Shown: positions 1 through 19,416 of the stretch, piece by piece
How positions within the stretch are numbered: position 1 is the first letter of the stretch
Layout: each line of letters starts with the position of its first letter
IMG/VR virus record: IMGVR_UViG_3300045988_139298
DNA: 19,416 bases
Origin: a virus
Reading direction: 5' to 3' (one strand)
The notes under the pieces: generated by a model
Told to the model about the DNA's origin: nothing
Database searches by the model: none
The model's input: the letters and a program-made list of their open reading frames with translations, nothing else
Program-made: the position numbers and the translations under genes

Positions 1-407
1 AAAAAAGAGTGTCAGCATGACCCTGTACCCCATTGACGTACACATGTTCACAGAACATGAACACACATAGGATAGCATTAGTTAACACTAACTAACACCA
101 TACAACACCGCCTCGCTTCGCTCGGTGTGGTCTCACTCTGTTCGGCACTGCCTCGACATGCTCCGCATGTCTCGGCTTGCCTCGCTCCGCTCGGCGTGGT
201 CTCGCTCCACTCGTCCTAGCTCCGCTCACGCACCACATAGCATACCATCACACGACACACCACCACACACCACCATATAACAATGTTCCACGTGAAACAT
301 TGACCCACACGGCTCGGTTGTGAATTATGTGAAATTATAAAAACACTTGTGTTCTAGAATAGGTGTGTTATACTATAGGTGAAAAGAAGGAGGGCTTAAG
401 AAAATGA
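1..407. repeat. Left inverted terminal repeat, 407 bp, perfect reverse complement of 19010-19416
   Basis: I reverse-complemented 1-407 in 60-nt blocks and every block matched 19010-19416. Identity ends after ATGA (base 408 differs). The terminus is 5'-AAAAAAGAG, as expected for protein-primed phi29-type genomes. Confidence 0.97.
347..374 (+). promoter_or_regulatory. Inward-facing sigma-A-type promoter inside the left ITR
   Basis: The -35 is TTGTGT (347-352) and the spacer is 16 nt. An extended -10, TGtTATACT, lies at 366-374. It is followed by SD AAGGAGGG (387-394) 9 nt before the ATG at 404. Confidence 0.6.
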
Positions 408-682
408 GTGATAAGAGATTTAAACAAATACGCAATTATTTTTATTTAATAAAAGATGAGTGTATAAAGTTGATTTCTACTTGTGATAATGCGGATGATG
501 TTAAACGTATCTTTCATGAATATTATAGTGAATTACATGGAGCTTATACAGTTGGTTTTATGTTAACCGACTATGAACATGAAAGGTCTAAACTATTAAG
601 TTTGTATAATGAGTGTTTGAGTTTAATGAATTTTAAATGTTTGTTATATATGAATGTATTAAGTGATGAGGGAGACTGTTAA
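404..682 (+). CDS. Small early protein, unknown function (92 aa)
   Basis: First ORF after the ITR promoter and SD. Its ATG lies inside the ITR. No motif recognised. Confidence 0.7.
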   Translation: MSDKRFKQIRNYFYLIKDECIKLISTCDNADDVKRIFHEYYSELHGAYTVGFMLTDYEHERSKLLSLYNECLSLMNFKCLLYMNVLSDEGDC

Positions 683-683
683 C

Positions 684-926
684 ATGACAAAGACAAAGTA
701 TGATGATTTAATTCGTAAACAACGTGATGATGTATTAGCTAAAATTTATGGATGGCATGAGTTAGCTAATGTTTTACAAGCTATTAGTGACTACACTAAT
801 ATTTGTATTCATATGTGTGAGGATATCTATAACGATAAAGATATTGATTATCTTGATTATGTTGAATTAAATGAAAGTATTTCAAACTGCCTTAAAGAAG
901 TTTGTAGGATTGTAAAGAAAGGTTAG
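684..926 (+). CDS. Small protein, unknown function (80 aa)
   Basis: The ORF track starts at GTG 663. ATG 684 lies 9 nt after SD GAGGGAG (668-674) and just after the upstream stop (680-682), so 684 is preferred. Confidence 0.6.
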   Translation: MTKTKYDDLIRKQRDDVLAKIYGWHELANVLQAISDYTNICIHMCEDIYNDKDIDYLDYVELNESISNCLKEVCRIVKKG

Positions 927-929
927 CTT

Positions 930-1139
930 ATGAGTAATTATACTAGTTTGAATCGTTTATGTTCTGAATTAAATAGAACGCTCGGCGTCACAAGTGACAT
1001 CGAGCGTGAAAATCTTATTCATTCTTATTATAATCAAGGGCTGATTAGTTATAGGCAGTATTATTTATTACTAATCAGTGTTAGAAGTCATGAGTATATT
1101 GATAATACATTCGTTTCTATGTACAGTGAGAATTGGTAG
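930..1139 (+). CDS. Small protein, unknown function (69 aa)
   Basis: ORF tightly packed after the previous stop, with an AAAGG-type RBS. No motif recognised. Confidence 0.5.
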   Translation: MSNYTSLNRLCSELNRTLGVTSDIERENLIHSYYNQGLISYRQYYLLLISVRSHEYIDNTFVSMYSENW

Positions 1140-1148
1140 GTGATATTT

Positions 1149-1421
1149 ATGATTCCACAAAGATTTTATTTATATGAAAGATGGATTACTGAACTATATG
1201 ACAATGCTGTTGATAAAATAAATGAAACAAATAAATTAGATGATCTAGAAAAGATTTATAATGCATTTTGTTTTACAAGCGATAGTTATCTAAATGTTCT
1301 TAAGTATGCGCTTAGGTGTAAAAAGCGTGTTGAATTAATTAATTTAATTCATTCAAATCATAATAAGATTAGAACTTTATTTTTAAAGAAAGTTAAGGTG
1401 ATAATTAATGTTATTGGTTGA
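1149..1421 (+). CDS. Small protein, unknown function (90 aa)
   Basis: The ORF track starts at GTG 1140, which is part of SD TAGGTGA (1137-1143). ATG 1149 lies 5 nt downstream of that SD and is preferred. Confidence 0.6.
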   Translation: MIPQRFYLYERWITELYDNAVDKINETNKLDDLEKIYNAFCFTSDSYLNVLKYALRCKKRVELINLIHSNHNKIRTLFLKKVKVIINVIG

Positions 1422-1587
1422 TAAGCCTATAAGTTTTGAATTTTATTTTACGTTTGATAATTTAATTGTGGTACATTCTACAGACTATCAAATTGTTCAA
1501 GATGTATATAACAAGTATTATGAAAAGTATGATGATAAACATACATATTATTTGTACACAGTAGCTAAATATGATTTGAAAAAATAA
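1408..1587 (+). CDS. Small Tyr/Asp/Lys-rich protein (59 aa), below the ORF-track size cut-off
   Basis: I translated it by hand: MLLVDKPISFEFYFTFDNLIVVHSTDYQIVQDVYNKYYEKYDDKHTYYLYTVAKYDLKK*. SD AAGGTG (1395-1400) lies 7 nt before the ATG. It overlaps the upstream gene by 14 nt and ends at the terminator. Confidence 0.5.
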   Translation: MLLVDKPISFEFYFTFDNLIVVHSTDYQIVQDVYNKYYEKYDDKHTYYLYTVAKYDLKK

Positions 1588-1610
1588 AGAGTGATAATTA
1601 ATATCACTCT
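1588..1610. terminator. Bidirectional intrinsic terminator between convergent transcription units
   Basis: A 9-bp stem (agagtgata / tatcactct) with an A/T loop. It is flanked by an A-run upstream and a T-run downstream, so it gives a U-tract in both directions. It lies between the + strand ORF stop (1587) and the - strand ATPase stop (1612). Confidence 0.75.
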
Positions 1611-1611
1611 T

Positions 1612-2628
1612 TTAATATTTACTGAGTATGTAACTTAATAATCGTTTTGTTTCTTGGTTATTGTAGTACACGCAACCGTCTCGGTATGATCGTATTAACA
1701 TGTTTAGTCGTTGGTCTTTACGCCATAGTTTCGCGATCATCATGTTTTCACGGTTATTACTTCCAATGGAATAACAATATCCGTATTCCTTATTTATCTG
1801 TTGGTTGATATACACATAACCCGTGTTCATATCAATCCATACACCATAATAGATATCATCATAGTATAGTGTACATAAATAATCGCATACGTTTGTTTTC
1901 TTTTTGATAAAGTCGTTTGTATCATAAGCAAACTTACCAGCGTTATATTCTCCGTACGTAGTTCCGGAAATTAATTTATGGAATTTCGATTTTTCTTTAT
2001 TTCCTTTTTTGTACTCATTTTGACATATTTGGACGACAATTTGTTCAACGGATTCACTACCTTTAAATGTATTAAATTCTTTGCTTGGGTCGGGTGTAAT
2101 ACCAAAATAACTAAAATAAGGGTTAACGATACTTGCGTTATTTGCTAATAAATATACATGCCCTTCTCTTTGTCTAAATATAGAGTCAATAATATTTAAT
2201 AATATTTCAACTTCATTCGGGATATACGCGTTAAAGCCTGCCTTTTCGGGTATAAATTCGTCAACAATAATTGTATCGATATCAACATAACTTGTTGATT
2301 TTAAACTTGCAAACGCTGTTAAAGATGTGGCGTATCCCATTTCACAACCGTTTATATAAAAGGTGGTAAAATTGCTACCACCTGTAATTTTAAACTCATC
2401 ATCTTTAAAATTTTCAAACTGATCATTTAAAAATGTTTTGATTTTCTTTAGGTCCGTTTTGTAACGTCTTAAGTAAAGAAATTGTTTTCCTTTTTTCTTA
2501 TATCGGCTGATACAGTCTTTTTTGAACCCATAGGTTTTACCAATTCCACGACCGCCAATGATGAAATTTAAAAATTTATTGTATGACTTTATGTTGGTAG
2601 GTGTGTACCAATCAATTGACTTTGTCAT
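1612..2628 (-). CDS. DNA encapsidation (packaging) ATPase, phi29 gp16-like
   Basis: Walker A is GGRGIGKT. The segments FLYLRRYK, IIVDEF (Walker B-like), YIPNEV and NNASIVNPYF line up with my recollection of phi29 gp16 (GARGIGKS, FIYVRRYK, IVFDEF, YIPNEV, SNAVSVVNPYF). It is the last gene of the late operon, as in phi29. Confidence 0.92.
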   Translation of the reverse strand: MTKSIDWYTPTNIKSYNKFLNFIIGGRGIGKTYGFKKDCISRYKKKGKQFLYLRRYKTDLKKIKTFLNDQFENFKDDEFKITGGSNFTTFYINGCEMGYATSLTAFASLKSTSYVDIDTIIVDEFIPEKAGFNAYIPNEVEILLNIIDSIFRQREGHVYLLANNASIVNPYFSYFGITPDPSKEFNTFKGSESVEQIVVQICQNEYKKGNKEKSKFHKLISGTTYGEYNAGKFAYDTNDFIKKKTNVCDYLCTLYYDDIYYGVWIDMNTGYVYINQQINKEYGYCYSIGSNNRENMMIAKLWRKDQRLNMLIRSYRDGCVYYNNQETKRLLSYILSKY

Positions 2629-3350
2629 TTGAACACTCCATACGGTAAGTAATTAATACCTTTTGAATTTAATTCACCGCCAGCCATCCACCTACGTTTA
2701 CCGCTAATACTAATCCAACTAATCCACACATAACCATCACGCTTAACATAACCATCATATCGTACACTCATACCGTTCGTATAATATAGACCTGTGTCAT
2801 TTCCTTTTTGGCTTGGTGCTTCTCTGATTTTAATTGTACAATTTGGGTAGAAAGTACCATATTCCTTAATAAAATCTTTTGGAATTTCGTTTAAAACTTT
2901 TTCACTTTTTTCATCACTTAAAATCATAGCTTTAGGCATAAATGCGGTATCGAATGTAGCTGAATATGGAAGTGTAACGATATTAACTAAACCGTTCTTA
3001 TCACCTTGATTCGCACCTAAAAAGCGACCATATACACCGTTTACATCACTGTCGAAAATAGCGACATGACTCCAAGGTGTAATATTTGGGACTTCTTTAA
3101 ATACAACAATTGCACCGGGCTGTAGTTCTGTAATTTCAATGCAATTATATGTCATTCCATTTGTTTGACGGTTTAGCCAAATATCTTTAACATATCCGCT
3201 AGATGTGCAATTAGCACCCTTAAAGCCATTTTTTTCACACCAATCAAAATACAAATCCCAACATTGAGAACCGTAAGCATGGTCACGATCTACATATGTA
3301 CCTACTACTTTTCGCCTATAATCATAATATTTATTTACATCAATATTCAT
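2625..3350 (-). CDS. Endolysin, N-terminal CHAP domain plus C-terminal SH3b-type cell-wall-binding domain
   Basis: The CHAP catalytic Cys context is GSQCWDL and the His context is WSHVAIFD. The C-terminal segment TIKIREAPS...YDGYVKRDGYVWISWIS..GKRRWMA is SH3_5-like. It shows a 4-nt overlap with the ATPase gene. Confidence 0.85.
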   Translation of the reverse strand: MNIDVNKYYDYRRKVVGTYVDRDHAYGSQCWDLYFDWCEKNGFKGANCTSSGYVKDIWLNRQTNGMTYNCIEITELQPGAIVVFKEVPNITPWSHVAIFDSDVNGVYGRFLGANQGDKNGLVNIVTLPYSATFDTAFMPKAMILSDEKSEKVLNEIPKDFIKEYGTFYPNCTIKIREAPSQKGNDTGLYYTNGMSVRYDGYVKRDGYVWISWISISGKRRWMAGGELNSKGINYLPYGVFK

Positions 3351-3362
3351 ATTAATTACCTC

Positions 3363-4091
3363 CTAAAAAATATTGAAAAATAATCCATATTCCTGTAGTT
3401 CCGCGTATAACTCATTTTCAATGGTAATAACTGCACGTCGTGACCCTTGTAATACCTCCGCTAACGTTTGGATACCGATATTACCTTTACGCTTAAAGCT
3501 GTATTCTTCATGTCCTGTCGTGTCATTTGCACTTTTTGGTTTTGTGATTGTTTTAGCAATGTTATTAACATAGTCGTTTGTTTCAATATCCACACGTCCT
3601 TCCGGAGTTACAGACTGTAAAGCAATGCTCGTATCTTCTCCACTTGCTTGTGTGTTTCCTCGACTGTCACGCGTGTATGTTTCTGTGTAGTTTGTGTTTG
3701 CTGTTGGGTCGTCTTGGTCTTGAAAAGGGATTGTTTTAAATAACGTATAATATCTATCCATATTGATTTCAAACCAGTGTTGAAGTTCAAATTTCCAATA
3801 CGCATATGTCTCTTGACCGATCTCGTCAAACCAAAAGTGCTTTAAAATACCGGTTTCAAAAGCTTTTCGTTTTTCAAGATCATCATAGAAAGGATAGTTA
3901 AAATCGAAAATCTTTTTTCTTGCGATCTCTAACACTTCCATATCGCTTAATTCATATTGAGCGTCAATTAACTCCGTAAATGCTAGGTTGTGACATACAC
4001 CGCATATAGTTTCGGTGTTTTCCGCAAGCACCGGACTTTGTAAAGTTAACAAATAATTAGGTACTTTTAATTTTTTAAACATACTAATCAC
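3363..4091 (-). CDS. Lower collar protein (phi29 gp11 position)
   Basis: It lies immediately downstream of the portal gene and overlaps it by 8 nt, matching the phi29 order tail knob, connector, lower collar. I recognised no motif, so this call rests on synteny and size. Confidence 0.6.
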   Translation of the reverse strand: MISMFKKLKVPNYLLTLQSPVLAENTETICGVCHNLAFTELIDAQYELSDMEVLEIARKKIFDFNYPFYDDLEKRKAFETGILKHFWFDEIGQETYAYWKFELQHWFEINMDRYYTLFKTIPFQDQDDPTANTNYTETYTRDSRGNTQASGEDTSIALQSVTPEGRVDIETNDYVNNIAKTITKPKSANDTTGHEEYSFKRKGNIGIQTLAEVLQGSRRAVITIENELYAELQEYGLFFNIF

Positions 4092-5025
4092 CTTCTTTTT
4101 TAATTGTTAGGTCGTCTTTAAAATCCGTAAGGCTTGTATCACTGTCTAATTCAATCAATTTTAAGATGTCCTCAAAGTCTTCATATGGTGCAAACTCAAC
4201 ACTAGCGTTTAAATTAAATTTCTTATTTAATTCATCAATGGCTTTTTTACGCTCACTAAGCCAAATATTACGAGAAGCAATAACCTGTTGATTGTTAGCG
4301 TTGACCTCATCCGATACTAGCCTTTCTTTTTTGTCCATGTTGGCATTTTCAATGCCTAATAGAGTCATGCATTCACGCAAAATCGCTTGCTTCATGCCGT
4401 GCAATTCGTCCGCAATAAAAGGTGCGTTTGTTTGTAACACGTTAACGTCTTCCGTTCTGAATCCTTTTGAAGTAAAGATCGTTTGAACGCCTTGTAAAAT
4501 CTTTTTCATGAACACTTTGAATTGCTGTAACATACGCTTATCACCTGTAATGATGTACGGTGTCCATTGCATGGTCAAATTTTGGTCCATCGTTCGACTT
4601 GTTAAAGCTAGTTTCTTAGCGAAAAAATTTAAGTATGGGAAGATACCCACATATAAAGGACTGTTCTTCATAATTACACATTCATTACTTGATAAATTCT
4701 TTTTAACAAGTGGACTTGTTGATACTGTATGATATTCGGTTGGCATTTGATAGTGGTTGAGTTTACCGCCTAGTGTGATTTCACTACAAATTAAACCTAA
4801 TCTTTCATCATCATAAAAACCAATGTAACCACGTGTTTGTAAAACATATTCTAAATAGAATGTATTAATGGACTCCGGCAAACCTTTATATTTAAACATG
4901 TTTAAACTTAGCATTTGTAAATACGTATAATAAATAAAATCCGCCTCTCCATTATTCATAGTAGCGACATCAACCGCGTTTCTACAATAATCTGTGAACG
5001 AGCTCGTATCATTTAATAAATCCAT
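4084..5025 (-). CDS. Portal / upper collar connector protein, phi29 gp10-like
   Basis: 313 aa versus about 309 aa for phi29 gp10. The segment LLGIENANMDKKERLVSDEVNAN closely matches my recollection of phi29 [23 protein letters not shown]. The N-terminal YLQ...LP..IN..FLE motif also corresponds. Confidence 0.9.
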   Translation of the reverse strand: MDLLNDTSSFTDYCRNAVDVATMNNGEADFIYYTYLQMLSLNMFKYKGLPESINTFYLEYVLQTRGYIGFYDDERLGLICSEITLGGKLNHYQMPTEYHTVSTSPLVKKNLSSNECVIMKNSPLYVGIFPYLNFFAKKLALTSRTMDQNLTMQWTPYIITGDKRMLQQFKVFMKKILQGVQTIFTSKGFRTEDVNVLQTNAPFIADELHGMKQAILRECMTLLGIENANMDKKERLVSDEVNANNQQVIASRNIWLSERKKAIDELNKKFNLNASVEFAPYEDFEDILKLIELDSDTSLTDFKDDLTIKKEGD

Positions 5026-5060
5026 TTTTAATCATCTCCTTTTAATTATATGTTAAATAA

Positions 5061-5084
5061 AAAAGGTTGAACCGTCAACCTTTT
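5061..5084 (-). terminator. Intrinsic terminator after the tail-knob gene
   Basis: A 10-bp stem (aaaaggttga / tcaacctttt) with loop accg. On the - strand it is followed by TTTTTTATTT. A perfect TATAAT and SD AAGGAG follow, ahead of the portal ATG. Confidence 0.65.
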
Positions 5085-5087
5085 CTA

Positions 5088-7283
5088 TTAATGTACTTTT
5101 CTTTCTTTATAGTTTCCGTATCTGTCGCATTGCGTATACGAGTATCTTTCACCGTTATTTTGAGAATAATCACCAACATTTTTTGTATGCCATAGTGTTA
5201 TTCCATTATTAAATACACGCTTGATTTTTTCTAAGTCGTTCGGGTCGATGTTTGTACCTTTGATATTACATTTTACAGTTTGGATGTAGTTCCATGATAC
5301 TTTAGATCGTAAATTAGGATAGTCAATTGTATTTGTGGCATATCCTCGCATGTTCCATATTTTTTCTAATTTCTGTTTGTATTCGTCTGTAGGTCGATAA
5401 ACATATAATACGAATGTGTTTAAATCTAGTGCTATTTGTCGCATTAAATCATTCGAGCCGGTTACAATACTGTCAGCTGTTGCCTGTGCGTCATGGATAC
5501 GTGCGTTGTAACTATCCATAGCGTTTTGTATATTTGTTTGATTTTGGTACTGTGTTGTTAACTGTCTCAATTGATTTCCAATTGCTGTAGATTGACTGTT
5601 AGCACTCGCCTGTGCGTTTGCGTTTGCAAGTGCGTTTGCGTTTTGCATGTTGGTTTGTTTTGTGTTGATTTGGTTTTGCATAGCTGTTTGCCCAATACCT
5701 AAACCAGCTCCAACCAAACTACCAACAGCACCACCAATATTACCGGTTAACGCGCTGGCAATACCACCACTTAAACCGCCTATAGCACTTATACTAGCGT
5801 TTATCATGTTCGATTTATTGTGTAAATCGTTTAAATTACTCGCTAAATTTGCATTACGTGCAGTAACACTTAAATTTAAGTTATTTTGTAAGCTTGTTTG
5901 TGCGCTTAACGCATTACCGGTTGCGCTGGCTATAGCTGAATTTGTTTCGTTTGATCGTCTAATATTGGATAATCCTACGTTCATAGAGTTACGTGATGAT
6001 TGTAGCATTAAAGCGGTCGTATCACTAATAATAGGTAAGCTTGTTTCATACTGAGATTCAAACGAATTATCTAAATTTATTAAGCTTGAATAAGAATCAT
6101 TTGATTTTGTCACTTTGTAATTTAATGGCATTATATTCATTTTTGAGCTGTTGGGTGACCCCACACAGATAAATTGGGCATTTTTCATATCCTCCCATAA
6201 CTCATTTTTAAAAGCTTTTGTTGTTCCATTATTATCGCTAATAACTAAATAACTATAAGGATACGTATATATTTTAGTAAATTCACTAAATCCAATAAAA
6301 GCCGGTATATTATATACCTGTGTTTTTGAGAATGCGTTTAAATCATTTTCTAGCATGTCATTCATGGTCTTAGCTTTATAAGTTAAAATTTGATAATCTC
6401 CTTGTTGCTCACCACTAAAGCAATCACGTTTAATAACAACTTGCCCACTTTCAACAACTAAGCCCGGTATTGAATTGGTCACAATAATAGATACACATTT
6501 ACCGACTAATTTTTCATTTTTTCGTATTGCGTCTAAAACGGCTGATAATCCTGAGATTGTTACAGTTGCACCGCTTGCACTGCCAATTTTTAAAGATTTT
6601 ATATCATTTCCCGTGTACCTATTAAAAGGGAATATATAATAATTAACTTGACTTGGTGCACCTAACTGTGCGTTTGTGTAGCTGTCTTTTCCGGACATAT
6701 CACATGTCATACCTATTACAGCAAAACTAGTATTTATGTTAGGGTCTATTAAATATTGTTTATCTGAAATTAAATCTGTGCCAACTTCTATATTTTCGGG
6801 CTGTGTATTAATACAAGGTCGTTGTACACCATCACCGGTATCATAATATTGTGGTCTATGTTCATATGCGATATATGACTCCATAAAGTTATTTTCAATT
6901 TCAAACCGCCAAGTTTGTATCACATCCGTTTCAAAACTAATACTAGTCGCATTATCATTTAAGTAACCTAAACTTGTAATAAAACAATAAATCCATTTTG
7001 CTTTATTACCTGTATTTCCATTTTGATAAATCAAATAATTGTATAAACGTAGATCATCATAAACACCCGGTACGACTACTGTACCATCTTTTCTTTGATA
7101 CGTGTAATTTTCAAAAACAATATGATCGTAATTATTAATGAAAAAATTAAATTGTTTTTCGGGTGTATCGAATGCACCCCAAAACGTGTTATTCATTGCG
7201 TCAATTTCTAACCCCTTTAACAAATAAATTTTACTTTGTGGTGTAAATTGACTGTTAACAACTCCTATACTCATTTTAATCAA
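5088..7283 (-). CDS. Tail knob / major distal tail protein, phi29 gp9-like, with an enlarged central insertion
   Basis: The N-terminal segment YNYLIYQNGNTGNKAKWIYCFITSLGYLNDNATSISFETDVIQTWRFEIENNFMESYIAYEH parallels my recollection of phi29 gp9 ([54 protein letters not shown]). It lies upstream of the portal gene, as in phi29. Confidence 0.88.
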   Translation of the reverse strand: MIKMSIGVVNSQFTPQSKIYLLKGLEIDAMNNTFWGAFDTPEKQFNFFINNYDHIVFENYTYQRKDGTVVVPGVYDDLRLYNYLIYQNGNTGNKAKWIYCFITSLGYLNDNATSISFETDVIQTWRFEIENNFMESYIAYEHRPQYYDTGDGVQRPCINTQPENIEVGTDLISDKQYLIDPNINTSFAVIGMTCDMSGKDSYTNAQLGAPSQVNYYIFPFNRYTGNDIKSLKIGSASGATVTISGLSAVLDAIRKNEKLVGKCVSIIVTNSIPGLVVESGQVVIKRDCFSGEQQGDYQILTYKAKTMNDMLENDLNAFSKTQVYNIPAFIGFSEFTKIYTYPYSYLVISDNNGTTKAFKNELWEDMKNAQFICVGSPNSSKMNIMPLNYKVTKSNDSYSSLINLDNSFESQYETSLPIISDTTALMLQSSRNSMNVGLSNIRRSNETNSAIASATGNALSAQTSLQNNLNLSVTARNANLASNLNDLHNKSNMINASISAIGGLSGGIASALTGNIGGAVGSLVGAGLGIGQTAMQNQINTKQTNMQNANALANANAQASANSQSTAIGNQLRQLTTQYQNQTNIQNAMDSYNARIHDAQATADSIVTGSNDLMRQIALDLNTFVLYVYRPTDEYKQKLEKIWNMRGYATNTIDYPNLRSKVSWNYIQTVKCNIKGTNIDPNDLEKIKRVFNNGITLWHTKNVGDYSQNNGERYSYTQCDRYGNYKERKVH

Positions 7284-7306
7284 CTCCTTTTATTTTATAT
7301 TAGTAA

Positions 7307-7332
7307 AAAATAGTTGAATGTTCAACTATTTT
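7307..7332 (-). terminator. Intrinsic terminator after the tail hydrolase gene (copy 1 of an identical 28-bp cassette)
   Basis: The hairpin is aaaatagttgaa-tg-ttcaactatttt, followed by a T-run on the - strand. The gene's stop codon (7331-7333) is inside the stem. A TTGAAC in the hairpin lies 17 nt upstream of TAATAT. Confidence 0.65.
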
Positions 7333-8533
7333 ATTTATCTTTGATATAGTCATATATCTCACGTGCTTTAGTTCCTCTTTGAGGTTGGTTCGGGTCGGCT
7401 GGTCTTTCGTAGTTGGCTAAAAATTCTATGGCTAATGTATAAGGGTCAGCAGTTGATTTTGAAAAGCTCGCAAAACTTTCGGGGTATGTTGCTGTAGCAA
7501 TCCATTGTTGATTATTTTCCATTTCCCATTGAATTCGTTCGCATTCTCCTTGTCCAAACTTTGAAACATCCGGATAATATCCTTTTTCTTTTAGCCAGTC
7601 AATTATTTTAGTCCATGGCGTCCATTGTACTAACCCGTAACCACGTGAGGCAACCGGTTGTGCAAAAGGTACATCACCCTCCCATCGGTTCGGGTTAACA
7701 GTTGACTCAAAATAGGAGTTACCTAATATACCAGCAACCGCGTTTGCGGTCCAACCTTTAGCCTTAAAAAATTGCCAAAATGCTAACCAATTTTGTTTGG
7801 ACTCATCTTCTGTAAGTGGTCGCGTATTATTAATATCACCGGGAATAAACCACTCACACGTTGGTGTTGGCGGTTCGGGTTTGATCTCTTCTTTTGTTTT
7901 ATAAAATCCAAAATCAATACCTAAACCATCTAACATAAAATAGTGTTTAGTGTATTTGTATGAGGGTTCGGGCGTTGGAGGCTCGCCCCCTTCAAACGTT
8001 TGCCACGCTTGACCGTATCCATTTACAATATTTGTATCATTTACATAAAATACATTATTCGGTAACTCTGAACCACTTAGCGCGTAGCATTGATTCCCAT
8101 ATCTACATGTAACACCATAGTAGACGAGTCCGGCGTTTTGTGTAAAAGTTTGGTCGATGTGACAGTGGTCACCGGTCGCCATTCCAGCCGTACCCGTATG
8201 GTAAATTAGATCACCTTGTTTATATTGTGTAGCGGTTGGTGGGTTGGGGTCATGTGTAAAACTCACAGTGACATAGCTTAACCCATTTGGTGTTAGTACG
8301 GGATTGTCTGAGCTGTAAGCGCGTGTATTTCCGGAGTTGTCACTATAGGATAAGTGGCAACTAAACGGAGCATACACGGGTACGCGGACCTGCCCATTAA
8401 TTGCATTATCAAAAGGATGACCACAACAATGTGACACTGCCGTTGGACTTGACCATTGCGTGATATTCATTGTTTCCATAGGAAATAAACACACTTCATG
8501 GCCATCATGTGCTAACTTTTGACCGGCTTTCAT
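7331..8533 (-). CDS. Tail-associated peptidoglycan hydrolase: N-terminal M23 peptidase plus C-terminal phage tail lysozyme-like domain
   Basis: The HxH motif is GDHCHID (aa 121-127), with an upstream GHPFD. The C-terminal half has AGILGNSYFES...RGYGLVQWT, typical of phage tail lysozyme domains. Two Pro-rich linkers (EPPTPEP, PEPPTPT) separate the halves. Confidence 0.85.
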   Translation of the reverse strand: MKAGQKLAHDGHEVCLFPMETMNITQWSSPTAVSHCCGHPFDNAINGQVRVPVYAPFSCHLSYSDNSGNTRAYSSDNPVLTPNGLSYVTVSFTHDPNPPTATQYKQGDLIYHTGTAGMATGDHCHIDQTFTQNAGLVYYGVTCRYGNQCYALSGSELPNNVFYVNDTNIVNGYGQAWQTFEGGEPPTPEPSYKYTKHYFMLDGLGIDFGFYKTKEEIKPEPPTPTCEWFIPGDINNTRPLTEDESKQNWLAFWQFFKAKGWTANAVAGILGNSYFESTVNPNRWEGDVPFAQPVASRGYGLVQWTPWTKIIDWLKEKGYYPDVSKFGQGECERIQWEMENNQQWIATATYPESFASFSKSTADPYTLAIEFLANYERPADPNQPQRGTKAREIYDYIKDK

Positions 8534-8745
8534 AAATTTAATTCCTCCTCTAATTCTACTAATTCTCTTAGCTTATCTTTACATATATTATAGCGCTCAT
8601 AATCCACATCTTTTAAAATATGCATACATTGCATATAAAACTCAATATAAAAATAAACACTTAATCCTTCCGGTAAGCTATAAGGAATATCTTCCGGATT
8701 TTTCATCTTATATATACTTGATAATTCGCATTCTTTTTTATCCAT
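8530..8745 (-). CDS. Small protein, unknown function (71 aa)
   Basis: SD AGGAGG precedes the ATG. There is a 4-nt ATGA-type overlap with the tail hydrolase start, suggesting translational coupling. No motif recognised. Confidence 0.6.
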   Translation of the reverse strand: MDKKECELSSIYKMKNPEDIPYSLPEGLSVYFYIEFYMQCMHILKDVDYERYNICKDKLRELVELEEELNL

Positions 8746-8774
8746 AATTAATACCTCCTACTATATAATAAAAT

Positions 8775-8798
8775 AAAACTAGCTTATGAGCTAGTTTT
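8775..8798 (-). terminator. Intrinsic terminator after the 93-aa ORF
   Basis: The stem is aaaactagc / gctagtttt and encloses the stop codon at 8784-8786. It is followed by TTTTATTTTATT on the - strand. Confidence 0.6.
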
Positions 8799-9065
8799 TT
8801 CTAAAATAATGGAAATACACGCGTCAACATAGCATTGCCCTTTAATAGGCGTATCTGTTTTAAGCTTAGCGAAATATGGTAAATATTTCATAGCTAATTG
8901 AGTTCTCGCGTTTTGTAATTCATCTTTTGTTGTTGTAACAGTCACAGTATCCAACATTAAATAAACATAATCTATTAATTCACTTGTGGTTGGATCTGTG
9001 TTTGGTTGTATTAATTTACACATGTTATTATTTAATAATGATCTCTTAACTGTATATCCTTCCAA
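8784..9065 (-). CDS. Unknown protein (93 aa from a TTG start); possibly the C-terminal part of a readthrough or split fibre gene
   Basis: The ORF-track start is TTG 9065, with AGAGG 6 nt upstream. The same frame stays open upstream to the TAA at 9198-9200 that ends the 194-aa ORF. Confidence 0.5.
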   Translation of the reverse strand: MEGYTVKRSLLNNNMCKLIQPNTDPTTSELIDYVYLMLDTVTVTTTKDELQNARTQLAMKYLPYFAKLKTDTPIKGQCYVDACISIILEKTSS

Positions 9066-9197
9066 ATCTAAACCTCTAACAAAAGTAGTATTAGCATAAT
9101 AAGGAGCAGTTGGTAAATAACTAAAATTATATTTAAAATAATAATCTAATTTCTTAATTGTTTTATCTTCGTTTTCAGTTGTTGTATCTGTTGATAA

Positions 9198-9782
9198 TTA
9201 AATGATCGTAGGTTTTAATTTTTCCCATTCCTCATTGAATTTATTTGTTGTTGTTTCTTCCACCAGTGTAATAACTTGCGGTTTTAAAATATCCCATTGT
9301 TTTTTAAATTCGGCGTCTGTTGTGTCCTGTGCCAATTTAATAACAACCGGTTTTAATTCTTCCCATGATTTATTGAATGTTTCAATTGTTAAATTTGTTA
9401 CAAGCTCAATAACTTGTGGTTTTAGAATTGACCATTTATAGTCGAATTCCTCATCTGTCCATTCTTTCGTTGCCTGTTCTAATAATGGCACTATCGTATT
9501 CCATGCCTCAATTGTTTCATTCATAGCCGTTACTAAGGTATAAACGTATCCTTGTAAATAGTTTAAACACTGATAAACATTCATACCCGTATTAAATGCA
9601 CTCACGTATTGCTGGGCTAAATTCTTACCGCTTAACTTTAAAGGCTCGAACTCCGGTAAAAAGTTATTGATCTCAAATTCTTCATGTAACTCTGAACCGG
9701 AAATACTTTCGCTTTCACTCGTAGATGTTTCACTTGAATTTAAAATATTTTGCTTTATTTTATCAAAATCCATATTATTCAC
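9198..9782 (-). CDS. Fibre-like structural protein, short paralog (194 aa), with 23-aa repeats
   Basis: The N-terminal FLPEFEPLKLSGKNLAQQYVSAFNTGMNVYQCLNYLQG is nearly identical to the 297-aa paralog. It has 3.4 repeats of W-x-x-LKP-x-VI-x-L-xxx-TT (W117, W140, W163, W186). It overlaps the holin stop. Confidence 0.75.
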   Translation of the reverse strand: MNNMDFDKIKQNILNSSETSTSESESISGSELHEEFEINNFLPEFEPLKLSGKNLAQQYVSAFNTGMNVYQCLNYLQGYVYTLVTAMNETIEAWNTIVPLLEQATKEWTDEEFDYKWSILKPQVIELVTNLTIETFNKSWEELKPVVIKLAQDTTDAEFKKQWDILKPQVITLVEETTTNKFNEEWEKLKPTII

Positions 9783-10110
9783 CCTCTTTATATCCGATTA
9801 GTTCTTTTAGTTTATCCGGTAAGATGTCACTATTGATTTTAGAAATGTTTTCGATAATACTAACCACCTCTGTAATAATTGCATAGGTACAAATCACCGG
9901 TACTAAATCAACATCAAAAGGCAAAGTTAAATAAGTTTCCGCATAGTTAATAGCAATACCTAAAGTGTAACAAAAGATAAAACCAACCTTTTTAAAAAGT
10001 CCGTCTCTAAGCTTGTTTGACTTGATCTGTTCTCCTTCTCGTAAAGCACCAACGATACCTGTCACTATATCCAAACCGTTAAAAATCAATGCCACTAAAA
10101 TAATTTTCAT
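9775..10110 (-). CDS. Holin (Phage_holin_4_1-like), 111 aa
   Basis: The N-terminus has the LVALIFNGLDIVTGIVGAL...K motif followed by further hydrophobic helices. ATG 10110 has SD AGAGGTGA 5 nt upstream. The ORF-track start at 10128 has no SD. Confidence 0.75.
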   Translation of the reverse strand: MKIILVALIFNGLDIVTGIVGALREGEQIKSNKLRDGLFKKVGFIFCYTLGIAINYAETYLTLPFDVDLVPVICTYAIITEVVSIIENISKINSDILPDKLKELIGYKEGE

Positions 10111-10142
10111 TTTAATCACCTCTTTCATTTTCTATAATATAA

Positions 10143-10170
10143 AAAAATAGTTGAATGTTCAACTATTTTT
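10143..10170 (-). terminator. Intrinsic terminator after the 239-aa gene (copy 2 of the identical 28-bp cassette)
   Basis: The sequence aaaaaatagttgaatgttcaactatttt is identical to 7305-7332. The stop codon (10170-10172) abuts the stem. On the - strand, TTGAAC, 17 nt and TATTAT follow, ahead of the holin SD. Confidence 0.65.
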
Positions 10171-10889
10171 TAACTGCCTATTTTTCCTTGTCCTAACCAT
10201 TTTCCATTTTTACGAATTCGGCTTGTACCTTGGTTTTCTTTTCCTACTTTATCGTAACTATATTTTGCGATGTCCTTCCATGAGTTCGATTTTCGTATCT
10301 TTAAAAATCCACTGTCTTTATTCAAGGATTTTAACACGCCACTTTTACGAATACCCCACGGTCTAAAGTCGGGAATAACTTGTTTAATGTTGTAAATATT
10401 CGCGTATGGAAAAGTAACATAATCACCTTGTAATTCAATTTTAACGTGCGTTGTGTCATTTGATAATTGGATAAATTTACTCCATTGACTCGCTCGTGCC
10501 GTACCATCCCAGCCTGGCAAATAGTTTAATGGCATTTGACCCGTATGTGTAAATATTTTTTCTCTTAATAATTGTGTCCATGAGCCTTGATTGTCTGTTG
10601 ACTTAGACACAATAATAAAATAGTTATACGGTGTGGAAGTATCACCAACATAATACCCATCCGCCACATACTGTTGAGCGTCTGTTATAGCATACCCAAC
10701 TAAATCTAATATAAACGTTACGCCATAATTTCCATTATCTGTAAAGTTAATTCCTTTACCATATCCGGATGCGTGCGCCGTTGCTAGGGGTGCTCCAAAC
10801 GGTCCGGTGTTGTCTGGTGAACCACCTAAAACAACATTCGCGTATGGTCCGGTGTTATCGTAAGCTCCATAAAAACTATGCCATGCCAT
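10170..10889 (-). CDS. Putative tail fibre / receptor-binding accessory protein (239 aa)
   Basis: It is translationally coupled to the upstream fibre gene through a TAATG overlap at 10889. It has a DNTGP[YF] duplication at the N-terminus and three basic [KR]-I-R-K...W motifs at the C-terminus. Function is inferred from context only. Confidence 0.4.
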   Translation of the reverse strand: MAWHSFYGAYDNTGPYANVVLGGSPDNTGPFGAPLATAHASGYGKGINFTDNGNYGVTFILDLVGYAITDAQQYVADGYYVGDTSTPYNYFIIVSKSTDNQGSWTQLLREKIFTHTGQMPLNYLPGWDGTARASQWSKFIQLSNDTTHVKIELQGDYVTFPYANIYNIKQVIPDFRPWGIRKSGVLKSLNKDSGFLKIRKSNSWKDIAKYSYDKVGKENQGTSRIRKNGKWLGQGKIGS

Positions 10890-11782
10890 TATACACCACC
10901 AGCCAAATCATTCTCAGTGCTTCCGCTATTTGTACGAATGTATGAATCACCGTCAACACTTCCACCAAAGATATTAATATTACCGGTTGCGATGTTTCTA
11001 CCGTCTGTCATATGACCATCGAAAATAGTTGCACCCGTTTGTGTCCAAGCACCACTGTTCTTTAAGTTTGTTAACAAGATAGATAAATCGTCATACATTT
11101 TACCAATTTTAGAATCTTGATTATCAATATATTGATTGATCGTATTATTCACATATTGCGTTAACTCCGGTTTTAATTCTTCCCATGATTGGTTGAATTG
11201 ATTGATTGTTGTTTGTTTCGTCAACTCAATAACTTGAGGTTTTAATTCTTCCCATGATTCATTGAATTGATTGATTGTTGTTTGTTTCGTCAACTCAATA
11301 ACTTGAGGTTTTAATTCTTCCCATGATTCATTGAATTGATTGATTGTTGTTTGTTTCGTCAACTCAATAACTTGAGGTTTTAATTCCTCCCATTTCTCAT
11401 TGAATTGATTGATTGTTGTTTGTTTCGTCAACTCAATCACTTGAGGCTTTAACTCCTCCCAGTGTTTATCGAATTCACTTTTAGACAGTTCAATACAATA
11501 TTTAATCATGTCCTCGATATTTTTATTCCATTTTTTAACAACATCGTTAACAGCCTTTACCAGCCAACCAATATGACCTTGTAAATAATTTAAACATTGG
11601 TAAATATTCATACCCGTATTAAATTCACTCACATAATTTTGAGCTAAATTTTTACCGCTTAACTTTACCTCGTCAAACTTAGGCAAAAAATTATCAATAT
11701 CTATTTTGATTTCTTGGTTTTGCTCAAATTGTTCTTTAATTGTTTGGCTTGCTGATTGTTTCTTTTTAGTTTTTCTTAACAT
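10889..11782 (-). CDS. Fibre-like structural protein, long paralog (297 aa), with four near-identical 23-aa repeats
   Basis: It shares the N-terminal about 50-aa module with the 194-aa ORF. WEELKPQVIELTKQTTINQFNE[KS] occurs four times, followed by a degenerate fifth repeat and a Gly/Asn-rich C-terminal domain. It occupies the phi29 head-fibre position after the capsid gene, but I saw no resemblance to my recollection of gp8.5. Confidence 0.75.
   Translation of the reverse strand: MLRKTKKKQSASQTIKEQFEQNQEIKIDIDNFLPKFDEVKLSGKNLAQNYVSEFNTGMNIYQCLNYLQGHIGWLVKAVNDVVKKWNKNIEDMIKYCIELSKSEFDKHWEELKPQVIELTKQTTINQFNEKWEELKPQVIELTKQTTINQFNESWEELKPQVIELTKQTTINQFNESWEELKPQVIELTKQTTINQFNQSWEELKPELTQYVNNTINQYIDNQDSKIGKMYDDLSILLTNLKNSGAWTQTGATIFDGHMTDGRNIATGNINIFGGSVDGDSYIRTNSGSTENDLAGGV
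11186..11461. repeat. Tandem 69-bp coding repeat, four full copies (a degenerate fifth extends to about 11126)
   Basis: The string tcaactcaat recurs at 11221, 11290, 11359 and 11428, a 69-bp period. The middle copies appear identical at the DNA level. The array encodes aa W108-S199 of the 297-aa protein. Confidence 0.9.
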
Positions 11783-11841
11783 GATCTCACCACCTTCAAA
11801 TACATATTAATACAAAATAAATAAAAATAAAAGAAAAAGAG

Positions 11842-11869
11842 TTAAATTAATAACTCTTTTTCCTAAGTT
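11842..11869 (-). terminator. Intrinsic terminator downstream of the major capsid gene
   Basis: An 11-bp stem (aaaaagagtta / taactcttttt) with loop aattaa. It is followed by TTCTTTTATTTTTATTT on the - strand. Confidence 0.7.
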
Positions 11870-11898
11870 GCAATTCACCTGAATAATAGAAAGGAGGG

Positions 11899-11921
11899 GT
11901 GTCATGTCCTACTCATGACAC
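11899..11921 (-). other. GC-containing hairpin in the capsid mRNA 3' UTR
   Basis: An 8-bp stem (gtgtcatg / catgacac) with a 7-nt loop, 17 nt after the capsid stop. There is no U-tract, so it may stabilise the transcript or act as a processing element. Confidence 0.4.
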
Positions 11922-11937
11922 TGATATTATAACATAA

Positions 11938-13287
11938 CTAAACGTTATATACAACCTTAATATCACATGTTACATCTGAAACTGTATCTTTGATTGTTAC
12001 AGTTGCTAGACCTTCCGCATCAATAGCGTCTAAACCTTCAATCTTAATATGTTTCAAATCGCTTTCGATTGTAGCTTTAACTTTATCCTCAACACTAGAT
12101 GTAGCTGTTAAACTATACTTAGCATTTAAACCGCTTGTTTGAACTGTAAACGGTACGGTGATAGTCGCACCTTTACGTACTTCTACAACTTGTGGGTTAG
12201 AATAAATTGCTGTAACTTTTTCCTCAACATTACCGGAAACAAAAGCAATTGCGTTTGCAAAACGACTTGTCGCGATACCTTCCCAGTGATGCAAGAAGTA
12301 ATTCCAATATAAGCCTTTAGCATTATAAGCAACACCTACGCTATATTTTTGGTCAAATACTCTATAAATTTCTGAGTCGCATACGATAGCCTCGATAGTA
12401 CCTTGTGCCGTGCTTGGTAAAGTTGGCAATACTAATACATGAGTTTTAAATTGTGCGAACTCTAATCGGAATGTTTGCGCCAACCAATCAATGTTTAAAT
12501 AACTATTGGTTTTAGCGTTCAAAATGACATAGATATCATCATATTCATTTTGTTTTGTAACTGCCATAGCGTTATATTCATTTGTTGGCTCAGTTAGGTA
12601 AGATACGTATTCTGTAATTGTACGCGCTAATTCTCTAGCAGTGTACGTATCTGTTATGGCGTCCGTATTTACGATTTTCATGTGTCCGTTTTCGTAGTGT
12701 GTAACTAAAGCGGATTTCATATAGTTATAATCGTCTTTATTGTCACCATTATACATAGAGTCAACAATACGAGCGATCAAACTGTTTACACCATCCCATG
12801 TTACAAAGTATTTTCTTAAATCATCATCAGTAATTGTAGCTGGGTAATATGACTTTCTATTTACTACGTAGAAAGCTGTTTTAATATCAGGTAAACTTCG
12901 CTTAAAAAGAGTGTTTTCCGCGTCCGCTTGATTGTATTCGTGCTCTTTAGCGCACTCAACAAAGTATTCTTCCATAGTATAGCCTAAAGGCATGTTCTCC
13001 ATTTTAAACGGCGCTAGTTTGTTTGTTAAAATATTTCGGTGCGCGATCACTTTACCAATACGCGTTGCTAAATTCATAAACTCAACACCTAAAGTATCCG
13101 GATATTCTAATAAACCGTTCATAAACTCTAAAGAGCTTGTTTCGTTTGGGTCTCCGATTGTACTCCTAAAATTACTTGAACTCATTGCATACATCGCACT
13201 TGCGACTTCTTGCCCGGTTGGTTCGTGGTCCATTCCTAAGTCATTTTGTAACGTTTTAGTCACGTCTTTTCCTGTTGTTTTTGACAT
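11938..13287 (-). CDS. Major capsid protein, phi29 gp8-like, with a C-terminal Ig-like (BIG2-type) domain
   Basis: 449 aa versus 448 aa for phi29 gp8. It directly follows the scaffold gene. The C-terminal about 90 aa is a beta-rich Ig-like segment (VTAIYSNPQVVEVRKGATITVPFTVQ...ATVTIKDTVSDVTCDIKV). SD AGAGGTGA precedes the start. Confidence 0.85.
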   Translation of the reverse strand: MSKTTGKDVTKTLQNDLGMDHEPTGQEVASAMYAMSSSNFRSTIGDPNETSSLEFMNGLLEYPDTLGVEFMNLATRIGKVIAHRNILTNKLAPFKMENMPLGYTMEEYFVECAKEHEYNQADAENTLFKRSLPDIKTAFYVVNRKSYYPATITDDDLRKYFVTWDGVNSLIARIVDSMYNGDNKDDYNYMKSALVTHYENGHMKIVNTDAITDTYTARELARTITEYVSYLTEPTNEYNAMAVTKQNEYDDIYVILNAKTNSYLNIDWLAQTFRLEFAQFKTHVLVLPTLPSTAQGTIEAIVCDSEIYRVFDQKYSVGVAYNAKGLYWNYFLHHWEGIATSRFANAIAFVSGNVEEKVTAIYSNPQVVEVRKGATITVPFTVQTSGLNAKYSLTATSSVEDKVKATIESDLKHIKIEGLDAIDAEGLATVTIKDTVSDVTCDIKVVYNV

Positions 13288-13304
13288 CTAAATCACCTCT
13301 TTCA

Positions 13305-13580
13305 TTAAATACCTAATTTTCTTAAATCCATTGGCGCTTCATGTTTCGGCTTTTCTCCGCCCGATTTTTCGACGCCAATTTGCATAAATAGTTTAGAGTT
13401 TGCTTCTGTTAAAGAAGTATTCTTTTCAACTAGTTTCGTGTTCTCGGCTTTCAAATTGTCTAACTCTGTATAAGTTTTCTCAACTTCAGCTCGCATATCA
13501 TTCAGCATTGTCGAGCGTTCCGCTTGATCTTCAACCGTTAACACCTCTGTGAACTTATTTCTTAATTCATCACGTTCCAT
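13305..13580 (-). CDS. Scaffolding protein, phi29 gp7-like
   Basis: 91 aa and a heptad-like helical sequence. ANSKLFMQIGV matches my recollection of phi29 gp7 SNSKLFRQIGL. It is the first gene after the late promoter. Confidence 0.85.
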   Translation of the reverse strand: MERDELRNKFTEVLTVEDQAERSTMLNDMRAEVEKTYTELDNLKAENTKLVEKNTSLTEANSKLFMQIGVEKSGGEKPKHEAPMDLRKLGI

Positions 13581-13604
13581 TTTTACACATCCCTTCTAAT
13601 TATT

Positions 13605-13633
13605 AATATATGCTAATAATATTTTAAAGTCAA
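13605..13633 (-). promoter_or_regulatory. Late-operon promoter
   Basis: On the - strand: TTGACT (13633-13628), an exact 17-nt spacer, then TATATT (13610-13605). It lies immediately downstream of the early terminator and 25 nt before the scaffold ATG. Confidence 0.7.
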
Positions 13634-13635
13634 TA

Positions 13636-13790
13636 AAAAATAAAACCCTCTTTTATGAGGGTTTTAAAAATATAGGCTGTAAAGTTTAAAGTGTTACCAG
13701 CTAGATTACTATTCCTATATATGTTATCAGCACGTTTCACCGCGAGTAATTCTGATATACATGTCTGATTTACTGTCTTTATTCCTTACA
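13636..13790 (-). ncRNA. Candidate structured non-coding RNA, about 150 nt (possible pRNA analogue)
   Basis: No ORF longer than 11 codons on either strand. A possible promoter is TTGGAA-17 nt-TAATAT (13824-13796). A 5'/3' closing helix pairs uguaagg-aa-uaaag (13790-13777) with cuuua-aa-cuuuaca (13691-13678), and the terminator hairpin follows. Folded by eye only. Confidence 0.3.
13642..13665 (-). terminator. Intrinsic terminator ending the early (replication) transcription unit
   Basis: The stem is aaaaccctc / gagggtttt with a 6-nt loop. It is followed by ATTTTTTATT on the - strand. Confidence 0.8.
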
Positions 13791-13806
13791 ATAGAATATT
13801 AACATA

Positions 13807-14028
13807 CTATTTATTTTTTTCCAAATCTTCTTTAATTTTATTTTTTACATATTTACTAAATTTTTTGGATTTCAATAAACATTCAATATAATCAACCACT
13901 TCAATTTCATCTTTATTGACGCAAACACAATATTTATTAACATGATCTCGATACCATTTATTTCGGTTTTCTTTCGATTTTTCACTCAACATCGTCATTA
14001 CATCCTTTTTCATCATCTTCTTTTTCAT
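13807..14028 (-). CDS. Small Lys-rich protein with a CxC motif, unknown function (up to 73 aa)
   Basis: It is the last ORF of the early block. The longest form overlaps the upstream ORF by 47 nt, so the true start may be an internal Met at 13998 or 13992. No motif recognised. Confidence 0.55.
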   Translation of the reverse strand: MKKKMMKKDVMTMLSEKSKENRNKWYRDHVNKYCVCVNKDEIEVVDYIECLLKSKKFSKYVKNKIKEDLEKNK

Positions 14029-14422
14029 ACTGCCATACTAACGGCATACCTAATATATAAGTGTGTACAAAGTCACTCGTTTCATGGTTCACAATGCTCC
14101 AGCCATTTTCTAAATATTGGTTTAACATATCAATATCTTTTCGATAGGCGGTATAATCATAATCCTTTATGCTCCTAACAACAACCACTTTGTTTTTGAG
14201 TGGAGAATTTCCGAACATGATCTCGTTAAATTCTTTTAGAGTTTTATCACACTTTTTAAATATTGCGTTATCACGATGATAAACTTCATAAGATAAACTA
14301 TCAAGTTCTTTATTCAAATATTTATAATTATCCTTTAAGGATTCATATTTACAATATATAATCAAACAAAAAACTGCTAACACAATAATACACATTAATA
14401 TCATTAAAAACATAAAATCCAT
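13982..14422 (-). CDS. Membrane-anchored early protein (146 aa)
   Basis: It has an N-terminal hydrophobic helix (FMFLMILMCIIVLAVFCLIIY) followed by a charged soluble region. SD AAGGAG precedes the start. It lies downstream of the DNA polymerase gene. Confidence 0.65.
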   Translation of the reverse strand: MDFMFLMILMCIIVLAVFCLIIYCKYESLKDNYKYLNKELDSLSYEVYHRDNAIFKKCDKTLKEFNEIMFGNSPLKNKVVVVRSIKDYDYTAYRKDIDMLNQYLENGWSIVNHETSDFVHTYILGMPLVWQYEKEDDEKGCNDDVE

Positions 14423-14434
14423 TTTTATACTCCT

Positions 14435-14563
14435 TTACTCCTTTATAATCCAAATAACCATTAATACCATTCCTATAATATATACAACAAATAGAAATGT
14501 TACACTTAAACAACAAAATGCCATAAATAGATAATACAATATATTCGTTAAAACACTTATCAC
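14435..14563 (-). CDS. Small hydrophobic peptide (42 aa), below the ORF-track size cut-off
   Basis: I translated it by hand: (GTG)MISVLTNILYYLFMAFCCLSVTFLFVVYIIGMVLMVIWIIKE*. SD GGAAGGTGA lies 4 nt upstream, directly after the polymerase stop. Its stop is embedded in the next gene's SD. Confidence 0.45.
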   Translation of the reverse strand: MISVLTNILYYLFMAFCCLSVTFLFVVYIIGMVLMVIWIIKE

Positions 14564-14576
14564 TTTATCACCTTCC

Positions 14577-16403
14577 TTACCTACTCTTAATGCTGAATTG
14601 TCTATCGACTAATACAATACCACCATGTACGTGTGTTTTCTTTAAGCAGTCATTAATTACATTTCCAACTCTAAAATTATCATATGTTACATTCTGTTTC
14701 GCCTTTTGCGTCATACCAGCGCATTTTACGTTTAAATAATAACAAACACCCTCACGGATATAATACAAATTATCTTTGCAATCATTCTCACTTATATATT
14801 CTTGTTGGTGCTCCACATAATCTTTATAACTAATTTCAATTTCTTCAACATAACTTTTAGCACCAATAAAATAAGATCGTGTAAACACTGATTCTAAACC
14901 CCAATAGCCTAATTCCTTATCGTCAATAATATCTTTTATTGCGTCCGGAACTTGTGTACCCACTAGGTGTATTGAATCCGTATCAATATATGCGACTCTA
15001 TGGATACCTACCTTTTGTGCGGTTGATATTGTATATTTACGTGCGTATGCTGTGACAAACTCACCATATGGAAGGTAAATAGGATCGCGAAATTGTTCGT
15101 CAATGACCTCTTTAACTTCTCCATCTTCAAAAGTTGTATACATAGGGTCATGTAAACGTAAAACTCCATCATCTTTATCAATAAATGGAATTTTAGGCGT
15201 GACATTTGGGTTCGTTGCGAACTTCCCATAAACCGAATTTAATTGTCGCTTGGCAATAAATCTCTGTGCACCTTTAGAATTCTTCTTAACTTCCATTTGC
15301 TCGTCAATAAACTGCCTTGCAATACCAACGCAACCCCTAAATTTATATCCATTAATAAACTCAACATCATAAATATCATATTGTTCATTAAATAACTGCC
15401 AATCAACACTCGTGACAGTCATTCTAACAATATCTCCGTTTGAGCTGTCCACATATTTTTTACTCCCAAAAAACCGAGAAAACTTATCTAAGCTAATACA
15501 TGGTATATGGTCCTTTTTAATATCAAAGGCGAAACTAACAACACCTACCCATAAAGGGTATTCATCATCCTGTTGATATTCACCTTCAAAGTATATGGGT
15601 GTATCATAGGGCAATAATTCATAATACATACGACTAGGAAATAACGAATTTACGTCAAATACTATCCCTTGCCCTATCTCTTTTTCTTTTAGTTCCGGAT
15701 TTGCCCACACAAAACCACCACTGTAAGCAGGTCTTAAATCACTATCGACATTCATTTCTAAAGGTGGGAATATCTTTTCAAAACTCATAGGCAGTGTTTT
15801 CTTGAAAGCCTCAAAACTACAGCTAGTAGCTGTTATTTTATTGAATCCAAGCTTAAAACATTCGTTTAGTGCCATACCTTCAATATCGATATCATTAAAT
15901 AGATAATCTACTTCATGTGGTGTGAGTTCGTGTCCTACATCACGTTTAGCTTTATAATCTAGTTTTAATTTACGTATTGGTAAGTTAAAATCATGGGCGA
16001 TCTTCTCAATACTAAATGGAATTAATTTAAAACTATCCCATATTGTAGTTTTTGTTGACCGATAAATTGAATATTTCCACCATATTTCAATGGAATACCA
16101 CAAGCCTGTATTCGATATAATTGTTTTAAAACATCCGGTTTTAGGCTTGTCCGAATATTCATAACCATTACTTAACAGCCAACTTACAATAAACTCACCA
16201 TCAAACGCAAGATTATGAAAATATAATTTACGTGTTTTCTGTTTACACCATTCTATAAAGCCGTATATACTATTTCCATATTCTTTTATACTTAAATCTT
16301 CAACAAAACTTGCACCCCAAGCCCATACCCTACAGTCTAAAGGGTCGGTTGTAGTTTCAAAATCACAAGCCCATATTTCTTTAGGCTCTTTTTTCTTTTG
16401 CAT
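14577..16403 (-). CDS. Protein-primed family-B DNA polymerase, phi29 gp2-like
   Basis: Exonuclease motifs: ExoI DFETTT, ExoII HNLAFDGEF, ExoIII YLFNDIDI. Polymerase motifs: A DVNSLFPS, B KRQLNSVYGKFA, C YIDTDSIH. It also has the VKCAGM element found in phi29-type polymerases. Confidence 0.97.
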   Translation of the reverse strand: MQKKKEPKEIWACDFETTTDPLDCRVWAWGASFVEDLSIKEYGNSIYGFIEWCKQKTRKLYFHNLAFDGEFIVSWLLSNGYEYSDKPKTGCFKTIISNTGLWYSIEIWWKYSIYRSTKTTIWDSFKLIPFSIEKIAHDFNLPIRKLKLDYKAKRDVGHELTPHEVDYLFNDIDIEGMALNECFKLGFNKITATSCSFEAFKKTLPMSFEKIFPPLEMNVDSDLRPAYSGGFVWANPELKEKEIGQGIVFDVNSLFPSRMYYELLPYDTPIYFEGEYQQDDEYPLWVGVVSFAFDIKKDHIPCISLDKFSRFFGSKKYVDSSNGDIVRMTVTSVDWQLFNEQYDIYDVEFINGYKFRGCVGIARQFIDEQMEVKKNSKGAQRFIAKRQLNSVYGKFATNPNVTPKIPFIDKDDGVLRLHDPMYTTFEDGEVKEVIDEQFRDPIYLPYGEFVTAYARKYTISTAQKVGIHRVAYIDTDSIHLVGTQVPDAIKDIIDDKELGYWGLESVFTRSYFIGAKSYVEEIEISYKDYVEHQQEYISENDCKDNLYYIREGVCYYLNVKCAGMTQKAKQNVTYDNFRVGNVINDCLKKTHVHGGIVLVDRQFSIKSR

Positions 16404-16421
16404 ACTACAACCCCCTTTACA

Positions 16422-17258
16422 TTATTCTTTATATGTAACAATTCCATCTTTGACATAGGCGCGCCCTGTAAACACAGCCAAACTATCTTTTACATCTTTT
16501 AAATCCGTCTGAATACTTTTACTTAATTGTTCATTCACAAACTTTTGATTTTCTGTATATTCACGACTTAAATCAAGATACTTAAATGTGTTTATGGCTT
16601 TTCGTTCTTGATAAAACCATTTAACTAAATCTTTATCTGATAAAGATTGAATATCTTCTAATATTTGTTTTCCTTCTTCTTCTGTAATATTCATACCTTC
16701 TATTTGTTCGGATATTGCTTTTTTATAATTTTTTCTCAACGTTCTGATTTTCTTTGACTTCTTTTTCGTATTTTCTTTTAAACTTTCAATTCGATTATCT
16801 AACTGTTTAGGGTATCGATATGTTTGAATGTTAACATGATGAACTGGCTCAAAAAATCCGCCTCTATCATCTTTTAATACAGACAATGCCTGCTTAACAC
16901 TTACATTTGTGGTTATACCGCCTTTTGTTTCCTTTAATTTTGTTAACCCAACACTTCTTGCTAGTTTCTTTCTTTGTTTGTTCTGTTTATCCACTAGTTT
17001 ATTAGCCTTTTCAATGTCGTTACGGTTAAATACAACACCATATTGATTTTCAATATATCTATTTTCTTTATTAAATTTTTCAATTGATTTTAAATATTTG
17101 TTGAATTCCTTACGGTCGTTAAAATCTTTAATGGTTCTAATGTCCGTAAAAACGACATCCTGCCCCATGTTTTGCGCTTTTGTGGCGGTTCGTTTCGCAC
17201 TTGCTATAGCATTTCTTAGACGCTTAACATCTTTCGTGCTTTTTCGCATTTTAGCCAT
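16422..17258 (-). CDS. Terminal protein (replication primer), phi29 gp3-like
   Basis: It lies immediately upstream of the polymerase gene. It is basic and Lys-rich. FNDRKEFNKYLKSIEKFN...NQYGVVF parallels my recollection of phi29 gp3 (FETRAQFNKWKEQASSF...NAYGVVA). ATG 17258 is preferred over GTG 17267, which lies inside the SD AAGGGGGTG. Confidence 0.85.
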   Translation of the reverse strand: MAKMRKSTKDVKRLRNAIASAKRTATKAQNMGQDVVFTDIRTIKDFNDRKEFNKYLKSIEKFNKENRYIENQYGVVFNRNDIEKANKLVDKQNKQRKKLARSVGLTKLKETKGGITTNVSVKQALSVLKDDRGGFFEPVHHVNIQTYRYPKQLDNRIESLKENTKKKSKKIRTLRKNYKKAISEQIEGMNITEEEGKQILEDIQSLSDKDLVKWFYQERKAINTFKYLDLSREYTENQKFVNEQLSKSIQTDLKDVKDSLAVFTGRAYVKDGIVTYKE

Positions 17259-17289
17259 TTTAAACACCCCCTTTTAAGTCAAAAAATAA

Positions 17290-17312
17290 AAGGGTGTTTG
17301 GCTAACACCCTT
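17290..17312 (-). terminator. Intrinsic terminator or attenuator between the SSB-like and terminal-protein genes
   Basis: The stem is aagggtgt / acaccctt. It is followed by TTTTATTTTTTG on the - strand, directly after the stop at 17324. Confidence 0.6.
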
Positions 17313-17323
17313 ATTTTATTAGG

Positions 17324-17725
17324 CTATTTTACAGCCATGCTTAAATATTTATTCGAACTTGAGTTTGATTTCTTCTGAATAATAGTCACACATACCGGTT
17401 CTTTCGTCCAATCGTAGTTAAATACCTGCTTTAACTGTTTCAATGATTGTAAGAAAGGTTTACTATTTGTAGCATATGCTTTACCTTCTTTATCAATTAC
17501 AGTGATTAGTTTACTACAAATAATCTCACCTGTTTTTTCATTTTCTTTTTCTACATCTTGCAAAATGTAACCTGTCAACCACAAATCTTTACCGACTTGA
17601 TCGCTTAAACCTTCCGCATTATTTACCGCGTTGAATAAGTTAACACGTTGCTCGTGTGTCATGTCCTCAGTTACAACCAAACCTGTATTTTCCATTGCCA
17701 TTACTTCATTTCCTAAATTTTCCAT
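17324..17725 (-). CDS. Single-stranded DNA-binding protein, phi29 gp5-like
   Basis: 133 aa, upstream of the terminal-protein gene. Three segments (LFNAVNN, ITVIDKEGKAYATNSK, VTIIQKKSNSSSNKYLSM) align by eye with my recollection of phi29 gp5 (IFNAQTG, TTIFAADGSLYSAISK, VKVVQGTSSKGNVFFSL). Confidence 0.6.
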   Translation of the reverse strand: MENLGNEVMAMENTGLVVTEDMTHEQRVNLFNAVNNAEGLSDQVGKDLWLTGYILQDVEKENEKTGEIICSKLITVIDKEGKAYATNSKPFLQSLKQLKQVFNYDWTKEPVCVTIIQKKSNSSSNKYLSMAVK

Positions 17726-17847
17726 TTTAATATTCTCCTTTTAATTTTAACTATTGCTTTTTCAATTAATTTATTTCAAGTTGTCTAATTTTGTAACCAG
17801 CATAACAATTTACAACCTACATCGCTTTTTAGTGAAGTCATAACACT

Positions 17848-18069
17848 TTAATATCTTACATGACACACCTCCATTAATTCATCATATTTCATATTTATTA
17901 GAACAAACCACATAACTAACATTACAATTGATATTATAATGAAATTTATGTATCTGTTTGATACCTTGTAGTATTTAAAATTACCTTTACATTGTTGGTA
18001 TATTTGGTAAACAGATAATACAACACATAACAACCAACTTGCAAGTATTAAATTATTGTAAATACTCAT
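17848..18069 (-). CDS. Small two-helix membrane protein (73 aa)
   Basis: Two hydrophobic segments (LILASWLLCVVLSVYQIY and INFIIISIVMLVMWFVLI). It overlaps the upstream ORF by 17 nt. Confidence 0.55.
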   Translation of the reverse strand: MSIYNNLILASWLLCVVLSVYQIYQQCKGNFKYYKVSNRYINFIIISIVMLVMWFVLINMKYDELMEVCHVRY

Positions 18070-18355
18070 AACCGCGTCTCTCGTTCTCTTTAATCATATC
18101 CTCAAGTGATACAGCACCTTGCAAAACCTTACGTTTAAATAACGTCATAGTGCTGTAGCGAAAAGAATAACTAGCTATTACACTCTTTGAATTTAATTTA
18201 CGAATATCCATTCTTATTAAATGCCTACGCTGATATACTAGATGAAAACCAAGTTTATAATCACATAAATACGTCTCTATAATATCAACGATTCTATTGA
18301 TATTATCCATTGTCATATCACTTGGATTATGTGAATGTTTGTAAATTCTACTCAT
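18053..18355 (-). CDS. Early protein, unknown function (100 aa)
   Basis: SD AGGTGA lies 8 nt upstream of the ATG. It overlaps the upstream ORF by 8 nt. No motif recognised. Confidence 0.6.
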   Translation of the reverse strand: MSRIYKHSHNPSDMTMDNINRIVDIIETYLCDYKLGFHLVYQRRHLIRMDIRKLNSKSVIASYSFRYSTMTLFKRKVLQGAVSLEDMIKENERRGYEYLQ

Positions 18356-18602
18356 TATCTACATCACCTAACCTTTTTAATAACTCAATACGAATAAGCT
18401 TTTGTAATTTACTCGTATTATATCTAATACGTACTTGCTTATCCATATTACTGCCATAATAACCGAAAATCATTGAATTACATAATCGAATTGTAAGAGT
18501 AGTTGATAAATCAATTAATGATTTGTTTGAAAATTTTGATAGGTCTAACTTTTCAAAATCAATATTAATTAAATTAAAATATTTAATGTCAACATCAATC
18601 AT
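18348..18602 (-). CDS. Early protein, unknown function (84 aa)
   Basis: SD AAGGAG lies 8 nt upstream of the ATG. No motif recognised. Confidence 0.6.
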   Translation of the reverse strand: MIDVDIKYFNLINIDFEKLDLSKFSNKSLIDLSTTLTIRLCNSMIFGYYGSNMDKQVRIRYNTSKLQKLIRIELLKRLGDVDNE

Positions 18603-18717
18603 CTGTGAAACTCCTTAAATAGTTAGTAAATTTATTGGCATATAATAATAAATCAAGACACACATCTTTATCAATAAAAGAATCTTGTGACGCAGTATCC
18701 ATAATTAAATCAATCAT
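18595..18717 (-). CDS. Possible small acidic peptide (40 aa), below the ORF-track size cut-off
   Basis: I translated it by hand: MIDLIMDTASQDSFIDKDVCLDLLLYANKFTNYLRSFTDD*. Its stop overlaps the next gene's start (ATGATTGA). The SD is weak, so confidence is low. Confidence 0.3.
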   Translation of the reverse strand: MIDLIMDTASQDSFIDKDVCLDLLLYANKFTNYLRSFTDD

Positions 18718-18755
18718 TTTAATATACCCATTAACCAACGGTTTTAACTCTGTAG

Positions 18756-19013
18756 TTAATCCATACGGATTTGACCACTAGCATACTTAAGTAATTCATC
18801 TGATAGATCAGCAAACTGTAAGACTAAATAATCAAAATCACTAACTGTAACATCTTCGTCTTTTAAAGCGTTAAGTATAATAATGTGCATTGAATTAATA
18901 TAATTAACAATTAACACATTTTTAAATTCATCTTCATCCACAACCTTAATGGACTCTATAGCATTATTGTAAATATTCAATAGAACACTATCATATACTT
19001 CTTTTAATGTCAT
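18756..19013 (-). CDS. Strongly acidic small early protein (85 aa)
   Basis: First ORF after the right-ITR promoter and SD, with its ATG inside the ITR. By hand count it has 16 Asp/Glu against 6 Lys/Arg. No motif recognised. Confidence 0.7.
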   Translation of the reverse strand: MTLKEVYDSVLLNIYNNAIESIKVVDEDEFKNVLIVNYINSMHIIILNALKDEDVTVSDFDYLVLQFADLSDELLKYASGQIRMD

Positions 19014-19416
19014 TTTCTTAAGCCCTCCTTCTTTTCACCTATAGTATAACACACCTATTCTAGAACACAAGTGTTTTTATAATTTCACATAATTCACAAC
19101 CGAGCCGTGTGGGTCAATGTTTCACGTGGAACATTGTTATATGGTGGTGTGTGGTGGTGTGTCGTGTGATGGTATGCTATGTGGTGCGTGAGCGGAGCTA
19201 GGACGAGTGGAGCGAGACCACGCCGAGCGGAGCGAGGCAAGCCGAGACATGCGGAGCATGTCGAGGCAGTGCCGAACAGAGTGAGACCACACCGAGCGAA
19301 GCGAGGCGGTGTTGTATGGTGTTAGTTAGTGTTAACTAATGCTATCCTATGTGTGTTCATGTTCTGTGAACATGTGTACGTCAATGGGGTACAGGGTCAT
19401 GCTGACACTCTTTTTT
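19010..19416. repeat. Right inverted terminal repeat, 407 bp
   Basis: Exact reverse complement of 1-407. It ends ...CTCTTTTTT-3'. Confidence 0.97.
19043..19070 (-). promoter_or_regulatory. Identical inward-facing promoter inside the right ITR
   Basis: This is the mirror copy of 347-374. It drives the ATG at 19013 through the same SD and 5' UTR. Confidence 0.6.

Follow-up and report, generated by a model that had tools for sequence, protein, structure and literature searches.

A three-part inverted terminal repeat in a phi29-like gut phage genome places a presumed origin and a predicted early promoter with its ribosome site at both ends

Why does a phi29-like phage genome end in an inverted terminal repeat (ITR) of 407 nucleotides, when the ITR of phi29 itself is 6 bp (PMC4974454, PMC6266182) and those of Bacillus phi29-like phages are 6-16 bp (PMC6266182)? 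This question is raised by IMG/VR record IMGVR_UViG_3300045988_139298, a stretch of 19,416 nucleotides that we analysed as a whole and refer to as the window. A repeat search, together with direct reading of the right arm, shows that positions 1-407 and 19010-19416 form an inverted repeat of 407 nt that is 100% complementary, although the absence of mismatches is a slightly weaker statement than it appears, because both arms share one node in short-read assembly graphs and isolated differences between them could have been collapsed. A first-pass annotation, made from the sequence, had already described this perfect repeat, and had further proposed that it is more than a replication origin, that it gives both terminal genes the same expression signals, and that the ends are homogenised up to a precise boundary. 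Our preferred reading, to which we assign a probability of about 80%, is that the window is a complete phi29-like protein-primed genome with three-part ITRs that share an origin, an early promoter and a Shine-Dalgarno (SD) sequence, and whose ends are kept identical by copying.

The window comprises the entire linear genome of a gut podovirus that is phi29-like (Salasmaviridae-type) and uncultured. It encodes a family-B protein-primed DNA polymerase (14577-16403, minus strand; PF03175, E = 1.9e-61; phrog_1907, E = 5e-141) that shares 44% amino-acid identity with the phi29 polymerase across 99% of its length. Profile matches, all exceeding curated cut-offs, identify a morphogenesis set that phi29 has as well: the gp16 packaging ATPase (1612-2628; PF05894), the gp10 connector (4084-5025; PF05352), the gp9 tail knob (5088-7283; PF20934) and a phi29-type major capsid protein (11938-13287; PF25622). 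A scaffold protein gene lies at 13305-13580 and a single-stranded DNA-binding protein (SSB) gene at 17324-17725 (phrog_6243, E = 3.5e-18), and these are the only early ORFs that are not orphans with respect to Pfam and PHROG. Searches of Pfam, PHROGs, PDB and 50,697 phage records gave no homologue of a 281-aa ORF (16422-17267, minus strand), which is named a putative terminal protein solely for its position directly upstream of the polymerase gene.

The minus strand carries nearly all genes, in a train that extends from the right ITR to position 1612. The left ITR leads into five orphan ORFs (404-1587) that are convergent with this minus-strand gene train, and a bidirectional terminator at 1586-1612 closes both the left early unit and the long train. 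A terminator-like hairpin (17290-17312, minus strand) lies 3′ of the SSB gene, and is likely to stop or attenuate transcription of the right immediate-early unit before the putative terminal-protein and polymerase genes. More than 100 close relatives of this phage, with polymerases 89-97% identical, are present in IMG/VR, and searches of cultured-phage records gave neither a near nor a distant DNA match to the genome or the ITR. As for the host, the endolysin resembles lysins of Streptococcus and Clostridium innocuum phages at 31-37% identity, which is a weak clue. A related phage contig of 20,113 nt (CAAGJJ010000031.1; L141/L142) was binned in a human-gut ‘Clostridia bacterium’ metagenome-assembled genome, and this may be a weak pointer to the host or an error of binning.

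An alignment of 15 full-length ITRs from relatives, in which we calculated mean pairwise identities, reveals that the repeat is tripartite: a terminal block of about 57 nt is followed by a filler of 39-255 nt and then by a conserved inner block. The terminal block of the window (1-63, plus strand; 77% identity over 7-63) contains an A-run at 1-6, the sequence GAGTGTCA and a palindrome, CATGTTC-ACA-GAACATG, at 43-59, and its predicted fold as single-stranded DNA has a z-score of -3.2. It is the likely origin of protein-primed replication. The ends read AAAAAAGAGTG, indicating a linear genome with ITRs that open with a short run of a single nucleotide, which allows sliding-back. The window opens with six A-nucleotides; most relatives have three, L022 has four and L031 has five. 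The true terminus of the relatives is AAA, and the six-A start of the window either is a real variant of the slide-back run or comes from an end that was not assembled with certainty.

The filler (64-277, plus strand, mirrored at 19140-19353) is hypervariable, with a mean pairwise identity of 27%. Its GC content is 57%, compared with about 28% for the genome, and on the strand whose 5′ end is at the terminus it has 29-46% C and 5-17% G in all 15 ITRs. The motifs TCGCTCCGCTC, CACCACAC and CTAACACC recur in it. The filler is dispensable and fast-evolving, and it keeps its composition and skew although its sequence and length vary. We considered a structured or packaging RNA in this GC-rich core, and rejected it: Rfam gave no match, the RNA folds on the two strands are no better than those of shuffled sequences (z = -1.5 and -1.3), and the block varies greatly and is all but missing from some relatives. 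Two copies of a Chi-like AGCGG that point to the ends were likewise set aside as nonspecific, given 10 + 3 copies in the body of the genome.

The region between the filler and the promoter (278-346, plus strand) is conserved at 81% identity. The palindrome CAATGTTCCACGTGAAACATTG lies in it at 281-302, at about -90 relative to the predicted transcription start, as does an A-rich tract resembling an UP element, and the region is a candidate for regulator binding. The predicted early sigma-A promoter (347-374, plus strand) is, at 91% identity, the best-conserved segment of the ITR. It consists of a -35-like TTGTGT (347-352), a 16-nt spacer, a TG at 366-367 and the -10 hexamer TATACT (369-374), and transcription is predicted to start at about 381 on the plus strand and about 19036 on the minus strand. 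The leader and SD together (375-394) are 69% identical and fall into three types. The SD itself, AAGGAGGG (387-394, plus strand), is separated by 9 nt from the ATG at 404-406, and all relatives carry either AAGGAGG or AAAGAGGG as their SD. On the minus strand, the right-end copy places the promoter at 19043-19070, the SD at 19023-19030 and the ATG at 19011-19013. The first-pass annotation had predicted an extended -10 promoter and an SD in the inner ITR that feed two unrelated first genes, and these elements are present at just these positions. It was also right that the ITR exceeds an origin, and the inner block is the best conserved across the 15 relatives (91% promoter identity versus 27% in the middle).

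The pattern of conservation is that of a promoter with additional features. In the relatives the promoter has the form TTGTaT-16-TGTGcTATAAT. Across the 15 ITRs, the TTG and the fixed 16-nt spacer are kept, the TG is present in 14, and the first T, the A at the second position and the T at the sixth position of the -10 are invariant. The -35 is weak, matching the consensus at three of six positions, and because the match comprises just the TTG, a generic promoter scan missed the site. The spacer palindrome TTCTAGAA (352-359) is invariant to a degree that exceeds what a promoter needs, which suggests an operator. The promoter pattern with this core occurs in the genome only in the two ITRs; 0 matches are expected by chance. 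The genome has one other perfect extended -10 (TGTTATAAT; 11926-11934, minus strand). It lies just past the 3′ end of the capsid gene, ahead of the fibre genes, and is a possible late promoter. Palindromes of the form ATGTT..AACAT are found six times in the window versus 1.05 expected, and four of the six are inside the ITRs: at 44-58 in the origin block and at 283-300, about 90 nt upstream of the predicted transcription start, with mirror copies at 19359-19373 and 19117-19134. The origin and the promoter region might therefore be recognised by a single protein. Two other promoter candidates in the ITR were rejected. A possible second promoter, TTGACC-17-AATTAT at 300-328, has a -35 that reads ATGACC or ATGACA in 13 of the 15 relatives, and an outward promoter would depend on a minus-strand TATAAT at about 336-341 that is specific to the window (TGTAAT in relatives), with no terminator near the terminus. 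At the level of sequence and conservation, the repeat at both ends contains an inward host-type promoter and an SD, followed by small early genes.

These shared signals precede two different genes. The first gene on the left (404-682, plus strand) encodes a 92-aa orphan of what we call the MSDKRFKQ family, for which Pfam and PHROG gave no match; the family provides the first gene at the same end in five relatives. The first gene on the right (18756-19013, minus strand) encodes an 85-aa orphan of the MTLKEVYD family, which is first at the polymerase-proximal end in five relatives. BLASTP aligns the two ORFs with each other not even at E<=100, so they are unrelated. First-gene families are mostly end-specific among the relatives, with the exception of an MKEIIKE... 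family that provides the first gene of the polymerase end in three genomes and of the opposite end in two others.

In the window, both ends read alike through ...AAGGAGGGCTTAAGAAAATGA / ...TTGTGTTCTAGAATAGGTGTGTTATACTATAGGTGAAAAGAAGGAGGGCTTAAGAAAATGA and then differ, the left continuing with G and the right with C, so the arms diverge one base past the ATG. The first-pass annotation had emphasised this position, which is indeed seen, although its exactness is in part fortuitous, since a similar leader of the TTAAGAAAATGA type is native to both gene families. Moreover, the idea of a precise boundary did not survive a comparison of both ends of 26 related genomes, whose edges range from before the -10 to beyond two genes. 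In 22 of the 26, the identical repeat covers the promoter completely and the SD at least in part. Its edge lies between the SD and the ATG in 14 (counting G022, where it is inside the SD), 1-37 nt into the ORF in six, as in the window, and inside or just before the -10 in three (G007, G009 and G030), each arm of which has its own -10 and SD. In the remaining genomes, G023, G018 and G019, it is far inside. The repeat of G023 (L029, 1-758) is 753 nt long and includes two whole genes, one of them of the MSDKRFKQ family that is first on the left in the window, and its edge likewise falls between an SD and an ATG. That of G018 (L137-L138) spans at least about 900 nt, also includes two whole genes and stops 4 nt past an ATG, so that in both genomes the enclosed early genes are present twice. 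The repeat of G019 stops inside a gene. Where the repeat overshoots a start codon, chimeric N-termini result, as in G001 (MTKVE fused to MTLREVYE), G024 (from the second ATG) and G028.

The ITRs of the relatives are 68-78% identical to that of the window and differ by large indels, while the polymerases are 89-97% identical; within each genome, the arms are identical. This divergence between genomes combined with identity within them implies concerted evolution of the ends, and the homogenisation that had been proposed for the window is thereby supported. The edge wanders, and its usual stop at gene starts is most simply explained by selection for intact downstream genes.

How far does this arrangement resemble known systems? 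The closest comparison is Cp-1 of Streptococcus pneumoniae (NC_001825; Salasmaviridae, Cepunavirus). As in the window, one end leads inward through the early genes, among them that of the polymerase, and on into late genes of the same orientation, and the opposite end has a small early unit that converges on them. Sigma-A early promoters are duplicated at both ends in association with a long terminal repeat. The annotated ITR of Cp-1 is 236 nt, and alignment extends the repeat to about 352 nt with about 10 mismatches. The imperfect stretch (237 to about 352) contains two TTGACA...TATAAT promoters at both ends, and the mapped transcription starts are at 351 (PE1) and 357 (PE2) on the left, and at 351 (PE4) and 257 (PE5) from the right end, with PE5 straddling the edge of the perfect repeat. 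Since Cp-1 has starts mapped 351 nt from both ends, the symmetric early expression that had been proposed for the window is a sound inference; expression from whichever end enters the cell first, which the first-pass annotation had also proposed, is speculation. Cp-1 also differs from the window. Its promoter-bearing repeat is imperfect and stops just past the start site, before the SD, whereas that of the window is perfect through the leader, SD and ATG. In addition, Cp-1 lacks a GC-rich filler and has its promoters as a tandem pair, and the ITRs of the two phages have no detectable sequence similarity.

The Lactococcus phage asccphi28 (NC_010363; Salasmaviridae) has an ITR of 577 nt within which putative promoters that point inward, P2 and P7, are annotated at both ends, and an imperfect similarity continues through the SD to within a few nucleotides of both first start codons. 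It also has an inward-reading SSB gene near one end. Its promoters are predicted only, its ITR sequence is unrelated to that of the window, and it has an annotated outward promoter-terminator unit in the ITR, whereas the ITR of the window has no conserved outward -10 or terminator. The contrast with the 6-bp ITR of phi29, which the first-pass annotation had drawn, is correct, but it overstates the novelty of the window because long promoter-bearing ITRs were already known in Salasmaviridae, in Cp-1 (236 bp) and asccphi28 (577 bp). The literature that we searched contained no paper on promoters inside phi29-like ITRs, and the precedent consists of the GenBank annotations of these two phages. 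Phi29 itself shares with the window protein-primed replication from A-run termini, and an early promoter, C2, that lies near the right end and reads inward into small early genes. Its main early operon is transcribed from the internal promoters A2b/A2c toward the left end, and its ends are thus transcriptionally non-equivalent. Outside bacteria, adenovirus ITRs combine an origin with transcription elements (sites serving E1A and E4), and poxvirus repeats carry whole genes. In adenoviruses, poxviruses and linear replicons, end-to-end copying keeps the terminal repeats identical, and their edges migrate over evolutionary time. Adenoviruses and poxviruses are, however, eukaryotic viruses with unrelated proteins, and the window differs from them in that its ends share a complete bacterial promoter and ribosome site.

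Our reading depends on the repeat being real, and it could in principle be an assembly artefact, either a k-mer overlap or a duplicated contig end. Such artefacts do occur among the relatives. The ‘ITRs’ of seven are 99 or 119 nt long, exactly the word sizes of assemblers, and the contig of G024 (L027) opens with 42 nt of inner ITR sequence folded back beyond the terminus, probably a chimera. The 99- and 119-nt cases are overlaps of word length, but they are truncated on the outer side alone and keep their inner boundary at the SD/ATG. IMG/VR classes 26 of 30 related records as ITR-bounded. A length of 407 matches no assembler word size, and homologues of the ITR are found at both ends in at least 24 IMG/VR relatives, with full-length versions of 200-435 nt in a dozen independent contigs. 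Furthermore, in five related IMG/VR contigs that are independent of each other (L029, L037, L064, L072 and L080), an Illumina P7/read-2 adapter (...GTGCTCTTCCGATCT) is joined directly to AAAGAGTG or AAATAGTG, the conserved motif with which the repeat begins. Since this arises only when many library fragments begin at the same place, these are physical DNA ends. (In these public records, the first 5-68 nt are contamination by untrimmed adapter with its index.) The possibility that the ITR is an assembly artefact, which the first-pass annotation had named as a check on its proposal, has thus become extremely improbable. A milder version has a small but appreciable chance of being correct, namely that the ITR is real and slightly imperfect, like the inner 116 nt of the Cp-1 repeat, so that collapsed differences make the precision of the edge partly technical. 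De Bruijn assemblies derive both arms from one graph node, and the phages closest in layout behave in this way: Cp-1, sequenced from an isolate, is perfect for 236 nt and then imperfect to about 352, and asccphi28 has an imperfect tail beyond 577 nt. On the other hand, clustered differences between arms are resolved in the relatives, as in G007, G009 and G030, which diverge from the -10 onward.

A different objection accepts the repeat and concerns its function. The inner block could serve replication, for example by binding a p6-like or other double-stranded-DNA-binding protein that opens the ends, in which case the promoter hexamers would be incidental and the early promoters elsewhere. This would account for the conservation of 278-346 and the spacer palindrome beyond the needs of a bare promoter, for the ATGTT/AACAT half-sites common to the origin and inner blocks, and for a -35 so weak that a generic scan overlooked the site. 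We nevertheless regard it as unlikely, because the conservation is promoter-like (TTG, TG, the three invariant -10 positions and a constant 16-nt spacing), every relative has a strong SD and an ATG immediately after the site at both ends, and the equivalent sites of Cp-1 have mapped starts. Moreover, the alternative hexamers at 300-328 are not conserved. We thus retain the reading in which the inner block is an early promoter and ribosome site within a real repeat.

Under this preferred reading, and by analogy with phi29, replication would be protein-primed from both ends, with the terminal block of about 60 nt acting as the origin through phi29-like sliding-back. The host's sigma-A RNA polymerase would use the promoter TTGTGT-16-TGtTATACT to produce transcripts with a leader of about 23 nt before the SD, and because the repeat reaches the start codon, RNA polymerase and ribosomes would meet the same signals at both ends. 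Expression would proceed inward, on the left through the five orphan ORFs up to the terminator at 1586-1612, and on the right through orphan ORFs and the SSB gene to the hairpin at 17290-17312, and then into the putative terminal-protein and polymerase genes. The palindromes TTCTAGAA in the spacer and CAATGTTCCACGTGAAACATTG at about -90 would probably let one regulator switch both ends together. Identical arms would result from repeated copying of one end onto the other, for which panhandle or strand-switch repair during strand-displacement replication, as in adenovirus, is a likely route. The reach of copying would not be programmed, but limited by selection to keep the differing downstream genes intact, which would leave the edge usually at the SD/ATG junction.

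A broader interpretation, which we offer tentatively and think somewhat doubtful, is that the ITR is a portable promoter and ribosome-site cassette whose edge is moved by end-to-end copying, and that it provides a regular route by which early genes of protein-primed phages are duplicated, relocated or fused. The change of ends by the MKEIIKE... family, the whole-gene repeats of G023 and G018, and the chimeras of G001, G024 and G028 fit this interpretation. So does the skew of the filler towards C and away from G, which might make the two ITRs of a displaced strand pair with each other more readily than fold into local hairpins.

The layout of the window is not new. It is already represented by the cultured phages Cp-1 and asccphi28, of which the window is a clear further example, and because these two already show the principle, what is known of phage biology is unchanged. 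The relatives add about 26 natural variants of a long-ITR phi29-like terminal repeat that combines a presumed origin with a predicted early expression unit common to both ends, and whose inner edge is best explained by selection at the starts of genes, with no fixed signal involved. In practice, this helps to annotate uncultured small podoviruses, where the early promoter and the true ends can be read from the ITR, and to tell real ITRs from assembler artefacts. It also supplies a compact Gram-positive promoter and ribosome-binding-site module, and origin fragments, for protein-primed replication systems. The main value, however, is the comparative picture of a terminal repeat whose edge is mobile.

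Follow-up and report, generated by a model that had tools for sequence, protein, structure and literature searches.

Why is an otherwise continuous fibre-gene frame in a small gut phage divided by a single stop codon? The window, by which we mean the whole stretch of DNA analysed, is a complete genome of 19,416 bp and belongs to an uncultivated phi29-like podophage of the human gut. Its capsid is at most 35% identical to those of known phi29-like phages, and megablast and tblastn searches with the region gave no match among GenBank phages. Our minus-strand translation reproduced what an earlier, sequence-only reading had described: positions 9782 to 8784 form a single 333-codon frame with one internal TAA at 9200–9198, reading '...EKLKPTII', then the stop, then 'LSTDTTTENEDKTIKKLDYYFKYNFSYLPTAPYYANTTFVRGLD', then 'LEGYTVKRS...EKTSS*' (the surroundings of the stop codon are 'ACGATCATT TAA TTATCAACA'). 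That reading had offered programmed ochre readthrough, a recent nonsense mutation and a sequencing error as explanations. We conclude, with a probability of about 0.8, that this is a damaged allele of a receptor-binding protein gene that has suffered a nonsense mutation and a deletion, a decaying gene rather than a case of programmed readthrough.

The upstream part of the frame is most likely a 191-aa ORF (9201–9773, minus strand). The sequence-only reading had its stop right, but its GTG start at 9782, giving 194 aa, is probably not the one used: ATG 9773 (1 nt past the holin stop) is preferred because an SD motif, AGAGGG, lies 8 nt upstream of it, while GTG 9782 falls within the end of the holin gene. 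The product, hereafter the stub, would consist of an N-terminal virion-anchor domain and three and a half 23-aa repeats of the form W-x-x-L-K-P. Four repeats can be delimited on the minus strand between 9180 and 9434 (R1 9434–9366, R2 9365–9297, R3 9296–9228 and R4 9227–9180), the last of them interrupted first by the stop and then by a deletion; the stop takes position 10 of the unit, where the preceding repeats have E126, K149 and T172 and the fourth has the stop at codon 195, the register proposed earlier. Orthologues carry 4 to more than 8 further repeats past this point. The amino acids of the stub are 94–98% identical to the N-termini of intact orthologues of 337–961 aa, and the anchor domain is also found in a paralogue at 10889–11782 (55% identity between stub and paralogue). 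The AF2 model of the 191-aa stub is all-helical, but its confidence (pLDDT 43) is too low to support a search by fold.

In 23 out of 25 loci of a sample based on the N-terminus, the gene is one intact ORF of 337–961 aa. In these orthologues one polypeptide combines the virion anchor with 23-aa helical repeats, which vary in number, usually with a beta-helix of the pectate-lyase type (weak matches to PF12708, and records named 'Pectate lyase') and with a conserved nine-strand beta module of ∼140 aa; across loci the anchor is combined with alternative distal modules, namely the beta module, Gp10_C or a 146-aa tip. Both the anchor, beta-helix and C-terminal module of the intact proteins and the use of one anchor with alternative distal modules are shared with the modular receptor-binding proteins of podophages. 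The gene sits between the holin gene and the gp13-like, gp9-like, connector and collar genes of the late structural operon, and in this position resembles the gene for the phi29 gp12 pre-neck appendage (tailspike). It differs from gp12 in several respects: its sequence matches neither gp12 nor a solved structure, the shaft of its orthologues consists of 23-aa helical repeats, which gp12 lacks, its C-terminal module has no PDB fold match, and the window allele is without the beta-helix, which is deleted there but present in orthologues. Read against these genes, region 9773–8784 is a damaged allele of an accessory tail-fibre or tailspike gene of modular build, which would encode a receptor-binding protein.

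After the TAA, the frame stays open for 138 codons, and this stretch is homologous to a conserved domain. Its first part, the 44-codon bridge between 9197 and 9066, has neither ATG nor GTG, as had been claimed, nor TTG; the next available start is indeed the TTG at 9065–9063. By our own arithmetic, a random frame would stay open for 44 codons at 33.2% G+C with p ∼0.03. More decisively, residues 7–137 of bridge plus ORF are conserved as a single protein module in 32 IMG/VR loci and ∼30 database proteins, with T7, E8, K16, D18, Y20, Y27, P32 and Y34 invariant within the bridge, which argues that its openness is beyond chance. On two points the earlier view was right: the bridge is coding sequence that has been conserved, and the C-terminus forms a domain of its own. 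Peptides encoded by the bridge and the downstream sequence are LSTDTTTENEDK, LDYYFK and SLLNNNMCK.

The stop itself is real. The same TAA is found in four independent human-gut assemblies from different studies and samples in ENA/Logan (ERZ27305859; ERZ918382, whose record name carries ERR911994; ERZ28638779; and ERR3450961), which are 99.87–99.97% identical to the window; the allele is thus present in at least five samples. Their sequences of the region, junction of the deletion described below included, are identical to that of the window apart from one SNP at 9368, while over the aligned 7.4–7.6 kb, paralogue repeat region included, they differ from it by 2–10 SNPs, and each has private SNPs elsewhere. 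The starting data were a single contig, and we found no point in favour of a sequencing or assembly artefact; such an artefact, one of the explanations first offered, is refuted by the identical stop and junction in these four assemblies and can be regarded as extremely unlikely. Within this lineage there is one SNP in 999 nt and none in the sequence downstream of the deletion, which is too clonal for dN/dS.

At the position of the stop, CAA (Gln, 'TIIQLST') is read in 19 orthologous loci and TAA in the four near-clonal contigs; the 19 orthologues identify CAA as the ancestral codon. By this comparison the stop (9198–9200, minus strand) is a point mutation, a C>T transition that turned CAA into TAA at position 10 of repeat 4. 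The suggestion of a one-nucleotide nonsense mutation therefore holds, but not its supposed origin from GAA or AAA, and the alignment of relatives that the sequence-only reading had asked for finds a sense codon here and the 9066–9197 segment conserved as protein. TAA at this codon is otherwise confined to one unrelated contig, L045.

The sequence-only reading had assumed a single lesion and overlooked a second one in the same frame. According to the alignments, the window carries an in-frame internal deletion 6 codons downstream of the TAA: BLAST segments abut at the junction (9176–9180, minus strand, with 2–5 nt of microhomology), where L001 position 4324 corresponds to window 9176 and L001 position 6000 to window 9180, and the alignment with L005 shows a gap at the same place. 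About 1.68 kb (∼1,680 nt) is missing relative to the 800–900-aa orthologues of the L001 type, and 384 nt relative to the 453-aa orthologue L005. The missing DNA includes the other repeats, the beta-helix of the pectate-lyase kind and strands 1 and 2 of the nine-strand C-terminal beta domain.

What is left downstream is a 131-codon 3' remnant of the all-beta module (8787–9179, minus strand) without strands 1 and 2 ('ENNVSLxK' and 'YYVL'), both of which are present in the intact 337-aa L067 and in the intact homologue P0005. Pfam and PHROGs searches gave no family for the stub or the remnant. The AF2 model of P0005 has nine strands, with a block-mean pLDDT of ∼90 or more over most of the domain (82.8 over the whole model, disordered first 25 residues included), so that the module is confidently predicted as one beta domain, of which the window lacks strands 1 and 2. 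A PDB fold search with the model of this module gave no match (TM at most 0.33); in BFVD the model matched only an 815-aa homologue, named 'Pectate lyase', from a gut podovirus. The only sequence matches to solved structures were spurious matches to OspA repeats, which we rejected as homology. At the 3' end, an intrinsic-terminator-like hairpin (AAAACTAGCTCATAAGCTAGTTTT followed by a T-run; 8765–8798, minus strand) overlaps the last codons 'KTSS*', and the end '...LEKTSS*ASFILLY' is conserved across nearly all lineages.

These observations suggest the following course of events. A CAA>TAA nonsense mutation in repeat 4 was joined, probably later, by a microhomology-mediated in-frame deletion 6 codons downstream, which took out the remainder of the shaft, the beta-helix and strands 1 and 2 of the C-terminal module. 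Exact-pattern scans for the stop and the junction gave no matches in viral_contigs and in both metagenome_contigs scans, and hence no intermediate with the deletion but without the stop was found in those contig sets. Translation would now end at 9198, with a stub of 191 aa, made up of the anchor and three and a half repeats, as probably the only product, and the following 393 nt would be an untranslated remnant whose 3' end harbours the putative operon terminator. Three things would explain why the remnant is still open: its frame is the native one, the deletion by luck preserved that frame, for which the chance is 1 in 3, and both lesions are recent.

The phage is still viable and circulates between people, presumably by means of the intact paralogous fibre pair at 10170–11782 (minus strand), which is present in all near-clonal contigs. 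One member, of 297 aa, has at its N-terminus an anchor homologous to that of the stub and also contains 4.2 copies of a 69-nt repeat; its partner has 239 aa. This pair is the likely reason why the broken gene can be dispensed with. A shared 'LDLxGY' motif made the 239-aa partner a candidate homologue of the C-terminal module; we rejected this (hhalign probability 0.5%). What was found is the pattern of an ordinary decaying, probably dispensable receptor-binding protein gene: a sense codon one substitution away in orthologues, a reproducible lesion, a secondary lesion, and further lesions in sister lineages.

Sister lineages have indeed been disrupted independently, and in several ways. L045 has TAA at the same codon, followed by 549 open codons, and is 90.5% identical to the window at the nucleotide level; the window and L045 are each nearer to CAA-bearing genomes than to one another. 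The best available intact relative of L045 is only 91% identical to it and is uninformative about relaxed selection downstream of its stop. L043 and L070 have TAA at Gln159 together with other deletions, L071 has TAG in place of TGG at Trp160, L072 has a −1 frameshift in an A6 run, and out-of-frame or multiple deletions are seen in L044/L069, L039/L040 and L115 (the last three of these contigs also lose most of the stub). Downstream deletions accompany three out of the five nonsense alleles examined, and two out of six deletions are in frame, which matches chance. Short C-terminal gene calls (P0013/L033, L041 and L042), which looked like further independent splits, were rejected as artefacts of N-runs in scaffolds.

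The recurrence of these lesions is the basis of the alternative that survives best, which we consider possible although clearly improbable: loss of the distal depolymerase and tip would be selected, perhaps when the host changes its surface polysaccharide, and the anchor with its short shaft would be kept as a functional virion component, with CAA and TGG nonsense mutations and A-run slippage acting as recurrent, potentially reversible off-switches spread by recombination. Parallel lesions at Gln159, Trp160, Gln192 and two A-runs, each on several distinct haplotypes, are consistent with this, as are the roughly 550–660 intact codons retained downstream in L045, L071 and L072 and the presence of the window allele in several samples. 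A second lineage mutated at the same codon and the cluster of lesions at codons 157–192 may point to selected truncation or to a mutable site, and not to neutral decay. The clustering may, however, be an artefact of retrieval: full-length proteins exist in the collection that the protein search did not return, which makes its match lists unfit as a census. In an unbiased IMG/VR census only 3 out of 78 loci were disrupted; therefore, loss is recurrent but not common.

L044 and L069 bear on the same question. They are 93% identical overall but share a deletion junction within a 300-nt tract of low divergence, with flanks that are 5–9% diverged, which suggests horizontal spread of the allele. Their stubs differ by 32 synonymous and 2 non-synonymous changes, as expected if the stub is kept, but this ratio may simply date from before the truncation; in their remnants, both of two changes are non-synonymous, a count too small to judge selection. 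Against a switch are also the A5–A6 runs, which are short for true phase variation, and the loss of most of the stub in L039/L040 and L115. In its fullest form, a population-level on/off switch of a depolymerase tail fibre in a human-gut phi29-like clade, short-tract recombination would carry independent one-step off-mutations (CAA>TAA, TGG>TAG and −1 slips in A-runs) from one diverged genome to another; these mutations, located shortly past the anchor and a few repeats, would preserve the cassette downstream and a stub bound to the virion, and the window allele would be a switch made irreversible by its later deletion; we hold this model to be tentative and rather unlikely. If loss were selected, these phages would offer a tractable natural system for studying the loss or exchange of receptor-binding modules in gut phages whose hosts change their surface glycans.

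Programmed or leaky readthrough of the ochre codon, with 191-aa and 332-aa isoforms that are both functional, is very unlikely. The open extension homologous to a conserved domain is what such a mechanism would call for, and L045 combines the same TAA with an intact extension; the arrangement also recalls the A1 protein of Qbeta, a virion protein whose frame likewise continues far beyond an internal stop and so gains a separate domain. The stop of Qbeta A1 is a conserved leaky UGA. Here the stop is missing from the 19 orthologues, which have a sense codon, and arose separately in the window and L045, to judge by their closer CAA-bearing relatives. Its context is UAA followed by U, a strong terminator context in termination in E. 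coli and B. subtilis. Nor is there a downstream RNA structure (a 151-nt stretch that includes the stop and lies largely beyond it has a folding energy of −6.7 kcal/mol, which does not improve on that of shuffles, z = +1.5) or a suppressor tRNA (ARAGORN finds 0 tRNA genes in the genome). The extension itself is damaged, lacking the first two strands of its domain, and frameshifts or out-of-frame deletions in other lineages are beyond rescue by readthrough. The earlier proposal of programmed readthrough thus finds no support.

A little less likely again is a pair of functional genes, the stub and an independently initiated 93-aa protein from TTG 9065 (8784–9065, minus strand), after the manner of shaft-plus-tip pairs. 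The TTG is preceded by AGAGG 7 nt upstream, the paralogous 297- and 239-aa proteins are also a two-gene arrangement, and genuine two-gene fibres occur in a sister clade (17 loci, 'GAAGGAGGTATT TAA ATG'), where a ∼190-aa anchor-plus-shaft protein ends at TAA and the tip follows in the same reading frame. In that clade, however, a perfect SD (GAAGGAGG) and an ATG come directly after the stop and are conserved in the 17 loci, whereas the window has a 132-nt gap between stop and TTG, no such signals, no coupling, and only a fragment of a domain: out of the 9 strands of the compact module, the 93 aa would contain just the final 5. The TTG is not an adaptation, because the same codon with the same upstream AGAGG lies inside intact single-ORF genes (L004 and L028/L054), from which both are inherited. 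We therefore judge the 93-aa ORF to be a mechanical one and not a gene. TTA is used in 102 out of 119 occurrences of L-D-L-x-G-Y-type motifs among the loci, about half of which are in the neighbouring 239-aa gene.

Reassignment of TAA to Gln, on the model of code 15 (TAG>Gln) in some human-gut phages (PMC9523058), can be given practically no weight: it would fit a stop that replaces a Gln codon here and likewise in L043 and L070, but it concerns TAA and not TAG, is refuted by stop-codon usage (TAA is the main terminator, ending 16 out of 28 genes, including the conserved end of the fibre gene itself, and stands in frame in only one gene), has no tRNA gene to serve it, and leaves the TAG at a Trp codon and the frameshifts of other lineages unexplained.

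With the decaying gene as the preferred reading, the locus should be annotated as one 191-aa ORF (ATG 9773) and a gene remnant (9179–8787), with no readthrough protein and no 93-aa gene. A small, widely distributed human-gut phi29-like phage thus circulates without its depolymerase-type fibre, and this modular receptor-binding gene has been lost repeatedly, by different lesions, in natural populations. The head fibre of phi29 (gp8.5) is dispensable, and fibreless gp8.5 mutants are viable after loss of this non-essential fibre by point mutation; the present case differs in that the loss occurs in natural populations, repeatedly and by many kinds of lesion, and concerns a gene in a tail-fibre rather than a head-fibre position. 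Among the entries in the reference list of PMC11476376 is the mapping of the phi29 head-fibre gene. Two clusters of N-terminal sequences comprise 52 members; among the ∼30 listed, almost every one is a truncated product of 133–201 aa, and many of these are encoded on contigs of 17–20 kb.

The minus strand of the window from 9782 to 8784 translates as 333 codons with a TAA (9200-9198) as its sole internal stop, as the sequence-only reading had held; its placement of the stop at position 10 of a 23-aa repeat (W-x-x-L-K-P-x-[VI]-I-x-L-x-x-x-T-T) also stands, the repeat being the fourth. The TAA is followed by 44 codons without ATG, GTG or TTG, and then by a TTG at 9065. The upstream ORF most likely starts at the ATG at 9773-9771 (minus strand), giving 191 aa: an AGAGGG SD lies 8 nt upstream, and gene callers pick the same start on sister contigs. 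Because this ATG is 1 nt past the holin stop (9777-9775, minus strand), holin and fibre are probably translationally coupled. The holin lies between two fibre loci in the window, whereas the phi29 gene order differs.

We read the feature, with a probability of about 0.8 (a figure that partly spans neutral and selected loss), as a truncated allele, now decaying, of an accessory fibre gene that the phage can do without, with a 191-aa stub product and a 3′ untranslated remnant. The ancestral codon is CAA (in TIIQLST) in 19 orthologous loci, so the stop is a single C>T transition; the idea of a one-nucleotide nonsense mutation is right about the single substitution, but the source codon was CAA and not GAA or AAA. 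This change would end translation and leave the stub, and the 3′ part would then be an untranslated remnant, its end probably kept because it holds the operon terminator.

Aligned with the related locus L005, the window is also short by 384 nt (128 codons); against L001, another such locus, BLAST shows ∼1,680 nt (560 codons) to be missing. The junction is at 9180-9176 (minus strand), six codons past the TAA, with 2-5 nt of microhomology. Lost are the remaining repeats, a pectate-lyase-type beta-helix that most orthologues have (based on PF12708 matches and the source name 'Pectate lyase'), and a segment TVENNVSLxKxxxxxYYVL. The 137 residues past the TAA have matches in 46 database proteins and in 32 IMG/VR loci, nearly always starting at query residue 7, within the 44-codon bridge (9197-9066), which has eight invariant residues and is thus conserved coding sequence. 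In all IMG/VR loci, a far longer continuous ORF ends in this module. The AlphaFold model of P0005, an intact homologue (mean pLDDT 82.8; block means ∼90 or more over most of the domain), predicts one nine-strand all-beta domain, for which no PDB fold match was found; the deleted segment corresponds to its strands 1-2. In L067, a natural intact short form (337 aa), this anchor and its three and a half repeats lead straight into the complete module, and the window's conceptual 332-aa product would be a damaged version of this architecture.

Broken alleles of the gene are also found in many sister genomes. L045 (90.5% nucleotide identity to the window) has a TAA at the same codon, with 549 intact codons after it and no deletion, and synonymous differences within 10 nt of the stop; because L045 and the window are each nearer to CAA-bearing genomes than to one another, this points to parallel mutation. 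Other lesions are CAA>TAA at Gln159 with differing deletions (L043, L070), TGG>TAG at Trp160 followed by 661 intact codons (L071), a −1 slip within an A6 run (L072), and out-of-frame or multiple deletions (L044/L069, L039/L040, L115). The L115 gene remnant, ∼500 nt upstream of 4501, is cut by several deletions to ∼490 nt. N-terminal products form two clusters with 52 members; of ∼30 listed, nearly all are truncated (133-201 aa), with at least 10 kinds of end, and several are on 17-20 kb contigs. Downstream deletions occur in three of five nonsense alleles examined, and two of six deletions are in frame, the proportion expected at random. An order of nonsense first, then decay, suits this and would explain why the window frame appears continuous. 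In a further clade, L141 carries a fibre gene with a stop in frame at the Trp of FNIEW (∼925 nt upstream of 4501); judged by length (∼295 aa), this fibre looks like Gp10_C-type fibres.

The parallel lesions, the downstream cassette left intact in three lineages, and a common junction of L044 and L069 in a 300-nt low-divergence tract (genomes 93% identical overall) would suit a selected, contingency-like truncation. We consider this unlikely, as retrieval was biased, the protein search having left out full-length proteins of the same collection, and disrupted loci are rare in an unbiased census. That collection holds full-length orthologues (786-887 aa), some as cluster representatives, which neither homology search returned, so the match lists over-represent fragments. 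(Their source names are 'Pectate lyase' and 'DNA sulfur modification protein DndD', the latter surely wrong.) Two census samples, drawn without use of the C-terminus of the gene itself, set bounds on how often it is lost: 23 of 25 IMG/VR loci are intact (N-terminus as query), and of 78 loci 58 keep a single intact ORF, three are disrupted and 17 belong to a sister clade (neighbouring 71-aa gene as query). The L044/L069 junction is out of frame ('KKQ|KYR*'; L044 3012-3311), its tract 1-2% diverged against 5-9% in the flanks, and a second near-identical tract spans the 239-aa gene; fibre alleles, broken ones included, appear to pass between lineages by short-tract recombination.

The sister clade (L078, L080, L081, L083, L087, L113, L120, L122, L125, L129, L131, L132, L135, L137, L139, L148 and L152; genomes of 16-17 kb) has a genuine two-gene fibre ∼1 kb upstream of 4501 (upstream of 3945 in L152), and provides a model of a functional split in this phage group. 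Gene 1 (anchor and coiled coil, ∼187 aa) ends in ...ASEGGI, then GAAGGAGGTATT TAA ATG, with a perfect SD and the ATG directly after the stop; gene 2, in the same frame, encodes a 146-aa tip protein (MYTLKSNN...). L080 has a tandem duplication across this junction. In contrast, the window lacks these signals, and a separate 93-aa gene starting at TTG 9065 is very improbable: its product would carry just the last five of nine strands, and the TTG and its AGAGG motif are inherited coding sequence rather than a new start, because the intact genes L004 and L028/L054 contain both in identical context and most occurrences of the L-D-L-x-G-Y-type motif have TTA at this site. Programmed ochre readthrough was not borne out, and functional readthrough has hardly any probability: TAA terminates 16 of the 28 genes in the window (TAG 8, TGA 4), the base after the internal TAA is T, the RNA around and downstream of it has less structure than shuffled controls (z = +1.5), and the window has no tRNA gene. 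The use of TAA as a terminator and the lack of a tRNA gene make codon reassignment scarcely credible. A sequencing error is discounted likewise, since L034-L037 (ENA, Logan; one record labelled human gut metagenome), four assemblies that come from independent projects, 99.87-99.97% identical to the window across an aligned 7.4-7.6 kb and each with a few private SNPs, have the identical TAA and flanking sequence; the allele is therefore fixed in a near-clonal lineage that is viable and circulates. Within the 999-nt region, their sole departure from the window is at 9368, a non-synonymous SNP.

The N-terminal domain (∼100 aa) recurs in the window's 297-aa paralogue (10889-11782; 55% identical) and in related-phage fibre proteins that have other distal modules (T4 Gp10_C, 146-aa tip). 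A conserved virion anchor with alternative distal modules is the usual design of modular receptor-binding proteins, and the gene fits it. By gene position and the beta-helix of its orthologues, it is a putative functional counterpart of the phi29 gp12-type appendage; no homology to gp12 was found. The paralogue has a tandem repeat at 11169-11461 (minus strand; 4.2 copies of 69 nt, or 23 aa, 95% identity), whose copy number varies among near-clonal genomes (297 aa in the window versus 274 aa in L034, L038, L044 and L071). A terminator-like hairpin (AAAACTAGCTCATAAGCTAGTTTT and a T-run; 8765-8798, minus strand) overlaps the end of the fibre gene (codons KTSS*). Such double duty probably accounts for the conservation of '...LEKTSS*ASFILLY' in nearly all lineages, even with the module merely 45% identical, and for retention of the 3′ end in every deletion variant.

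The window has a perfect 407-bp inverted terminal repeat (1-407 and 19010-19416) and is therefore a complete linear genome (19,416 bp); the repeat of phi29 itself is 6 bp (PMC11476376). For the two terminal genes (404.. on the plus strand; ..19013 on the minus strand), the SD and the ATG fall inside the window's 407-bp repeat, so that their promoter, RBS and start sequences are identical. The gene set matches the phi29-like podophages: protein-primed DNA polymerase B, terminal protein, Phi29-type capsid, connector, gp9-like tail knob, gp13-like lysin, holin and packaging ATPase. Among GenBank phages the window has no near relative: searching with the feature region at DNA and protein level gave no match, and capsid identity to the phi29-like phages of Enterococcus, Bacillus and Clostridium does not exceed 35%. 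Close relatives are abundant in human-gut metagenome assemblies and IMG/VR.

Follow-up and report, generated by a model that had tools for sequence, protein, structure and literature searches.

A very probable packaging RNA gene of the phi29 family between the early and late operons of a metagenomic phage

A short segment on the minus strand of the virus record IMGVR_UViG_3300045988_139298 is very likely a gene for a prohead or packaging RNA (pRNA) and a divergent member of the phi29 pRNA family. The window referred to below is the whole stretch of DNA that was analysed, 19,416 nucleotides. The segment had been proposed as a pRNA analogue because of its position, its size and the pairing of its ends. 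This likeness holds, and covariance models connect the segment with known pRNAs in both directions. The sequence comparisons support a homologue within the pRNA family rather than a mere analogue, and a packaging function would follow from membership in that family. To our knowledge, pRNA is the only RNA that forms an integral part of a viral DNA-packaging motor, and for a long time it was, as far as we know, the one natural RNA for which rings of more than two copies had been demonstrated. RNA nanotechnology also makes heavy use of it. In reviews pRNA is still presented as confined to phi29 and its relatives among the Bacillus phages (PMC11476376, PMC5066667). If the assignment proposed here is right, the family would also include an uncultured clade, represented by at least 80 metagenomic genomes, whose proteins are 32-44% identical to those of phi29.

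The element is located downstream of the DNA polymerase gene and small early ORFs, on the same strand, between the early and the late operons. The last early ORF ends with a stop codon at 13809-13807, and no other non-coding gap inside the genome is as large as the one that follows (13806-13581, 226 nt), the next largest being about 155 nt, which agrees with the earlier remark that so ORF-poor a gap is unusual here. The signals in and around this gap are the following.

13796-13824, minus strand: promoter of the putative pRNA, upstream of a predicted start at about G13789
13635-13789, minus strand: predicted full-length pRNA transcript of about 155 nt, bounded by promoter and terminator
13635-13666, minus strand: intrinsic terminator with a 10-bp stem (13666-13641) and a T tract (13640-13635)
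13605-13633, minus strand: late promoter TTGACT-17-TATATT of the scaffold and head operon, 10 of 12 matches

The -35 hexamer of the first promoter, TTGGAA (13824-13819), lies within the final codons of a 73-aa early ORF and is followed by a 17-nt spacer, with a TG at 13804-13803 that makes an extended -10, and by the -10 hexamer TAATAT (13801-13796). A simple promoter scan omits this promoter because only 8 of its 12 positions match the consensus hexamers. In the 79 homologues the TG has a conservation of 90% or more and T-A-n-T-A-T never varies, whereas the positions next to them do. The terminator is the sole terminator-like site in 13300-14100 (shuffle mean 0.1) and it is conserved, including a compensatory change from CCCUC/GAGGG to CUCUC/GAGAG in two relatives (L076 and L078). 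The late promoter, in which TTGAC and TATATT are invariant in the alignment of homologues, overlaps the end of the terminator tail; it belongs to the context and is outside the RNA. The coordinates given in the original prediction for the promoter, the end pairing and the terminator are all correct on the minus strand. The predicted transcript consists of a folded domain I of about 113 nt, a 12-nt linker and the terminator hairpin. Judged by these signals, 13789-13635 on the minus strand constitutes an autonomous small transcription unit. No tRNA or tmRNA was found in a search for them.

The element is non-coding. It had been stated that the region contains no ORF longer than 11 codons; this is true for ATG starts, but not when bacterial start codons are allowed, as there is then a 36-codon GTG ORF on the minus strand (13740-13630) and a 25-codon GTG ORF on the plus strand. 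Neither ORF is conserved. It is barely credible that the 36-codon ORF is a small protein gene, even though a stop-free frame of 36-48 codons spans the region in most relatives. The GTG has no Shine-Dalgarno sequence ahead of it, lies within the loop of the E hairpin described below and is replaced by GTA or GCG in six relatives. In the divergent relatives L020 and L026 the frame contains five or more stops while the RNA pairs are retained. Such an ORF would also cross the terminator into the late promoter, and the residues that it encodes change freely under the covariation of the helices. The 36-codon ORF was rejected as a gene because neither its start codon nor its frame is conserved.

What is conserved is an RNA fold. 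Across 79 homologues from related metagenomic phages, domain I forms a three-way junction with the following parts, all on the minus strand.

13677-13791, minus strand: domain I, the region matched by covariance models (135 bits with model R1, 52.9 bits with model R3)
13765-13790, minus strand: A helix, 5' strand (helices 1-3 of the covariation analysis)
13678-13700, minus strand: A helix, 3' strand, from the covariation analysis
13721-13762, minus strand: C helix enclosing the CE bulge and the E hairpin (helices 4-5 of the covariation analysis)
13745-13751, minus strand: CE bulge AAUUACU, 7 nt on the 5' side only, of which AUUACU (13750-13745) is complementary to the D loop
13731-13744, minus strand: E hairpin CGCG-GUGAAA-CGUG, 4 bp with a 6-nt loop (helix 7 of the covariation analysis)
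13702-13717, minus strand: putative D hairpin, UAG (13717-13715) with CUA (13704-13702) (helix 8 of the covariation analysis)

The structure exceeds what is expected by chance, and the decisive evidence is covariation in the 79 distinct homologues. Their 36 pairs are 99.7% paired and 14 of these pairs have changed on both sides; none of 500 shuffles reaches the observed level, and slid controls are 25-39% paired. Thermodynamic folding of the single sequence gives a z-score of -2.88 for 165 nt (2 of 200 shuffles) and an unremarkable -1.79 for the 115-nt core. Folding of the homologue alignment de novo with RNAalifold, which like the energy calculation had been suggested as a check, recovers the A, C and E helices and does not recover the D hairpin. 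Conserved G-U pairs are present in 79, 70 and 66 of the 79 sequences and are C-A mismatches on the opposite strand; therefore the fold belongs to the minus strand and fits RNA rather than duplex DNA.

The A helix is interrupted and has 16 pairs in three segments, which are 99.7-100% paired with five pairs changed on both sides. Its 5' strand runs from (U)GUAAGG (13790-13784) through an AA loop to UAAAG (13781-13777) and, after a 7-nt loop, to AUCAG (13769-13765). The 3' strand starts with CUGGU (13700-13696) and continues through an AACA loop to CUUUA (13691-13687) and through an AA loop to CUUUAC(A) (13684-13678). The outer part corresponds to the terminal helix that had been predicted, UGUAAGG-AA-UAAAG (13790-13777) with CUUUA-AA-CUUUACA (13691-13678), and relatives carry compensatory changes in it, G-C to A-U in L066 and UAAAG/CUUUA to UAACA/UGUUA in L020 and L026. 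The ends of the helix, AAGG on the 5' side and CUUU on the 3' side, are common to the pRNAs of GA-1, Harambe, Karezi, B103 and phi29.

The approximately 85 nt that the predicted terminal helix encloses are arranged as in phi29 pRNA, with a C helix, a CE bulge, an E hairpin and a putative D hairpin. In the C helix AUG (13762-13760) pairs with CAU (13723-13721) and UAUCAG (13757-13752) with CUGAUA (13730-13725). Its nine pairs are 100% paired, five of them have changed on both sides, and variants include UAUCAG/CUGAUA, GUUAG/CUAAC, ACCGG/CCGGU and AUUGG/CCAAU. The 3' strand of the E hairpin is continuous with that of the C helix; this hairpin occurs as CGCG/CGUG, CGUG/CAUG, CAUG/CAUG, CACG/CGUG and UACG/CGUA, and the C and E helices together have seven compensatory pairs. 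The D stem gives no covariation because its three pairs are invariant in the 79 sequences. RNAalifold prefers a nested alternative to the D hairpin, which is broken in L020 and L026, and the D-hairpin columns align with the D helix of known pRNAs, which co-varies there. The D loop is GAAUAGUAAU (13714-13705), and the linkers of the junction are AC, AUA and G, compared with 1, 3 and 0 nt in the phi29 consensus.

Two further explanations can be weighed against this fold. The segment could be a cis element, either a 3' UTR or terminator structure of the early operon or a DNA, single-stranded DNA or protein-binding region that controls the late promoter. It does lie directly upstream of that promoter, and transcripts reading through from the early operon would contain it too. 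This explanation is improbable, however, as transcription from the conserved extended -10 promoter would begin at precisely the first paired base, the G-U pairs point to the minus-strand RNA, and a junction with loop-loop covariation and matches to known pRNAs would be unexpected in a terminator region or an operator. It is even harder to see the segment as the remnant of a decaying pRNA gene, in phages whose motor has become independent of RNA, although the acidic N-terminus of the connector described below would suit such a loss. Domain I is the best-conserved nucleotide segment among the 80 genomes (median identity of 90.2% versus 79-87% for genes), every variable helix is kept by compensatory changes, and conservation extends to the promoter and the terminator. 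Conservation and compensation of this kind would be absent from a relic.

The CE bulge and the D loop are complementary to each other, AUUACU with AGUAAU (13710-13705). Between 4 and 6 contiguous Watson-Crick pairs can form in 78 of the 79 sequences, and the longest Watson-Crick run averages 5.43, versus 3.31 +/- 0.09 for shuffled loops. In L020 and L026, the most divergent relatives, both loops have switched in concert from UUAC(U)/(A)GUAA to UUUUC/GAAAA. By analogy with phi29, this complementarity appears to be the counterpart of the kissing interaction that builds the pRNA ring, in which case the pairing would be intermolecular.

The link to known pRNAs comes from covariance models, whose E-values are rough because of shortened calibration. 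Model R1 was built from the clade of the window only and was searched, with filters off, against phi29, GA-1, Harambe and an Enterococcus phage. In the window it scores 135 bits for domain I and has no other match. Its top match in the four phage genomes is GA-1 1765-1882 on the minus strand (32.3 bits, E = 1.8e-4), where the pRNA of that phage is annotated (1719-1879), and the second is Harambe 172-291 on the minus strand (23.6 bits, E = 0.014), within the published prediction at 288-122; background matches reach at most 12.7 bits. With default filters R1 had no match outside the window, so that the known pRNAs are matched only with filters off, and even then R1 did not recover the pRNA of phi29 itself, which a mixed model, R2, found at E = 0.08 only. 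In the reverse direction, model R3, made only from the pRNAs of five Bacillus phages (phi29, B103, GA-1, Karezi and Harambe), matches the window at 13677-13791 on the minus strand with 52.9 bits (E = 1.3e-10; the runner-up in the window has 11.7 bits) and the divergent copy in L020 with 43 bits. The R3 test is not fully independent because its alignment came from a model that included sequences of the window clade. When the structure of the window element is applied to the five Bacillus-phage pRNAs, it is 94.9% paired and 25 of 32 pairs are compensatory.

The Rfam family RF00044, with which a search had been suggested, gave no match, either at the gathering threshold over the whole window or at E <= 10 in 13300-14100. 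This result is uninformative because the gathering threshold of 100 bits also misses the annotated GA-1 pRNA. The threshold delimits the phi29 subgroup and not the whole pRNA family, and RF00044 is too narrow for the latter, while models R1-R3 link pRNA subgroups that it leaves apart. Other Rfam matches were at chance level and were set aside: a rimP leader, which is merely the terminator, CRISPR-DR and snoRNAs. In nucleotide BLAST searches of 50,697 phage records, neither the region nor the whole genome had a match.

The secondary structure has the same topology as phi29 pRNA (RF00044 Phage_pRNA; NC_011048 147-320), namely the Rfam consensus order of A, 1-2 nt, C, a 5' bulge, E, 3 nt, D and the 3' strand of A. 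The E hairpin of phi29 also has 4 bp and a 6-nt loop and is continuous with the 3' strand of C, and 4-6 bp of complementarity between the CE and D loops are common to the two RNAs. In both phages the RNA gene follows the polymerase operon on the same strand, and gp16 and gp10 homologues are encoded as partners. However, the details differ. In the window element the 16 bp of the A helix are split into three segments by 2x2 and 7x4 internal loops, whereas phi29 has about 25 bp with a CCA bulge, and the putative D hairpin has 3 bp and a 10-nt loop instead of 6 bp and a 5-nt loop. The kissing sequence is A/U-rich with up to 6 bp, whereas phi29 uses AACC/GGUU. The phi29 gene is at the genome end and that of the window is between the early and late operons. 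The lengths are 174 nt for phi29 pRNA, 161 nt for the annotation in GA-1 and about 155 nt in the window.

The GA-1 pRNA (misc_RNA, X96987.2 1719-1879, minus strand) resembles the window element in the A, C, E and D helices over a full-length alignment. Both begin with UAAGG at the 5' end, have UUUA at the 3' end and carry UAC/GUA as the core of their CE and D loops. The GA-1 gene is also internal to its genome rather than terminal, and it has a terminator and its own promoter, whose -35 lies within the ORF before it. The rest of the primary sequence is dissimilar (32 bits of a possible 135 or so). In GA-1 another early operon follows the pRNA, whereas late genes follow it in the window. GA-1 infects Bacillus, in contrast to the probable gut anaerobe that is host to the phage of the window. 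The pRNA predicted for Harambe and BeachBum (Harambevirus; Schilling et al. 2018, Table S3) has GUAAGG at its start and CUUUGC at its end. In these phages the early operon has the orientation of the late operon, as in the window (PMC6266182), but the Harambe gene lies close to the left end of its genome and on the other strand (172-291, minus), rather than between early and late genes.

A putative pRNA has also been described for the Streptococcus phages Cp-1 and Cp-7 (Martin et al. 1996, as cited in PMC6266182). We know of no other earlier proposal of a pRNA outside the Bacillus phages. The gene order is that of the window, with terminal protein, polymerase, small ORFs, an ORF-free unit, a late promoter and scaffold, and the short ORF-free unit likewise has a promoter and a terminator. 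Published models could not reliably identify the Cp-1 and Cp-7 pRNA (PMC6266182). The Cp-7 region matches pRNA models weakly (E = 0.16-0.5) on the strand opposite to the annotated signals, whereas the window element matches strongly.

Of the 82 clade loci, 80 contain the element once and in syntenic position, and the remaining two lack coverage of the region. The phages of the clade probably come from gut Firmicutes, with a gut anaerobe as host. When IMG/VR was scanned again, starting from the major capsid protein that diverges most (that of L020), the same clade and one further locus came back, and thus no intermediate relatives. The packaging components that had been recognized as gp16-like and gp10-like are indeed present.

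1612-2628, minus strand: gp16-type packaging ATPase, presumed partner of the A helix (Pfam Podovirus_Gp16, 1.5e-73)
4084-5025, minus strand: gp10-type connector, presumed docking ring (Pfam Phage_connector, 1.5e-56)

The Pfam match of the ATPase is full-length, covering residues 1-330, and its PHROG assignment is terminase. The connector is different from those of known pRNA phages. The basic N-terminal arm of the phi29 connector has been reported to bind pRNA. A comparison of N-termini found no basic arm (RKR in phi29) in the connector of the window, whose N-terminus is acidic, with one K+R and six D+E in the first 30 residues; this is conserved in the clade. The first 30 residues of the phi29, GA-1, Harambe and Karezi connectors contain 6-8 K+R, and the basic N-terminus of GA-1 stands in direct contrast to the acidic one of the window.

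The missing arm also bears on whether the RNA packages DNA at all. A structured small RNA that arose from the pRNA fold or converged on it could instead have a non-packaging role, such as regulating the switch from early to late expression or acting as an sRNA against the host. Its location exactly at the boundary of early and late genes, with the terminator adjoining the late promoter, would suit such a role. It is nevertheless unlikely, since the covarying CE/D complementarity is under selection and matters for assembly of the phi29 motor, the AAGG and CUUU ends of the A helix are also retained under selection, and a full-length gp16-type ATPase is encoded. In addition, the conservation can be explained without long complementarity to any target.

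If the pRNA assignment is correct, the mechanism may be outlined from phi29. Late in infection, copies of the RNA would join head to tail through pairing of the CE and D loops. The resulting ring would sit on the portal vertex of the empty prohead with the A helices pointing outward, where they would recruit the gp16-type ATPase. This enzyme would move the linear genome, capped by terminal protein, through the gp10-type connector, and the RNA would depart once packaging is done. The terminator hairpin may stand in for domain II of phi29 pRNA, which is dispensable. Because the connector begins with an acidic and not a basic N-terminus, the way in which the RNA docks on the prohead is probably not the same in detail as in phi29. 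A more tentative suggestion is that packaging with pRNA, far from being peculiar to Bacillus phages, is ancestral to a much wider range of phi29-like phages, among them abundant uncultured phages of the human gut, and that docking in this clade may use a rewired interface, since a conserved acidic arm has replaced the basic one of the connector. Were this so, evolution could change the contacts between RNA and protein in the motor, whereas the fold of the RNA and the loops that form the ring would stay fixed.

The clade would provide about 80 natural sequence variants of pRNA, with covariation in the kissing loops and in every variable helix. It would also be a natural experiment in which pRNA is paired with a connector that does not have the canonical RNA-binding arm, and this bears on how the prohead holds the RNA and on where the RNA component came from.

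Gaps in other phages and in the window were compared with the element. In the Enterococcus phage vB_EfaP_2/Chl-5 the syntenic gap has a predicted fold with a similar junction, yet R1, R2 and R3 give no match. The gap before the scaffold gene of Harambe (7715-7880) was considered as a positional equivalent and rejected, as it is unstructured (z = -1.13) and the Harambe pRNA is at the left end. The remaining large gaps of the window are unstructured except for that behind the capsid gene, which resembles a hairpin plus a terminator.

The fold, the complementarity of two loops and covariance models run in both directions place the element on the minus strand at about 13789-13635 in the pRNA family; the original prediction had proposed a pRNA analogue there, downstream of the replication genes. 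It is well supported that the element is a pRNA gene, a divergent member of this known family and not a new kind of system. At 19,416 bp and 33% G+C, the window comprises the entire linear genome of a phi29-like podovirus. Its exact inverted terminal repeats of 407 bp (1-407 and 19010-19416) are far longer than the 6 bp annotated for phi29. Nearly all genes are carried on the minus strand, in the following order.

Gene order of the window
minus strand, first in order: small early ORFs
17725-17324, minus strand: single-stranded-DNA-binding protein
17267-16422, minus strand: probable terminal protein
16403-14577, minus strand: protein-primed DNA polymerase
14422-13982 and 14028-13807, minus strand: two small ORFs, followed by the 226-nt gap
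13580-13305, minus strand: scaffold, after the gap
13287-11938, minus strand: major head protein
minus strand, after the major head protein: tail, holin and lysin genes
5025-4084, minus strand: connector
minus strand, between connector and packaging ATPase: lower collar, then endolysin
2628-1612, minus strand: gp16-type packaging ATPase

In keeping with the rule for the family, the pRNA gene has its own promoter and closes the polymerase early operon at its distal end, read from the same strand. The difference here is that the early operon is directed towards the late operon, thus the pRNA gene lies between the two and not near a genome end. All coordinates of the original prediction were correct when re-read on the sequence. 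The promoter it named (TTGGAA, 13824-13819; 17 nt; TAATAT, 13801-13796) is present, and a TG two bases before TAATAT makes it an extended -10 promoter. The TG-n-TA-n-TAT of this promoter is invariant or nearly so in relatives while the surrounding bases vary. As in the window, the -35 of the GA-1 pRNA promoter lies within the preceding ORF. The early terminator was also found, as a hairpin (13666-13641) with a T tract that is the sole terminator-like site in the neighbourhood. Directly behind it comes the late promoter, TTGACT-17-TATATT (13633-13605), which is close to consensus. Between the 146-aa and the 73-aa early ORF there is a 47-nt overlap in different frames (13982-14028). Counting copies of at least 80% length, only 25 relatives have the former and 79 the latter, which indicates that the segment immediately upstream of the pRNA gene is variable.

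The gap had been called unusual for its lack of ORFs, and, with 226 nt, it is longer than any other internal non-coding stretch in the genome. The stated limit of 11 codons per ORF is correct for ATG starts only; with GTG as start, a mechanical listing gives a 36-codon ORF (13740-13630) and a 25-codon ORF on the plus strand. A protein gene at the 36-codon ORF was rejected because neither start nor frame is kept and there is no ribosome-binding site. Six relatives have GTA or GCG in place of its GTG, which sits in a hairpin loop; its frame has many stops in the clade loci L020 and L026 although the RNA pairs are kept, and it would read through the terminator. At the nucleotide level no segment of the region is better conserved than the 115-nt core of the RNA element, whose median identity to the window is 90.2%, versus 86.8% for polymerase, 86.6% for ATPase, 83.3% for scaffold and 79.2% for capsid genes.

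A capsid-protein search of IMG/VR gave 80 related contigs, and a second scan gave one more; protein identity is 79-98%. The gap region was found in every relative contig covering it, and 79 distinct sequences were aligned. L020 and L026 are the most divergent, with only about 69% identity to the window over a 250-nt region. The predicted structure reads as follows.

Parts of the element, 5' to 3'
about G13789, minus strand: predicted transcript start
A helix: three segments, GUAAGG/CUUUAC, UAAAG/CUUUA and AUCAG/CUGGU, with 2x2 and 7x4 internal loops between them
A-to-C linker: two bases
C helix: AUG/CAU and UAUCAG/CUGAUA
13751-13745, minus strand: CE bulge, AAUUACU, seven bases on the 5' side only
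13744-13731, minus strand: E hairpin, four pairs and a six-base loop, 3' strand continuous with the C helix
C-to-D linker: three bases
13717-13702, minus strand: predicted D hairpin, UAG, loop GAAUAGUAAU, CUA; then one base, then the A-helix 3' strand
terminator hairpin: twelve bases beyond the A-helix 3' strand

The Rfam consensus of phi29 pRNA has the same layout, including the E hairpin of 4 bp and 6 nt and the one-sided CE bulge. Across 36 pairs, standard pairing is seen in 99.7% of 2,844 cells, and both sides have changed in 14 pairs. None of 500 shuffles equalled the observed values, and when the 3' partners were slid only 25-39% paired. The inner helix occurs as UAUCAG/CUGAUA, GUUAG/CUAAC, ACCGG/CCGGU and AUUGG/CCAAU, and the small hairpin as CGCG/CGUG, CGUG/CAUG, CAUG/CAUG, CACG/CGUG and UACG/CGUA. 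The terminal pairing originally proposed, UGUAAGG-AA-UAAAG (13790-13777) with CUUUA-AA-CUUUACA (13691-13678), was confirmed, and it carries compensatory changes: G-C to A-U in locus L066, and UAAAG/CUUUA to UAACA/UGUUA in L020 and L026. That the structure belongs to the minus-strand transcript follows from G-U pairs that are highly conserved. Energy folding, suggested in the original prediction, is modest for the single sequence (z = -2.88 with the terminator, -1.79 for the core), and unguided alignment folding with RNAalifold finds the same helices, the last small hairpin excepted.

The hallmark of pRNA is a CE bulge complementary to the D loop, and the element has it. In the window AUUACU (13750-13745) is complementary to AGUAAU (13710-13705). 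The longest Watson-Crick run between these loops averages 5.43 bases in the 79 sequences versus 3.31 +/- 0.09 with a shuffled D loop. In L020 and L026 both loops have switched in concert, to UUUUC and GAAAA.

The Rfam family RF00044, the search originally suggested, gave no match to the element in a scan of the window. This model was built around phi29 and has a threshold of 100 bits. The annotated GA-1 pRNA (X96987.2, 1719-1879) also falls below its gathering score, so the negative result for the element says little. RF00044 covers the phi29 subgroup only, and negative Rfam pRNA scans are unreliable. A covariance model of the clade alone (R1) was run with filters off on about 160 kb, both strands counted, from the genomes of phi29, GA-1, Harambe and an Enterococcus phage. 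Its top match, GA-1 1765-1882 on the minus strand (32.3 bits; E = 1.8e-4, rough like all E-values here owing to a shortened calibration), coincides with the annotated pRNA. The second, Harambe 172-291 on the minus strand (23.6 bits), is within the pRNA predicted at 288-122 by Schilling et al., and the remaining matches in the four genomes reach at most 12.7 bits. R1 alone did not match phi29 pRNA; with a mixed model (R2) that pRNA is the top match in its genome, at E = 0.08 only. Reciprocally, a model of the phi29, B103, GA-1, Karezi and Harambe pRNAs (R3), whose alignment was built with a model that included clade sequences, matches the window at 13677-13791 on the minus strand over its full length (52.9 bits, E = 1.3e-10). 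The next best match in the window has 11.7 bits, and the divergent L020 copy scores 43 bits. When the window structure was transferred onto the five known pRNAs, 94.9% was paired and 25 of 32 pairs were compensatory. An AAGG 5' end and a CUUU 3' end are common to the element and the compared pRNAs.

Of 82 clade loci, 80 have a single R1 match each, about 545 nt upstream of the capsid gene and invariably on the strand of that gene; the remaining two do not extend over the region. In gene order the Streptococcus phage Cp-7 agrees with the window, and it has a short promoter-terminator unit at the corresponding place, where a pRNA was proposed for Cp-1 in 1996 (as cited in PMC6266182). The pRNA models match the Cp-7 unit weakly and on the opposite strand. 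The best match (NC_042114.1, 4882-4999, minus strand, E = 0.16-0.5) lies between ORF7 and the scaffold gene, starts CUGUAAGG and ends CUUUAUAA, opposite to the annotated promoter and terminator. Enterococcus phage vB_EfaP_2/Chl-5 (PV455607.1, 4606-4725) also has this gene order and a 267-nt ORF-free gap before scaffold, with an extended -10 and a terminator. The predicted fold of the gap is a three-way junction similar to that of pRNA (z = -3.12), in which a CACG-loop-CGUG hairpin comes after a 5' bulge. None of R1, R2 and R3 matches the gap, and bulge and loop are complementary over only about 3 bp.

Genes for both protein partners, connector and ATPase, are present in the window. By analogy with the phi29 motor (PMC5066667, PMC4201828, PMC11476376), the RNA would be expressed, bind the prohead and be required for packaging. 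Copies joined by CE-D loop pairing would form a ring on the portal vertex, with the A helices pointing outward as a scaffold for the gp16-type ATPase. The ATPase would pump the terminal-protein-linked genome through the connector, and the finished virion would lack the RNA. The phi29 connector is reported to bind pRNA with its basic N-terminus, MARKRS... (Xiao et al. 2005, as listed in PMC9965433), and GA-1, Harambe and Karezi connectors have 6-8 basic residues (K+R) in the first 30. In contrast, the window connector starts MDLLNDTSSFTDYCRNAVDVATMNNGEAD, with one K+R and six D+E in the first 30, and this acidic N-terminus is kept throughout the clade. Docking of the RNA on the prohead, if it occurs, would have to rely on a contact elsewhere, and the RNA-connector interface appears to be rewired in the clade.

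Published work still describes pRNA as a trait of phi29 and its Bacillus-phage relatives (PMC11476376, PMC5066667, PMC6266182), and literature searches on pRNA with metagenomes, Enterococcus phages or Salasmaviridae gave nothing on the clade. The element extends the family to an uncultured, probably non-Bacillus phage group. The clade is a large natural covariation set for pRNA, speaks for the Rfam family being too narrowly drawn, and offers a case with an apparently rewired connector interface. A search of 50,697 phage records gave no nucleotide match to the window. Among cultured phages its nearest relatives are Bacillus phages of the phi29 group, with identities of 44% for polymerase, 36-38% for ATPase and about 32% for capsid protein. 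A 94%-identical endolysin is encoded on a 20,113-bp contig (CAAGJJ010000031.1) of the human-gut 'Clostridia bacterium' MAG HGM12814; the contig is a whole phage genome within the MAG bin and only a weak hint as to host. The window phage probably infects an anaerobic Firmicute of the gut.

A 155-nt gap after the major head gene (11783-11937, minus strand) contains two hairpins (z = -3.78, 0/200 shuffles): one of 8 bp (GUGUCAUG...CAUGACAC), and a strong one of 14 bp that resembles a terminator and precedes a U tract. A terminator or attenuator behind the capsid gene is the probable role. A Pistol ribozyme (RF02679) was found in a phi29-like human faecal phage contig (MT835826.1, 16259-16334, minus strand), with 55 bits versus a gathering score of 34.5.
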